Source of the DNA: Promethearchaeia archaeon
GTDB lineage: Archaea; Asgardarchaeota; Lokiarchaeia; Sigyniarchaeales; SOKP01
Assembly (NCBI GenBank): GCA_029856155.1
Contig: JAHQWL010000070.1
Coordinates: 61,368 to 125,367, forward strand
DNA: 64,000 nucleotides
Reading direction: 5' to 3'
Shown: positions 1 through 64,000 of the stretch, one piece after another
How the letters are laid out: every line of letters starts with the position of its first letter
Position numbering within the stretch: the stretch's first letter is position 1
The notes under the pieces: model-generated
The model's database searches: none
Seen by the model: the letters and a program-made list of their open reading frames with translations, nothing else
Told to the model about the DNA's origin: nothing
Translations under genes and position numbers: made by a program

Positions 1-846
1 GTTCTTAAAGGAGGTAATAAAGTTTGTTTGAATTGTGGTATGGTATTAGATGTTCATTTGGTCGATAATGGAAGAAGGGCTTATAATAATGAAGAAATGG
101 TAAAAAGAAAACAAAATGAACCTAGATGGAGAGAATTTGGTTCGAGAACAGTGCTTCCTAATCACAAAATAGACTACAAAGGAAATTATTTAAATGCTGA
201 AAAGAAGACTTTATTTTTACGTTTATCTAAAATTCAAAATTCTTTAATTTCAAGCATAGAAAGAAATTTTTGGGAAGCAAAACCAAAAATGAAACAAATT
301 ACTTCAAAATTAAATATTCCTGAATATATTCATGAAACAGCATGGAAAATTTACACTCTCACAGCAAAAAAAAAATTAACAATGGGGCGCTCAATTGAGG
401 GATTTATAGCTGCTTCTTTATATGTTGCTGTTAGAGTCCATGAATTTCCAAAAGTATTAGAAGAAATTAGTGATGCTGCTATGATTCCCCGAAAATCTAT
501 AATACATTCATTAGGTTTACTTCTTAAAGAAGTTTTACCCGAATTAAACCTTAGTTATAAGCCAATTAGTGTTAAACAGTTGATAATTAAATTTGGAAAT
601 GAATTAGGACTTCCAATAGAAACCCAGAAGAACGCTTTATATTTAGTTTCTATCACATCTAAGATGGGACTTGCTTTAATAGGTAAAGACCCAAAAGGAC
701 TTGCTGCTTCAGCTATTTACTTAGCAGTAAAATCAACAGATAAAAGGATGACTCAAACTGAAATTGCTAAAGCTGCTAAAATAACAGAAGTTACATTAAG
801 ATCACGAATAAAAGATTTTAAAAGCAAGCTTGCATTAGTGGAGTAA
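1..846 (+). CDS. tfb: Transcription initiation factor IIB (TFB) family protein, 5'-truncated by the window edge
   Basis: Frame open from base 1 (VLKGGNKVCLNCGMVL, second half of the Zn ribbon); two cyclin repeats with GRSIEG and GKDPKGLAASAIY; C-terminal TQTEIAKAAKITEVTLRSR helix-turn-helix. Confidence 0.92.
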   Translation, partial: VLKGGNKVCLNCGMVLDVHLVDNGRRAYNNEEMVKRKQNEPRWREFGSRTVLPNHKIDYKGNYLNAEKKTLFLRLSKIQNSLISSIERNFWEAKPKMKQITSKLNIPEYIHETAWKIYTLTAKKKLTMGRSIEGFIAASLYVAVRVHEFPKVLEEISDAAMIPRKSIIHSLGLLLKEVLPELNLSYKPISVKQLIIKFGNELGLPIETQKNALYLVSITSKMGLALIGKDPKGLAASAIYLAVKSTDKRMTQTEIAKAAKITEVTLRSRIKDFKSKLALVE

Positions 847-953
847 TCCAATAACTCTAAATTTAAAAATTTTTATGGACTTATTTTGTTAAAAATGAGA
901 TAACCGCTTAATTTTTTAAAAATTAAAATATAATAATGAAATCGGTTAAATAG

Positions 954-1540
954 ATGACTCTTTTTATTGCCTTAATGGAAAATCCATTTTTTTCTCTTAT
1001 TATTTTACCTCTATTGATTCTTATAGCTCGGGTTTTTGATGTAACACTTGGAACTTTAAGAATCGTGTTTATATCTCAAGGTAGACGCAAATTAGCTCCA
1101 ATTGTTGGTTTTTTTGAAATATTCATTTGGCTATTAGCAATGGGACAAATTTTCAGTAATTTAACGAATTTTATATATTACTTTGCATACGCTGGAGGAT
1201 TTGCAATAGGCAACTATGTTGGATTAATAGTTGAAGATAAAATATCTTTAGGTTTATTAAGTTTACAATTAATCATTAGAGATAATCCCGATAATTTAAT
1301 TGGACTATTAAAAGAAAATGGTTATAGTTTAACTACAATGTCTGCTGAGGGCCAAGAGGTATAGTTAAATTAGTATTATTAATTATTAAACGCAAAAATC
1401 TACCAAAAATCCTAGAATTTATACGACAGAATAATCCAAAAGCATTTATATCAATTGAACAAGTAAAATCTGTGAGAGGGGGTAATTTTCCTTCACATTC
1501 AAAAACTAGATGGGAACTTTTTAGTAGAAGAAAGAAATAA
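954..1540 (+). pseudogene. DUF2179/UPF0316 membrane protein with a one-base frameshift near 1350 (real or assembly error)
   Basis: ARVFDVTLGTLR and AYAGGFAIGNYVG motifs; ORF stops at 1364 but the expected C-terminus (GIVKLVLLIIKRK...NPKAFISIEQVKSVRGG...RRKK*) continues in another frame to TAA 1538-1540. Confidence 0.8.
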
Positions 1541-1796
1541 TAATTCTAATTTAAAAGAGGGAGCAACTTTTTCTTTTTAAATTAAAATTATATTAGGATT
1601 TGCTATTAAAAATTATTTAATATCTAAAAATGAAAAGATATAGAAATTGATATTAATAAATTTAATTTATTATCATCTTTAACTTATAAATAAGAAGAAT
1701 TTGATAATTTTAATGCTTATAGTGTTAATAAATTAATTCCAGAATCAATAAAAAAAATAGTAATTGTTAATTTACTTGACAAATATCATTAAATAA

Positions 1797-4094
1797 ATGA
1801 TTGTTGAGGAATTTAAATTTTCAGAAAAAAAAATTCCAATTGAACGAAGAGAAGAAATTAGCTCTTCTTATAAAATCAAATCTTATGAAAGAAAAATAAG
1901 ATACATGGAAGAGAGAAAAATTCCTCAGAAAGATATTAAAGATGTTCTTGCTCATTTTTTCAATATTAATAAAAACATCTCGAGAAAAACGAAAGACTCA
2001 ATATCTAAAATAATATTTTCCCAAAAAGATAGAATTTTAATAATAATTACCCCTTCTGGGAAAGATATTATTCTAAATAGAGAAAGATTAATTAAAGATT
2101 ATGGATGGTTCTTTTTCATAGAAATGCCAGAAAAAGAAGAAAAAGTATTAAAAAAGAAGAAGCCTAAAAAAGAAAAGGAAAGAATGGAAGAAAAAACCAT
2201 AAGTACAGAAGAATTTCGCTTTGAAGAAGTAATACTTCCTCTAAAACAAAAGGAAAATATGAGAGCATTATATAGAACAAAAGAATATAATCATTACCTA
2301 AAAATAATTAAATCCAAAGAATTACCTCAAATTCCTATAAAAGACGTACTTCATGATTTTTTTTTTAAAGATGCGCTCGTTCCAGTTGAAGAAAAAAAAG
2401 GAATTCGAAAGATCATCTATTACCAAAAAGAAAAAGTCATAGTCATTAAATCATTAATAGGTGATGAAATGTATGAAAACTTGGAGAACTTAGTTAAAAA
2501 ATATGGATGGTATTTTTACATAACTGGAGTCCCTGTAGGAAAAAGTGAACTTTGCATTGCAATAGATAAAATAGAAAAAAAATTTGATGCCGAATACTTT
2601 TCTAATATCTCTCTTAAAAATGATAATGATAAAGATATTAGAGTAACTATTTACCCTATTGTTCTTAAACCGAATCATAATTGTCACATTTTAGGATTAG
2701 GTAATCTCAATATATTATTAGATTGTGGTCTTTCAGAGAAAGATGAAATAAATGAAATTGAAGGGGATCTACGGCATATAGAAGATTATCTTCAGAATTT
2801 ACCGCGATATCTTTTAGAAGAAGAAAAATTTAGAAAAAATATTACAACAGATGATCAAGATGATTTAATTTTAGAAAAAATCTCAAAAAATCCTAAAATA
2901 GATGCTATATTTATATCACATAGTCATTATGATCATGTTTCTGGGCTGAAAGAATTAAACAAATTATATCCGGAAGTACCTATTTTCTGCTCTAGAATTA
3001 CTCTTGATTTATATCTCCTTAGGGATTCAAACTTCTTAAAACAAGAGAATCACGATGAAATTGAACAAGATGAATACCGAAATATAGTCAGAAATGTAAT
3101 TTATGTTGAAAATGGTACTAAAATCAACTTTAAAGAAAAAAACTCTTTTCTTTCATTTTTCCATGCGGGTCATATGCCCGGTGCTTTGATGATGTTAGCA
3201 AAAACAGACGATTTTAAATTTCTATATACTGGGGATTATACTTACATTGATATCACTCCATTTGCAGGCACAAGACGGTTCTTAGAACAGATATCTCACC
3301 CTATAGACTATTTACTTATCGATGGTACCGCTGCTCAAGAAGATTTTGGAAATATATCTGATCAATTTCATAGTTTAATCTTATTTTTAGAGCAAAAGGC
3401 AGAATATGGAGATAACTCTCTAATTGGGGCCGATCCATCAAGTTTAGCTATAAGCTTTATGTTAATCTTTTGGAGATATTTTAGAAAACTTCAATTAAGG
3501 CGTGGTTTCGAGAAACGACCTAATATTTACGTAGATATGATGGTGAGGAAAAATATACAAGTTATAAACCATCGCTATGAATATATCTATGGTCCGATTT
3601 CAAGATTAATTAGAGACAAGGCAAATCCCTTCAACAGTATAAAATTTAGATGGTTTGATCACCCTAATTTAGACTTTTTACGTAAAAAAAACAACATTAT
3701 TATTTCTCATCCACCAGACCTTTCTTACGGATTAATAAGAAATATTATTAATATAATAGGCCGTAGTCCTCACAATTTTGTTTTTCTCGCAGGTTCTATT
3801 CATGAATCTCCTGGTGCAGAATTGATCGGAGGTGCTAATGAAATTCAGTTCTCCGAGACATGGAAAATGCCATTTCGAGCATTTTTACTTAATACTTTTG
3901 CTCCTCACATTAAAATAAAACTGCATGCCGATAAAAATCAATTGAGAGAAATGATAAAAAATTTAGAACCAAAAGAGGTATGTTTTTTCCACCAATCTGC
4001 TAAAAATTTAACAGATGTAGTGGAATATGTAAAAGAATTAGGAGTTGAAAAAGTTTCATTGCCCATAAAAAGAAAACTCTTAGTATTGAATTAA
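1797..4094 (+). CDS. Metallo-beta-lactamase/beta-CASP ribonuclease (CPSF-like) with duplicated N-terminal domain
   Basis: LDCG, SHSHYDH, HAGHMPGA, YTGDY and C-terminal LHAD...FFH motifs; two ~110-aa N-terminal repeats ending KDYGWFFFI and KKYGWYFYI. Confidence 0.85.
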   Translation: MIVEEFKFSEKKIPIERREEISSSYKIKSYERKIRYMEERKIPQKDIKDVLAHFFNINKNISRKTKDSISKIIFSQKDRILIIITPSGKDIILNRERLIKDYGWFFFIEMPEKEEKVLKKKKPKKEKERMEEKTISTEEFRFEEVILPLKQKENMRALYRTKEYNHYLKIIKSKELPQIPIKDVLHDFFFKDALVPVEEKKGIRKIIYYQKEKVIVIKSLIGDEMYENLENLVKKYGWYFYITGVPVGKSELCIAIDKIEKKFDAEYFSNISLKNDNDKDIRVTIYPIVLKPNHNCHILGLGNLNILLDCGLSEKDEINEIEGDLRHIEDYLQNLPRYLLEEEKFRKNITTDDQDDLILEKISKNPKIDAIFISHSHYDHVSGLKELNKLYPEVPIFCSRITLDLYLLRDSNFLKQENHDEIEQDEYRNIVRNVIYVENGTKINFKEKNSFLSFFHAGHMPGALMMLAKTDDFKFLYTGDYTYIDITPFAGTRRFLEQISHPIDYLLIDGTAAQEDFGNISDQFHSLILFLEQKAEYGDNSLIGADPSSLAISFMLIFWRYFRKLQLRRGFEKRPNIYVDMMVRKNIQVINHRYEYIYGPISRLIRDKANPFNSIKFRWFDHPNLDFLRKKNNIIISHPPDLSYGLIRNIINIIGRSPHNFVFLAGSIHESPGAELIGGANEIQFSETWKMPFRAFLLNTFAPHIKIKLHADKNQLREMIKNLEPKEVCFFHQSAKNLTDVVEYVKELGVEKVSLPIKRKLLVLN

Positions 4095-4173
4095 TGAGTA
4101 TAATTTATGAGAAATAAACCATAAATCTTTAAGATAATAAATTCTTATTTTTCATAGAATTACATATATACTA

Positions 4174-4179
4174 AGGTGA
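4174..4179 (+). promoter_or_regulatory. Shine-Dalgarno motif AGGTGA, 6 nt before the ATA of iscU
   Basis: ctaAGGTGAatatacATAtactct; matches the archaeal GGAGGTGA consensus. Confidence 0.6.
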
Positions 4180-4185
4180 ATATAC

Positions 4186-4566
4186 ATATACTCTGAAAAA
4201 GTAATGGAGCACTTTAGAAATCCTCGAAATATGGGAGAAATGAAAGATGCTGATGCAATTGGGGAGATAGGTAACCCAGTTTGCGGTGATATTAGTTTAA
4301 TCTATATTAAAGTTAAAGAAGAGAATGGAGAAGAAATTATTAATGATATATCTTTTCAAACATTTGGGTGTGCTGCGGCAATTGCAACATCATCGATGTT
4401 AACAGAACTAGCTAAGGGGAAGGGCTTAGATGAGGCAATGAATATTTCTAGAGACGATGTTGCTAATTCTTTAGATGGATTACCTCCCATTAAATTGCAC
4501 TGCTCTAATTTAGCAGCAGACGCATTACAAGATGCTATTAAAAAATATCGAGAAAAGAAAAAATAG
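4186..4566 (+). CDS. iscU: Fe-S cluster scaffold IscU/NifU-N; probable ATA start at 4186 (first ATG 4204)
   Basis: YSEKVMEHFRNPRNMG, NPVCGD, FGCAAA and KLHCS motifs; conserved YSEKV lies upstream of the ATG. Confidence 0.93.
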   Translation: MYSEKVMEHFRNPRNMGEMKDADAIGEIGNPVCGDISLIYIKVKEENGEEIINDISFQTFGCAAAIATSSMLTELAKGKGLDEAMNISRDDVANSLDGLPPIKLHCSNLAADALQDAIKKYREKKK

Positions 4567-4641
4567 AATTTATGTATTTTAACTCTGTTAAAATTTCTTT
4601 TATAATAAAAAAGTAAGAGATTTTTTGTCGTTGAGATTATT

Positions 4642-5496
4642 ATGAACTTTTCTAAACCAGTAACTGATATAATTCGAGAGCGAACATCTCGTCGGACTTA
4701 TTCAGGTCAACCTCTTGAGGACACTATGAGAGAAAAGATAATTAAATTATTGAAGAATCATAATTTAAAAAGTCCATTCAGTGAATATGCGGGAAAAGCG
4801 AGATTCGAACTAATTAGTGTACCTGAATTTGATCCTAATGAAAGAAAAAAAATAGGGACTTATGGTTTAATTAAAGGAGCTCAAGATTTTATGGTGGGAG
4901 CTGTTGAAAATTCTAAGTGTGATCGTGAACATTTTGGATATCTTATGGAAACTATTATATTAGCAGCCACAGATATGGGTTTAGGAACTTGTTGGTTAGG
5001 AGGTTTCTTTAATAAGAGTCTTTTTTCAGCAAAAATTAATAGCAGTTCAAATGAAATTGTCCCTGCTATTACTCCTATTGGCAATTATATTAAAAGAACA
5101 ATAAAGGAAAAAGCAATTCGTAAATTTGTGAAAGCAAATAAACGATTCTCATGGGATCACCTTTTTTTTAATGGCATAATGAATATTCCACTTACTCCTG
5201 AGGATTGTGGAAAGTATTCTGAATTACTCGAAATGGTTAGATTGGGTCCTTCGGCTAGTAATAAACAACCTTGGAGGATTATTAAAGATTCAAAGAAGAA
5301 TATGTTTCACTTTTATACTGTGAAAACTAATTCAGTTTATAGCAAATTTCCACCTCTAGATATCGGAATAGCAGTATGCCACTTTAATCTTACAGCACAA
5401 GAATTAGGGTTCAATGGAATCTGGATATTTGATAACCCTCAAATTTTAGGAACAGAGGACCTAATATATAAGATTACTTGGAATACCGTACTCTAG
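4642..5496 (+). CDS. Nitroreductase family protein (two-domain)
   Basis: RTSRRTYS, LGTCWLGG, LGPSASNKQPW, DIGIAVCHF motifs. Confidence 0.88.
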   Translation: MNFSKPVTDIIRERTSRRTYSGQPLEDTMREKIIKLLKNHNLKSPFSEYAGKARFELISVPEFDPNERKKIGTYGLIKGAQDFMVGAVENSKCDREHFGYLMETIILAATDMGLGTCWLGGFFNKSLFSAKINSSSNEIVPAITPIGNYIKRTIKEKAIRKFVKANKRFSWDHLFFNGIMNIPLTPEDCGKYSELLEMVRLGPSASNKQPWRIIKDSKKNMFHFYTVKTNSVYSKFPPLDIGIAVCHFNLTAQELGFNGIWIFDNPQILGTEDLIYKITWNTVL

Positions 5497-5677
5497 ATAA
5501 AATTAAAATGATATTGATCTATATTTACTAATTCTGTTAAATTAATTATAAATCTATGGGTAAGTCTAAATTAGTTCGAGAACCAAAATCGGGAAAAACT
5601 TTTCAAATTATAACCACAACTTATAATAACTGAGCTTAGTAATTAATCAATAGATATTGAGGTGAATTTTACTTAAA

Positions 5678-8551
5678 ATGGAATCTACTGAAAAAGTAAA
5701 AATCAAGCTTAGTGGAATGACATGCGCAAATTGTGCTTATAAAATTGAGACAAAATTAAAAAGCTTGGAAGGTGTAAATAGTTCGGTTGTCAATTTTGCA
5801 AATGAAGAGGCAACTGTTGAATATAATCCTAAAATGACTAATTATGATGATTTTAATAAAGCTATTTACGATTTAGGTTATAAAGGTTCATTAGCTAAAA
5901 TTGATGTTAAAGTTATGGACTCCTTAACTGAATCAGAATTTAATGAACTGTTAAATAGAGTAAAAAATATCGATGGAATCTATGACGTTAGGGGGAATAT
6001 CAAGGCAAATAAATTATTTATAGAATTTAACGAATTGCTATTAGATGAAAATAAAATCTTTACAAGTATTAAAAAACTAGGTTATATAATTGAGAAAACA
6101 GCAGGGGTATTGGATAAAGAGATTGAAAAACATAAAAAAGAAATGAGATATAGACTTCGAATTTTAACAATATCATTAATCTTCACTCTGATCATTACAC
6201 CAATAAGTTGGTTTGTGGAAGAATCCCTTACAAGAAATATTATATTGTTTTTTTTCGCAATTGGCAATTATATGATTGCGGGTTCTTTCTTTTTAATCGG
6301 GGCATACAAATCATTAAGAAATAAATCCACTAACATGGATGTGTTAGTTGCATTAGGTACAACAACAGCTTTGGTTTATTCAATATTAACAACGTTTCTA
6401 ATTGAGGGTAAGACATTCTATGAAGCGATGAGTATGATATTATCCTTTTTACTAATTGGAAAATATTTTGAACATAAAACGAAAGGGCAAACGTCTGAAG
6501 CAATTAAAAAATTAATTGGTTTACAGCCAAAAACCGCAACTTTAATAAAAGATAATGTAGAACTCGAAATCCCGATTGAAGAAATTGAACTTGGGGATAT
6601 TTTAATAGTAAGACCTGGTGAGAAAATACCGGTAGATGGGATTGTAATTAAAGGAAAAACGAAAGTTGATGAATCAATGATTACTGGTGAAAGTAAATAT
6701 GTGAAAAAGGAAATTGATAGTGAAGTGATCGGGGCGACAGTCAATCAGACCGGACTGATACACATAATTACTGAAAAAGTAGGTAAAGAAACTTTTTTAT
6801 ATCAAATAATTGACTTTGTAAAAGAAGCTCAAAGTAAAAAAGCTGCAAAACAAAAATTAGCAGATAAAGTAAGCAATTACTTTGTACCCGTCGTTGTCGT
6901 CATAGCATTAGGTGCATTTCTGTATTGGTATCTAATTGCTCAAATTGGATTAGAATTTTCTTTATTAATATTTACTTCCGTTGTTGTAATATCATGTCCT
7001 TGTGCTTTAGGTTTGGCAATTCCAACAGCGATGATGGTTGGAACGGGTAAAGGAGCAGAAAATGGAATTCTATTAAAGGGTGGAGATTCATTAGAAGCAA
7101 TAAATACAATAAATACTATTGTTTTTGATAAAACGGGAACACTAACTGTTGGGAAACCAAAAGTGTCTGTAATGTTTGCTGAAAAAGATTTAGAAGGTCA
7201 AGGGTATGATAATAATGAATTATTATTTTTCGCAGGGAGCGCTGAAATGGGTTCTGAACATACTCTCGGACAGGCTATTATAGAAGAAGCAAATCAAAGA
7301 GGATTGAAACTTGAAACTCCAACAGAATTTGATGCAGTTCCAGGAAAAGGGATTATTACTACCATTAAAGAGAAGAATATATTGATTGGTAATGAAAAAT
7401 TAATTTTAGAAAATAAAATCTCTTTTGAAGCTTATAGAAACAAATATAATGAATTTCAACAACAGGGGATAACAACTATCTTAGTTAGTATTGATAATAA
7501 AGTAAGAGGGATTATTGGAATTTCTGATAAAATTAAAGATCAAGCACCATACGCTTTAGATAAATTGAGAGAAAAGGGTTTAGATATATATATAATTACA
7601 GGAGATAATAAACAAACCGCTTTAAGTATTGGAAACCAGCTAAAAATTGATGAAGACCATATCTTAGCAGAAGTCCTACCTAATGAAAAGGCTCTTACAA
7701 TAAAAAAATTACAAGAATCAAGTGATCATAAAGTTGTAGGGATGGTAGGGGATGGTATTAACGACGCTCCTGCATTAGCACAAGCAGATGTAGGAATTGC
7801 AATAGGATCTGGTACTGATATTGCTATAGAAACAGCAGATATTGTATTAATGAGAGGAGACTTAAGAAACGTAGTATCAGCTATAAATTTGTCAAAAAAA
7901 ACTTACAAAAAAATGATTACAAATCTATTTTGGGCTTTCATTTATAATTTAATTGGAATTCCTATTGCTGCTGGTGTCTTATATTATGCTACAGGTTTCT
8001 TTTTACCTCCCTACCTAGCTGCTGTTTTCATGGCATCAAGCTCAGTTTCAGTAGTAACTAATGCGTTGTTTTTGAAGCGATATGAACCTAAAACACCTCA
8101 ACAAGTTGAAGAAGAAATGTTATTACTCTCTCAAGAAAAAGTTGTTGATCCAGTCTGTGGAATGGAAATTGATCCAAGACGAGCTATTGAATATGAGTAT
8201 AAAGATAAAATTTATCACTTTTGTAATCCAAATTGTGAGGTTCATTTCAAAAGGGATCCTGAGAGATTTAAAAATTATGATGCGATGGATCCAAAATTAA
8301 TGCAAATGAAAAATACTAATAGAAATGAGAAAATAGAAATAAAAAATGAAAATATACAAAAAAAAGAGGATGATAAAAAAATGGGTAAATTAAAATGTTT
8401 AGAATGTGGAATTGAACAAGATATTCCAATGCATTGTGGACAATCAATGCATAAAGAAGGTAATCAATTGGTCTGCTGGATGGGGGCATCTTGTGGAGCT
8501 CAACCAATCCCAGAACATCATGGTACACCAATGAAAATAATAGAAAAGTAA
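5678..8551 (+). CDS. copA: Copper-translocating P1B-type ATPase with N-terminal HMA domains, C-terminal YHS domain and an extra Cys/His-rich domain
   Basis: [39 protein letters not shown] and MASSS; DPVCGM...YHFC (YHS). Confidence 0.95.
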
Positions 8552-8575
8552 TTAATAAAAGAGGTGAATTATGAT

Positions 8576-8758
8576 ATGGGAGTGTACAAATGTAGTGGAT
8601 GTGGCAAAGTTATAGATACAATTCCAAAATGTTGTTCTGAAGATATGATTTATAATCAAGAAAAAAACCGATTTGAATGTAATATGGGACCAAATTGTGG
8701 ATATCTTCCTTTAGATGAGTTGAAATGTGAAGAATGTTGTAATTCAAAATCAAATTAA
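8576..8758 (+). CDS. Small Cys-rich metal-binding protein, paralogue of the CopA C-terminal tail
   Basis: GAGGTGA at 8561 then ATG 8576; CxxC...PxCC..M...CxMGxxCG pattern. Confidence 0.75.
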   Translation: MGVYKCSGCGKVIDTIPKCCSEDMIYNQEKNRFECNMGPNCGYLPLDELKCEECCNSKSN

Positions 8759-8868
8759 GTTTTTCTTTTTCTATTTAATTTATAAAAATAATTCAAATCT
8801 TCAAAAATCAATTACAACAAAATTTCTTTAAAAAAATTGAAGATAAATAATATCTAATTTCAATTAGG

Positions 8869-10155
8869 TTAATTTATTATATCCTGAGCTTTTAAACGTA
8901 TTTCTAAAAAGATGAAAATTATTACCCCAATAAAGCACATCAATGCACCTACAATAAAGCTCACTTGGTAAGAAAAGGCTTCGCTCTTACCTTGACTTAT
9001 TAAGAAATCAATCAATGGACCAGATACAAGTGTTGAGGTTACTCCCCAAGAGAGAAAGAAAGTCGTATTATATATGGCAAATAATTTTGCTCGCATTCTC
9101 GCGGGTATAAGTATAGAAGCTATAGCATAAGATGCCGCATATATTATCACTTCAGACGCGCCTAATAAAAAACTACCTAAAAACATAAGTCCTAAGAGGG
9201 TTGTGGTGGCTGTTACTATTAAGGCAATAATCCCTATAGAAGCTCCTAATATTAATGCTCGAGCGTGACCTATTTTTTTACTTAAAACCCCCGCTGTAAA
9301 TCCAATTAACATTGTTGCGACTGAACGTGTATTAGCTATAAAGCTCAACATAATACTATCTACATTAAACCCCGAATCTAAAGAAAGATATTGAGAATAA
9401 GGAACCGCTATGCTATTTCTACCAAAATTAATAAAAATTAGTGCTATGATAAAAACAACAAAAATTGCTATATTCTTTTGATTATTCCTTTCTAATTCTT
9501 GAGAATCTTCTTTAATGCTTATGTCTGAATCAATTCCTCCTTCTGGTGCAAAAAGCATTGGTATTGTTGAAATAAACATTACAAATGAAGCAACAAAAAA
9601 GAGTGGTCCATTTCTAAATCCAAAACCCGAATCATACAAGAATCCACCAATGAAAATTCCAAAAATACGCCCTAAACCACCAAGACTAGTTAATTGCCCC
9701 ATTATTTTACTCCTTTTTTCAGAAGGATATAAATCACTCACCAAAGCACTCCAACCTATATTAGACATTGACCAAAACATCTCTATAAAACTAAGACCTA
9801 TAATGATTACCCATCCAGCTATTATAAAATTGTTAAATATAGAATGAATCCCCCAAACGATTATAGTGCCTATTCCCGCTAAAATCTCTCCACAGACTAT
9901 TAAAGTTCTTCGACGTTGAATTCTATCACTAATTGGACCCCAAACAAAATTCTGAAATATGACACTCATAAACATGGGAATACTTGCATAGAGTGTTGTA
10001 ATTGTTACGGATAAATTTAAAAAATCTCTCATATAAATCGATAAATAGGTATAGAAAAGACCTCTTCTAAACATCGCTAGCATTTGAAAAGAGGACAATC
10101 CAGAAAATACTCGGATAGAAGATTTAGAATGGTCCTTCTTCTGTACTTTTCTCAT
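8869..10155 (-). CDS. MFS transporter
   Basis: About 12 hydrophobic segments; WGPISDRIQRRR motif A. Confidence 0.88.
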   Translation of the reverse strand: MRKVQKKDHSKSSIRVFSGLSSFQMLAMFRRGLFYTYLSIYMRDFLNLSVTITTLYASIPMFMSVIFQNFVWGPISDRIQRRRTLIVCGEILAGIGTIIVWGIHSIFNNFIIAGWVIIIGLSFIEMFWSMSNIGWSALVSDLYPSEKRSKIMGQLTSLGGLGRIFGIFIGGFLYDSGFGFRNGPLFFVASFVMFISTIPMLFAPEGGIDSDISIKEDSQELERNNQKNIAIFVVFIIALIFINFGRNSIAVPYSQYLSLDSGFNVDSIMLSFIANTRSVATMLIGFTAGVLSKKIGHARALILGASIGIIALIVTATTTLLGLMFLGSFLLGASEVIIYAASYAIASILIPARMRAKLFAIYNTTFFLSWGVTSTLVSGPLIDFLISQGKSEAFSYQVSFIVGALMCFIGVIIFIFLEIRLKAQDIIN

Positions 10156-10289
10156 AAAAGCAAAAATAGTGAATTTTAGATTATTGAAAGAAACGTATAT
10201 TGTAAAGTTTTCTAATTATTAAATCTTAAATTAGATTGTGGTAATAATTTACATGATATACATAAAATTTAAAGCAATAATCCATAGAT

Positions 10290-12770
10290 TTAAGCATGTT
10301 TCGATTTATTTGAACTACCTATCTTCTCGATTCCCTTAATCCAACTATCCAACTGCTTTAATAATTTCTGTGTATTTGGTACGCGGCTTATCTGCTCAGA
10401 ATATAGAGGATAATATAGATATAGACCATTGAGTAATTCAAGTAAAGATTTCTGGCTTTCTGTTTGACCTGATATGTCTTTTTTCAACTGAAAAAGAGAT
10501 CTTTTTTCCTTCTTAGATTTTAAGGCTTTTAAAAAGTTTTTAGTAACAATTATTCTAAAAGCGGAATATTCTTCAGGTCTAAAGTTAAATAGAGAAAAAT
10601 TCATGCTATAGTCTGCAAATGGTAAAAATAGTATTCTTTTATCCTCTGGCTCATCTGGGTTATCAATTAAAGTAAATTCAATATCTCTTTTATCAAGTTC
10701 ATCTAAAATTGGATATAATTCTCCTGGGTTGATTTTTGTAGCTTGCTCAATTTGATTTGAAATTTCAGAAATAGGAAAATTAAATTCGGGAGTTTTTTCA
10801 GGATTTTCAATTCGATAAATATATTCTTTTCTTATTATTTGCATAATTTGGCTTTCTAAATCTTCAGCAAGATTCTCTGCTGTAAAAGAAAATTGAGTTT
10901 CCTTTCTTTTTTGTTTGAAGAATTCACTATCTCTTTGTTTCTTGCTATAATCAGCTGAAAGTGATGAGATAAAACTATCTGTTGGCTGATCACCTTCTAC
11001 TGTACCTAATCTACTAGTTTTAGTTTTCTTTTCTATAGCTGTTTCGTATAACCTTTCACTCAAATATCTCCTAGCTTTCTGATGAGCAACTTCCTTTTTC
11101 TCAAAACGCTCAGTTACGGAAACAAAATCAAGCATTTTCACAGGTTTTCCTAAATCTTGCTTTTCCTCCCTTATTAGAATGTCCATGTCTTTCTTTACCA
11201 ATGTATTTAGAAGTGCATAAACATTACTTTTTGATAATTGAGTTGCTTTAATTAATTCTCGTTCAATTATTTCAATCGGATAAGCCTCGCCTCTTCGAAT
11301 GTATTCACTTCTAATAATTTTATAGACCTTGTCTAGGCTTCTCTCCTCTTCACTAACAGTTTCTTTTTGTAATCTCATAAACATTGAAGTCTCGTGAGGT
11401 TTTATATAGTAAACTAATAGTGTGGTACCTAAGAAAAAAATCATAATTACTGAGATAATGTATTTATCCCACATTAAAATTACACCCACATCAGATATTA
11501 TTTGATTTTGTATTTGATTTGCAAGAGAGAAACGTGTCAATGTTTGAGCGAAAACACAAGCTAAACAAAATAAAATTAAGCCATCTTTTTTGAAGATAAG
11601 TATACGCCAACCAAGAGTTTTCCCTAGTTTCTTTACAATTCGATATAAAAAATACATTGATATGATAAATTCGAATAGAAAGATATATGAAACAGCAGAC
11701 CCTGTTGCCCCAATTGTTGCTTTAAAAGCAGTGATTGTCTCATCTTGAAGCAACATATACATACTGATTTGTAAAATTTGAAAGAAAAAGATAAAAAAAA
11801 CAATCAAAGCAAAAGTTAAATTATCAAAAGTACCCGCTCTTTTAGTTTCAGCTCGTCGTCTAGTAGATACATATTCAAAAATGATAAAAACTAATGTCAT
11901 TACTAAACTAAAGTAAATCAAGGGCATAATTCTTGTCATTTCTAAATTATAAACTGCCACAGCACTGCTTGGATCACTACGTCCGAAAAATTCCAGAGAT
12001 AAGATTACTAAAAAACTCCTGTAAAATAATGAGATTACTACAAGCATAGCCAATATTATAAAAGGAATGATAATGGCTAAGAAATATCTTGGAATTGAAT
12101 ATTTCTTAATGAATCTGGCTTCTATTTTAGTTGAGAATTTTCTTGAATAAATATAAAACCGACTACTCAATAAGACTAACCAAATCATCGCTAGGCTTAA
12201 TAAATAGCTCATAAAGTTGAGACTTGTCCCAACATATAGAAAAAGTATAAATAAAGATAAAATAAGACCACAATAAAATATTAATTGCTTAATTGCACTG
12301 TTTTTTTCAAAAATAAAGAGCCTAAACTTATCTATACTAAGGAGAATGGATAAAATTAGAAAAAACGCCACAATTGTATTTGAAAATGCAAATGGATTAC
12401 CAAATGTTAAGATATTAATCCAAGACCCTGGAAAATTAATTGCTGTAATTAAAACTAAAGAATAAAAAATGAATATTGCATATAATCCAAAAAATTTCTT
12501 TTCAAAAGAATATGATTTTGGCTCTTGACCATTAATATACACTTCTTGATGGATAATTTTATCATAAAAACTAGATTTCATTTTAGATTTTAAAGCACCT
12601 AAATTTGCCCTTTTTCGTGAAGAAAAGTCTTTAACCTTCTTTTTTGCCCCTATTTTCCCCCGTTTTGAGGTTTTTGGTAATTTTAATACTTTAAATTTCT
12701 CTTGTTTTTTCTTGGTTTCTTCTTCAGAATCATTTGACTTTTTTGAAGAATTAGATTGCTTTCCAGACAT
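10290..12770 (-). CDS. Multi-pass membrane protein with basic N-tail and duplicated C-terminal helical (winged-helix-like) domain
   Basis: 826 aa ORF with about 11-12 TM segments; repeats KIIRSEYIRR..YPI and QIIRKEYIYR..FPI. Confidence 0.7.
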   Translation of the reverse strand: MSGKQSNSSKKSNDSEEETKKKQEKFKVLKLPKTSKRGKIGAKKKVKDFSSRKRANLGALKSKMKSSFYDKIIHQEVYINGQEPKSYSFEKKFFGLYAIFIFYSLVLITAINFPGSWINILTFGNPFAFSNTIVAFFLILSILLSIDKFRLFIFEKNSAIKQLIFYCGLILSLFILFLYVGTSLNFMSYLLSLAMIWLVLLSSRFYIYSRKFSTKIEARFIKKYSIPRYFLAIIIPFIILAMLVVISLFYRSFLVILSLEFFGRSDPSSAVAVYNLEMTRIMPLIYFSLVMTLVFIIFEYVSTRRRAETKRAGTFDNLTFALIVFFIFFFQILQISMYMLLQDETITAFKATIGATGSAVSYIFLFEFIISMYFLYRIVKKLGKTLGWRILIFKKDGLILFCLACVFAQTLTRFSLANQIQNQIISDVGVILMWDKYIISVIMIFFLGTTLLVYYIKPHETSMFMRLQKETVSEEERSLDKVYKIIRSEYIRRGEAYPIEIIERELIKATQLSKSNVYALLNTLVKKDMDILIREEKQDLGKPVKMLDFVSVTERFEKKEVAHQKARRYLSERLYETAIEKKTKTSRLGTVEGDQPTDSFISSLSADYSKKQRDSEFFKQKRKETQFSFTAENLAEDLESQIMQIIRKEYIYRIENPEKTPEFNFPISEISNQIEQATKINPGELYPILDELDKRDIEFTLIDNPDEPEDKRILFLPFADYSMNFSLFNFRPEEYSAFRIIVTKNFLKALKSKKEKRSLFQLKKDISGQTESQKSLLELLNGLYLYYPLYSEQISRVPNTQKLLKQLDSWIKGIEKIGSSNKSKHA

Positions 12771-12906
12771 TATATAAATAAATCTTTTTTATTCATATAA
12801 ACCTAATTGTAATATAAAATTGAAAACTAATGGTACTATATTTAGTAAAGTATAAGTTCTATATACAAATTTTAAAAATATTCCAATATAAATTTAAATA
12901 TAGTTA

Positions 12907-13203
12907 ATGCATTTTAGTATTGTGAAAATGGAAAGAAAAGTTGAAAACAGAGAAAGCCTTTTAAAGTTAATCAAAAAAGCTATTGAATTGCTTGCCGAGA
13001 AAAATGTATCTCAAACAGTGATTTTATCTTCTTATAAGATTAACTCCGTTTTAAAAGAAAATTACGGCATAAATATAAAAGTTGATAAAATTGGTAGAAT
13101 TCTGAGTAAAATAGCTAAGTTAAATGAATTAAAAAGGCTTAATACTAACATCCCGAAATATAAATTACAAATCTCTAAGGTTTCGAGTTTAGAATTCTTT
13201 TAA
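12907..13203 (+). CDS. Hypothetical basic protein, possibly winged-helix
   Basis: 98 aa ORF filling the gap between neighbouring genes. Confidence 0.55.
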   Translation: MHFSIVKMERKVENRESLLKLIKKAIELLAEKNVSQTVILSSYKINSVLKENYGINIKVDKIGRILSKIAKLNELKRLNTNIPKYKLQISKVSSLEFF

Positions 13204-13205
13204 GT

Positions 13206-14618
13206 TTACCTTTCACCTAAATTTCGAAACGTAGTAATTGTTTTTTGAAGTTTCTCAATTAAAACTTTTATTTCTGAGTTAAATTCTTTGAATGGTTCCA
13301 ACTCCGTGTTCATTTTTTCGATTTTGTCCTCAAGATTTGTTTGAAATGAAGTATTAGAATTTTCAAACTTTTTTTCAGTATTTTGAGCTAAAGAATTTAC
13401 TTGATTATTAGTAATTATTAATTCAGATTGAAGTTTTTTTATTAATTTTTCGATTTGTGAATTTATTTGCATAGATTCTTCAACCTTTCCAGATATAGAA
13501 CTACCTACCAGTTCCATCTCATTTTTAATATTTGATATGTAATCTTCGATGAGATTGTTTAGACTATCAATAAGAATGTTCTTAGTAGTAGAGATCTCTG
13601 TTATGAATTCTTTATTATTTTCAATTCGAGCATTAATATAATTAGATACACTTTTTTTAAACTCAGTTCCCGTTTCATTCAATGTCATATTGAACCAATT
13701 GGCAACTTTATTTATTCCAGATGATATTGCTTCCTTCATTTTATTTATTGACTTACTAATATATTCAGTTCCTTTAGAGGTTCCTAGATTTACATCTTTA
13801 ATCCAATCTCCAATTTGAGTTTTGGTAATATTTATGAACATCTCTGAGAGTTTTTCTGTTCCTTGTTGAAAACCTAAAACGATTGAGGTTAATTCAGGAT
13901 TTTCTACAATTTCCTCTTGAACTTTCTGTGTTTCTTCTGTTTTTGGAATTTCTTGTAATTCTCCGAGAGGCTGTTCAGCAAATTCATTTATTTCCTTAAT
14001 AAGAATAGGATCTTTTTTCTGAAAATCCTCTGAAAATTTTTGAACCCACTTAAAATACTCTAATGAGTTTGGAATTTCAATTTTAAATGGTACAGTATGA
14101 TATTTATCAACTTTAGTATAATCATCTAATCTATAAATTTCAAATCCAAGATTCCCATCCTTCCCCATGAGTGCATGATCAAACACTATACTAAAACCAT
14201 AAGGAAATTCTTCCTTTTGGAAATATTGTAAATTTACTACATCACTCTCACTGAGATATAAACCCCAAGAAGGGTGAGAATGGTAATAGCCTATTAAAGT
14301 AGATGAATATTTTTTACCGATCTCAGTAAACAAATCATAAGCATCTTTATCAAATCCAATTTCTGCTTTATCTCCATGAATTAGAGGAACGGCATTTTCT
14401 ACAATGACCTTTTCTTCGATATTATCATATTTTCCTATACAGATCCCCATTACTTCTATGCTTTGTTCTAATTTATCACTACCAAAACGTAGAACATGTG
14501 TTAGCATGTTTCTAAAAGCTTCCTTCTTAATAAATAAATCTCCCTTTTCAGATTTACTTGAACCTTTAAAACTTTTTTGATCCGTATTTTGATTAGATTT
14601 TTTTTCAACCATTTTCAC
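13206..14618 (-). CDS. JAB1/MPN/Mov34 (JAMM) metalloprotease with long C-terminal coiled coil
   Basis: EVMGICIG...GYYHSHPSWGLYLSESD (complete E-HxH-S-D motif); heptad-rich C-terminal half. Confidence 0.88.
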   Translation of the reverse strand: MKMVEKKSNQNTDQKSFKGSSKSEKGDLFIKKEAFRNMLTHVLRFGSDKLEQSIEVMGICIGKYDNIEEKVIVENAVPLIHGDKAEIGFDKDAYDLFTEIGKKYSSTLIGYYHSHPSWGLYLSESDVVNLQYFQKEEFPYGFSIVFDHALMGKDGNLGFEIYRLDDYTKVDKYHTVPFKIEIPNSLEYFKWVQKFSEDFQKKDPILIKEINEFAEQPLGELQEIPKTEETQKVQEEIVENPELTSIVLGFQQGTEKLSEMFINITKTQIGDWIKDVNLGTSKGTEYISKSINKMKEAISSGINKVANWFNMTLNETGTEFKKSVSNYINARIENNKEFITEISTTKNILIDSLNNLIEDYISNIKNEMELVGSSISGKVEESMQINSQIEKLIKKLQSELIITNNQVNSLAQNTEKKFENSNTSFQTNLEDKIEKMNTELEPFKEFNSEIKVLIEKLQKTITTFRNLGER

Positions 14619-16097
14619 TCAACCCTCTCCTTTTTCTAACTTTTTTATCGTTGCTAATAAATCTTGCTTTTCTTTTCTTAAATCTGTGAGATCTTTTTGA
14701 AGTGCCCTGATTTCAACTTTTTGTGTATCAATTTTGTTTTGTAATGGTGTTTTTGAGCTCTCTAATAATATTATAGCAGCTTTTAGATCTGATAGAAAGC
14801 TCTTAGATTCTCTATTTAAATTGATAAAATTCCCTATAATTTTATTAACATTTTTTGTAAATATTCCAGATATATCTTCTATGACATTGTCAAATTTTTC
14901 TGGGATTATGTTTTCTATTGAATTGAGGGTTTTAGATAAATTTTTTATATTATCACTTTGCCCAACCAAACTTTTAGAAGATTCTAGAACTAAATTATTT
15001 ATCGTAGTTAATTTATCTTTTTGGTTATTAAATTGATTTATAATATTATTGACATTTTCCTTTAATTTTTCTTCAACCATAGATTTAAATTGTTCATTAA
15101 GTTCAGTCTTGATATTATCAAATAGATCTTTAAAGTGTTTTTGATCAGAATCAAATTCTTCAAATTTATCATCAATGTACATGTCCAATTCATTTAATTT
15201 TTCCTTTAAAGAAAATTTAAAATTTTTTTGAAGATTAGAAATACCCTCGCTTAACTTGTCTTTGATTGTAATCACATCTTTTCTTATTTGCAGATTATTC
15301 TTAACAGTAGTATTTATTAAATTTTCACTCCAAGAATTAAGAAATTTGATAAATGGTACAGTAACAACTTCTAATAACTTTGTAAATTCTATATTGAGTT
15401 CAGATAAGATCTTTGCAGAATCCAATTCTGGTTTCTTTGCAAAAATTTGATTTTCACTTGGAAATGCAATATCTCCAAAAAAATCGGGCATTTCATTAAT
15501 TTCTAGTATGGGCGGTTCTTTTGAATGAACACTATTTATTAAATCGATTAATTTTACATAAAATTCAATACTATCAGGAGGTATTACAGTTGCTTTTACC
15601 TCGTGATAACCTGACATTTGACCCTTAGCAGGATTATCTAATCGAAATGTACGAAATCCTAAATCTCCCGGTTTTTCTAAATAAACATGGTCAAAAACAA
15701 TTCCTATTGCGCTAGGGTTTGGAGTCTGCCAACCAAGTTGATTACGTATATCTGTTGAAGAAAAGAAAATATCCAATCCTGGGTGAGAATGGTACCACCC
15801 ACAACTAAACCAGTTTTTTTCAGCATAAGCAGCATCAACCATAGAAAATGTGACATAATCTTCTGGGGCAAACGCAACTTCTATTGCACCACCATGTGAA
15901 ATAGGAACAACATCTTCAATTATAACATCTCTAATTCCCTTCTTATCAGGTTCACCTTCACCTAAGGACCCTATAAGCATTCCCATTACTTCACGGTACT
16001 GCCTTTTATCTCTTTCTTTATTTCCAAAACGAAGGACATGTAGTAGCATTTTATAATAAGCTTCTGGTTTAATAATAACAGTTTTTTCAGAAGTCAT
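14619..16097 (-). CDS. JAMM metalloprotease (Rpn11/CSN5-like) with long C-terminal coiled coil
   Basis: AYYKMLLH, EVMGMLIG, GWYHSHPGLDIFFSSTD; its stop abuts the start of the next gene. Confidence 0.9.
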   Translation of the reverse strand: MTSEKTVIIKPEAYYKMLLHVLRFGNKERDKRQYREVMGMLIGSLGEGEPDKKGIRDVIIEDVVPISHGGAIEVAFAPEDYVTFSMVDAAYAEKNWFSCGWYHSHPGLDIFFSSTDIRNQLGWQTPNPSAIGIVFDHVYLEKPGDLGFRTFRLDNPAKGQMSGYHEVKATVIPPDSIEFYVKLIDLINSVHSKEPPILEINEMPDFFGDIAFPSENQIFAKKPELDSAKILSELNIEFTKLLEVVTVPFIKFLNSWSENLINTTVKNNLQIRKDVITIKDKLSEGISNLQKNFKFSLKEKLNELDMYIDDKFEEFDSDQKHFKDLFDNIKTELNEQFKSMVEEKLKENVNNIINQFNNQKDKLTTINNLVLESSKSLVGQSDNIKNLSKTLNSIENIIPEKFDNVIEDISGIFTKNVNKIIGNFINLNRESKSFLSDLKAAIILLESSKTPLQNKIDTQKVEIRALQKDLTDLRKEKQDLLATIKKLEKGEG

Positions 16098-16323
16098 TGT
16101 TCATCACGTTTTATGTTTTAGATTTAGTTTGTTAATGATCTATATATAGTTTAATTTGTTTTAAATATTTGAATAAAAAATTGAAAATTAAAACTGAACT
16201 TTTAATTTATTCTGTATTTTGTTTTCTTTTTCAGAGTAAACTCTAATTCTCTTTCCTTATTCTCTTATCATTATTAAATCAAATAAAAAATAAAAGCAGA
16301 ATTAAATGTAATTTACTAAATCA

Positions 16324-16980
16324 TTAATCATGAGGTAATGGCTTACCACAGAAAGGACAGAATCGGAAATCTAAATCTTTACCACAATGTGGACAAAAAG
16401 AACCCTCTGTTCCTACTGGTGCTTTTTCCTCAACACCTTCTTTTGGTATTGAAGGTAACTGTCTTTTAGTTTTAAGAGTTATAGCAGATGAGGCAGCACT
16501 AGGAGTTACTTCTTGTCTTGCCTTCACTCTTTCCTTAAAAGCTTGTCTTCGTTCTTCCTCAAGTTCTTCTTGTGTTTTAGTACCTTCTGTTTTTACCCAT
16601 CCTTGAACTTTGGGTCTTTTTAATTCACTTTCGGGAACCCTTTCCAATTCTACTTCTTTAGTTTCTGAAATTGGAGCAACTAATTTTCTCTCATCCTTCT
16701 TCTGTAGGGCTTGTTTTACAAGAGCTTGAGTTGTTTTCATTACTTGATGGGGATTAATATTAGGAATCGCTACAGTTCTAAGAACCCAACCTACAATAAG
16801 ATTTTGATTTGGAAAATCGCCTTCGACATCTTCATCTTTAAAAACATAAGAATCAATAATATCTTTTCCTTTTAACATGCGAACAGCCCATTTCTCATTA
16901 ATTAAACCTAATTGTAGTCTGTAAGATGTTCCAGGTACGCCAAGCTGGCTCGTTAATGGTTCGAATCCTCTCTCTGTCAC
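16324..16980 (-). CDS. Hypothetical protein with C-terminal double-CxxC zinc ribbon
   Basis: GTG start; C-terminal CPHCGKDLDFRFCPFCG; low-complexity linker containing KRQLPSIP. Confidence 0.75.
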   Translation of the reverse strand: MTERGFEPLTSQLGVPGTSYRLQLGLINEKWAVRMLKGKDIIDSYVFKDEDVEGDFPNQNLIVGWVLRTVAIPNINPHQVMKTTQALVKQALQKKDERKLVAPISETKEVELERVPESELKRPKVQGWVKTEGTKTQEELEEERRQAFKERVKARQEVTPSAASSAITLKTKRQLPSIPKEGVEEKAPVGTEGSFCPHCGKDLDFRFCPFCGKPLPHD

Positions 16981-17189
16981 TTCAAATCACTTTTTTTCCA
17001 TAAATTATATGATTTCAGTAATATAATAATGATAAATTTTGAATTTATATTATTTTTTATTTATAGTAAAAATTGGTTTTAAAGATAAAAATTTTTTTCG
17101 GATAAATTAGAGATTAAAAACACATAAATACAAAAAATTGTATTAATTTGTAAAAAGCATCCTTAAAAAAAATGTAAAGTGTTTTTAAC

Positions 17190-18140
17190 ATGGTCGTTAT
17201 AATCCCAAAGAAAGAATATTTAACTTTTGTCGCTGCTGCTGTTAGATACGCTAATGCACGTATTCCTAAGGATGATTGGTTAGAAGTTAGTGGGGTTTTT
17301 ATAGGTAAAAATGAGGGTGATAATGTCAGAATTACCACTACTTATCCAATCATGCACCAAGAGTTAGATAAAGATGCTGTAATTGATCAATATAAATGGT
17401 CTGATGAAGATTATATTGCTCTTAGTATAATTGATGACGAAGCATTTTCAGAAGGAGAATTTACAGTAGGATGGTGGCATTCACATCCGGGATTTAAGGT
17501 AATGATGTCTCATATTGATATCCGAACAACCCTATCTTATCAGCAAAATAATCCTTTAGCTATTTCACTTGTATTTAACCCTACGAGATTAATACGTCAA
17601 ATTGAAGTAGCTAACAAGAAAGGAGATCCCGATAAACAGTTAAAAAATGATCCTGGTTTTAAAATTTATCGGTTAGATGATACAAATCAAGGATTAGAAG
17701 CATCTTATCACACTGTAGAGTATATAATAGAAGGGTATGAAAGTATGGAGCAGTTAATTACTCAAACTCAGAAATTTATTGTTGATGTAACTATTTTTTT
17801 CCCAAAGGATAATGTTCCGCAAACTTATGAAAAATTCGTTGACGATCGAATAACTCAACTGAATTCAATATTCCTTGGTACTGAAGAATATTTAACTACA
17901 TTGACCAATCGTGGTGAAAAACAAAGGATCCCAGAAGTTTTAGAAAATCAAAGCAAAGAAATTAGGAAATTTGTAGCTGAAACTATTATTAAGATAGAAA
18001 ATGTTAAGGAATTCATGAATTATTTAGAATATAAAGAAAGAGAAACAATAATTCCACAAATCAAGACTATAATAAACAAGTGGGATGAACAGGTTGCTGA
18101 ATTAGATAAGAAAATAAAACAACTGAAGAAGAAATTTTAA
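17190..18140 (+). CDS. JAMM metalloprotease with helical C-terminal domain
   Basis: LEVSGVFIG...GWWHSHPGFKVMMSHID. Confidence 0.88.
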   Translation: MVVIIPKKEYLTFVAAAVRYANARIPKDDWLEVSGVFIGKNEGDNVRITTTYPIMHQELDKDAVIDQYKWSDEDYIALSIIDDEAFSEGEFTVGWWHSHPGFKVMMSHIDIRTTLSYQQNNPLAISLVFNPTRLIRQIEVANKKGDPDKQLKNDPGFKIYRLDDTNQGLEASYHTVEYIIEGYESMEQLITQTQKFIVDVTIFFPKDNVPQTYEKFVDDRITQLNSIFLGTEEYLTTLTNRGEKQRIPEVLENQSKEIRKFVAETIIKIENVKEFMNYLEYKERETIIPQIKTIINKWDEQVAELDKKIKQLKKKF

Positions 18141-18264
18141 CTCTAATAATTTTCATCTTATTTTTAGTTTTGATAAATTTTTATTTGATTACGCTTTTTC
18201 TTGATTAACTACACGATTATTTTAAAAAAAAATATCAGAGAAATTTTAGTATATAGTCATTATC

Positions 18265-20469
18265 ATGAGAAAAATTAATTTTCCTTTTACAGCGATTCTT
18301 GGTCAAGAGAAAATGAAAATGGGGTTAATCTTGAACGTAATTGACCCTCAAATAGGTGGGATCTTGTTAACTGGCCAACAAGGTACTGGAAAAAGTACCG
18401 CTGTAAGATCTCTCGTAGAACTGATGCCTCAAATTGAAATTGTTGCGGGTTGTGAATTTTCATGTGACCCTAATTCAGATATTGATGATTTATGCCAAAA
18501 TTGTATAGGAAAAAAGGAAAATGAGCAAATAGTCGCAGAATTGCGTGATATGTGGCTTGTAAATCTACCTTTAGGAGTCACAGAAGATATGGTTTGTGGA
18601 AGTCTATCAATAGATAAGGTATTAACTGAGGGAATAAGAGCTTTACACCCTGGATTACTCGCGAAAGCAAATAGAGGTATTTTATATGTAGATGAAATTA
18701 ATTTACTCCAAGATCATATAGTTGATGTTCTTTTAGATTCTGCAGCGTCAGGGGTAAATATCATAGAAAGAGAAGGAATCTCTATATCTCATCCTTCAAG
18801 ATTCGTTCTGGTTGGTTCAATGAATCCAGAAGAAGGTGATTTAAGGCCACAAATAGCAGATCGCTTAGGATTAGAAGTTAGAATTAAAGCCCCTAGAGAC
18901 TCAGAATTAAGAGCAGAAATAACTAAAAGGGTTATAGAATTTGATGATCATCCAAAAGAATTTATTAAAAATTTTGAAGATGAACAAGAAAAATTAAGAC
19001 AACAAATCCTTAATGCTCGTGATATTTTAAAGGAAGTTCAAATCCCTAGTTCTGTATATGAATTTGTATCTAAAATTGTAAATGAGTTAGAAATCTTTTC
19101 TCAAAGAGCAGATATTACGTTTATTCGATGTGCGAGAGCTCATGCTGCTTTAAATGGTAGAAAGGATATAGTTGAAGAAGATCTTAATGTAGCTATGGAT
19201 CTAGTATTCGAACATAGAATTCAATCACTTCATTATGAAATGACACCGATAGAAATAAAAGCAAAAATAGCTGAAGTATATGGCAAAATAAGAGAGGCTT
19301 ATGAAAATACAAAAGTACTCCAACCTAATAGAGAAACAGAAGGCCCTTTAAAGCATTCAGATGAACATCAAAAAGAGTTCAAACGTCAATCTGTTGATCC
19401 AGATAAAGTTGATATTCCTGAGACAAGAGAACAAAAACTACCCCCGCCAAAATATCCCGATGATAAAAGAAGAAATCCTAAACCAGCGGGAGGGTGGAAG
19501 GTAAAAAATATTCCTCATATTGATGATCTTAAATTTTTCCAAGCTAAAAATGGAACGATACCTTTTATCTATAAAATGGAAAAAAAAATGACTTCAATTC
19601 TAGATAGTATTAGAAAAGACAGGAAAATTACGGATTATGGTGGAAGAGGAATAGGGCGTCGGATTAAAATATCTTCTTCTCAAAAAGGGAGGTATGTATC
19701 ATACAGGACACCTATTCGTGAAGAACCAAGAAGTATCGCTTTAGACGCCACAATTAGGAATTATTTAAAAAATGTTGAGTATAATGAAACTGTAATAGAT
19801 TTTCCTATACACTTTAATAAGTATGATCTGATGGATAAAATCTATGAATATCGGGCCCCTTTGGTTATGTTTTTCGTATTAGATAGTTCAGCCTCGATGT
19901 ACTACGTAATAAAACAAATGACCGATGTAATATTATCTCTACACCAAGAAGGATACAGAAAGAGAGATAAAATAGCTCTAATTATATTTCGAGGTAAGGA
20001 TGCTGTTGTTTTACAAAAACCTACAGTAAATTTTAAGATGGCGGTAAATAAATTGAAAAAAATAGAAGGAAAGTCTTATACGCCTATGGCTGCGGCATTG
20101 AAAAAGGTTTCAGAACTTATTAGAATTGAGCAACTAAAAAATCGGCAATCAGTTCCAGTAGCTTTCATTTTATCTGATTGTGGTGCTAATATCTCCGTTA
20201 AATATCCGGATTTAATTGCCCAAATCGAAACGGATTATACTTTAATTACGCATGAATTAAAAGAATTAACAAAAAAATTATCAAAACAAAAAATACATAT
20301 GGTAGTTCTGGAACCAAGAAAATCTTATGCAACACACGCTCTTGGAGTACACACATATTCGGCAGATAAAATTAAAAGGAATTTTAAAAAATATGGGAAT
20401 GCTGAAATTTTTAAATTTAATAAGTATGATCCTAAATCCTTAATCTTAGAATTGAAAAAAATGCTATAA
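18265..20469 (+). CDS. ChlI/ChlD (Mg/Co-chelatase-like) AAA+ ATPase with C-terminal VWA domain
   Basis: FPFTAILGQE, GQQGTGKS, LYVDEINLL, MNPEEG, Pro-rich linker, MIDAS DSSAS. Confidence 0.9.
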   Translation: MRKINFPFTAILGQEKMKMGLILNVIDPQIGGILLTGQQGTGKSTAVRSLVELMPQIEIVAGCEFSCDPNSDIDDLCQNCIGKKENEQIVAELRDMWLVNLPLGVTEDMVCGSLSIDKVLTEGIRALHPGLLAKANRGILYVDEINLLQDHIVDVLLDSAASGVNIIEREGISISHPSRFVLVGSMNPEEGDLRPQIADRLGLEVRIKAPRDSELRAEITKRVIEFDDHPKEFIKNFEDEQEKLRQQILNARDILKEVQIPSSVYEFVSKIVNELEIFSQRADITFIRCARAHAALNGRKDIVEEDLNVAMDLVFEHRIQSLHYEMTPIEIKAKIAEVYGKIREAYENTKVLQPNRETEGPLKHSDEHQKEFKRQSVDPDKVDIPETREQKLPPPKYPDDKRRNPKPAGGWKVKNIPHIDDLKFFQAKNGTIPFIYKMEKKMTSILDSIRKDRKITDYGGRGIGRRIKISSSQKGRYVSYRTPIREEPRSIALDATIRNYLKNVEYNETVIDFPIHFNKYDLMDKIYEYRAPLVMFFVLDSSASMYYVIKQMTDVILSLHQEGYRKRDKIALIIFRGKDAVVLQKPTVNFKMAVNKLKKIEGKSYTPMAAALKKVSELIRIEQLKNRQSVPVAFILSDCGANISVKYPDLIAQIETDYTLITHELKELTKKLSKQKIHMVVLEPRKSYATHALGVHTYSADKIKRNFKKYGNAEIFKFNKYDPKSLILELKKML

Positions 20470-20512
20470 TTATTAAAAATTGCTTTAATGTTTCATTTTT
20501 ATTTATTATATA

Positions 20513-21754
20513 ATGGTGAAAAATTCAAATTCAGTCTTAGTTGTTGGATTTAATATACGATCATTAGCTTATTCCTTAAAGAAAGCGGGATATAACGTGT
20601 ATGCTGTAGATTTCTTTGGTGATTTAGATCTTTATCCATATGTAGAAGATTCTATTATCGTTGTAAAAGAATTAAGTGCTAATTATAACACAATGAAAGA
20701 TACGTATGGTAAATTTCTAGTTGATTTTACGATAAGTTTACACCGTAAACATCGAGATATAAAGTTTTTATTGATTGGGAGTGGCTTAGATGATGAATAT
20801 AACGGAAGAAAATTGATATTTGATGAGATTAAGAATTTTAATACGATTAGTGTCAATAATAGATTAAAAACGATAGAGAAATCAAGAGATATTGAATATT
20901 TGTTTCATTATCTGAAATCTCAAGGTTATAAAGTGCCAAAGTATTACTCTTTTGAAAAATTTGAATTAAAAAGTAATACTTTGGACTATCCCTTTGTTTT
21001 TAAAAAAAAAAGAAGTGCTGGTGGTACGAACGTTTATAAAATTAAGGATAAAGCGAACTTAATTTCTCAAATAGAAATTTTGGAAAATAAGTTGTTTACA
21101 TCATCAGAATGGTTAGTTCAAGAATACGTTGAAGGAATTCCTATTAGTTGCACAGTGATTTCAGATGGAAATGAGTGTGAAGTAATTACTATTAATCGTC
21201 AAATTATCGGAGAAAAGTTTCTTAATGCTCCTAAGGATTTTATGTATTGTGGCAATATCGTTCCTGCTGGATTATCAGCTGATGAAGAAAAAATCATATC
21301 CGAGATTTCATTAATTTTAACAAAAGAATTAGGTCTAAAAGGAATTAATGGATTTGATTTTGTTTTAAAAGATAAATATCCTTATTTAATGGAATGTAAT
21401 CCAAGAATTCCTGGCTCAATTAGAGCTTCAGAATCTATTCTGAATTTGAACCTCTTAGATCTACATATAAGATGCTTTATAAACAACAAATGGGATAATA
21501 TTAAAAAATTGATTAAATCTGCGATACCTAAAAATTTTGCAACAAAATTGGTATTTTTTGCTCCAAAAAATATAGAAAAGAGTATTTTAACAAAAATAAA
21601 TAATCTTGAATTTGTACATGATAAAACCGAACTAACTAAAGATGTTTTAAGAGGTGAACCTTTATGTACGGTCTTATATGTAGCTAAAAACTACTCTAAA
21701 TCTTTTAATGGAGCGAAAAAGATCATAAACAGAATTAAGAGAATTATTGGATAA
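20513..21754 (+). CDS. ATP-grasp domain protein
   Basis: VDFFGDLD, SAGGTNV, QEYVEGIPIS, GINGFDF, ECNPRIPG. Confidence 0.85.
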   Translation: MVKNSNSVLVVGFNIRSLAYSLKKAGYNVYAVDFFGDLDLYPYVEDSIIVVKELSANYNTMKDTYGKFLVDFTISLHRKHRDIKFLLIGSGLDDEYNGRKLIFDEIKNFNTISVNNRLKTIEKSRDIEYLFHYLKSQGYKVPKYYSFEKFELKSNTLDYPFVFKKKRSAGGTNVYKIKDKANLISQIEILENKLFTSSEWLVQEYVEGIPISCTVISDGNECEVITINRQIIGEKFLNAPKDFMYCGNIVPAGLSADEEKIISEISLILTKELGLKGINGFDFVLKDKYPYLMECNPRIPGSIRASESILNLNLLDLHIRCFINNKWDNIKKLIKSAIPKNFATKLVFFAPKNIEKSILTKINNLEFVHDKTELTKDVLRGEPLCTVLYVAKNYSKSFNGAKKIINRIKRIIG

Positions 21755-22484
21755 TAGCCTTAATTTTAGCGATGTAAGATCCTAGTTTCCTTTCATCAGA
21801 CTCCGGAACAGCAAGAGCTAAGACTCTGTTTTCATCTAAATCATGTATTATGACGGAACCATTCTCTCCTCCAATAATACAGTACTCCATATGACTTTCT
21901 AATAATACGCCAGATAAATTATATAATGCAGCTACCATAGCTGAAAGAATTGGTTCGGGCATTGTTGATTGTATCTTAATTGGTAATCCGTCTTTAGTAA
22001 TAATTGCTAAAACGAGAGTATTTGGTATCGCTCTTTTCAAACCTTTAAATATTTCTTCTTTAAGAATATCTGATGTCTCTGCAATAGCGGTTATTTGTAG
22101 GCTTAATTTTTGTAGTCTATTTATAAATGAATCTAATCCTTCAAGTTCAGCTAATTCTCGATTTAAATAAGTAATCATAGTAATATTTTCTGTTAAAATT
22201 GAAAGGACAATTTTTTCCTTAGAAAAAATTAAATTATAAGAAACGTCTTGATTTAATGAATCTCTTAACATTTTAGATGAAAGGAATACAAGTGAGCTAT
22301 TTGCTGCTGTAATTTCACCCGTTGTCATTTTAATTTCTTCTTTTTTGAATTTGCTTGCTATTTTTGTTCCCTCGGCGGTTCCAACATTGATACCCAGAAT
22401 AGCTGGTGCTGAATCAAGCTCTTTTTCTATTAGTTCAGATACATCTGATTCTAATTCTTCGATTATTTTTTCTTGCTTTTCCAT
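21744..22484 (-). CDS. Tandem Roadblock/LC7 (MglB/LAMTOR-like) domain protein
   Basis: Two alpha-beta-beta-alpha-beta-beta-beta-alpha units (GTAEGTKIAS; AIITKDGLPI...SAMVAAL...GENGSVII). Confidence 0.75.
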   Translation of the reverse strand: MEKQEKIIEELESDVSELIEKELDSAPAILGINVGTAEGTKIASKFKKEEIKMTTGEITAANSSLVFLSSKMLRDSLNQDVSYNLIFSKEKIVLSILTENITMITYLNRELAELEGLDSFINRLQKLSLQITAIAETSDILKEEIFKGLKRAIPNTLVLAIITKDGLPIKIQSTMPEPILSAMVAALYNLSGVLLESHMEYCIIGGENGSVIIHDLDENRVLALAVPESDERKLGSYIAKIKAIIQ

Positions 22485-22745
22485 GGAAGAATATTGTATA
22501 TCTGAAAATAAAAAGATATTCTAATTATTTAATAATAATAATAAAAAAATATGAATTAGTACCCCTAGAATGCTTAAAAAATGAAGATGAAATCAAGTAT
22601 TTATATAATTAAATTAACAGATGATTATAGTACAAGATAAAGACCACTTTCTTATCGAATTATAAAAGAATTAGTAATAATAACTTTTTAAATTTTAATC
22701 ATTATAGTAAAAATTATAAATAAATAATATTGTGATCTTGTTATA

Positions 22746-23546
22746 ATGGATTACGAAATAAAAAAACAATTAGAGACTAAGGATAATCTTATAAAATTAA
22801 AAGATGAACAAGTAAAAACTCTTGAAAATTCTTTACAGTTAAAAGATGAGCAAATCAAAACTCTTGAGAAGACAATAAAAACTAAGGACGAAGAAACTAA
22901 AACTTTAGAAAAAACTGTCGCATTAAAAGAAGAAGAAATTAAAAAATTAAGTTCTTCTGCCATTGATCCAAATTTTTTAAAAGATAAAGATGATACAATT
23001 ATTCAGCTTCAGAAAGAGATTGAAATATTAAATGATGAATTAGCTAAAGCGGATGAAGATTTAGAAGGTTTAGAATTAGAAAATGAGAAACTAAAAAATG
23101 CTCAAACTAGTTCTAAAGAAGTAAAAATCATAGATTTTACAAATACTCAGATTAAAAAATCTGAAATTCTAGAAAAAATGAAAACTTTGTTAGAAAATGC
23201 TATAGCGAATGTTACCATTGTTGTTCCTAGTATTGAAGATTTGCAGGAACTCTGTTTATATGAACTTAGATCTTCTGTTAGTATGAAGATTGCTTGTTCA
23301 ATTAATCCCGGAATTGAGGAGCATAATGAACTTCTGGAAGAATTTGAAAGTTTAGATAACATTTCCCTTAGAAATTACGAAAGAAAAGATAGATATGTCA
23401 TAACTAGGGATGGAGAGGAATTACTTTTTGCTGCAATTGGTAACTCTGATGAGAATAATCTCGTATTCCATACAAGAGACCCAAAACATATCACTTTATT
23501 CAGTTCTTTAGCCACTGATGGCTGGATCCAGAGTAGAAAAGTATAG
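22746..23546 (+). CDS. Coiled-coil protein with 14-aa repeats and a TrmB/PLD-like C-terminal domain
   Basis: LKDEQVKTLENSLQ / LKDEQIKTLEKTIK / TKDEETKTLEKTVA repeats; VTIVVP...ITRDGEELLFA. Confidence 0.65.
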   Translation: MDYEIKKQLETKDNLIKLKDEQVKTLENSLQLKDEQIKTLEKTIKTKDEETKTLEKTVALKEEEIKKLSSSAIDPNFLKDKDDTIIQLQKEIEILNDELAKADEDLEGLELENEKLKNAQTSSKEVKIIDFTNTQIKKSEILEKMKTLLENAIANVTIVVPSIEDLQELCLYELRSSVSMKIACSINPGIEEHNELLEEFESLDNISLRNYERKDRYVITRDGEELLFAAIGNSDENNLVFHTRDPKHITLFSSLATDGWIQSRKV

Positions 23547-23549
23547 AAT

Positions 23550-24278
23550 TTAGAAGATCGGGCACTTCTCTTTTACACATTTATCATTAATGTGTGAAAA
23601 ACAACACCTTTGAAAGGTGTAACTTAAATCTATATTAAACTTTTCTTTTAAGAATTTTAAGGTTTCGATGATTGATAATCGAACGGACCTTTTACAACAA
23701 TGTTCTAAATTATCGGCAATTTTATTTAATGATCGAGATGTTATTTGATTTGCTAATGTCCTTGGAAAATCTGTAGATGGTGTTGCTCCTGTAAAAATAC
23801 TAATTGCTACACCCGAACCCATTCCAGCACCACACGAACCGTAAAAACCACACCACCCTCCTGGAATTTTAGAGGCTCTTCGTATTGCTTCTTTAATATC
23901 AAATAAATTTATCTCGTTTCCATCAGGTTTTTTTATATTGTTGTTTTTAAGAGCTGTTAAAATAACTGCGGGGGTTAAGACATGATGCTCTGGACCATAA
24001 AATTTGAATTTAGGATGCTTCATAATTAAGTCCGCTAATTCAAATGGATTTTTAATCTTTGTTTCCTCACAAATTCTTTCAATAATTTCAATAGGGCCTT
24101 TGGAATGACAAGCATCGCAAATGTAATGCCCTTCTTCACAATAAATATTAGAATTAAATATATATCCACAAAATTCACATTCAAGTTTTCTATAGTCTTC
24201 CTGTTTTGTTCCATAAATTAAACTTTTATGGCAAATCTCACACTTATCACTTTTTTTTTCAGACATTAATAATCGCAA
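23550..24278 (-). CDS. DUF5714-type Cys-rich protein
   Basis: CEEGHYICDACH, GPEHH, PGGWCGFYGSCG, CCKR. Confidence 0.82.
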   Translation of the reverse strand: MRLLMSEKKSDKCEICHKSLIYGTKQEDYRKLECEFCGYIFNSNIYCEEGHYICDACHSKGPIEIIERICEETKIKNPFELADLIMKHPKFKFYGPEHHVLTPAVILTALKNNNIKKPDGNEINLFDIKEAIRRASKIPGGWCGFYGSCGAGMGSGVAISIFTGATPSTDFPRTLANQITSRSLNKIADNLEHCCKRSVRLSIIETLKFLKEKFNIDLSYTFQRCCFSHINDKCVKEKCPIF

Positions 24279-24287
24279 CCTTAATTT

Positions 24288-25151
24288 TTACGTTATTTCT
24301 ATAAATGCTCTTTTTCTTTTGTAAAAATGAGCTAACTTAGTATAACCTATCTTGCTTACCAATTTTATTATTTTATTAAATTTATAACCTAAATCATTAG
24401 GATGATGAGCATCTGACCCTAAGAGAATTGGAATATCTAATTCATACATTTTTTCAATAATTTCAAAACTAGGGTATTGTTCTTTTATTTCTTTTCTTAA
24501 TCCCCCTGTATTAATTTCAATTGTTAAATCTCTCCTTTTAATAAGCTCAAGAGTTTTAATTACTTCATTCATAACCAATTCTTTGTCTATTGCTCTTTTT
24601 TTATATTTTTTTGGTAAATCAAAATGACTTACAACGTCAAAGTCAAATTCTTCTGAGTTGATCATATCCTGTAATTTATGATAATATTCCAGGTAGATAT
24701 TATCAATACTTTCGTATTCTTTATACATACTTAAAAATCTTCTATCATCAACAGCAAATAATTTTGATTTTCCATGTAATATATGAACAGAACCTAAGAT
24801 ATAATCTAAATTATTCAATCTATTCTTAATCTGTAAATTTAAAAAACTCTCTTGACTTTTAAAATAATCGACCTCAAATGCTACTCTTAATTGAATTTTA
24901 TTTTTATATATCTCCTTTAATTTTTGTATAGAGGAGAGGTATAAATCAACTTCATTTAAGCTCATAGCATATTCTTGATATGGAACTTCTTCTATTAAGA
25001 TAGAACTGCTCTTAAGATATTCATATGGGAAATGATCACTAATTCCAATAAGATCTAACTTCTTATCGATTGCTTTTTTAATATAATCCTCAATCGAGCC
25101 AACTGCGTGATGGCACATTTGATTGTGAGTATGATAATCTTCTAAAACCAT
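24288..25151 (-). CDS. PHP-family histidinol-phosphatase (HisJ/HisK type)
   Basis: DYHTH, ISDH, GSVH, HFDLPK, EINTGG, GSDAHHP. Confidence 0.88.
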   Translation of the reverse strand: MVLEDYHTHNQMCHHAVGSIEDYIKKAIDKKLDLIGISDHFPYEYLKSSSILIEEVPYQEYAMSLNEVDLYLSSIQKLKEIYKNKIQLRVAFEVDYFKSQESFLNLQIKNRLNNLDYILGSVHILHGKSKLFAVDDRRFLSMYKEYESIDNIYLEYYHKLQDMINSEEFDFDVVSHFDLPKKYKKRAIDKELVMNEVIKTLELIKRRDLTIEINTGGLRKEIKEQYPSFEIIEKMYELDIPILLGSDAHHPNDLGYKFNKIIKLVSKIGYTKLAHFYKRKRAFIEIT

Positions 25152-25217
25152 CTTGTATTTATTAAATAATATAAATTAGATAAAATTAATCATAACTAAA
25201 TATAAGCTGATTAGTTT

Positions 25218-26027
25218 TTGGAATTTAAAAACAAAATATTTGACGGTGAATATGAAGTATCTGAAGTTCAAATTAATAATGAAGGGCAAATCTTTCGAGG
25301 ATTATTATATTTTCCCGCAGAAAGATTTAAAAAACCTTATCCATTAGTGATATATTTCCATGGATTTCCAGAGTTATTCACATTAACAGAGATTGTAAGA
25401 AAGTATAAATATATTTTAGATTTGGGTTATTCCCTTCTTATTTTTAATTTTCGAGGATATCGAATTAGTGAGGGCTCCATTTCAATTGGTTCTCAAATCT
25501 CTGATAGTTTAAAAATGCTTGAATTCGTAGAAATAATGGCAAAAAACAAAATTTTCAATGTTAATAATATTAATATATTAGGTTATGATTTTGGAGCATA
25601 TATAGCTTTAATGCTATGTTCTAGAATTAACACTATAAATAAATTGATAATTGTCAGTCCGATTCTAGATTTAAAAAAACATGTTAATAGCATAGACTTT
25701 CCGAGAGCATTGAGTTATATTAATAGATTTCTTCCAGGTTATATCAGAGGAATTGAAAATATTGAAAAATTTATTGAAACTACAAAAGAAGAGTTAAATA
25801 ATGATCAATTTCAGATAGAGAAATTTATAAATCAGTTGAAGATAAAAAAGTTAAAAATAGTTATCGGAGAAATTGATAATCTCACACCAATTTCAGAAGT
25901 TAAAAAGGTCTTTCAAAAAACAAATGTTAGATATGAACTTTCAATCATTGACAACATGGATCATGAATGTGGGGATGAGGCGGAATTAGAAAACTTGAAT
26001 AAAGAGATATTGAAATATTATATATAA
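25218..26027 (+). CDS. Alpha/beta-hydrolase with Asp at the nucleophile elbow
   Basis: HGFP oxyanion motif, GYDFGA elbow, GEID acid, MDH His. Confidence 0.8.
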   Translation: MEFKNKIFDGEYEVSEVQINNEGQIFRGLLYFPAERFKKPYPLVIYFHGFPELFTLTEIVRKYKYILDLGYSLLIFNFRGYRISEGSISIGSQISDSLKMLEFVEIMAKNKIFNVNNINILGYDFGAYIALMLCSRINTINKLIIVSPILDLKKHVNSIDFPRALSYINRFLPGYIRGIENIEKFIETTKEELNNDQFQIEKFINQLKIKKLKIVIGEIDNLTPISEVKKVFQKTNVRYELSIIDNMDHECGDEAELENLNKEILKYYI

Positions 26028-26039
26028 ACACATATTCTT

Positions 26040-26546
26040 TTGAGGGAATTAAATTTGACGAAATATCATATGAGAAAAGTTGAAAAAGAAATCAAAAATA
26101 AGAAAAACTTAATAGAAATATTAAGGGGTGGAAAGTTTACAACCATTTCAATGTGCAAGGAAAATGAACCCTATATAATAACATTAAGTTATGGTTATGA
26201 CGAATCTAAACATGCTCTATATTTTCATTGCGCAAAAGAAGGGCAAAAAATTGATTTTATACAAGCTAATCCTTATGTGTGTGGTACTATTATAGAAGAT
26301 AATGGTTATAAAGATGGATGTGGACAGACATTCCGATCTATTATATTTAGGGGTAAGATAGTGATTATTGAAGAATTAGAGGAAAAAAAATATGGATTCG
26401 ACATTCTCATAAATCAGTTAGAAACCGATCCCATTGCCATTAAAAATAAATTCCTCAAACAAGATATAACTTATGAAAATTGTGGTATTTTAAGATTAGA
26501 CTTAACCGATATTTCTGGTAAAGAAGAAAAAATAGATTCTGAATAA
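26040..26546 (+). CDS. Pyridoxamine 5'-phosphate oxidase family (NimA-like) flavin-binding protein
   Basis: EPYIITLSYG, LYFHCAKEGQK, NPYVC, FRSIIFRG. Confidence 0.88.
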   Translation: MRELNLTKYHMRKVEKEIKNKKNLIEILRGGKFTTISMCKENEPYIITLSYGYDESKHALYFHCAKEGQKIDFIQANPYVCGTIIEDNGYKDGCGQTFRSIIFRGKIVIIEELEEKKYGFDILINQLETDPIAIKNKFLKQDITYENCGILRLDLTDISGKEEKIDSE

Positions 26547-26559
26547 TATAATTTGAACT

Positions 26560-27345
26560 TTAAAATTTTATTGATTTAAAAACAGTTTGCCAGCAATATT
26601 GTCTAAAAAAATTGATTTTGTATAAAGGAAATTCAATAAATTGAAGAAATTTATATAGAACACTGTAAATTCTTGGTTTTTTGAAAAAAATTTTAAAAAG
26701 CATGGTTGATGGAGAAATAATATAATATTCAGCATGCTTGATATTACCAAATATCTTTTTTGCATTCATAACCTCTGATAATAATAAAGGATGTTCATGT
26801 TTTGTCCTTTTTTTTGGATTTAGATGTTTTCTATTCATTTCTACTATAGGATTTTTCTTTAGTGGTTCTATAAAGGTAATGAACCCTTTTTTTTTAAGTA
26901 ATCGTTTACATTCTCGGAAGAATAGTTCGATATCTGGTAAGTGATGAAGAATTCTTGAACCTACTATAATATCAAATGTGTTATCTTCAAAATCTGGAAT
27001 TTGAGCGTTCATAACTCTAAAATCTACATTGAGATTTAAAAGATTCATTTGATTTTTACAGAATTTTATAAAATTTTTTGATAAGTCGATTCCTATTACA
27101 CTTGCTCCCTTTCGAGCTAAATAAAAGGAAAGATTCCCTCGACCACATCCAATATCTAATACTTTCTTTCCTTCAATATTTCCTAGCATGTTTTTTAATT
27201 TTATATTAACCTGCTTAAAGAAGTTCTCATCCTCTAAATCAAATTTTTTTCCCGGACGTAAGATCTTTTTATTATAATACTTTTCTTCATTTCTGAATAT
27301 GTGGTTAAACTTTGATAGTGTTTTCTTTTTTTCTTGATCATCCAT
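26560..27345 (-). CDS. Class I SAM-dependent methyltransferase
   Basis: VLDIGCGRG, GIDLS, FDIIVG..ILHH. Confidence 0.9.
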   Translation of the reverse strand: MDDQEKKKTLSKFNHIFRNEEKYYNKKILRPGKKFDLEDENFFKQVNIKLKNMLGNIEGKKVLDIGCGRGNLSFYLARKGASVIGIDLSKNFIKFCKNQMNLLNLNVDFRVMNAQIPDFEDNTFDIIVGSRILHHLPDIELFFRECKRLLKKKGFITFIEPLKKNPIVEMNRKHLNPKKRTKHEHPLLLSEVMNAKKIFGNIKHAEYYIISPSTMLFKIFFKKPRIYSVLYKFLQFIEFPLYKINFFRQYCWQTVFKSIKF

Positions 27346-27448
27346 GAATATCGAATCTTACAGTATCTTAATAGTAATATTTAATTCTTTAAAATAAATA
27401 TATTGAAATGTTATTGAATGCGATCACTAAAAACGTCGATAAAAATAT

Positions 27449-28810
27449 ATGATTAAAAAGTATCAAGAAATATATGATATAGATATTGAGGAAGCAGAAT
27501 TTTTTTTAGAATTAGAAAAGACGCAAACTGAAGCTAAAAGGATTGAAGGTTCGAAAATAGGGTACTTTAAAAAGTTTCAAGCCAATAATATGGATGTATT
27601 CAATAATGATGACTATTATGGTTATGTAAAAGAAGAATCACATATTATTGCATTAGATTTGAGTCGATGGGAAATAAAAGAACTTCCAGAATCTATTGGA
27701 AAACTGTCAAAACTGCAATATTTAAGTTTAGCAAATCTTGAATTGGAAAGTTTACCTGAATCCATTAAATATCTCTCTCACCTTAAATATTTTAATTTAG
27801 GGGGAAATAAGATTAGTACTCTACCAAATTGGTTGATAGATTTTATTGAAAGTAAATTCTCACAAAATTATATAAATAAGGGAGTAAATTCTACAGAAGT
27901 AAAAGTACTAGGTATATTAGAAGTTCTCAAAGGAAATAGATTGGAGAAAGTAAGCATAGATAGTGATGTAATTCACTGGGAGTATGCTTTAAATTATAAG
28001 ATTAACAAAGAAGGACATATTATAGGGATTTATATAAATGATGAGAAAAGCGGAGTTGCAATCTTCCCAGAAATAATATGTACTCTTAGATATCTCCAAG
28101 AATTAGTTTTATCACAATCGTCAATCGAATTCTTGCCAAATTGTATTGGTGAACTTCATAATCTCAGATATTTGGATCTATCATTTAACAGAATTAACTG
28201 TATCCCAGAGTCAATAAATGAATTAGTAAATTTAGAGTATTTGGATCTAAATGATAATAATCTCTCTGAAGAAGTGTTATCATTTCTAAACTGGAACAAA
28301 AATGGGCAAAATTCTCTTGATAAAGGTGATTATAATAGTGTAATTCAAGAATGCAACAATACATTAAAAATATATCCTAAGAATAAAAGTGCTTGGTTCA
28401 ACCTAGGAATCGCTTATAAAGAGGAAGGGGAATATTCTAAAGCTGAAAATGCACTTAAACAATTTTTAGAAATCGATCCGCAGGCTTCAGTTGTATGGAG
28501 TAATCTAAGTGATATTTATTATCAAAAGGGAGATTATACTAACGCTATTGTTGCAATAAAGCGAGCATTAAAAACTGAACCGAATGTTGCATTTTTATGG
28601 AGTAACCTTGGTTTTAATTTTAAGAAATTGGGAAAATATGATAAAGCTATTGGTGCCTATTTACACTCACTCGGTATAAATCCAAAAAATAAAAATGTAT
28701 GGAAAGATCTAGCTTCAATATATCGCTACAAAGGTGACTACATGAAAGCAATTGAAGCTGATGAACATGCTTTAGAAATTGAATTAAACTCAAACGATGA
28801 GGACGAATAA
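27449..28810 (+). CDS. Leucine-rich-repeat plus TPR protein
   Basis: LPESIGKLSKLQYLSL-type LRRs in two blocks; about 4-5 TPRs (AWFNLGIAY, VWSNLS, LWSNLG, VWKDLA). Confidence 0.9.
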   Translation: MIKKYQEIYDIDIEEAEFFLELEKTQTEAKRIEGSKIGYFKKFQANNMDVFNNDDYYGYVKEESHIIALDLSRWEIKELPESIGKLSKLQYLSLANLELESLPESIKYLSHLKYFNLGGNKISTLPNWLIDFIESKFSQNYINKGVNSTEVKVLGILEVLKGNRLEKVSIDSDVIHWEYALNYKINKEGHIIGIYINDEKSGVAIFPEIICTLRYLQELVLSQSSIEFLPNCIGELHNLRYLDLSFNRINCIPESINELVNLEYLDLNDNNLSEEVLSFLNWNKNGQNSLDKGDYNSVIQECNNTLKIYPKNKSAWFNLGIAYKEEGEYSKAENALKQFLEIDPQASVVWSNLSDIYYQKGDYTNAIVAIKRALKTEPNVAFLWSNLGFNFKKLGKYDKAIGAYLHSLGINPKNKNVWKDLASIYRYKGDYMKAIEADEHALEIELNSNDEDE

Positions 28811-28817
28811 AGAAAAA

Positions 28818-29468
28818 CTAATCTAAGTATTGACTAATGTATCGTTGAACTTCGCTCGCAGGTTGAAAAATCCCAAAATGCCCCTCACATAGGATATCAG
28901 CGTTAAGATCTAAGAGTTTTTTTAACGAATTTTGATAATCATCATAATTACTTACTCCAGGAATAATAGGTCCATGCAAATCTTGCCCAAATAGAATTTT
29001 CTTATTATCCTCAGTTTCAGTCAATATTGAAATAGAGCCGGGAGTATGGCCCGGAGTATGAATGCATTGAAAATCATAGATTCCAAAACTTAAAATTTCA
29101 GAATTTCCTTTCAATCTTTTTGTGAGTTTAACAGGTTGATATCTTACACCATACCACATAGCTGCTGTTTCTCTATCATGGCCTTTCTCTTCTATTGCGT
29201 TTGCATCAAATTCATGAGCGTAATAATTCACATTTTTATTAAATTGTTTCAAATCATAACAAGCACCGATATGGTCTATATGGAAATGGGTTATAATGCA
29301 ATGTCTTATGTCCAATGGATTCAAATTAACTTTATTGATCTTCTTTATCATTTCAAGACTCATTCCACAATCTATTAAAACAAGACCTTCCTCACTATGA
29401 GTATTTACTAAATATACTGAACAACCAGAATCTCCGATATGATAAAAATCCTTAGTTATTTCTTTCAA
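28818..29468 (-). CDS. MBL-fold metallo-hydrolase (glyoxalase II-like)
   Basis: THFHIDH, HTPGHTPGS, CEGH. Confidence 0.88.
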   Translation of the reverse strand: MKEITKDFYHIGDSGCSVYLVNTHSEEGLVLIDCGMSLEMIKKINKVNLNPLDIRHCIITHFHIDHIGACYDLKQFNKNVNYYAHEFDANAIEEKGHDRETAAMWYGVRYQPVKLTKRLKGNSEILSFGIYDFQCIHTPGHTPGSISILTETEDNKKILFGQDLHGPIIPGVSNYDDYQNSLKKLLDLNADILCEGHFGIFQPASEVQRYISQYLD

Positions 29469-29595
29469 ATTTTATTCTCCTTATTACTATTAATCAATCA
29501 TTATGATTAATTATTTAAAAAATAATAGTTTTGTATAAATCCAGATTTAAATGATATTATTTTTAAAAAACCTTTTAATTAAATTTCATTTAAGA

Positions 29596-30393
29596 TTAGG
29601 ATCTTTTGATATAAAGTTTTTTGTAGAGCAGAATTGTAATAACTGCTGCCAACATTGTTGAAAATAAAACGTCTGAAGTATAATGAGCTCCAATGACAAT
29701 GCGAGATAAACCAACAAATAGTCCCCATCCAAAAATTAAGATATAGAATAAAATCTTAACAATATCCGTATTCTTTCGATCTTTTACTACAATTAATAAA
29801 GGTAAAAACATCCATCCCATTGCGGTATGACCGCTAGGAAAACTCTGGTTTCCAGTTATCCCTTGCGGCAAAAACCAAGGAGTATAATCTATAAAACCAG
29901 GAGCAAGGTCTCTAAATCGAACTCTTCCCCATAAAAGCTTGCTTATTTGTACAAATACTAGTGGATTGATAATTGCTAACAGCAAAATTATTCCTGCTAA
30001 AGTTCTGTAGTTCTTCCAATCTTTATTCCATGTGATAATTACATAAAATATCAATGGAATAATTAAACCCCATCCTGTATAAAAGTCTGTCTCATCATTA
30101 GCAAATATAATGAAAAGGATTCCAACAATTACGGATATATAAGCAGGGATTTTTTGCAAATTTAAATTCTTATTAAAACTCCCTAAGTAAGTTGCTAGCG
30201 CTATTGCTATTAATGCATATCCAGGAACTTCTCCATAATCTCTTCCAAAGATACCCCACGCTGAATTTTCATCTACAACTGCTTTTGATATCTCTAAATC
30301 AGTAAAACCAAAAACTAAAGCAAGTATCACCCATACTATTATAAGAATGAGTAATAATTTTGATGTAAATGATTTTTTCAACTTTTCAAGCAT
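29596..30393 (-). CDS. PAP2-family membrane phosphatase
   Basis: KLLWGRVR, SFPSGHT, SRIVIGAHYTSDV. Confidence 0.9.
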   Translation of the reverse strand: MLEKLKKSFTSKLLLILIIVWVILALVFGFTDLEISKAVVDENSAWGIFGRDYGEVPGYALIAIALATYLGSFNKNLNLQKIPAYISVIVGILFIIFANDETDFYTGWGLIIPLIFYVIITWNKDWKNYRTLAGIILLLAIINPLVFVQISKLLWGRVRFRDLAPGFIDYTPWFLPQGITGNQSFPSGHTAMGWMFLPLLIVVKDRKNTDIVKILFYILIFGWGLFVGLSRIVIGAHYTSDVLFSTMLAAVITILLYKKLYIKRS

Positions 30394-30677
30394 TCTTATA
30401 CCCTTGTAGAGTTAATCGAATCAAAATTAATAAATAGAGAACTTTTTACTAATAATCCTAATTAACTCTTTTTTTATTTAAAATATTCCATTTTAAAAGT
30501 AAAGGGTACGTCTAGATAATCTGTGTAAATTGCTTTTACTCGTAGATTATGATAGTTTAAATCTATAACTCTCTTCCCACCCATTTTTGCATTGACTCCC
30601 CAAATATAACATTTGAATCATTTGTCTTATTCCCTTTTAATTAAAATGTAAAAGAGAGTTACTATACATAGCAAATT

Positions 30678-31484
30678 TTACGTGATTCTTAAAACATTAT
30701 TGAGCAAAAAATCTAGACTTTGTAAAGCATCTTTAAATGATTTATTTTCGATAATTAGATTTTTATTTTTTAAACTTGGTAATTTTAAAAATAATGATTT
30801 AATTGGAATTGTTCCCTCTTCCAAGTTTCCATGGGTATCTTTCCCAAAATTATTTGATAAGTGAATAGCAATTACAGGAAAGTCACAGATAATTGAAATA
30901 TCAACTAATAAAGCGTCGGAATTAATATAAAAGGTATTTAAATGTCCTATATCAAGTAAAAATTGTAGAGTAGGGAATTTTTGGCTATAATATTGAAAAT
31001 CATTTATATTTTCAATCAAACCAGTTGTCATAGATTTTTGACGATTTTCAATTGCTAATGGAATTGAATAGAAATCAGATATTTTGATTAATTCTGAAAT
31101 AGTCTTAATTTGTTGTTTATGAGCTTTTTCTTTTACTAAAGACATTTGATAAAATGTATCACTAATCTTTCCTGTATGTATAACAATATAAAGAGGATTC
31201 CATTTCTTTACGAATATAATCTCCTTTCTTAATAATCTACTTGAATAATAACGCATTTTATCATCTAATGAGGCAATATTTACATCAATAAATGATAAAT
31301 GGAAAGAAAGTTGTAAATCTGATGAATAAAGTCTGTTAATAAGTTTTATTGATTTTTTCCGATGCTCTCGAAATTTAAATATTGTATTATCTAATTGAAT
31401 TTCACATAAATCGATATTTAGATCAAATATTGAATTTATTACTTTCTCAAAATCCCACTTAGCACGAATTGAAATTCCTAACAT
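30678..31484 (-). CDS. Sugar phosphate isomerase/epimerase (AP endonuclease 2 TIM barrel)
   Basis: SFHL, VIHTG, AIEN, LDIGH, IHLSNN..DTH. Confidence 0.82.
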   Translation of the reverse strand: MLGISIRAKWDFEKVINSIFDLNIDLCEIQLDNTIFKFREHRKKSIKLINRLYSSDLQLSFHLSFIDVNIASLDDKMRYYSSRLLRKEIIFVKKWNPLYIVIHTGKISDTFYQMSLVKEKAHKQQIKTISELIKISDFYSIPLAIENRQKSMTTGLIENINDFQYYSQKFPTLQFLLDIGHLNTFYINSDALLVDISIICDFPVIAIHLSNNFGKDTHGNLEEGTIPIKSLFLKLPSLKNKNLIIENKSFKDALQSLDFLLNNVLRIT

Positions 31485-31550
31485 ATTAACATATAAACTA
31501 TTAAATCCTAAAAAATTTTAGGGATTAAAATTAATAAATAATAGATATAA

Positions 31551-32171
31551 ATGCCTGCAAAAGGAGATGGTTTGGTTTCAAAACATATTAATAGACCTTT
31601 TTCTCGTCAACTTACCAAATTTATTTTGCATTTTTGGCCAAAATGTAACCCAAATCTAATATCTATTATATCCGCTTTAACTGGAATTATTGGTTCAATC
31701 TTATTTTTTATGAATTTTCCTTTTTTGGGAGTTGTTTTTATTCAAATTTCAAGTATAATTGATGGTTCTGATGGTGAAGTAGCCCGTGCCAATGGGAGAA
31801 CATCCTTTTTTGGAGGTTTCTTTGATTCTGTAATGGATCGTTATGTTGATGTTTTTATATTTGTAAGTCTCACGTTCTATTCTCTAAGAGTTCTTTTAAT
31901 TACACAAGCATTTTTATTAGGAATAATTGCTATAACTGGTGCCTATTCAATAAGCTATACTGCTGCTAAGGTCGAGTTAAAAGAAGAAATTAATTTTTCT
32001 AGAACAGTTCAAGGTCGTGATACACGACTGTTTATTGTGTTTTTAGCAGGAATTTGTGCAATATTCTCAGATTGGGCGATTCCAATATGCTTAATCTTAA
32101 TTTCAATTCTAACTCATGGATCTGTTATTTTAAGAATAAATCAAATCAGAAAAAATAGTGATTTAGACTGA
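31551..32171 (+). CDS. CDP-alcohol phosphotransferase, DIPP-synthase-like
   Basis: DGSDGEVAR...GGFFDSVMDRYVD signature; N-terminal GDGLVSKHINRPFS and GRDTR typical of the DIPPS type. Confidence 0.85.
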   Translation: MPAKGDGLVSKHINRPFSRQLTKFILHFWPKCNPNLISIISALTGIIGSILFFMNFPFLGVVFIQISSIIDGSDGEVARANGRTSFFGGFFDSVMDRYVDVFIFVSLTFYSLRVLLITQAFLLGIIAITGAYSISYTAAKVELKEEINFSRTVQGRDTRLFIVFLAGICAIFSDWAIPICLILISILTHGSVILRINQIRKNSDLD

Positions 32172-32238
32172 TATACTATATCAGCAGAATTCAACTATTT
32201 TTCATCAATTCTAATATTTTCTATAAATACTAATTTTC

Positions 32239-32868
32239 CTATATAAATGTTAACTCAAATTCATCTTCGACAACTTTTTCACTAGTTACATCCATATTAT
32301 TAATCTCTCGTTTTAACTTTAAAATTGCTCTTTCTAATATTTCCTTTTTTTTTATTCCTGTACACACAAATTTTCCAGTTGAAAAAAGTAGAAATACAGC
32401 ACGAGGATCTTTCATATTATATATTAAACCTGGAAAAACTTCAGGTTCATACATTACAAATTCCATGAGAAGAACCGCCTTATTCAAATTTATAATTGTA
32501 TGTAAATCACCATTTGCAACAATATTTTGAATAGTGATTTCGGGATCAGATGATCTAATACCAAACTTTTTTAATTTTTTTAATAATTTGCTGACTGCTT
32601 TCTCAGCATCTTGAACAAATTCGAGTCCAGTAACGACCATTTTACCGGTTGAGAAAATTAAAAATGTAGCTCGAGGATTATCCTGTCTGAAAATAACACC
32701 GGGGAACCTTTCAGGATGATATTCCGCGTCATATAATTTTTGCGCTATTTTAACAAGATCTAACTTTTCTGTAAGATCTATTTTTGCTGTTGCTACAATA
32801 TTATTTACTTTATAATCTAAGATATTATCAGATTCATCTATTTCTTTAGAATTCTTTATGTTTGTTAT
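32239..32868 (-). CDS. tbp: TATA-box-binding protein; probable ATA start at 32868
   Basis: Two TBP repeats: NIVATAK...EYHPERFPGVIFRQDNPRATFLIFSTGKMVVTG (mostly upstream of the track's ATG at 32640) and NIVANG...YEPEVFPGLIY...LFSTGKFVCTG. Confidence 0.95.
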   Translation of the reverse strand: MTNIKNSKEIDESDNILDYKVNNIVATAKIDLTEKLDLVKIAQKLYDAEYHPERFPGVIFRQDNPRATFLIFSTGKMVVTGLEFVQDAEKAVSKLLKKLKKFGIRSSDPEITIQNIVANGDLHTIINLNKAVLLMEFVMYEPEVFPGLIYNMKDPRAVFLLFSTGKFVCTGIKKKEILERAILKLKREINNMDVTSEKVVEDEFELTFI

Positions 32869-32870
32869 TT

Positions 32871-33131
32871 TTATCTCCTTTTTTCATTTTTTATTAATTT
32901 GATAATTTCATTTTTATAGAGCTGCTGATTTCCAGATGATTTCATTTTTTTTAACAACGTATGAATTTGTCGTTTTGCAATTGGTCTAAGTGTGTCGAGT
33001 TTTACCTTTATATTTTCATCATCTATAATGTTGGCTTTACGTGAAACTTCTCTTTTATAATTTAAATGGTCTTTATAGATTTTCCCCCTATAATGGTATT
33101 TTTTACATTTATTACAATAATATTTATGCAT
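32871..33131 (-). CDS. Small basic protein with CxxC-x3-H-x8-H zinc-finger-like N-terminus
   Basis: YYCNKCKKYHYRGKIYKDH; its stop lies 2 nt before the proposed TBP start. Confidence 0.7.
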   Translation of the reverse strand: MHKYYCNKCKKYHYRGKIYKDHLNYKREVSRKANIIDDENIKVKLDTLRPIAKRQIHTLLKKMKSSGNQQLYKNEIIKLIKNEKRR

Positions 33132-33580
33132 ATTACTTTCGCTTTTCTTTTGATAATGTTGATAATTTTTATACTAAATTTAGAAATTCTAACTTTAAGA
33201 TTCCATTTAATTAATTAATTTTTTAAATTAACTAATTTAAGTATATACATTAAAAAACTCTAATGGTAAAACAATTATTTTCTACTTTATTTCCATTTGA
33301 ATATCTCATTTGATATTCAGGTCAATTTAAAATAACAATTGCAATTAAAGGATATCAAATCATTTTTATATCTATTCTACTAATAAAAATTAGAATTTAT
33401 AATTTTTTCGAAAAATAAAAGATAGATTTGAAAGTTTTTTTTAAGACTGTAGTTACTTTTACATTCCTTTATCAGCCTATTTTTTAATTAAATCAACAAT
33501 TACGTTATCATAAATGATATTTTTTTTTATAATTTCTTCTAATGTTATATCATATCAAAATGAAAAATCTCTTGAAAATG

Positions 33581-34735
33581 TTAATAGGTACCTTTTTCAT
33601 TTTGTTCAGCCATTTTATCAATTGATTGTATACGTGCTTCTGAATTACCTTCAATAAATTCTTCTGTTAATTGATAAGCTTCGTCATCACTATATTGTAT
33701 TGGTGGATGTTTCATAAAATATGAAGAAGGACTATATAATACTCCACCTTGATTTCTATCAAGTGCTATTTTTAAATATCTTATAGCATCAATTACTACT
33801 CCTGCAGAATTAGGAGAATCTTCTACTGATAGGCGTAATTCGAGGTTTATTGGAATGTCTCCAAATATGTTCCCCTCCATTCTAATAAAACATACTTTAT
33901 TATCCTTTTGCCAAGGAACCCAATCACTTGGCCCAATATGTATATTTTCATTTTTCAATCTGACCGCAGTCTGAGATTGAACAGCTTCAGTTTTTGATCG
34001 TTTCTTGGAAATTAATCTACGCCTGTCAAGCATATTCAAGAAATCTGTATTACCCCCTGTATTAAGTTGATATGTTCGCTTAAGTTTTACGCCTCTTTTT
34101 TTGAAAAGATTTGTTAATACGCGGTGTACGATTGTCGCGCCGATTTGAGACTTAATATCATCACCTATTATTGGTATGTTATCATCTTTAAATCTCTGAG
34201 CCCATGTTGGATTACTCGCAATAAATACAGGAATACAGTTTATAAAGCCTACTTTTGCTTTTAACGCACATTCAGCATAAAATTTTGCTGCTTGCTCAGA
34301 TCCTACTGGAAGATAATTTATAAGCATATCTGCTTTTGATTTTTTGAGTTCTTGTATTATTTCTTCTTGTGTTAATTCCTTTTGATCAGATAAAATAAAT
34401 GTATGTTGTTCATCGTAGGATTGCATGTGATCTGCAAAACTATCCAAGATTTTTCCCATTTTAGTAATAACCCCTGTATTAGGGATATCTTTATAAAATA
34501 TTTTTGTGCAATTAGGTGGTTGAAAAATAGCCTTGGACATCTCCTTTCCAACTTTCCTTCGATCAATATCAAAAACAGCCACAACTTCAATATCTCCTGG
34601 TTTATACCCACCAATATCCCAGTGCATTAAGCCTATAGCATCCCTACTTTTTTTATTTTTATAATAGTGTATTCCTTGAATTAAAGAACAAGCACAATTA
34701 CCAAGTCCAGCAATCGCGATTTTAATTTTACTAAT
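33581..34735 (-). CDS. ino1: myo-Inositol-1(3)-phosphate synthase; probable ATT/ATA start
   Basis: Upstream in-frame KIKIAIAGLGNCACSLIQG Rossmann motif; NYLPVGS, GDDIKSQIGAT, GGNTDFLNM, EDSPNSAG. Confidence 0.95.
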   Translation of the reverse strand: MSKIKIAIAGLGNCACSLIQGIHYYKNKKSRDAIGLMHWDIGGYKPGDIEVVAVFDIDRRKVGKEMSKAIFQPPNCTKIFYKDIPNTGVITKMGKILDSFADHMQSYDEQHTFILSDQKELTQEEIIQELKKSKADMLINYLPVGSEQAAKFYAECALKAKVGFINCIPVFIASNPTWAQRFKDDNIPIIGDDIKSQIGATIVHRVLTNLFKKRGVKLKRTYQLNTGGNTDFLNMLDRRRLISKKRSKTEAVQSQTAVRLKNENIHIGPSDWVPWQKDNKVCFIRMEGNIFGDIPINLELRLSVEDSPNSAGVVIDAIRYLKIALDRNQGGVLYSPSSYFMKHPPIQYSDDEAYQLTEEFIEGNSEARIQSIDKMAEQNEKGTY

Positions 34736-34810
34736 TATTATACACCTCTCTGGTTTTCGAGTAACAATATTCTAATTTTAAATAATTTATTTTAACTATC
34801 TTTTAACATT

Positions 34811-35641
34811 TTATAATTCCTTCGTATCTGAATAAGTAATGTATCCTGTTGGAGCTAAGCCAAAAGGATAAATTTTAGAAGATTTATTAAAAAGTCTTTT
34901 TAGTTGATGATAGTTTTTATAATTGTCAATATCTAACCAAATTATATTCGAAAAATCGTAATAACCAACACTTAAATCTGAATCCAAGGCTGATAGAACA
35001 ATATCTGTTACTCCAAATCTATTAAAACGTGACTCGACTTTCATACATATCTTTTTAATAGTTTTAGTTTTTAATATAAATACTCCCATATCTAAACGGT
35101 TATAGTAAGTTAAATCTTTTCCAATTTTAAGTATGGATGTATTTTTTCCAACTACTTTTGTTGCATCATCCTTATCATAATATCCTTTTTTAAACATTGG
35201 ATCTGTTGCTAAAAGAATATCTTTTTTTTTATAATTTTTTTTGATTTTAGAGAAAATATTTTTCGAAAAAATATGATCAGCCATTGATAGCATAGTATAT
35301 TCTGAAGAAATTCTATTTAACCCTAAAAAAAGGCTATATCCATTTTCTCTCTCTGGAACCTTATTTTCAATAATATCTAATTCAAAATTTTTTAAACCAT
35401 TTGATAATCGAGTAATAGTTTTTAATATCCTTCTTCTATATCTTAATTTATTGAATATTTTACTAGTCACAATCTTTATTTTTATTATTCCTGCATTAAT
35501 CATTCCAGCGATGATATATCCTAAAATATTGGAGTTATTTAGTTCTAAAAAATACTTTTTCGATCTACTATCTATAAAATTAAATCGGCTAGAATCTCCT
35601 GCTGCTAGAATTAAACCTTCTAATTTATCATTAGTTATCAA
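34811..35641 (-). CDS. Nucleotidyltransferase, inositol-1-phosphate cytidylyltransferase (IPCT)-like
   Basis: LILAAGDSSRF, PERENGYSL, MADHIF, DATKV, DMGVF, WLDID; directly upstream of ino1. Confidence 0.82.
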   Translation of the reverse strand: MITNDKLEGLILAAGDSSRFNFIDSRSKKYFLELNNSNILGYIIAGMINAGIIKIKIVTSKIFNKLRYRRRILKTITRLSNGLKNFELDIIENKVPERENGYSLFLGLNRISSEYTMLSMADHIFSKNIFSKIKKNYKKKDILLATDPMFKKGYYDKDDATKVVGKNTSILKIGKDLTYYNRLDMGVFILKTKTIKKICMKVESRFNRFGVTDIVLSALDSDLSVGYYDFSNIIWLDIDNYKNYHQLKRLFNKSSKIYPFGLAPTGYITYSDTKEL

Positions 35642-36071
35642 TCATATCCACCTTTTTCATTGAAATTTCTATTAAAGGAAAAAAATTTAGATCATTAAAA
35701 TTTCCAAAATTCATATTTAATTAATATTTTGCCTTAATCAAGTATTCATATTCGCAAAATATTATATTTCTAATTTCTAAAAATCTATTGAAATATTTTT
35801 GAATTTCTTTCATAATTTAACTCATATTTCAATTATGTTATTAATAAGATTAGTAGGTATATAAGTTTTGGTCTTTAATGAAAAAAACAAATAACTTTTT
35901 AATTAAATAAAAGATCGTTTTAATAATAAATATCTTAATGATAATTTAGCCATTACTATTGATCTATTGGAATATGAGCAATTCTCTCATATTTATAGTT
36001 TATTGATATTCTTTTTATAGAAATCTAAATTACCTTTATTACTTAAAATTTACTAGTAGATATCGATTATT

Positions 36072-36920
36072 ATGACACTAGATGATAATGATGAGCATTT
36101 AGAAGATAAGCAATCTTTTTCAGAAAAGTTAAAAAAATACTTCAAAAATTTATTCGATTTTTCGAATTATGATGCTAAAACAATCGTGTACATTATTATA
36201 TTTATTGTCTTAATTGTTGCATCTTTAGTTTTACTATATGTAATATTTTTTGTAGATAATACTATCTTATATAAATTTGTCATAATTTGTTTTGTCAATC
36301 CCGTTTACAACTTAGGAATTATTGGTATCTTTCTTTTTATAGCCATTATGGGGGTTCAAGGACTTCTGGTTCCTCTTCCTTCTGAAATTGTGCTTTTAGC
36401 GACTGGCATGATTTGGGGTTGGTTTTTAGGAGGTTTGATGGGAATTATTGGTTCAATGGCTGCAGGAATATTATGTTATTATGTAAGTAAACGTGGTGGA
36501 AGGCCTTTGGCTGAAAAGTTTGTTGGTGAAAAAGCTATTGATATAGCTGATGAATTTATCCGAAAACATGGCATCAAGGCAATTATTATAACAAGGTTTA
36601 TTCCATTTATTCCGTTTGATGTGATATCCTACACTTCGGGATTAGTAGATATAGATATAAAAAAATATTCAATAGGAACCTTAATAGGGTCAATCTTTAG
36701 AGCATTTTTTTATGCTGCATTAGGTTGGTTACTATTTATGAGATTTAATCTTACCCTTCCCTTAGATTTTTATACATTGCCTTTTAACGTAATTATTGCA
36801 CAATCAAATTATTTCAATGCGATACTATTAATAATCTTAGCAGCTCTTGCCCTAATGATAGTCTTTTATTATCTACTAATTAAAAAATTAGAGAAGAAGA
36901 GAAACATAAAAAATGAATAA
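36072..36920 (+). CDS. TVP38/TMEM64 (DedA/VTT) membrane protein
   Basis: VPLPSEIV, RFIPFIPFDVISY motifs. Confidence 0.88.
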   Translation: MTLDDNDEHLEDKQSFSEKLKKYFKNLFDFSNYDAKTIVYIIIFIVLIVASLVLLYVIFFVDNTILYKFVIICFVNPVYNLGIIGIFLFIAIMGVQGLLVPLPSEIVLLATGMIWGWFLGGLMGIIGSMAAGILCYYVSKRGGRPLAEKFVGEKAIDIADEFIRKHGIKAIIITRFIPFIPFDVISYTSGLVDIDIKKYSIGTLIGSIFRAFFYAALGWLLFMRFNLTLPLDFYTLPFNVIIAQSNYFNAILLIILAALALMIVFYYLLIKKLEKKRNIKNE

Positions 36921-37410
36921 GGATGTTAGTTTTTATTAAAACCAATTTATAATATTGTGATATTATTTCTTTTTTTATATTTTCCTTAAAATATTTTAGC
37001 CTATGAATAAGAAGGAAAAACCATCTCAAGAAATAGGGTTTAAAAACTATAACGAATTGAATTTTAAAGAGTTTTACCGGGCTCTTAATGAAGCAATTTC
37101 TGATAATAATATGCAATCTATTTATGAGCTTTCGAAGATTTTCACTAGATATCTATTTAAAAAATTAAATAATTAACATTTTTTTTTGAAAGGGACAAAG
37201 GATATTATTGTTCATGTTTCTTGAGAGAATTAATAGTAGAATCTCCCTAGTATATCTTAGATCTTTTTTATAAAAAACTAACTTTTTTTGTGTACAAAAC
37301 TTGATTTGTTCGTAACTATAGTATAAAAAATTTTCGTTTTGAGTACTTTTATAAATTTGAAGACTATTCTTAACTTAAGTATTAAATAATAAATTAAATG
37401 AGGATATATA

Positions 37411-37668
37411 ATGACAGTTAGCGGAGAACAGACAAATTATGAGGAAATTTTGGAGTCTTCTCTAAGAGCCGATTTAGAATGGTTAGAACGAGAATTTGAG
37501 CTCCTATTTAAATATAAGAAAGAAAAAACCCAAAAAGACATAACTCTTGGTAACCGAATTCTCGATAATGTAATTGATAACATTAAAACAAATAATAGCG
37601 AAGAGTTACTTAATTTATTAGCTCTAACACTAAATAAAATTGAACATTCCTATCCTGAATTTTTTTAA
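37411..37668 (+). CDS. Hypothetical acidic helical protein
   Basis: 85 aa ORF with GAGG ribosome-binding site before the ATG. Confidence 0.65.
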   Translation: MTVSGEQTNYEEILESSLRADLEWLEREFELLFKYKKEKTQKDITLGNRILDNVIDNIKTNNSEELLNLLALTLNKIEHSYPEFF

Positions 37669-37930
37669 TTAGTTTTAATTCTCCGAATTCTATAGTCCAT
37701 AAATTTATATTATCTACTCAAATTTTAATTTTTAGACTATTCACTTAACTATAAGTGTATGAAATTAAGAAAAGTTAAGATATTAATAGAATTTAGATTC
37801 TTATTTGAAAAAGAAAAAATATTATAATACAGAGATTCATTATTAAAAAGAGAAATAACTAATGTAACTTAAAAATAATTTATTCTATAGATTAGTAAAT
37901 TACTAACAGATCATTATAAAAAGCTTAATT

Positions 37931-39016
37931 ATGGAAAGAATCATATTAACTCACTGGAATACATCAACAGGACCAGAACCCATTATCCAATATCCTCCAG
38001 ATAAATCTTTTCCTCCCAAAGATCTTTTTCTAAAAATTTGGGCGAAACATGAATTAAATAAAGAAAATTCTATAATTGAATTTGTTCCTGAAAATAGTGA
38101 AACTTGTTATCTTTCAATAATACAAAAATTTGAAGGAGAAATCTATTTTCTTATATTAGTTTATAATCAAAAAGAGATGATTGAAGATATAATAAAAGAA
38201 TCTCCCGAAATATTAGGTCTTATTAGTAAAAATTTAATAGAATTGATAAATACGAATAAAATTACTCGCACAATTTCTGAAGCATTTAACACGATTAGAA
38301 ATTATTCTAAATTAGATGAAGAAGAAAACCTGATTAACTTCTTTCAAGATCGAATCAAGTATACTATCTTACAAATTCTTAGAAAGGGAGTAATATCTAA
38401 ATCAGGGTTAATAAATATTCTAAAACATGAACATGGTTTCTCTACAGTAAATATTGATTTAATACTAATTTCCTTCCTTCATGAAAATTTAGTAGTAAAA
38501 AAAAATGTACCAGGAAGTAAAGAATGCTATTTTCTATTAAAGGATCTTTCTTGTACTAGGATTCCTCCAAACAATTTACCATTAGATCAGATAGATGAAA
38601 GTTCTTTAAAAAAATATGGAGAATCTTTAAAAAATTACTATTTTGATTATTACAATGTTTCAGAATTCGAAAATAAAACAATTATTCAGACAGTTCTTTT
38701 TAATAAAGATGTGTTTCATCTTATAAAAACGCTAAGAGAAAAACTGTTATCTGTAAATGATTGTTTGACTATTTTAAGCAATAAGGAAGAACTCTTTACG
38801 GAGCTATTAGATAAAAAATTTATTTATGAAGTAAAAGGTTTTGTGTACCTTTTTTCAGATGTTCGATTTATTAAATTTAAACCATATTACATCATAGAAA
38901 AGTTAGCAGAAAGATATAAAAATCAAGATATTTCTTTAAACGAATATATAGCGCATTTAAAGCTATTATCAAAGCAGATAGTGGAACCCTTATCCATTAA
39001 TTATGAAATAGTATAA
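37931..39016 (+). CDS. Protein with N-terminal longin/uDENN-like domain and helical/winged-helix C-terminus
   Basis: IILTHWNTSTGPEPIIQYP resembles the uDENN/longin first hairpin; fold inferred. Confidence 0.6.
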   Translation: MERIILTHWNTSTGPEPIIQYPPDKSFPPKDLFLKIWAKHELNKENSIIEFVPENSETCYLSIIQKFEGEIYFLILVYNQKEMIEDIIKESPEILGLISKNLIELINTNKITRTISEAFNTIRNYSKLDEEENLINFFQDRIKYTILQILRKGVISKSGLINILKHEHGFSTVNIDLILISFLHENLVVKKNVPGSKECYFLLKDLSCTRIPPNNLPLDQIDESSLKKYGESLKNYYFDYYNVSEFENKTIIQTVLFNKDVFHLIKTLREKLLSVNDCLTILSNKEELFTELLDKKFIYEVKGFVYLFSDVRFIKFKPYYIIEKLAERYKNQDISLNEYIAHLKLLSKQIVEPLSINYEIV

Positions 39017-39136
39017 GTAACCCAATTTCTTAATTCCTTTTTTCAACTTTTCTATAAGAAAATAAAGTTATATATAGTAAATCATCTAATTTTATACCGT
39101 TTATATACATTATATTTCAAAAAAAAGTGATGACAT

Positions 39137-39895
39137 ATGGGTCTTGAATTAGTAGATGTCCTTCAAGGCAGCTTTAGTCTTGTATTTGTAATTATTTCTC
39201 TTATTATTGGAATTACAATCCTCTCTAAATATTCTCAATTTAAAAATCGACTGTATATATTAGTAGGACTTAGCTGGATCGGCGTTAGCATTCCCTGGGT
39301 TCCAGATTCAGTTAGCTTCTTAATGAATATCTTTGTTCAGCAATCACTTCCTGTTGGATTGTATTTTATTATCGGTAATGTCTTTTTACCAATAGCTCTT
39401 ATAACTTGGCTGACAGCATTTACTGACATGATTTACAGAAATGCACAGAAGAAAATATTGATTATTACAATTATTCTTTCGATACTATTTGAGATTATAT
39501 TTTTCACATTGTTCTTTATTGACATAGATTTGATCGGAGTTATTAATCCTAACAGACCTTTTACTGTAGAATTTGATATTTTCATAACTGTCTACTTATT
39601 ACTTATCATCTTAGTTATGCTAATTACAGGAGTTATATTTGCTCAAAAATCAGTTAAGTTAGAAAATCGAGACGTACGATTGAAAGGCAAATTACTCCGT
39701 GCAGCATTTATTACATTTACTATTGCTGCCATTTTAGATTCCTTGCTTGGTACTATTTTTGAAGATCCCACTGATCCTCTCTTAGCGATTATGGTTGTGA
39801 TCGTAAGAATCTTGTTAATCTTCAGCGCTTTGGAATTCTATGGAGGTTTTTTACTTCCCAAGTGGATGAAAGAGCTATTCATGAAAAAAGAATAA
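39137..39895 (+). CDS. Seven-TM membrane protein (stand-alone sensor-like)
   Basis: About 7 hydrophobic helices; ends YGGFLLPKWMK. Confidence 0.7.
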   Translation: MGLELVDVLQGSFSLVFVIISLIIGITILSKYSQFKNRLYILVGLSWIGVSIPWVPDSVSFLMNIFVQQSLPVGLYFIIGNVFLPIALITWLTAFTDMIYRNAQKKILIITIILSILFEIIFFTLFFIDIDLIGVINPNRPFTVEFDIFITVYLLLIILVMLITGVIFAQKSVKLENRDVRLKGKLLRAAFITFTIAAILDSLLGTIFEDPTDPLLAIMVVIVRILLIFSALEFYGGFLLPKWMKELFMKKE

Positions 39896-39938
39896 TATTT
39901 TTTTTTTCTATTTTTATCTTATATAAATAAAAAATCCG

Positions 39939-40631
39939 TTAGGTTGTTAAGATCGAGGTATCTGAAAATGATTTGTCAATTGGGGCTTTACCATCTCCAT
40001 ATATATGATATAATCCACATCTTCTAGCTATCTCATAAAAACTACGATAAATGTCTTTTTCTTGATCAAATAATGCACAAGTTTTATATATTAAGGGGTT
40101 CCAAATATAAAATTTATTCTTCGGCTCATACCAAAGTTTCTCATTTTTTAAAATCTGAATAAAATCTTCATCACTAATCACAGCTTTAAGATCTTGTTTA
40201 TTTAGCATAACTATAAATGGGATTTCTTTAATAAGTCGATTTTTTGTAATACTTTTTAATTCTAATAAAAATTCAAGATTGTCCTCAAAAAATTTTATTT
40301 GAGAATCAACTACAAAAATTACAGCATCAGTTTCAGCATCAAGCTTATTAAATACTTTAATTCTTAATGAACTGAACCCTTTTTGACCGGCAACTGTATA
40401 TACTCTATAATATACCTTCCTCTTTTTTGTTGACTGAAAAATTCCTCGGTCAAAATAAAGTGTAGCACCACTTGTTCTATCGATTTTTTGCAAATCACTA
40501 ACAGGAACGATTTCCCTATTTCCATCTTTAGTTAACTTATAAAGAGTTTCTAATATAGTAGTCTTTCCTGATCCTGCCATACCATAGTATACAATCTTTA
40601 GATACGTATTTCCATTTTTTTGTTGAACCAT
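39939..40631 (-). CDS. MglA-like small GTPase
   Basis: KIVYYGMAGSGKTT, TLYFD, YTVAGQ (MglA-type G3), NKQD. Confidence 0.85.
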   Translation of the reverse strand: MVQQKNGNTYLKIVYYGMAGSGKTTILETLYKLTKDGNREIVPVSDLQKIDRTSGATLYFDRGIFQSTKKRKVYYRVYTVAGQKGFSSLRIKVFNKLDAETDAVIFVVDSQIKFFEDNLEFLLELKSITKNRLIKEIPFIVMLNKQDLKAVISDEDFIQILKNEKLWYEPKNKFYIWNPLIYKTCALFDQEKDIYRSFYEIARRCGLYHIYGDGKAPIDKSFSDTSILTT

Positions 40632-40832
40632 TGAGGGATCTCCGGAGAATAAATAATATTACTTGCGCTTTATTCAAATAAATATGATTAATATTTATTA
40701 AAACAATTTTCAGAATTAAAAATATTGCATCTTAAAATTATTTTTAAGAATACAATAATTTTTTTACAATGAATAATGATTCTCTCATAGAATAAGAAGT
40801 TCAGTAATAAAAAGCTAAAAAAAAAAGAAATT

Positions 40833-41357
40833 ATGGATGAATATACTGATTCAGACTGGAACTGGGATTTTTATAACGAACTTGTAGATGATGTAGAGGA
40901 AAATAAAAATATTATTCAGTGTATTTCTTGTGGAAAATGTGTTGGAGATTGCCCCGCTACAAAAGTTTCTGAATTCAATATAAGAAAAATAATTAGTAAG
41001 GTTCTTCGAGGAGATAAAAGTGTTTTAAAGGATTCTGATATTTGGTATTGTTATTTATGTGAAAGATGTAAAAGAGTTTGTCCAAAAGATAATATAAATA
41101 TCCCATTACTAATTATTAATTTGAGGAATGAAAGCTTTAAAAAAGGATTTGGTCCTCGGTACAATGATTTACGTAAATACGTAGAGATGTCAGAAAGATT
41201 TTTAACTAACGGTACTGTTTTGGAAGATCCTTTAGATGGTGGATTACCACCGGAACGCATGGAAGAATTAAATGAAATTTGTAATTTTGCTCGAATAAAA
41301 TATGTTTTTAAAGCAAGGAAAAATAAAAGCAAAGCAAAAAACAAAAAAAGATCATAA
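40833..41357 (+). CDS. hdrC: Heterodisulfide reductase subunit C-like protein
   Basis: CISCGKCVGDCP and IWYCYLCERCKRVCP; upstream of hdrB. Confidence 0.85.
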   Translation: MDEYTDSDWNWDFYNELVDDVEENKNIIQCISCGKCVGDCPATKVSEFNIRKIISKVLRGDKSVLKDSDIWYCYLCERCKRVCPKDNINIPLLIINLRNESFKKGFGPRYNDLRKYVEMSERFLTNGTVLEDPLDGGLPPERMEELNEICNFARIKYVFKARKNKSKAKNKKRS

Positions 41358-41372
41358 TCGAGATTCAAAAAA

Positions 41373-42386
41373 ATGGAAGCCGTTGATTTAGTACTAAATT
41401 TAGACGAAATAGAAAGAGAATATCCTGAAAATCCTTTAAATTATTTTAAAGATAAAAAATTGTGCCTTTTTAAGGCTTGCTTGGAAAAATATTTTCCGGG
41501 TGTAAGATGGGGTTTTCAAGACCTCCTAGAAGAACTTCAATTAAATGTAGCTACATGCGTAAATCAGTCATGCTGTTCAGGTACTTTCTTTCAAAGAAAT
41601 TTAATAACAAGAGCGCAATTTGCTGCTATTAATGAGAGGAATTTAAGTGAAATGAATCAGATAGCTGATATAGTGTTCTTTAGCTGCAATGGCTGTTATA
41701 ATAGTCTTTTAAGAGGACGTGAATTTCTAAAAATCCCCGAAGTAAAAAAAAAAACAAACGAACTCCTAAAGAGCTTAAAGCATAAAAAAATAGAGAATAA
41801 CTATCCTGATAAATATAAAATTTTAGAAGACTATAATCTAAAATTAGTACATGATTTGGATTTCTTGTATTTAATTCGAAATGATGTTATTAATGCATTA
41901 AAATTTGATTTGAAAAATCTAAAAGTTGCTGTTCATTATGGATGTCATTATTTAAATTTATCAAGAGATAAAACAGATATTGAGACATATTTAAAAGATA
42001 AAACAAAGTTAGATGAATTAGTGACTCTTTTTGGTGGTATTCCAGTTGATTATCAAGAAAAAGAGAGTTGCTGTGGATGGGGTGCATCACAAGTAATAAT
42101 TCATCCAAAAGAAGCACTTAAAATAACCGCTAATAAATTAAAAAGTGCTCAAGATGTCGGAGCGGACTTTATGATAACACCCTGTCCAACATGTTTATAT
42201 ACTCTAAGTAAACCCGAATACAGAGAGAAAATGCATAAATGGTTTGGTGATAAGCTAGACATTCCTACAATACATTTAAATGAACTAATAGCCATATTGC
42301 GAGGATGTGAAGAAGAACGCTGTATCACCCTTAGACGAAAGACTCCTCGTTTAGATGAGATTTTTGAAATAATTACACAAGAATGA
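41373..42386 (+). CDS. hdrB: Heterodisulfide reductase subunit B-like protein
   Basis: Two CCG domains: SCCSG..CNGC and HYGCH..CCGWG..CPTC. Confidence 0.88.
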   Translation: MEAVDLVLNLDEIEREYPENPLNYFKDKKLCLFKACLEKYFPGVRWGFQDLLEELQLNVATCVNQSCCSGTFFQRNLITRAQFAAINERNLSEMNQIADIVFFSCNGCYNSLLRGREFLKIPEVKKKTNELLKSLKHKKIENNYPDKYKILEDYNLKLVHDLDFLYLIRNDVINALKFDLKNLKVAVHYGCHYLNLSRDKTDIETYLKDKTKLDELVTLFGGIPVDYQEKESCCGWGASQVIIHPKEALKITANKLKSAQDVGADFMITPCPTCLYTLSKPEYREKMHKWFGDKLDIPTIHLNELIAILRGCEEERCITLRRKTPRLDEIFEIITQE

Positions 42387-42423
42387 AACAATTAATAATA
42401 TTTTTATAAATACTAAATTGGTA

Positions 42424-43803
42424 TCACAATTCTTCAATTGCTAATCGTGGACAAGAATCCAAACATAACAAGCATCCAATACATTTTTCAAAGCAAAATG
42501 CTAACCTATCTTCTTTATCTAAGTATAGAGCATCAGTAGGACATAACGAAACACATGCCCCACAATTAATACATTTACCATCATCAACTATAAATGGTTG
42601 ATTCTTTGCAACTCTTTTTAAATCGCTATTATCCAGATGAGATATAGCGTCTTTTTTAAAATCTTTTAAAGAATTTAATCTTGAGGTTTGTTTCATCGGT
42701 TTAAAGACTGTTTTAGTAGATAAAGTTTCAGCAGGAGGATTCAAGAAAAATTTTCCATCTTCTATCCATTTTTTAAGTGTTTTTGCAATTTTGCGAGCAT
42801 AGAATATAGATGATAGTGAGGAGCATTTTATTTTTTTACCATCCAATTCGATATATCCACTTTTTAATTCCATATAACTTACGTGCTTCAGTTCTGGTTT
42901 ATCTCTCCTGGGTTTTCCATAATCTAAGATCTCTGTTAATAAAACCTCATCACTTACAGCAGTTTTTTTAGCTAAACCCTCATTTAGTATTGGTATTGGT
43001 ATCCCTACCCCAACAGATAAAGATGTACCATACTTTTCGTAGGTTACTCCTCGTAAATATTCTGGACTCATTTGTTTCAAATCACCCTTAACAAATAAAG
43101 TTCCAAATCTGTTTGTAGGATTATGTTGGGTTCCTTCTCCCATAACATATCCAATTCCTCCCCCTAAAAAGATTCTAGTACCTATTCCGATTGTCTCATA
43201 ATCAGGATCATTACTCAAAGGATTCAAACATCCCGCTCCCGAATAATGAGCATTTCCAAAATGTGGTAATAATTTTCCCATATATGTATATAATGTTTTA
43301 TCAGAACTATTGACCGCACATATATATCTCTGATAAGCATTTCTTGGATTACATAAAATTGCTTGATTAATGTCATCGATTGTAAATTCTGTGTCCACTT
43401 CTGCTAAGGGGTAACAATCTGTTGTGTAAGAATTACCGTTTAATCTTATTAGTTTTCCTGAGACTAAATCCTCAATTACATGGCCCCCACCATATTCAAA
43501 AGGCTTTATATCTGACATCCTCGTACAACCTATATAACAATCAACTGCTCCATTTCCATGATATGCCTTTACACCATTTAAAAACAAATTTTCAAACTTA
43601 ATAGGAGGATCACTATGACCAAAATTAAGAAAAGCCCCACTTGAACACATAGGCCCAAAAGTGCCTGTAGTCACTATATCGATCTCATCCGCAGCTACTT
43701 TACTACCTTTATCTTCTACAATTTTTATCATTTCTTCAGCTGTAACTACCACCACATCACCATTCTTTATTTTCTCATTTATTTCAACATAAGTCTTTGG
43801 CAA
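42424..43803 (-). CDS. DUF39 homocysteine-biosynthesis protein (aspartate-semialdehyde sulfurtransferase type) fused to a 2x[4Fe-4S] ferredoxin
   Basis: KTYVEINEKI, VTTGTFGPMCSSGA, NPRNAYQ, GIGTRIFLGG; C-terminal CINCGACVSLCP and CIGCLLCLDSCP. Confidence 0.88.
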   Translation of the reverse strand: MPKTYVEINEKIKNGDVVVVTAEEMIKIVEDKGSKVAADEIDIVTTGTFGPMCSSGAFLNFGHSDPPIKFENLFLNGVKAYHGNGAVDCYIGCTRMSDIKPFEYGGGHVIEDLVSGKLIRLNGNSYTTDCYPLAEVDTEFTIDDINQAILCNPRNAYQRYICAVNSSDKTLYTYMGKLLPHFGNAHYSGAGCLNPLSNDPDYETIGIGTRIFLGGGIGYVMGEGTQHNPTNRFGTLFVKGDLKQMSPEYLRGVTYEKYGTSLSVGVGIPIPILNEGLAKKTAVSDEVLLTEILDYGKPRRDKPELKHVSYMELKSGYIELDGKKIKCSSLSSIFYARKIAKTLKKWIEDGKFFLNPPAETLSTKTVFKPMKQTSRLNSLKDFKKDAISHLDNSDLKRVAKNQPFIVDDGKCINCGACVSLCPTDALYLDKEDRLAFCFEKCIGCLLCLDSCPRLAIEEL

Positions 43804-44018
43804 AAAATCACCAACATTTTACTCCTGTGTCATTATCAGTTCTATAAATTATATAAAAATATGCATATTAATAAACTCTGACAGCTAAAATATCCAAGAA
43901 ATGCATAAAATATGCATCAGATATATATCATAATCACGTAGTAGAGAAGAAAAGTCATTTAGGAATAATTTTTATACTTGTTATGTTTTCTAAAATTACA
44001 AAACGATTATTGTAGGTT

Positions 44019-44915
44019 ATGACTGTTAAAAAAGGTGACAATTCCCATTCTAAACGAAATATAATAGCTATATTTCTTTTGATTATTACTACAATACTCT
44101 GGGGAACATCTTTTATTATTACTAAAAATATAACAGAAAATATTCCCATATTCTTATATCTTGGTTTACGATTTTTAATAGCATTTTTAGGATTTATTCC
44201 TTTTTTTCCGCACTTTAAAAATCTAAATAAGAAAGTTATAGTTATGGGTTTAATAACAGGTATGTTGTACTTTCTAGGGATAGTATTTCAAACTTATGGA
44301 CTCCAATCAACAACTGCAGGTAAAACTGGCTTTATTACAGGATTAAGTACAGTCATAGTTCCTTTTTTAGCATGGTTCGGATTTAAAAAGCCCTTAAATA
44401 TAAGAATTTGGATTGCAGTAATATTATCAATTATTGGAATGGCATTTTTATTGTTGGAGGGTGAATCTGGGTTCATTATAGGTGATATATTAGTATTAGT
44501 CTGTGCTTTTATTTTCGCATTCTATATTGTTTTAAATGATAAGTATGTTCGCATAACTGATATATATTTATACTCAATTATTCAAATTTGTGTTATCACT
44601 TTATCTAGTTTTGTTTGTTCTTTACTTTTAGGAGAATCATACAATTTACTATCAAATCCACCAACTTTTTGGTTTATTATGATTTATATGGGAATTGCTG
44701 TTATGACGCTCACAATTTTATTTCAAAATTGGAGTCAACAATATCAAGGACCAACTCAAACAGCAATAATATTTACCCTTGAACCCGTATTTGCTGTATT
44801 ATTTGGGTTCCTTATAGGAAGTGAAATCCTATCATTATTTGGTTGGATTGGTTGTGGGTTAATCTTTATTGCAATTCTTACTACTGTACTAAAGAATCCT
44901 AGCAATAATGAATAA
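44019..44915 (+). CDS. DMT/EamA family transporter
   Basis: LWGTSF, LRF, GDILVL, IFTLEPVFA; about 10 TM segments. Confidence 0.9.
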   Translation: MTVKKGDNSHSKRNIIAIFLLIITTILWGTSFIITKNITENIPIFLYLGLRFLIAFLGFIPFFPHFKNLNKKVIVMGLITGMLYFLGIVFQTYGLQSTTAGKTGFITGLSTVIVPFLAWFGFKKPLNIRIWIAVILSIIGMAFLLLEGESGFIIGDILVLVCAFIFAFYIVLNDKYVRITDIYLYSIIQICVITLSSFVCSLLLGESYNLLSNPPTFWFIMIYMGIAVMTLTILFQNWSQQYQGPTQTAIIFTLEPVFAVLFGFLIGSEILSLFGWIGCGLIFIAILTTVLKNPSNNE

Positions 44916-45166
44916 AATAAGAAAAATCATTTTAATTTAATCAAACTGTGTCAAATTTCTTAAATTTCTCATTTTGGCAATCATAATTCATGCCCAAAAC
45001 TTCATACGTGATGAAATCCAAAAATTTTTGCTTAAACACATATTTAAATAATTAAATAGCTATTAGTATCTAAATAAGGGTTGTTTTATCGGCAAATTAC
45101 TATTTTAAATAGCACATAACTAAATTGAACCTTTTGCTAAAATAATAAAAATTTGTGAATTGATAC

Positions 45167-45325
45167 ATGTCCGCACATAAATTAAAACCTAAAGACTTAA
45201 CGATATGTGATAAGTGCGGGAATGTAATGGTTAACAGAAGAATACGTACCAATAACTCAGGAGAAGTTACATTTCAAAAGGTTTTGCAATGTATTGTGTG
45301 CCGCTATTGGATTGCTCTAGATTAA
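45167..45325 (+). CDS. 52-aa zinc-ribbon protein (below the ORF-track cut-off)
   Basis: MSAHKLKPKDLTICDKCGNVMVNRRIRTNNSGEVTFQKVLQCIVCRYWIALD*, two CxxC pairs. Confidence 0.7.
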   Translation: MSAHKLKPKDLTICDKCGNVMVNRRIRTNNSGEVTFQKVLQCIVCRYWIALD

Positions 45326-45424
45326 GTCTTTTCATGTATCTAGTTTAAATATCGCATTCTATTAAAAATGTGGTCTTTCTTCTAAAATATTTAATTTTTG
45401 ATTCATTATATATAAAAGAAAATG

Positions 45425-45523
45425 AAGGGAAAAGAAATTTGCGACAAATTTTAGAATCAGGGAGAGAATTAAACTCCTCAGAGTTTAATAGAGGGCGAAT
45501 TTTGGCGATCTCCCGTATTTAGG
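45425..45523. repeat. Structured ~100-bp repeat, copy 1
   Basis: Closely matches 47581-47678; hairpin ATTAAACTC-CTCA-GAGTTTAAT inside a GGGAG...CTCCC outer stem. Confidence 0.85.
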
Positions 45524-45653
45524 TATATAGTTAATTTTTAAAAATTGAGGTAGAGATAAAATTCTCGCAAAGATTTAAATATGAATAAATTAAATATTCA
45601 ATGATTTTTTTATAATGTAAAATTAAAAGATTTCAAAAAATAAGGCACTAAAT

Positions 45654-46172
45654 CTGAAAAAAACCAAAATACTATTATTGATATCATTTTTGTTTTTTAT
45701 GGCTTTTATTAGTTTAGGTAGAGCAGATTATAGTGGTATAACTGTGGGTAAGAAATGGACATTGAAAATATTTGCACCCCAAACCTATTATAAGAGTTTT
45801 GATGTGACATCAGTGACAATAGTCGCGGTAATGGCTGATGTATATGATGATGGAGAAAAAACCGGAAATGTGAATATTGGAGATACTTATGTATTTGATG
45901 GTACAATAATATCAGTATTTGTAGGTGAGTATGGGACAAGTACTGCAAATTATGGGGGACAATCGTTAACAGTTTGTGATACAGGATTGATAGTTTTTGA
46001 TACCGCTACAGGAATTTATTTAGAGTGTGATAATGTTTTTGAATTTCACTCTTGGAGTCTTTATAGCACAAGAGGTGGTAGCGGTATTCCGGGATATTCA
46101 TGGGTACTTATATTACTAGCCATTATTGGAACATCTTTTTATCTCATGAAAAAAAGATTTAAAAATAGCTAG
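45654..46172 (+). CDS. Secreted/surface protein with IPGY-TM-basic (Loki-CTERM/PGF-CTERM-like) sorting signal; possible CTG start
   Basis: (M)KKTKILLLISFLFFMAFISLGRA signal peptide; C-terminal GIPGYSWVLILLAIIGTSFYLMKKRFKNS. Confidence 0.78.
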   Translation: MKKTKILLLISFLFFMAFISLGRADYSGITVGKKWTLKIFAPQTYYKSFDVTSVTIVAVMADVYDDGEKTGNVNIGDTYVFDGTIISVFVGEYGTSTANYGGQSLTVCDTGLIVFDTATGIYLECDNVFEFHSWSLYSTRGGSGIPGYSWVLILLAIIGTSFYLMKKRFKNS

Positions 46173-46312
46173 AATAAATCAACATAGTAATGGCATAAAG
46201 AAATTATAACTAAATTAAAATTAACACCTTTTAGGTTTTAATGTAATTTTTTTATTCAGTATTTAATCAATACTTATCTAATAAAAATTATAAATTTTTA
46301 CAAGGCTTTGAT

Positions 46313-47363
46313 TATAATATTGTTGAAGATCCTGTTGATCCATTTGTTTCTACCATTGTCTGGAACTCTGTTTCTGGTGAAATATGGAAAGATGACCTCT
46401 TTCAAGTGATCTATCAAGATGCATTGAAGCTTCATCAATTGATTGGAATTGTTTATACTCTTTGATTTTATTTTTTTCGAGATTCATTAGTAGATATTTA
46501 CAGTGAAGGAATTTCTCGTTATTCACATAAATATATGTCGTGTTTCCAATTAATTTAAGGGTAATATATTGGTTGACTTCAAATTCTTTTTTAATAATCA
46601 TTTGATTCTGCGCCATTTGAGAGAGAATATCATGAAGAATTTCAAGAATCTCTTGTTCTGTTAATTTACATAAAGTATCAATCTTCTCCTCGGAACAATG
46701 CATGAAAAGTAAGGGCATAATCAATAGACCTTCTTCAGAATGTTCTAATTTCATTGTCTTTGAAAACTCCCTTTCGATTTTTAAAGGCTCCATGAGCAAA
46801 TCTGGAAAATCATCCCATAGGTCATCACTTTCTAATGCAGAGTAAAATCTTACCAAAAATTTGGTTAGCCCCATTGCTCTTAATAGTTCTTTCCCCACAT
46901 CCTTCATTGAGGTTAGCTCATTCATTACAGGAATATTTAAATAATCGATAAATCCAAATTCTACTAAATAAGCCATAGTAGGAGGATGATTTGTTTTTAT
47001 TCTTTTTTCTATCTCAGATAAAAAGACTTCATTCGCTACTGGGTCTCCTGCAATATACAATAGTCTCAATAGAGGAAATGCTCCTTCTTTGTTTAAGAGT
47101 GATGTATCGTACCGATTTTTATACCATATTTCTAATATTTCACACACGTTTGTGAATTCTGCTTCAACTATAGTTCCGTCAGAAAAGTACCAATCTGCTG
47201 ATGGTATTTCCTCTGATTCTATGATTTCTTTAGGAGAAATATTATAAATTGTGTATCGTCTTTTTTCGACTTTTAAATTTGAGATATAAATATCCCACGT
47301 ACTTCCTTCTGATTTTACTGAGAGGAATTCATTAATAATATAATCCTGCACGATAATTTTCAC
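46313..47363 (-). pseudogene. Tandem Lokiarchaeia-type repeated-domain gene (domain often found with LRRs); second copy frameshifted and truncated
   Basis: Copy 1 INEFLSVK...YDTSLL..AFPLLRLLYIAGDPVA; copy 2 EFEVNQYITLKL...CKYLL...SIDEA then ISPETEF in another frame followed by unrelated sequence. Confidence 0.6.
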
Positions 47364-47580
47364 ATAATTTGTAAATGTAAATAATATCTAGTTTGAATTA
47401 TTATCTCTAATAGAATACATGACATATTTATTATTTAAATGTACATTTTAACTCTTCAATTTATAGATCAAGTATATATTAATCCATAGCCCAATGGTAC
47501 CAAATTAGGTTTTTCAATTTTGGAATATTTAATGTTTAATCAATATCATACTAGACTTGATTAGAAGTTAAAGGAAAGGT

Positions 47581-47678
47581 AAGGGAAAAGAAATCTGATA
47601 CCAAATTTTAAAATCAGGGAGAGAATTAAACTCATTAGAGTTTAATAGAGGGCGAATTTTGGCAACTCCCGATTTGGG
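47581..47678. repeat. Structured ~100-bp repeat, copy 2
   Basis: Direct repeat of 45425-45523; hairpin ATTAAACTC-ATTA-GAGTTTAAT. Confidence 0.85.
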
Positions 47679-47905
47679 CTCTTGAAATTGTATCCAATGT
47701 TAGTTCAGATTGTCTGTTAGATTCCCTTACTTATCTATATACTAGTTTCCCTAATATAAAAACCATTTTATTATAATTTATTATGTGTCAATATCAAGAA
47801 CAAGTTTTAAATCATCAATTTTGGCACATAATTTAAAATTTTTGTACAAAATCTTTAGTACCAATCTTTTTAATTAGGTATAAACATTTAAGAACAAAAG
47901 ATCTT

Positions 47906-48733
47906 TTATTTCAAAAGTTCTGTAATCTTTATTTTTAGTCCATCTTCAGCAGCAACAATATTTTTGATATTAGTATCTTCTTGAAGTTTTGCGACTTGGC
48001 TTGGGACATAATTTTTTGTTGACATTGAGCTATCCATATATGTCCCAAAATGAGTAATAATAAGACCATCAAGTGGAGGGTTAATCTTGTTGAGATAAGG
48101 TATAACTTCATCAGTACATAGATGTCTCTTACATACAATAGAATCTGGACGTAAAAGGTTGAGAACTAAAATATTGACCCCTGAAAATTCCTCAGAAAAT
48201 CCTTCATATACTCTTGTATCACTGGAAAAAGCAAGTGAATAATCTTTAAGGTTAAATTTGATTCCAAAACCCTCATTTTTAGGAGAATGAACTGTTTTAG
48301 TTCCAATGATTTCAATATTTTTATAATTGAATGAATCTCCCGCTTTAAACTTTATAACTTCTTCGAGCATGTCAAGATGGTAATCAGAAATGTACTTCAA
48401 GACTTCACTTGTAGTAATTAGCGTTCCTTTTTTATAGTATTTATAATTTCTATCATGTAAGATTTCCCGTGAGCTTTCAATTATAGCACTTAAATCACTA
48501 TAATGATCAACATGAGCATGGGTTGCAATAAAGAGTTCTGTCTTTACTGGATCTTCTTTAAATTGGTTGATTCGAACTGTGGCACCAGGTCCAGGGTCTA
48601 TATGAGATTGGATATCGTTAAATTTATAGATAATACCTCCTGTGGCCCTAAATTGAGTTCTAATATGATGCCGGCCACCCCCTGAACCGAGAAAAACTAG
48701 TTCATCAGTTATATTAACCATTTCTATAAACAA
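47906..48733 (-). CDS. MBL-fold metallo-hydrolase (PhnP/RNase Z-like)
   Basis: FLGSGGGR, IDPGPG, THAHVDH, SSDT, ITHFG. Confidence 0.85.
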   Translation of the reverse strand: MFIEMVNITDELVFLGSGGGRHHIRTQFRATGGIIYKFNDIQSHIDPGPGATVRINQFKEDPVKTELFIATHAHVDHYSDLSAIIESSREILHDRNYKYYKKGTLITTSEVLKYISDYHLDMLEEVIKFKAGDSFNYKNIEIIGTKTVHSPKNEGFGIKFNLKDYSLAFSSDTRVYEGFSEEFSGVNILVLNLLRPDSIVCKRHLCTDEVIPYLNKINPPLDGLIITHFGTYMDSSMSTKNYVPSQVAKLQEDTNIKNIVAAEDGLKIKITELLK

Positions 48734-48739
48734 ATAAAT

Positions 48740-49258
48740 CTAATATTTACTTGCATCTACTAATCTTTTTGTTATCATTTCAAATGCTTTTTCAACATTG
48801 TATCCCGTTTTAGCTGATGTTTTTATGAAATCTATCATATTAAAAGTATTCTTTAAATGAAGAGCACTTTCATCATCTACGGCAATTAAATCTTCGAGAT
48901 CTAATTTTGTTCCTATTAGTAAAATTGGCAAAGTTAAATCATGCAATCGAACTATATTTACCCACTCAAGTATATCTCCTATCTTGGGCATTCTTGTTAA
49001 ATCAAATAAAAGAAGTGCCCCTCTTGCCCCCATTACGAAGTTTTCTAAAAGATATCTGAAGCGCTCTTGCCCTCCTAAATCCCATAGTTGTAAAAGACAG
49101 TGTGTATCATTGTAAATAAGCTCCTTTATGAAGAAATCCACACCTACTGTCATTATTGAACTCTCATCAAAAAAACCATCGACATATCTTCTTAGAAGTG
49201 AAGTCTTGCCCGCTCCACCATTCCCTGCCAGAAGTAATTTAAATATATAGTTTTTCAT
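48740..49258 (-). CDS. Rab-like small GTPase
   Basis: GNGGAGKTS, TVGVDF, LWDLGGQERFR, TKLD, TSAK; no prenylation tail. Confidence 0.92.
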   Translation of the reverse strand: MKNYIFKLLLAGNGGAGKTSLLRRYVDGFFDESSIMTVGVDFFIKELIYNDTHCLLQLWDLGGQERFRYLLENFVMGARGALLLFDLTRMPKIGDILEWVNIVRLHDLTLPILLIGTKLDLEDLIAVDDESALHLKNTFNMIDFIKTSAKTGYNVEKAFEMITKRLVDASKY

Positions 49259-49327
49259 GTTTGAATGGGTATATAATAAGTGATAAATATAAGAACCCTT
49301 ATTTATTTTAATACCTCAAAATAAAAC

Positions 49328-51598
49328 CTAATGTAAATTTTTACTTTCTTGTAGTTGATTAATTAAAATTTCATCAATTTGAGTAAATAATGGTTTAAGC
49401 TTTTCATTTATCTTATTTTGGATTTTAAACTTTGTATAATTCTCTTTCGTATTTTTATTTAAAACTTCAATTTCACTTTTCGTAATTGTTTGCCCTTTTT
49501 GCCCTAATTCGGCTAATTTCTGGTGAGTAGGATTATTATTATCAAACTTTTTAATTGGAAATTCTAATGGAAGCTTGAATATATGTCTTGAACTTTTTAT
49601 AATATCTATTTGTTTTGTCATCAGATTGGAATTTAGAATAGCAGACAAATAAAAAGCTTCTTCGAGATTGTTAGTATCATAGAAAGACAAGTCTCCAGTA
49701 ATCAAAAAGTCTCCTTGTATTACTGCTGAATACAGTATAGCCCCAGAATTATTGTATACTACTTTAATTTTTGATAATTGTCTTTTATTGATCAACTTAG
49801 ACCATCTATCTAAATTTTCTATTAAAGAATCATGTTTTGTGGTTTCCTTTTTGTATTTAATATATAACTGATTTATTTTATCATAAAATATTTTACCGAA
49901 CTTCTCTAACTTATCATAATTGAAGTTTAAATCCGGTTTTATGAGTGGTAAAAAGACGTGGTAGTAATTATATATATAAAATTTAACTAATTCTGTGCTT
50001 TTAATTACTTTAAAGATATATTTTTTTTCAATGGTTTCATTTTCAAATTCTATTTTATTCCATGGGGCTTTAGCTCTTTTGAATATTCGCTTATCAGGAA
50101 TTATTTTCGCTAATGAATTATCAATACTGTTAAATTTTATAAAGATTAGATTTCGCGGATTTAAATCTGCTCCTTTATGAAATAAAGGTTTATACTGGCT
50201 TTCTTCTAATGGAAAGAGGTGTTTTAAGTTCTCTTGTGTGATAAGTTTCTTAGTATATTTCTTTCCTGCTTTTTCTTCAATTAAATAAGGTAATAATAGG
50301 TCTACTCTTTCCAATTTCAACTCTAGATCTTTGAAATACTCAATGGAATCCATTTCATTCTTTAATGTAAAGTGATAAGATTTAATCTGCTCTTTAGAAT
50401 TTTGTTTTGAAATTTTCGATTTCTGCCCAAATAAACAAATAAAATTGATATTAAATAAAGTTTCAATTTTTCTATCAAAAGTCCATATTCTTACATTAAT
50501 AAATCCTTTAAAATTACGAAATCTAGATGTATGAGAGCCTGTAATGACTCCTTTCGTCATTACAAAAAATATCTTCGCCCGTTCTTTCATAAATGTTTTG
50601 TTTGCTTTAACAAAAAATAAAGTAGATATTTCTAGATTTAACAAATTCTTAGGAAGTGGCTTTAATTCTAATTGTTCAGATAGTTTTTTGACTTTATTTT
50701 GATACTCAACAGTTTCGATATCACGATAGGTATACCATGGAGGATTTCCTATTATTAAATCGAATTTTTTATTAAGACTATTCTCTTTTTGAAATAAAAA
50801 ATCGAAAACATATAGATTCAAATTAATATCCACAATATTTTCTTTTAATAGATAAAATAGGTTAATTTTTGATACATAAATTGAGATCGGATTTATATCA
50901 TAACCATATATATTATTTATTGCATTGATTTTTTTCTCCATAGTCTCATCTTGAGAAAGAATATATTTTACTACTTCTATTAAAAAATTTCCCGAACCAC
51001 AACAAGGATCAAGAATAGTTTCTCCAAATGAATAAACATCTCTAACCATCTGTTTTGCTAAGAATTGAGGGGTATAATATTCACCAGATTTATGTCTAAT
51101 AAGTGGAGAAATTATTGTTTGAATTAAATAATCAAAAATATATTCTGGATCAACTTCTAATTTGAAAAGATAATTGGATATGTTTAAAATAAGATCATAA
51201 AAAATAGATAAATCTTCTTTCTCAGAAAGAGAGAATAATGGATGGAAATACTTAATCTCAAAAATATCAAGGTTTTTGAAACTGGATTTTAAATTGTCTT
51301 CAAAATTTTTAAAATTCCTTAAAGATAATTTATTTTCTGTTAATATAATTTCATAATTTAAAATGTACTTTGAGATAAATACATGTCCTAAGAAGTAAAT
51401 TAAAGCAAAAACAATATATAATTGTGTATCCACTTGTTTTTTACCATATATTTTCTCAAAATCTTTTAGCCATACTCCAAATTCCAACTCATTTTGAACT
51501 TCATGTTTTCTTAAAGTATTTTCCAAGTTTAATAATGTTTCATTTATAAAATGAAAATCTAAATCTTTTTTATCACTTGGGTTTAGTCCCTTAGCCAA
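49328..51598 (-). CDS. N6-adenine DNA methyltransferase (type IIG-like M+TRD architecture, no obvious nuclease)
   Basis: GEYYTP, LDPCCGSGNF, GYDINP, IGNPPW, YLSAILNS. Confidence 0.88.
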   Translation of the reverse strand: MAKGLNPSDKKDLDFHFINETLLNLENTLRKHEVQNELEFGVWLKDFEKIYGKKQVDTQLYIVFALIYFLGHVFISKYILNYEIILTENKLSLRNFKNFEDNLKSSFKNLDIFEIKYFHPLFSLSEKEDLSIFYDLILNISNYLFKLEVDPEYIFDYLIQTIISPLIRHKSGEYYTPQFLAKQMVRDVYSFGETILDPCCGSGNFLIEVVKYILSQDETMEKKINAINNIYGYDINPISIYVSKINLFYLLKENIVDINLNLYVFDFLFQKENSLNKKFDLIIGNPPWYTYRDIETVEYQNKVKKLSEQLELKPLPKNLLNLEISTLFFVKANKTFMKERAKIFFVMTKGVITGSHTSRFRNFKGFINVRIWTFDRKIETLFNINFICLFGQKSKISKQNSKEQIKSYHFTLKNEMDSIEYFKDLELKLERVDLLLPYLIEEKAGKKYTKKLITQENLKHLFPLEESQYKPLFHKGADLNPRNLIFIKFNSIDNSLAKIIPDKRIFKRAKAPWNKIEFENETIEKKYIFKVIKSTELVKFYIYNYYHVFLPLIKPDLNFNYDKLEKFGKIFYDKINQLYIKYKKETTKHDSLIENLDRWSKLINKRQLSKIKVVYNNSGAILYSAVIQGDFLITGDLSFYDTNNLEEAFYLSAILNSNLMTKQIDIIKSSRHIFKLPLEFPIKKFDNNNPTHQKLAELGQKGQTITKSEIEVLNKNTKENYTKFKIQNKINEKLKPLFTQIDEILINQLQESKNLH

Positions 51599-51701
51599 AA
51601 ATTTAAACTCCTTTTTATTTATTGCCTAATATATTCAATGAAGTAATACTTAAATATTAATTAAATACATGTATATTATTTATTAATCTAAAATTTAAGA
51701 G

Positions 51702-52307
51702 ATGTTTTTAGCTTTGACATCAACAGAGATAAAAATTTCTAGAAATCTCGAAAATGGAATTGAATTTTCTTGCCAAATGTGTGGTGAATGCTGTAGAGGT
51801 TTCAACGAAGGTGAAGTCTATTTATATCAAGAAGATATACTCAGATTAGCGGATTTTATAAATATTAAAGGAAAAACAGGTTTGAAAGATTTCGCGAAAA
51901 AATATCTTAAAATTGTAGATGACAGCTTTTACTGGAAAGAACCTGGGACAGAAGGAATTAAAAATTACCGCTTTAAAACCCTCGCTTTTAGATTTACTGG
52001 AGAAGATGAGCATTGTCATTTTTTAAAAGAAAATAAATGTAGTGTTCATCCAGCTCGACCATTCCAATGTAGATCATTTCCTTTTTGGCAAATGATGGTA
52101 TCTAGTAAAAAGAATTTTGACAATTATACTAAAAAATGCAAAGGGTTGCAAGTATTAAAAGGTAAATTTTATACAAAGGACGAAATTCTAAATTGGGCAA
52201 CAGAGGAATATGAAATAGAACAGAAATACTTTTTAGAAATGAAAAAGAATAATTTTAACATTATGAAAGTACATCCCTATTTATCTAAAGAAATGCTTCA
52301 GGAGTAA
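51702..52307 (+). CDS. YkgJ family Cys-cluster protein
   Basis: CQMCGECC, CHFL..NKCSVHPARPFQCRSFPFW. Confidence 0.9.
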   Translation: MFLALTSTEIKISRNLENGIEFSCQMCGECCRGFNEGEVYLYQEDILRLADFINIKGKTGLKDFAKKYLKIVDDSFYWKEPGTEGIKNYRFKTLAFRFTGEDEHCHFLKENKCSVHPARPFQCRSFPFWQMMVSSKKNFDNYTKKCKGLQVLKGKFYTKDEILNWATEEYEIEQKYFLEMKKNNFNIMKVHPYLSKEMLQE

Positions 52308-52315
52308 TAAGAAAT

Positions 52316-52711
52316 ATGCCAAATGGGCTAATATTCATGAAATATGATGAACGCAGCGGTATGGAGATTAAAGCAAAATATCCAGAAAAAAAATTTAAGA
52401 TTACTGACAAGACCTTAATGCAAATTTTAAATTTACATGAATTTAGTAAGCAAGCAGGAATTGTAAGCTTAACCTTAGATAATATAAATTTTGTGACTTA
52501 TTATTCCGGGGCAGATACAGATTATTTCTTCATATTGATGTTAAACATGCTTGAAAATCCTGAAGATTACGAAGAGATCTTAGAAGAAGTATCTCAGATC
52601 ATTTTAAAAAACTTAGAAAAGAAAAAATATTTGAAACTTCTTCCTTCACTCTTTCATAAAATTATTGATTATCCTAAAGCAAGCAAGGATAGTCTGGATG
52701 ATCAAGTCTAA
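52316..52711 (+). CDS. Stand-alone longin-like domain protein
   Basis: GLIFMKYDERSGMEIKAKYP first hairpin, then a helix, three strands and two helices; fold inferred. Confidence 0.6.
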   Translation: MPNGLIFMKYDERSGMEIKAKYPEKKFKITDKTLMQILNLHEFSKQAGIVSLTLDNINFVTYYSGADTDYFFILMLNMLENPEDYEEILEEVSQIILKNLEKKKYLKLLPSLFHKIIDYPKASKDSLDDQV

Positions 52712-52814
52712 TATTTATAAAAATTTCAAATCAGATCTCAATGATTTTATTCAAAACTAGTTCTATTAAATTGGTTTTGTAAAAATAAAAAAAAAGGAAA
52801 AGTTAAGATTTTAT

Positions 52815-53552
52815 TTAAAAGTCTAAGATTAATAAGACAAAAGCAATTAAAAGCAACCAGCCACTCCAACCTACTACTACTAGTGCTGTTCCAGTTATTC
52901 CCGTATATAAAAGTGACATCGCTGTTGCAGTTGGCCATACCCACATAAAAAATACAAAGCCAATGATTAACAAGACCCACCATGCATAGGGTATTTTAAT
53001 ATCAACCAAATCAAAAATGATTATGATTAGAACAATTGCTAAGATTAATCCAAAAACACCATTTAGGGCTACACTCGTAGCTACAGTACCACCAGCGCCT
53101 GTCACCTCAGCCATACCCATGAAAATTATAATACAATCATAAATTCCAAAAGCAGCACCTAGGAGTGCCATCATTTTAGATGCTTTCCATCCTCTCTTTT
53201 CTGCGAAGAGATCTATTAAAGCTGCCATTGTCACAATTGTTCCAGCCCACCATGAGTTAGTCACTGCAGGATAATCAGCATTAAAAAAGCCAAAAATTAT
53301 TGTAACTACACCAATGATAAGCAGAAGCCACCAAGTAAATGGAAGCTTGATTGGTATTAACTCCCAATAATTTAAGCCAAGAAAGATGATAATGGCAAAT
53401 ACAAGTTCTATTATTCCAAAAAGAGCATATAATTCTGTACCTGTACCGGCAGCGTAGAAATAGGTTATAGCATCAAAACCTAAATAAAGCATTCCTATAA
53501 AGGCAAGTAATTTTACTGCTGTGAGTTTTTCACCTTCACTCATATTTATCAC
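52815..53552 (-). CDS. Membrane protein with internal duplication
   Basis: IKLPFTWWLLLIIG and IKIPYAWWVLLIIG repeats; about 8 TM segments. Confidence 0.75.
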   Translation of the reverse strand: MINMSEGEKLTAVKLLAFIGMLYLGFDAITYFYAAGTGTELYALFGIIELVFAIIIFLGLNYWELIPIKLPFTWWLLLIIGVVTIIFGFFNADYPAVTNSWWAGTIVTMAALIDLFAEKRGWKASKMMALLGAAFGIYDCIIIFMGMAEVTGAGGTVATSVALNGVFGLILAIVLIIIIFDLVDIKIPYAWWVLLIIGFVFFMWVWPTATAMSLLYTGITGTALVVVGWSGWLLLIAFVLLILDF

Positions 53553-53881
53553 ATATTTTTTTTTTAAAATTTTTGATCCAAATTGGACTTAGGTTAAAAA
53601 TTATATTACTCAATTTAAAAGCTTTTACATACTTCTTATTATATGCTTAATAGCATTTTACTTCTATAAAGAAAAATTCAATGATATTTCATAATTAGTT
53701 TTATAGTCTGGAACTTCCGTTTATTACGAATTAGAATGTTTAAAGTAAATAAGATTGAGAATAAATATTCAATATCTATAAAATTATATATTTTATATTA
53801 ATCTCCTAATTTCTAAAAATAATCTTAAAAATTATTAGAAAATCAATTTTATATTAATTAAAGATTAATTAAGATTTCTAT

Positions 53882-56290
53882 ATGAGTGGTGGAATAAACT
53901 TGAAGATTGGACTATTTATTTGCGATTGTGGTAAAAATATTAGTGGTGTAATCGATAATGATAGACTAATTGAACATTTTGAGAAATACCCAGATTTATT
54001 TGTGTTTAGAGACCAATATTTATGTTCAGAATTAGGATTAAATAAAATTATTGATGAAATACAACAAAAAAAAGTCGATCGGGTTGTTATTGCTGCTTGT
54101 TCGTTTAAATTACATGGTTTATTATTTCGCAAGACTATCGAAAAAGCTGGAATTAACCGATTTTTAATATCATTTGCTAACGTGCGAGAACAGAATTCAT
54201 GGGTTCATTATGATGAGCCAGAAAAAGCAACAAGAAAAGCAATCGATCAAATAAAAATGGCGATAGAACGAGTTAAACTTTTAGAACCGTTAGAAGTTCA
54301 ATACTCAAATGTAACACCTTCAAGTTTAATTATCGGAGGAGGAATTGCCGGAATAAAAGCTGCATTGGCAATTGCGGATACAGGAATTAATGTATATTTA
54401 GTTGAAAAAGAACCTACAATTGGAGGGCATATGGCACTGTTCGATAAAACATTCCCTACTTTAGATTGTAGCATTTGTATTTTAGGGCCATTGATGACTG
54501 AGGTTAAGGATCATCCTAATATTAAATTACTTACTTACTCTACGGTAGAAAGTGTTGATGGGTATATTGGAAATTTTGAAGTAAAAATAAAGAAAAACCC
54601 TCGATTTATAAAAGAAGATGATTGTGTAGGATGCATTGATATCTGCCGAGAAGTGTGCCCAATAGACATAGAAGAAACTTTTTTTCCAAGAAAAGCTATA
54701 GATGTTCCTTATCCTCAAGCAATCCCCTTATTCCCAAATATTTTAGAAGAATATTGTATTGGTTGTAAAGCCTGTGCTCAAGCTTGCGATAGAGATGCCA
54801 TCGATTTCGATCAAACTCCTGAATTCCTAAATATTACTGTAGGTTCAATCATAGTCGCAACTGGGTTGAAGCCATTTGATCCGTCTGTTTTAGGAGAACT
54901 TAATTATGAGAAATATCCAGATGTAATAACTTCAATGCAAATGGAACGGTTACTTAATAACGATGGTCCAACTCATGGAAAAGTGGTTAAACCCTCAAAT
55001 GGACAAATTCCTAAAAAGGTTTCTTTTGTATTATGCGTGGGGTCTCGAAATAAAAAAATCCATCATGATTATTGCAGTCAAGTATGTTGTAATGTGGCAA
55101 TTAAGCACGCTATTCTCTTAAAAAAGGAGAACCCTGATATTAGAATTAATATTTATTATACTGATATTAGGGCTGTTGGTAAAAATTGTGAAGAGTTTTA
55201 CAATCGGGCAAGAGAAACTTTTGGAGTACGTTTCATAAAAAGTAATATTTCCGCGATTTTAAAAAGTGATACTTCAGATGACCTAATAGTACGTGGTGAA
55301 GATATAGTTGAAGGATCTGTTTTCGAAAATAAAACAGATTTAGTAGTGTTAGCTGTTGGCTTAGAACCTGCAGAAGGAACAGATGAGTTAAGTAAAATAT
55401 TAAATATTTCCCAAGATCCTTATGGTTTTTTATTAGAGAAACATTTAAAAGTTAAACCCTCAGAAACTCTTGTAAATGGTATTTACCTAGCCGGAGCAAT
55501 CCAAGGACCTAAAGATATACCTAATAGTATCGCTCAAGCAGAAAGTGCAGCCTCTAAAGCGATAGGTTTAATTATGCGTGGTAAAGTAGAGTTAGAACCT
55601 CATATCGTTTATCTTAATAAAGAAAAATGTGATTTATGTAGACTCTGTGAAAATATATGTGAGTATAATGCTTTAAAAGTCGAAAATAATCAATTAAAGA
55701 TTACTCAAGCTAATTGTTCTGGATGTGGAGCTTGTGTAGCTATGTGTCCGTATGATGCACTCTATATTCCAGGTTTTCAAAGAACACAAATTTCAGCACA
55801 ATTAAAATCAGTTCTTAGTGAAAAAAAAGAATTTCCGTTAATTATTTCATTTTTATGCAACTGGTGTTCTTATATAGGAGCAGATCTTGCGGGAACGAGT
55901 AAAATACTTTATCCTACAAATAGTAGAACTATTCATGTCATGTGTACAGCAATGCTCAATCCATCATTAATTTTCGAGAGCTTCTTTTATGGCGCAGATG
56001 GAGTACTAATTGCGGGGTGTCATCCCCAAGATTGTCATTACGATACGGGATTTATTAAAACTAAGAATAGATATAAGAGTATTAAAGAAATGTTGGCTGA
56101 AGCAAATATAAATAAAAATCGTGTTAAAATTGTAAGTATCTCAGCTGGAGAAGGGGAGAAATTTGCTAATGTAATAGAGGAATTTAAGGCTGAGTTAGAA
56201 AAAATTGGTCCAATTCATCCCGGTGAATATTTAAAACCTTCTAAGGCAAATAAACAAGTAAAAGATAAAGCTAAGCTTGATGAAATTTAA
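53882..56290 (+). CDS. hdrA: Heterodisulfide reductase subunit A fused to MvhD
   Basis: ICDCG, AACS, IGGGIAG, KTFPTLDCSICI, CVGSR..CSQVCC, GPKDIP; C-terminal FLCNWCSYIGADLAG..GCHPQDCHY (MvhD). Confidence 0.95.
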   Translation: MSGGINLKIGLFICDCGKNISGVIDNDRLIEHFEKYPDLFVFRDQYLCSELGLNKIIDEIQQKKVDRVVIAACSFKLHGLLFRKTIEKAGINRFLISFANVREQNSWVHYDEPEKATRKAIDQIKMAIERVKLLEPLEVQYSNVTPSSLIIGGGIAGIKAALAIADTGINVYLVEKEPTIGGHMALFDKTFPTLDCSICILGPLMTEVKDHPNIKLLTYSTVESVDGYIGNFEVKIKKNPRFIKEDDCVGCIDICREVCPIDIEETFFPRKAIDVPYPQAIPLFPNILEEYCIGCKACAQACDRDAIDFDQTPEFLNITVGSIIVATGLKPFDPSVLGELNYEKYPDVITSMQMERLLNNDGPTHGKVVKPSNGQIPKKVSFVLCVGSRNKKIHHDYCSQVCCNVAIKHAILLKKENPDIRINIYYTDIRAVGKNCEEFYNRARETFGVRFIKSNISAILKSDTSDDLIVRGEDIVEGSVFENKTDLVVLAVGLEPAEGTDELSKILNISQDPYGFLLEKHLKVKPSETLVNGIYLAGAIQGPKDIPNSIAQAESAASKAIGLIMRGKVELEPHIVYLNKEKCDLCRLCENICEYNALKVENNQLKITQANCSGCGACVAMCPYDALYIPGFQRTQISAQLKSVLSEKKEFPLIISFLCNWCSYIGADLAGTSKILYPTNSRTIHVMCTAMLNPSLIFESFFYGADGVLIAGCHPQDCHYDTGFIKTKNRYKSIKEMLAEANINKNRVKIVSISAGEGEKFANVIEEFKAELEKIGPIHPGEYLKPSKANKQVKDKAKLDEI

Positions 56291-56448
56291 AAAACATTTC
56301 TAACATGATAGAATTAGTTATCAATTTCCTTAAGAATAAATGTTAATTTTTTATTACTAGCTCTCTTATAATCTTTATTAACAGATCTTTTTTATTATAT
56401 TATAGATTGCGATTTTTAATTTTGAAAATGTAATATAACGGGTTAAAT

Positions 56449-57735
56449 ATGAGAATTCGTGCAATAACCTTAGGTCAAATCGTCCCTTTCTTATATAAGA
56501 ATGAATCAATATTGTCATTTTTACAAGATAGACTTGTTAACTTTTCCTCTTTTGCTAATGAACTTAAGAGTATGCTAAAAGAAATTGATATAGAAGTTGA
56601 AACAAAACGCTTCTGCTCACAACCACTCTTTAGTTATGATAATAAATTATTTTATGAAAAAAACTTAAAAGAGACGTTAATAGACATCAATAACCAAGTA
56701 GGATTCTTGCAAGATCTATTTAATGATTACGGATTTGATTATTTTGCTTGCTGTATGATGATAGCAGACCAAATTGAGGAATTAGGAATTTTTGAGAAGC
56801 TTTTATTGAATGAAGTTCCTCAATTTATTAAAAATCATAGAAAATTTTTTACATCTTTACCAGCGGCATCCACTCAAAAAGGAATTAATATCGCTGCTTT
56901 AAAGTCGGGTGCCAAAATTATAAAAGAATTATCTGAACCTGATCCTTTTAACAACTTACAATTTTGTGTCTCTGCTAATGTTGGCCCTAATGTTCCTTTT
57001 TTTCCTGCTGCTTACCATTTTTCAGAAAAACCCGCATTTTCCTTAGCTTTAGAAATGGCAGATGAAGTAATAAACGTTTTTGAAGAATCAAGCACATTAA
57101 AAGAAGCTCAACTTAACTTATTAGCAAGATTTAACGAAATATACGATAATTTGACAAAAATTGCTGAAAAAGTGAGTAGAAACTATAATATTGAATTTAA
57201 AGGAATCGATTTCTCTCCTGCTCCTTATCCTATGATTGATAAGAGCATTGGAACTGCTATAGAAAAATTAGGGATTGAGTATTTTGGAGCTAATGGAACG
57301 TTAACTGGAGTGGCTTTAATTAAGAATTCTATACCCATTGATAAAGAAAAAGTAATAGGTTTTTCTGGGTTCATGCAACCAGTTTTAGAAGATTTCATTA
57401 TATCAAAAAGATTATCTGAAAACAAATTTAATTTAGATTCGCTCTTACTATATTCTACTATGTGTGGAGCGGGTCTTGATGTGGTCCCACTCCCAGGAGA
57501 TATAACAGAACGCGAATTATTTTACATTTTACTCGATATTTGTACGATATCTGTGACATTAAATAAACCTTTAACTTGTAGACTTATGCCAATTCCGGGT
57601 AAAAGTTCTGGTGATGATGTTGAGTTTGATTTTGAATATTTTGCCCCTTCAAAAATAATTGATTTCAGAAGATTAGTTAGTGAGAATAAAAATGATTTAT
57701 TCAATCGAAATGAGAAAAATTTAAAATTTCTTTAA
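56449..57735 (+). CDS. DUF711 family protein
   Basis: MRIRAIT, PFFPAAYH, GIDFSPAP, GFSGFMQPVLED, CGAGLDVVPLPGD, KPLTCRLMP. Confidence 0.88.
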   Translation: MRIRAITLGQIVPFLYKNESILSFLQDRLVNFSSFANELKSMLKEIDIEVETKRFCSQPLFSYDNKLFYEKNLKETLIDINNQVGFLQDLFNDYGFDYFACCMMIADQIEELGIFEKLLLNEVPQFIKNHRKFFTSLPAASTQKGINIAALKSGAKIIKELSEPDPFNNLQFCVSANVGPNVPFFPAAYHFSEKPAFSLALEMADEVINVFEESSTLKEAQLNLLARFNEIYDNLTKIAEKVSRNYNIEFKGIDFSPAPYPMIDKSIGTAIEKLGIEYFGANGTLTGVALIKNSIPIDKEKVIGFSGFMQPVLEDFIISKRLSENKFNLDSLLLYSTMCGAGLDVVPLPGDITERELFYILLDICTISVTLNKPLTCRLMPIPGKSSGDDVEFDFEYFAPSKIIDFRRLVSENKNDLFNRNEKNLKFL

Positions 57736-57769
57736 TAAAATTTTTTAGAGAGAGTATCTAGTTATCTTT

Positions 57770-58261
57770 TTGAAATACCTCAAAAATTATACTTGTATTA
57801 TTTTTATGAGTGAAAAGAAAAAAAAAAGACCATTGCGATTTTTTAATGAAGCTGTCGAATATATTGAGAAATTCGATACACAAGGAATCTTAATCGAAGA
57901 GAGTAGAGTTCCTTTAGAAATTAGAAATTATAACTCAAATTTTTTAAGAGATGAAATGATAAATGAATTAAATAATCTGAGAGATCTCATTCGAAATAAT
58001 CCAGATTTAAAAATTGAGAAATTAACAAAAGAAGAACGGGATATTTTTTATAAATTCATTTCATTTGCAAGAATCTGCCCTCTTTGTGGAAATGAAAACC
58101 ACTTCTTCAATTTAAAACGATTATTTTTTGATGAAGAAAAGAAAATTTTAGTAAAAGAATTGTTAAGATTAATGACATTAAATAGCAGAAAATTAAAAAA
58201 TTTTAACCTACAGCTAGGTATCCCTTGCTGTAATTGTTACAAGAACTTCTTTGAGGAATAA
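57770..58261 (+). CDS. Hypothetical Zn-binding protein
   Basis: CPLCG...GIPCCNC. Confidence 0.65.
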   Translation: MKYLKNYTCIIFMSEKKKKRPLRFFNEAVEYIEKFDTQGILIEESRVPLEIRNYNSNFLRDEMINELNNLRDLIRNNPDLKIEKLTKEERDIFYKFISFARICPLCGNENHFFNLKRLFFDEEKKILVKELLRLMTLNSRKLKNFNLQLGIPCCNCYKNFFEE

Positions 58262-58277
58262 TTAGAAATTATTATTT

Positions 58278-58616
58278 TTATTCCAAATATTCTACTACTT
58301 TACCACTTTGGGTAATTTCATAAACAATCTCATCTATTTTTTCGTCCTTTATAGATTGGATGCAAAAAGCTTTAATTAAAAAGTCCATATTATAATTAAA
58401 CATATGCTCATCTTCGAGAATTTTACGTACAATTAACAATTGCAACAAAGTGCTTTTTGGAACTTGTTTTAAATCGTTAACTATATTTAGAATTTCTCGA
58501 CGAATAGGATTATTCACGGCTCTTAGATACAGATCATGCAAATATTTGGTTCCTTCAAGTGATTTGCTGAATTCTTCCATCGTTTTATAATTCTTGAAAT
58601 CGAACTCATCAGGCAT
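58278..58616 (-). CDS. Winged-helix (ArsR-like) protein
   Basis: AVNNPIRREIL...YEITQSG. Confidence 0.7.
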   Translation of the reverse strand: MPDEFDFKNYKTMEEFSKSLEGTKYLHDLYLRAVNNPIRREILNIVNDLKQVPKSTLLQLLIVRKILEDEHMFNYNMDFLIKAFCIQSIKDEKIDEIVYEITQSGKVVEYLE

Positions 58617-58756
58617 ATTTTAGTAAAACAATCATGAAAGAAAAATCTTTTGTCTATCATAATAAAACTAATTACACGTTGAAATATAAAGGGGCTTTAA
58701 ATATTTAGATTTAAAGTAAGTAATTGAAAATAATACTATTAGAAAAGTGAAAAATT

Positions 58757-59041
58757 TTGGAAAAAATTAAAATATCTCATAGTCCTAAAATAGAATCTGT
58801 TAATAAAAAAGAGAAAGTTGGGAGTAAAATTGATAGTTTATGGGATCCAAATTCCATATATGATAAAAAATCTAAGTATGAATCTAAAAAATTGATAATA
58901 AAACTTGAAACTAATGGAAAGGAGAAACGAAAGATATTACTAAAACTTGAAAGTGGGAGCCCTAAAGTTCACTCAAGTAATTATAATCTTATTTCAGAAT
59001 TATTGAAAGAATTTTTTAACAGTACAAACAATTTTGAATAG
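58757..59041 (+). CDS. Hypothetical protein
   Basis: 94 aa ORF with TTG start after a GTGA motif; no recognisable motif. Confidence 0.4.
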   Translation: MEKIKISHSPKIESVNKKEKVGSKIDSLWDPNSIYDKKSKYESKKLIIKLETNGKEKRKILLKLESGSPKVHSSNYNLISELLKEFFNSTNNFE

Positions 59042-59165
59042 AGAATTAAAAGTTTTTTTCCAAATTCTTCCCTTCAAATGCTTTTTTTTGGTTGAGATTA
59101 AAAGTAAAGTATTTTATTGTAGGTCTCCTATTTCTTCATTAATTTTAATCTAAAGTAAAATTAAT

Positions 59166-60236
59166 GTGGAAAAAATGAATTTTGAAGAAATTAAAAATTT
59201 ATTAGGTTCTGATGCAGATACCTTACTGAATCATATATGTACTGGAATTCCTAAAGATAAGATTCATCCTCCTGGACCTGATTTTGTAGAACGAGTTTTT
59301 GAACATTCAGATAGAAATAATCTTGTATTGAATAATATGGAACGGTTTTATAGTCAGATTGGTAGATTATCAGGAACTGGTTATCTCTCAGTATTACCCG
59401 TTGATCAAGGAATTGAACATTCTGCTTCAGCTAGTTTTGCGATGAATCCGTCATATTTTGATCCTGAAAATATTATAAAACTAGCGATAAACGGAGGTTG
59501 TAGTGCCGTTGCTTCTACTCTTGGTGTTTTAGGCTCTGTAGCAAGAAGATATGCTCATAAAATTCCATTTATTGTGAAAATCAATCACAATGAATTACTC
59601 ACAAAACCAGCACTTTCGGATCAAACTCTTTTTGCAAATGTAGAACAAGCATTTGATATGGGCGCAGCTGCAGTAGGAGCAACAATATACTTCGGTTCTT
59701 ATGAATCTAGGCGCCAGATTCAAGAGATTAGTGAAGCTTTTAGATTTGCTCATGATTTAGGATTAGTCTGCGTGCTTTGGTGTTATTTAAGAAATCAAGA
59801 AGAGTTTATTAAAGATGGAAAAGATTATCATACGGCAAATGATTTGGAAAGCCAAGCAAATTATCTCGGGGTTACTATTGAAGCTGATATTATAAAGCAA
59901 AAATTATCTACTCTTAGCAGAGGATTCCTTGATTTAAACTTTGGGAAAACTGATAAACTAGTTTATGAAAAACTGGCTCCAGATAATCCAATCGATTGGA
60001 ATAGATACCAAGTCGCAAATTGCTATATGGGAAGAATAGGATTGATAAATTCTGGCGGAGAGGCTGGTGGTAATGATCTTCAAGATGCTGTCACTGCTGC
60101 TGTTATTAATAAACGTTCAGGAGGTATGGGCTTAATTTTAGGACGGAAAGCATTTAAAAAACCAACTCCTGAAGGTATTAAAATTCTTAATGCCGTACAA
60201 GATGTTTATTTATGTCAAGATATTACTATTGCTTAA
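59166..60236 (+). CDS. fbaB: Class I fructose-bisphosphate aldolase (DhnA/FbaB type)
   Basis: [49 protein letters not shown]. Confidence 0.93.
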
Positions 60237-60342
60237 AATTTTTTTTATCTCTCTTTTTTTTAATTAACTTTTAATTAAATTAAAATTAAAAATAAAAACA
60301 ACATTATTCATAATAACCAATTAATTTTTTCTTAAGATAACA

Positions 60343-60939
60343 ATGGGAAAAGAGAGGAATTTTAGACCAGATCCGAATTATAATCCCTATAGAGTTAAAC
60401 AAACACCTACAGCCCCCAAAACATCTGTTATTGATTTCAATACCCAGAGAATTTGTCCCGCTTGTGGATTAGCCATAAAAATAGCCCATAATTTTTGTAA
60501 GCGTTGTGGCGTCGATCTAAGCGCAATAGAACCAATTGGCAATGACGAAATTTCAAAACAACTAGCAATAACTGCTATTACTGATTCCGATCCAGAAGTA
60601 AGAAAAGAAGCAGTTGATACTCTAGGAGATTTTGGTGATGAAAAAGTGTTAGGAGTTCTTACTTATGTTTTATTAAACGATCCAGATGAAAATGTAAGAA
60701 AGGAAGCTGCAGATGAACTTGGAGACCTACACCATCCATATAGTTTAGACATATTCACAAAAGCACTAAAAGATGAGAGTCCATTAGTCAGGAAGGAAGC
60801 TATAGAAGGATTAAAGAAGATTAAAAAGAAGATCAAGCCAAAGAAGTTAGATGAAGGAAAACCAGAGAGTAGGGAAGATAAAGAAGATGAACTTAAACCA
60901 GAAGAAACCACAGAAGAACGTAATACTGATAGTTTATAA
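60343..60939 (+). CDS. Zinc-ribbon plus HEAT (PBS-lyase-like) repeat protein
   Basis: CPACG..FCKRCG; three VRKEA repeats. Confidence 0.85.
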   Translation: MGKERNFRPDPNYNPYRVKQTPTAPKTSVIDFNTQRICPACGLAIKIAHNFCKRCGVDLSAIEPIGNDEISKQLAITAITDSDPEVRKEAVDTLGDFGDEKVLGVLTYVLLNDPDENVRKEAADELGDLHHPYSLDIFTKALKDESPLVRKEAIEGLKKIKKKIKPKKLDEGKPESREDKEDELKPEETTEERNTDSL

Positions 60940-60983
60940 AAAATGTTTTCTTTTTAAAAATTCTTTTATTTGAAAGTATAGAT

Positions 60984-61172
60984 TTATTCGGTTTTTTTTT
61001 TAACAAGAAATCCTAATGCAAAAATAATCAATCCAATGACAATCGTAATTGGTCCTACAATAGTAATAAATGCGAGCGAGGGCATAAAACCCATTAATTG
61101 TATTACAAATACAATTAACGCTCCTAAAAAAAGTGTTAAACCTATTCTACTAATAGAGCTTACATCAGTCAA
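60984..61172 (-). CDS. Small two-TM membrane protein
   Basis: GGTGA motif plus TTG start; two hydrophobic helices and a basic tail. Confidence 0.65.
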   Translation of the reverse strand: MTDVSSISRIGLTLFLGALIVFVIQLMGFMPSLAFITIVGPITIVIGLIIFALGFLVKKKTE

Positions 61173-61273
61173 TTAAATTCACCTTTTTATTAATTTTTGT
61201 TTTGGTGATCCTAGTAATTTTAATTTTTATATAAAATTAACGCTCCTACATTATCTAGAAATAAGATTAGATT

Positions 61274-62410
61274 TTAATCATCCTTACTTGGAATTTTCGG
61301 TAATTGTCTTCGACCACTTGGGTTTTCCTCTCGGGACTTCTCTAAAATTTCAACTATTTCCCCCTTCTTTGCATTTGTAGGTAAATCAATTTCTTTTTCT
61401 TCGGCATAAGCTTTAAGATCTTTTACAGTCATAGAATTAAAATCGATTATCTCTTTAGCATTTATAGCTTTCTTCATTGTGTCAGGTTTAGTTGGCATTG
61501 GAGACAATCCCGAAGGAGATGTCTTTTTTGGAGTGCTATTTGATTTTTCTTCCTTTTCTAATACTTCAATAGCTTCAACAATTCCTTTTTTTTCGTCAAA
61601 ATAAACTCTTAACACGTGATTATCTAATTCTATCATTTCTTTTGGGACATTTTTAACTGGTTCCCAGTCAGTTTCTTCAACATCTTTTCCGAATACTTTA
61701 GCAATTTTTGAAACCGCAGCATAGAGTGTATGACCCAAAATGAGATTTGTTCTTTTATAACCGTCAGATACATCAGTTTTGAGAATTTTATTTTTTATGG
61801 TTTGTGCTTCTTCTCTAGATAATCCTATTGAATTAGAAATTCTTGATGGTTTTACCATTTCTGATTTTGGATATTGCGTCCTTGGTTTTGGTTTTGAAGC
61901 ACTTGGAGCGAAAGATGAAACTATTACCTCATTACTCGTATCTTGTAGTGCGGGTGAGAAATATTCCTCTTCTATCGGCACCTTAGTTGCTTTAGGAGCA
62001 ACATCCGTAATAGTTGCTTGTTCCATTCTCTCCCGTTCAACATTTCGGACATATCGCATATCGGCTAATCGTTCAGTTACTTCCATCGATTCTAATTTGA
62101 ATGTATTTAAGAATTCTGAAGGTTCATCTCCTGCATCTACAGAAACAATTTTACAGCGGTGATATCTAGAGTCTTTCATTAACTCTTCTTGAAGAGTTGA
62201 AGCTACTCTTGAACTAATAAATCTTTTTCGAACAGGTGATTTTGGACCTTTCCAAATGAAGATCCTTCGTAAATCTTCTCTAATTATAACTAGAACTTGT
62301 TCTGGATGCATATTTTCCTGAAGATGCTCTTCAGTTATGTCTAATTTTATTCGTTCTCCAGAATCGTCCAATTCATATACCATAAAATTCTCATATTCAG
62401 TCATTTTCAT
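61274..62410 (-). CDS. Gelsolin-like domain protein with C-terminal HeH/Rho-N-like domain
   Basis: RIFIWKGPKSPVRKRF...VDAGDEPSEF (gelsolin repeat); MTVKDLKAYAEEKEIDLPTNAKKGEIVEIL (HeH/SAP-like). Confidence 0.8.
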   Translation of the reverse strand: MKMTEYENFMVYELDDSGERIKLDITEEHLQENMHPEQVLVIIREDLRRIFIWKGPKSPVRKRFISSRVASTLQEELMKDSRYHRCKIVSVDAGDEPSEFLNTFKLESMEVTERLADMRYVRNVERERMEQATITDVAPKATKVPIEEEYFSPALQDTSNEVIVSSFAPSASKPKPRTQYPKSEMVKPSRISNSIGLSREEAQTIKNKILKTDVSDGYKRTNLILGHTLYAAVSKIAKVFGKDVEETDWEPVKNVPKEMIELDNHVLRVYFDEKKGIVEAIEVLEKEEKSNSTPKKTSPSGLSPMPTKPDTMKKAINAKEIIDFNSMTVKDLKAYAEEKEIDLPTNAKKGEIVEILEKSREENPSGRRQLPKIPSKDD

Positions 62411-62610
62411 TCAACAGGAATAATAATCTGTGGTATTTCAATTTTTATGATAGTAATTAAAAATTTTGTATTATAATTTGAAATTTCTTTTCAAACTTAA
62501 TTGTTTTAAAAAAAATATAAATTAAATTATTTTAAATCTTCTTTTTTAAAAAAACTGAGAGAACCTTTTTTAATTGTATATTAAAAATGAAAAAAAAAAC
62601 AAAGATTTTA

Positions 62611-63342
62611 TTACCTGTCATGAAGTACATTATCTATTGAAAGTACAAATCCTACAAGGATTCTTCGGTCAGTCACATTATCTAGTATTCTTAAAGCATA
62701 CGTATCTTTAAAGTCTAGTAATCCGCCAAGGAATATATCTCTCCACCTATCTGCTTTTTCGATCTCTGCAATAACATTTCCAGTTGTAACATCATACACC
62801 TTAAAACTAAAGCCCATAAATTTACCTTGGGCTCTAAACCATTGATTTCCCTGAGGATCTTCAAGATAGAAAACAGGTCTGAAAAGCGATAATATCTTCT
62901 TCTTAATTCGAGCTATTAAATTTCCTTGAGGGTCCTTTAAATCTTGTGCTCCACGAGCAGATACGATTTTAGCATGTATAGTAGCTGCGATTGAGCCATC
63001 AATTTCTTGTAATTCAACTCTACGTCTAATACTTAAGATTACTCTTTTCATTCTACCGATTATCTGGTTGTGTTCATCTAAAATCTCTCCAGAACCCCAA
63101 TCCCAATACTTTTAAGGGGTTTGAGTAATCCTCTACCTTTCCTTAAGGATATAATAATTCCGGTTGATATCAAACAATCCTCCTGGTTGACTTGATGAAG
63201 GTATACCAGAAGTAGCTGGCCTTACTGGTGTAGCGGGGGTGCTCACTTGCCTGACACTAGCTGGTATTGGCGACCCGCACTTTTCACAGAAGTTTTGTGA
63301 TAAATCTTTTATCTCTGCTCCACAATTATTGCAATACGGCAT
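62611..63342 (-). CDS. Zinc-ribbon plus LURP-one/scramblase-like (Tubby C-type) protein interrupted by a putative 27-nt intron (exons 63139-63342 and 62611-63111)
   Basis: The two track ORFs share a frame; spliced junction YYILKE|KYWDWGSGEILDEHNQIIGRMKR; LURP-type IARIKKK, KDTYAL, VLSID. Confidence 0.8.
63112..63138 (-). other. Putative bulge-helix-bulge intron in an mRNA (27 nt)
   Basis: AAGG/CCUU 4-bp helix flanked by two AAA bulges; removal at the canonical sites deletes both in-frame stops. Confidence 0.72.
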
Positions 63343-63498
63343 TTTTCTCACTTTCACTTTTAAATTTATTTTAAGCTATGAATAATAATATTGTTTAATA
63401 AAGTTACGGGTAAATTAGATATTCAATGTATATTCATGAAAATGTTTTAATTAGATAAGGGTTAATTATTATTAATAAGAAATAATTAGAGAAGCAAT

Positions 63499-64000
63499 AT
63501 GTCAAGCCAAAGCATTCCAAAGTTATTAAAATTGAAGGATTATATTACAATTGTAGGTACTTCTTTAGGAATAATTGCTTTAGTATGTGCTTGTATTGGT
63601 CACCCTGATTTACTTTCTTTAGGTTTTTTTTTGGTAACTATCTCGCTTGGTACTGATATGATAGACGGTTATATCGCTCGAAAAACAAATACTGTAAATG
63701 AAATGGGTAAAGAATTAGATTCATTGAGTGATTCTCTAACCTTTGGAATCGCCCCCGCGGTTTTAGCTTACCAATCATTCAAAACAAATACCCTTTTTGA
63801 TATCATTATTATAACAGGAGCAATATGTTTTGCTATTGGAGCAATGCTAAGATTGGCACGTTTTAACATCACAGAAAGTCCCGGGTATACGGGAGTACCT
63901 ACACCCATAAGTGCTTTGTTGATAGTTACCTTCTTTTATGCAAATTACTTTTACTCTATCGCTATGGGTGATTTTTGGAGAATTTCTTCATATATAATAC
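63499..64000 (+). CDS. CDP-alcohol phosphatidyltransferase, archaetidylserine/phosphatidylserine synthase-like; 3'-truncated by the window edge
   Basis: Own translation: DMIDGYIARK..GKELDSLSDSLTFGIAPA, LRLARFN, GVPTP. Confidence 0.88.
   Translation, partial: MSSQSIPKLLKLKDYITIVGTSLGIIALVCACIGHPDLLSLGFFLVTISLGTDMIDGYIARKTNTVNEMGKELDSLSDSLTFGIAPAVLAYQSFKTNTLFDIIIITGAICFAIGAMLRLARFNITESPGYTGVPTPISALLIVTFFYANYFYSIAMGDFWRISSYII

What the first reader, a model, noticed from the sequence alone, without database searches (positions are those of the whole stretch)
63105..63150. Candidate bulge-helix-bulge (tRNA-endonuclease-type) intron inside an Asgard protein-coding gene
Seen: the minus strand reads AUC CUU AAG GAA | AGG UAG AGG AUU ACU CAA ACC CCU UAA | AAG UAU UGG. 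The zinc-ribbon ORF (63133-63357) and the LURP/scramblase-like ORF (62611-63051) are in the same frame, separated only by this 27-nt block with two stops. It folds as helix AAGG(63144-41)/CCUU(63117-14), with a 3-nt bulge AAA(63140-38) on the 5' strand and AAA(63113-11) on the 3' strand. An intron stem GGU/ACC plus a GAG-GAUUA-CUC hairpin closes it. Established: archaeal EndA cuts BHB motifs after the second base of each bulge and RtcB ligates the ends; mRNA examples are rare (crenarchaeal cbf5). Applying that rule removes exactly 63112-63138 and gives ...YYILKE-KYWDWGSGEILD..., a 234-aa protein from ATG 63342. Inference: this is spliced mRNA in an Asgard archaeon. It could act as a switch between a 69-aa zinc-ribbon peptide and the full protein, loosely like XBP1/HAC1 non-spliceosomal splicing. 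Caveat: the exon-exon stem is weak (U-A, U-G) and a competing 6-bp UUAAGG/CCUUAA pairing exists.
Basis: partly seen in the sequence, partly recalled or inferred. Interest (0 to 1): 0.93.

Follow-up and report, generated by a model that had tools for sequence, protein, structure and literature searches.

The report
tRNA-type mini-intron in Asgard gene
A 27-base insert with two stop codons splits an otherwise healthy zinc-ribbon/scramblase-like gene of an Asgard archaeon; it has the RNA shape that the tRNA-splicing enzymes cut, and 26 related gene copies carry similar inserts at this spot or 12 bases further on, so the messenger RNA is almost certainly spliced, which in print is known for only one archaeal protein gene (cbf5).

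Summary
No RNA data could be obtained.

- **The insert.** On the minus strand, 63112-63138 is an exact 9-codon insert (TAG and TAA) between YYILKE and KYWDWG. More than 100 Asgard orthologues read that stretch without a break.
- **Relatives.** 26 further alleles carry 27-33 nt inserts: 17 species of the same genus and 9 metagenome contigs. Some are 28 or 29 nt, so read-through cannot rescue them. They sit at this site (A, 10 alleles) or 12 nt downstream (B, 17 alleles).
- **Structure.** All 27 form a 4/4-paired central helix with two 3-nt bulges. Cutting after the second bulge base restores the full ORF in every case.
- **Covariation and selection.** About 98% of cells pair, and an exon Lys-codon third base covaries with the intron. 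dN/dS is 0.004-0.06.
- **Enzymes.** The genome encodes two EndA paralogues and RtcB.
- **Turnover.** Intron states are scattered on the gene tree, and the AU test rejects single clades. A same-species contig lacks the intron and differs only in a 104-nt patch beside the site, which suggests turnover by recombination.
- **Not supported.** Nothing supports the proposed "switch".

This scan has already reported such mRNA introns in other Asgard genomes and in other genes of this genome.

The parts
63139..63342 (-). Exon 1: ATG to GAA, 68 codons. It holds a CxxC...CxxC zinc ribbon, a Pro/Ser/Thr linker and the first strand NRNYYILKE of the LOR domain.
   Evidence: Translation. Pfam Zn_Ribbon_1 PF13240, E 1.2e-7. 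Aligned with orthologues.
63112..63138 (-). 27-nt BHB intron, phase 0, with in-frame TAG and TAA. By the BHB rule it runs from the third base of the 5' bulge to the second base of the 3' bulge.
   Evidence: Absent from all intact orthologues at exactly this place. BHB layout. Unique in the genome, with no other copy at up to 5 mismatches.
62611..63111 (-). Exon 2: KYWDWGSGEILD... to TAA, 166 codons plus the stop. This is the rest of the LOR / scramblase-like (Tubby-C-like) domain. The first 20 codons have no ATG, GTG or TTG start before M at 63051.
   Evidence: Translation. Pfam LOR PF04525, E 1.2e-9, profile positions 31-186 of 187. dN/dS 0.035 against sister species G079.
63141..63144 (-). 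Central helix H, 5' strand (exon 1): AAGG.
   Evidence: Pairs 4/4 with CCUU at 63114-63117. Across site-A alleles the third pair is GC in 3, AU in 3 and GU in 2, and is never unpaired.
63114..63117 (-). Central helix H, 3' strand (intron): CCUU.
63138..63140 (-). 5' bulge AAA. The predicted cut lies between 63139 and 63138.
   Evidence: The 3-nt bulge is invariant in the 8 site-A alleles of alignment A3.
63111..63113 (-). 3' bulge AAA. The predicted cut lies between 63112 and 63111.
   Evidence: The bulge is AAA or UAA across the site-A alleles.
63118..63137 (-). Inner helix h' with its loop: GGU/ACC (63137-35 / 63120-18) and GAG/CUC (63133-31 / 63125-23) around the loop GAUUA.
   Evidence: present in the local MFE and in the BHB-constrained fold.
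63109..63110 (-). Outer helix h, 3' strand (exon 2: A, G). It pairs with UU at 63145-63146 (exon 1). The helix is only 2 bp and weak.
   Evidence: these two pairs form in all 8 aligned alleles (UA, or UA/UG).

Best explanation
The 27 nt at 63112-63138 (minus strand) are a bulge-helix-bulge intron inside the coding sequence of a zinc-ribbon + LURP-one/scramblase-like gene of an Asgard (Promethearchaeota) archaeon.

**Proposed mechanism.**
1. In the pre-mRNA, exon bases AAGG pair with intron bases CCUU to form the 4-bp central helix.
2. A 3-nt bulge lies on each strand, and an intron hairpin closes the motif.
3. The splicing endonuclease EndA cuts after the second base of each bulge. Here it is probably a two-subunit enzyme with broad specificity.
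4. RtcB joins the exons as GAA|AAG.
5. The spliced mRNA encodes the 234-aa protein.

**Shown here.**
- The geometry of the motif and its conservation with covariation in 27 alleles at two sites 12 nt apart.
- Exact restoration of the frame, including for the 28- and 29-nt inserts.
- Strong purifying selection on both exons.
- The presence of EndA (two paralogues) and RtcB in the genome.

**Inferred, not shown.**
- The cleavage and ligation themselves.
- Which enzyme performs them.

**Evolution.** The intron is young or unstable. Presence and absence change many times within one genus and even within the species, probably through recombination between alleles.
For: 1. **The insert is exact.** More than 100 orthologues of 223-248 aa, many named Promethearchaeota, Hodarchaeota or Thorarchaeota by NCBI, read YYILKE-KYWDWG without a break.
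2. **It recurs.**
   - 17 of 51 other genomes of the genus carry inserts of 28-30 nt in this gene.
   - 9 of 80 metagenome loci do too, with inserts of 30-33 nt.
   - Ten alleles use this site (A) and 17 use a site 12 nt downstream (B). None has both.
3. **All fit the BHB rule.** All 27 have 4/4 central-helix pairs and 3-nt bulges. The BHB cut restores KEKYWDWGSG and an open frame of 165-186 codons to the stop. In one metagenome allele (L088) the frame stayed open through the stretch examined and the stop was not reached.
4. **Covariation.**
   - Site B: 98.1% of 210 cells pair, 6 pairs change on both sides, and 0 of 500 shuffles reach this. Slid controls reach at most 67%.
   - Site A: 98.6% pair. 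The exon Lys-codon third base covaries with the intron (GC 3, AU 3, GU 2).
5. **Selection.** dN/dS is 0.004-0.06, including between pairs that both carry an intron.
6. **Single copy.** The gene has no intact second copy in the genome.
7. **Enzymes.**
   - There are two EndA-family genes, each with PF01974 and PF02778.
   - One is closest to the crenarchaeal chains 3p1z_B and 2cv8_A, the other to 1a79_A.
   - One RtcB gene is present.
8. **Chance.** A canonical BHB at a frame-restoring boundary arises in 0.5% of shuffled introns.
9. **tRNA genes.** ARAGORN finds only 23 tRNA genes in this 97%-complete genome, about half of them with introns. This agrees with a preprint on heavily interrupted Asgard tRNA genes (10.64898/2026.10.13.758758).
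Against: - The spliced junction and the circular intron have not been seen.
- **Weak fold.** The window's BHB is not the minimum-energy fold, and the region is no more stable than shuffles (z = 0.29). A competing 6-bp UUAAGG/CCUUAA pairing would absorb the 3' bulge. In the three site-A alleles with a UAA bulge, that extension cannot form (by eye).
- **Short outer helix.** It is only 2 bp at site A and 1 bp at site B.
- **Ambiguous cut.** The cut position is ambiguous over four positions.
- **No genome-wide enrichment.** My genome-wide scan for BHBs that join ORFs found no excess of sense over antisense hits (3329 against 2776). A BHB-like motif next to an ORF break is therefore weak evidence on its own. 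The case rests on the comparison between alleles.
Confidence: 0.87

Rival explanations
1. Recent pseudogene: a hairpin-forming 27-nt insertion killed the gene, and the BHB-like fold is incidental.
For: Two in-frame stops. The insert is absent from the sister species and from a same-species contig. BHB-like motifs are common by chance in this AT-rich genome.
Against: Inserts at the same two sites occur in 26 other alleles, with no other lesion in any of them. dN/dS is 0.03-0.04 between pairs that both carry an insert, at dS of about 1. The helices covary. The genome has no second copy.
Confidence: 0.03
2. Translational bypassing (ribosome hopping, as in T4 gene 60 or the mitochondrial byp elements): the ribosome takes off before the insert and lands after it.
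For: The inserts are short (27-33 nt), contain a hairpin and usually have a stop soon after the junction. In a few site-A alleles, such as G083 (L036), AAA...AAA could serve as matched take-off and landing codons.
Against: In the window, take-off would be GAA and landing UAA. At site B, GAU would have to land on AAA or GAA in 9 of the 10 genome alleles checked by eye. Bypassing does not explain the conserved 4-bp exon-intron helix, the covariation or the fixed 3-nt bulges. To my knowledge it is not described in archaea.
Confidence: 0.03
3. RNA-level excision by a nuclease other than EndA, or a regulated or partial splice. In the regulated form, the main product of the unspliced mRNA is the 69-aa zinc-ribbon peptide.
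For: Cleavage was not tested. Unspliced mRNA would end at TAG, two codons into the insert. At site B every allele has a stop as the second codon of the intron.
Against: The geometry is the one EndA recognises, and the genome has the enzymes. The early stops at site B follow from the conserved stem sequence UUUA(A/G)A and need no selection. The patchy, polymorphic distribution argues against a conserved regulatory role.
Confidence: 0.06
4. Assembly or strain-mixing artefact in this metagenome-assembled genome.
For: The genome is a 104-contig MAG with 5.7% contamination. An otherwise 99.6%-identical contig lacks the insert.
Against: Structurally equivalent inserts sit at the same codon boundary in 9 other independent assemblies, and at the neighbouring site in 17. 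An artefact would not produce covarying helices.
Confidence: 0.01

Closest known systems
BHB intron in the cbf5 (pseudouridine synthase) pre-mRNA of Crenarchaeota (Watanabe 2002; Yokobori 2009, PMC2738675)
   Same: - A short intron inside a protein-coding sequence.
- An unconventional (relaxed) BHB, with predicted cuts between the second and third bulge residues.
- A host with a hetero-oligomeric EndA.
- Gains and losses among related species.
   Different: - The gene is different (Zn-ribbon + LOR) and so is the phylum (Asgard).
- There are two alternative positions 12 nt apart in one gene.
- Turnover is much faster, with polymorphism within a species.
- For cbf5, cDNA and in vitro cleavage data exist. 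Here there are none.
Archaeal tRNA and rRNA BHB introns, in particular the heavily interrupted tRNA genes of Asgard archaea (preprint 10.64898/2026.10.13.758758)
   Same: - The same motif (4-bp helix, two 3-nt bulges), the same presumed enzymes and similar sizes.
- Repeated gains at BHB-compatible boundaries.
- Two EndA paralogues in most Asgard genomes.
   Different: - The substrate is an mRNA, so the exon half of the motif must also encode conserved amino acids (K-E, W-D).
- Splicing must restore a reading frame.
- The preprint deals with tRNA genes only.
BHB intron in the 5' UTR of Haloferax volcanii HVO_1309 (PMC7714728)
   Same: An mRNA processed by the splicing endonuclease at a BHB.
   Different: It lies in the untranslated leader and does not interrupt a reading frame. 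It was shown by circRNA-seq and in vitro assay.
IRE1/RtcB unconventional splicing of XBP1/HAC1 mRNA
   Same: Works loosely like it: non-spliceosomal removal of a short piece of coding sequence and ligation by an RtcB-type ligase (from general knowledge).
   Different: XBP1/HAC1 is cut by IRE1 at twin stem-loops, not at a BHB, and is stress-regulated. There is no sign of regulation here, and IRE1 was not looked for.

Membership tests
Archaeal bulge-helix-bulge (EndA/RtcB-spliced) intron | 4-bp central helix flanked by two 3-nt bulges on opposite strands | tested here: met
   Window: AAGG/CCUU with AAA and AAA bulges. All 27 alleles have 4/4 pairs and 3-nt bulges.
Archaeal bulge-helix-bulge (EndA/RtcB-spliced) intron | At least one flanking helix (exon-exon h, or intron h') | tested here: met
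   Window: h' of 3 bp, plus a further 3 bp beyond a small internal loop, and h of 2 bp. Site B: h' is mostly 8-10 bp (three alleles are interrupted sooner by a mismatch, contiguous run 1-6) and h is 1 bp. This is the HBh'-like relaxed class.
Archaeal bulge-helix-bulge (EndA/RtcB-spliced) intron | Cuts after the second nucleotide of each bulge give the functional product | tested here: met
   The cuts restore YYILKE-KYWDWG and the full ORF in all 27 alleles, including the 28- and 29-nt inserts. In the window the cut is one of four equivalent positions.
Archaeal bulge-helix-bulge (EndA/RtcB-spliced) intron | Structure kept by compensatory change among homologous introns | tested here: met
   98-99% of cells pair. 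Six pairs (site B) and three pairs (site A) change on both sides. 0 of 500 shuffles reach the covariation score.
Archaeal bulge-helix-bulge (EndA/RtcB-spliced) intron | Host encodes the splicing endonuclease (a type that accepts relaxed motifs) and the RtcB ligase | tested here: met
   Two EndA-family genes and one RtcB gene. That they form an (alpha-beta)2 enzyme is inferred. [quoted passage not shown]
Archaeal bulge-helix-bulge (EndA/RtcB-spliced) intron | Spliced RNA and excised (circular) intron observed, or cleavage by EndA in vitro | not testable with these tools
cbf5-type crenarchaeal mRNA intron | Located in cbf5 at the codon of the catalytic aspartate, in Desulfurococcales or Sulfolobales | tested here: not met
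   The host gene is Zn_Ribbon_1 + LOR, and its relatives are Asgard. It works like the cbf5 intron but is not a member of that intron lineage.
Programmed translational bypass element | Matching take-off and landing codons flanking the coding gap | tested here: not met
   Window: GAA against UAA. Site B: GAU against AAA or GAA in 9 of the 10 genome alleles (read by eye).

The most novel reading that the evidence does not exclude
BHB micro-introns in Asgard protein-coding genes may be an actively turning-over population rather than rare relics.

- In this one gene they occupy two sites 12 nt apart, AAGGAA|A and UGGGAU|N.
- They appear and disappear many times within a genus.
- They are polymorphic within a species, with a flanking-exon conversion tract like the co-conversion seen in intron homing.

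That would imply a mechanism of intron gain and spread acting on mRNAs in the closest prokaryotic relatives of eukaryotes. Candidates are reverse splicing followed by a cDNA step, or allele exchange.
Probability: 0.35. Interest if true: 0.9.

Novelty: new variant of a known kind. Interest (0 to 1): 0.78.

Why it matters
- **State of the literature.** The papers I could search report endonuclease-type splicing inside an archaeal coding sequence for one gene only, cbf5 of Crenarchaeota. PMC7714728 says so explicitly. I found no paper on Asgard mRNAs.
- **What this case adds.**
  - Asgard archaea, the closest known relatives of eukaryotes, seem to interrupt ordinary protein genes with tRNA-type mini-introns and depend on EndA/RtcB to read them.
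  - This gene gives an unusually clean comparative case: 27 alleles at two neighbouring positions, with frame-breaking lengths, covariation between a codon's third base and the intron, and presence/absence within a species.
- **Annotation.** Gene callers split such genes into a 74-aa and a 146-aa ORF. Asgard proteomes are therefore systematically mis-annotated wherever these introns occur.
- **A testable question.** How do introns enter and leave protein genes without a spliceosome?
- **Limit on novelty.** This scan has already reported the same phenomenon in other Asgard genomes and in other genes of this genome. This finding is therefore a well-documented further case plus new data on turnover, not a first sighting.

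Tried and rejected
2. **Other copies of the intron.**
   - There is none in the genome at up to 5 mismatches.
   - There is no exact match in metagenome contigs.
   - So there is no sign of a dispersed repeat or of recent transposition.
3. **Genome-wide scan of G000.**
   - The scan looked for BHB motifs whose removal joins two open frames of at least 60 codons. It gave 3329 sense against 2776 antisense-control hits, with no enrichment at any stem length.
   - Chance AT-rich hairpins at gene junctions swamp the signal, so I give no genome-wide count.
   - The scan did recover this intron and two clear further cases.
4. **Thermodynamic stability as evidence.** Rejected: z = 0.29.
5. **Rfam.** No family matches anywhere in the window. 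ARAGORN finds no tRNA gene in the window.
6. **Selection for early stops in the introns.** The site-B stops follow from stem composition, so no claim is made.
7. **One dN/dS pair.** WIN against L036 gave dN 0.39. This is an artefact of an unaligned 1-codon length difference and is ignored.
8. **Divergence peaks next to the intron site in sister-species pairs.** Not attempted, because the hypervariable linker lies there in any case.

Full report
**1. What is in the sequence**

On the minus strand an ORF starts at ATG 63342 and encodes a CxxC...CxxC zinc ribbon, a Pro/Ser/Thr-rich linker and ...NRNYYILKE. It then reads AGG TAG AGG ATT ACT CAA ACC CCT TAA. In the same frame it continues KYWDWGSGEILD... 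to TAA at 62611-62613.
- Pfam finds Zn_Ribbon_1 (PF13240) in the first part.
- Pfam finds LOR / LURP-one-related (PF04525) in the second part, with a weaker Scramblase match. The LOR match starts only at profile position 31 of 187, so the domain's first strands lie upstream of the break.
- The genome is a 4.1-Mb, 104-contig assembly with 30% G+C. The gene's close relatives are labelled Promethearchaeota, Hodarchaeota, Thorarchaeota or Lokiarchaeota by their submitters.

**2. The insert is exact**

A search with the read-through translation found 440 relatives. The best are 91-92% identical and 234 aa long, which is exactly the length predicted after removing 27 nt.
- In an alignment of 16 of them, every sequence reads YYILKE-KYWDWG without a break. 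The window alone has nine extra codons there.
- The gene is single-copy in the genome. The only other hit is a 30%-identical paralogue.
- Because of the AAA microhomology, four placements of the 27-nt deletion give the same product. The BHB rule picks one of them.

**3. The decisive comparison**

I searched 135 genomes of the family with an intact orthologue. The gene is present in 122 of them. In the window's own genus, 17 of 51 other genomes have stops inside the match.
- Reading the junctions shows short inserts at two places:
  - Site A, as in the window (YYILKE|KYWDWG).
  - Site B, 12 nt downstream (KYWD|WGSG).
- A scan of metagenome contigs added 9 more insert-bearing alleles among 80 loci.
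- In total there are 10 site-A alleles: 27 nt in the window, then 28, 29, 29 and six of 30 nt.
- There are 17 site-B alleles: sixteen of 30 nt and one of 33 nt.
- No allele has both inserts.
- Inserts of 28 and 29 nt put the two halves of the gene in different frames. Stop-codon read-through therefore cannot rescue them, and only removal of the insert can.

**4. Geometry**

Every one of the 27 alleles fits the same layout:
- four exon bases pair 4/4 with the four intron bases that precede the 3' bulge;
- a 3-nt bulge follows on each strand;
- an intron hairpin begins directly after the 5' bulge.

At site A the central helix is AAGG/CCUU, AAAG/CUUU or AAGG/CUUU, and the bulges are AAA and (A/U)AA. 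At site B it is UGGG paired with CCCA, CCCG, CUCG, CUCA or CCUG, and the bulges are A(U/C)N and A(A/U/G)U.

Cutting after the second base of each bulge restores KEKYWDWGSG. It gives an open frame of 165-186 codons to the stop, with no other lesion in any allele. In one metagenome allele (L088) the frame stayed open through the stretch examined and the stop was not reached.

**5. Covariation**

*Site B, 16 sequences (the 10-genome subset agrees):*
- 98.1% of 210 cells form standard pairs. Shuffles give 88%, with 0 of 500 as high. Structures slid by one column reach at most 67%.
- Six of the nine hairpin pairs change on both sides, for example UA/AU and CG/GC.
- The central helix pairs in 100% of cells.

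*Site A:*
- 98.6% of cells pair.
- The third pair of the central helix is G-C in 3 alleles, A-U in 3 and G-U in 2, and is never A-C.
- The synonymous third base of the exon Lys codon (AAG or AAA) therefore covaries with the intron.

*Competing helix:* the three site-A alleles whose 3' bulge is UAA cannot form the competing 6-bp extension seen in the window. The conserved feature is thus the 4-bp helix with its bulge, not the longer helix (by eye).

*Chance:* for the window alone, shuffling the intron letters gives a canonical BHB at a frame-restoring boundary in 0.5% of trials.

**6. The gene is alive**

- Nei-Gojobori dN/dS over the 171 codons from LFD... onwards is 0.035 for the window against its intronless sister (dS 0.36).
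- It is 0.004-0.06 for five other intron/no-intron sister pairs.
- It is 0.026-0.043 for pairs in which both genes carry an intron at the same site, at dS of about 0.8-1.0.
- The 20 codons between the insert and the first possible start codon (M at 63051) are as conserved as the rest. They must therefore be translated as part of the upstream frame.

**7. The machinery**

- The genome has two EndA-family genes of 198 and 202 aa. Each has the N-terminal and the catalytic-type C-terminal domain.
- One is closest to the Aeropyrum pernix and Sulfolobus tokodaii chains 3p1z_B, 3ajv_B and 2cv8_A. The other is closest to Methanocaldococcus 1a79_A.
- By eye, the second lacks the histidine that follows the DF.VY motif in the first. 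That would fit a catalytic plus a structural subunit, but this is an inference.
- One RtcB gene is present.
- A 2026 preprint finds two EndA paralogues in 44 of 60 Asgard genomes, together with heavily interrupted tRNA genes.
- ARAGORN finds only 23 tRNA genes here, about half of them with introns.

**8. Rival explanations**

- **Pseudogene.** Excluded by sections 3 to 6.
- **Translational bypass.** It would need matching take-off and landing codons. These exist in a few site-A alleles (AAA...AAA). They do not exist in the window (GAA against UAA) or in 9 of the 10 site-B genome alleles. Bypass also does not explain the covarying exon-intron helix.
- **Assembly artefact.** It cannot produce 27 structurally equivalent, covarying inserts in independent assemblies.

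**9. Turnover**

On a maximum-likelihood tree of the spliced coding sequences (43 loci), states A, B and 'none' are interspersed. The tree needs 16 changes, no fewer than with shuffled labels.
- Several well-supported sister pairs differ in state. The window's sister, G079, is intronless (SH-aLRT 99).
- AU tests reject a single clade for A (p 7e-50), for B (p 7e-5) and for A+B (p 7e-11).
- This is the gene's own tree, so allele exchange between species could account for part of the scatter.

A JGI contig (L050, 1561 nt) is the same species as the window.
- Outside one patch there are 6 mismatches in about 1457 nt.
- It lacks the intron.
- 23 of the 29 differences fall in a 104-nt patch that ends 4 nt upstream of the intron site.
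- The window's version of the patch is 91% identical to the sister species. L050's version matches no sampled genome better than 83%.
- The simplest reading is that the intron was lost in that strain by recombination with a foreign intronless allele. An assembly chimera cannot be excluded.

**10. The 'switch' idea**

Nothing supports a regulatory role.
- The intron is missing from the nearest relatives and is polymorphic.
- The early in-frame stops at site B follow from the conserved stem sequence.

**11. What is known**

- The papers I could search document BHB splicing inside an archaeal coding sequence only for cbf5 of Crenarchaeota (PMC2738675).
- They also document one 5' UTR intron in Haloferax (PMC7714728). 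That paper states that cbf5 was the only other case.
- Four literature searches found nothing on Asgard mRNAs.

This scan's own notes report the same phenomenon in many other Asgard genomes. One report includes environmental RNA support, which I did not check. The notes also report it in other genes of this genome and in this gene family in other genomes.

My own scan recovered two of the same-genome cases, in AMP phosphorylase and in a gene on contig C44. I partly confirmed the interruption of the single uL11 gene.

**12. Verdict**

This is a genuine BHB-type intron in an Asgard mRNA, with a confidence of about 0.87. It is a new variant of a known kind. It is not the first of its kind in this scan, but it comes with unusually strong comparative support and with new evidence for rapid turnover linked to recombination.

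Noticed in passing
L050 (JGI contig Ga0111033_1168327) against window 62366-63953: A same-species contig is 99.6% identical outside one patch and lacks the intron. 23 of its 29 differences lie in a 104-nt patch that ends 4 nt 5' of the intron site. The patch looks imported, since it matches no sampled genome better than 83%, whereas the window's version is 91% identical to the sister species. This could be intron loss by gene conversion or an assembly chimera.
   Followed up: partly
Site B, 12 nt downstream of the window's intron site (equivalent to window 63099/63100), in L005, L016, L020, L024, L032-L035, L038, L039, L056, L057, L070, L085, L088, L090, L098: There is a second intron position in the same gene (KYWD|WGSG). 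Its central helix pairs UGGG with CCCA or a variant, and its hairpin is typically 8-10 bp. No allele carries both introns.
   Followed up: yes
G000 contig C98, plus strand, around 57019-57060: A 30-nt insert with a 9-bp stem and the central helix UAGC/GUUA. Removing it by the BHB rule restores ...DKHS|TGGVPGNK..., the AMP/thymidine-phosphorylase-type motif. A first-reader note on this genome also lists it.
   Followed up: partly
G000 contig C44, plus strand, around 81445-81490: A 30-nt insert with the central helix ACGU/GCGU, an 11-bp exon-exon stem and a 9-bp intron stem. It joins open frames of 166 and 302 codons and is a full hBHBh' motif.
   Followed up: no
L049 (G000 C44:134549-137677), about 1357-1510: The only uL11 gene is interrupted near its start. 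The Pfam N-domain match begins at profile position 17, and the earlier pieces (MSEKGKIVVKALVTGG, ASGGPPI) lie upstream. A 36-nt BHB (GCCU/AGGU, 5-bp outer helix) restores GGPPI|GPSVGPTG. I did not resolve the first insert with my scanner.
   Followed up: partly
L044 (G006, another genus of the family), about 380-395: The orthologue has an in-frame TAA in the linker just after the zinc ribbon (...DLINIEIQ*KVDSIEE...), inside an imperfect hairpin. The YYILKE-KYWDWG junction is intact. This may be a third interruption site or a true split.
   Followed up: no
window 61274-62410 (-) and 63499-63999 (+): The gene's neighbours are a 378-aa protein with a C-terminal HeH/LEM-like motif, downstream on the same strand, and a divergently transcribed CDP-alcohol phosphatidyltransferase (PssA-like). 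Notes on other genomes describe the same trio with a gelsolin-type N-terminus. Pfam did not call gelsolin here at E <= 0.01.
   Followed up: partly
G000, whole genome: ARAGORN finds only 23 tRNA genes in a 97%-complete genome, 12 of them with introns. Many tRNA genes are probably too interrupted to be detected.
   Followed up: no
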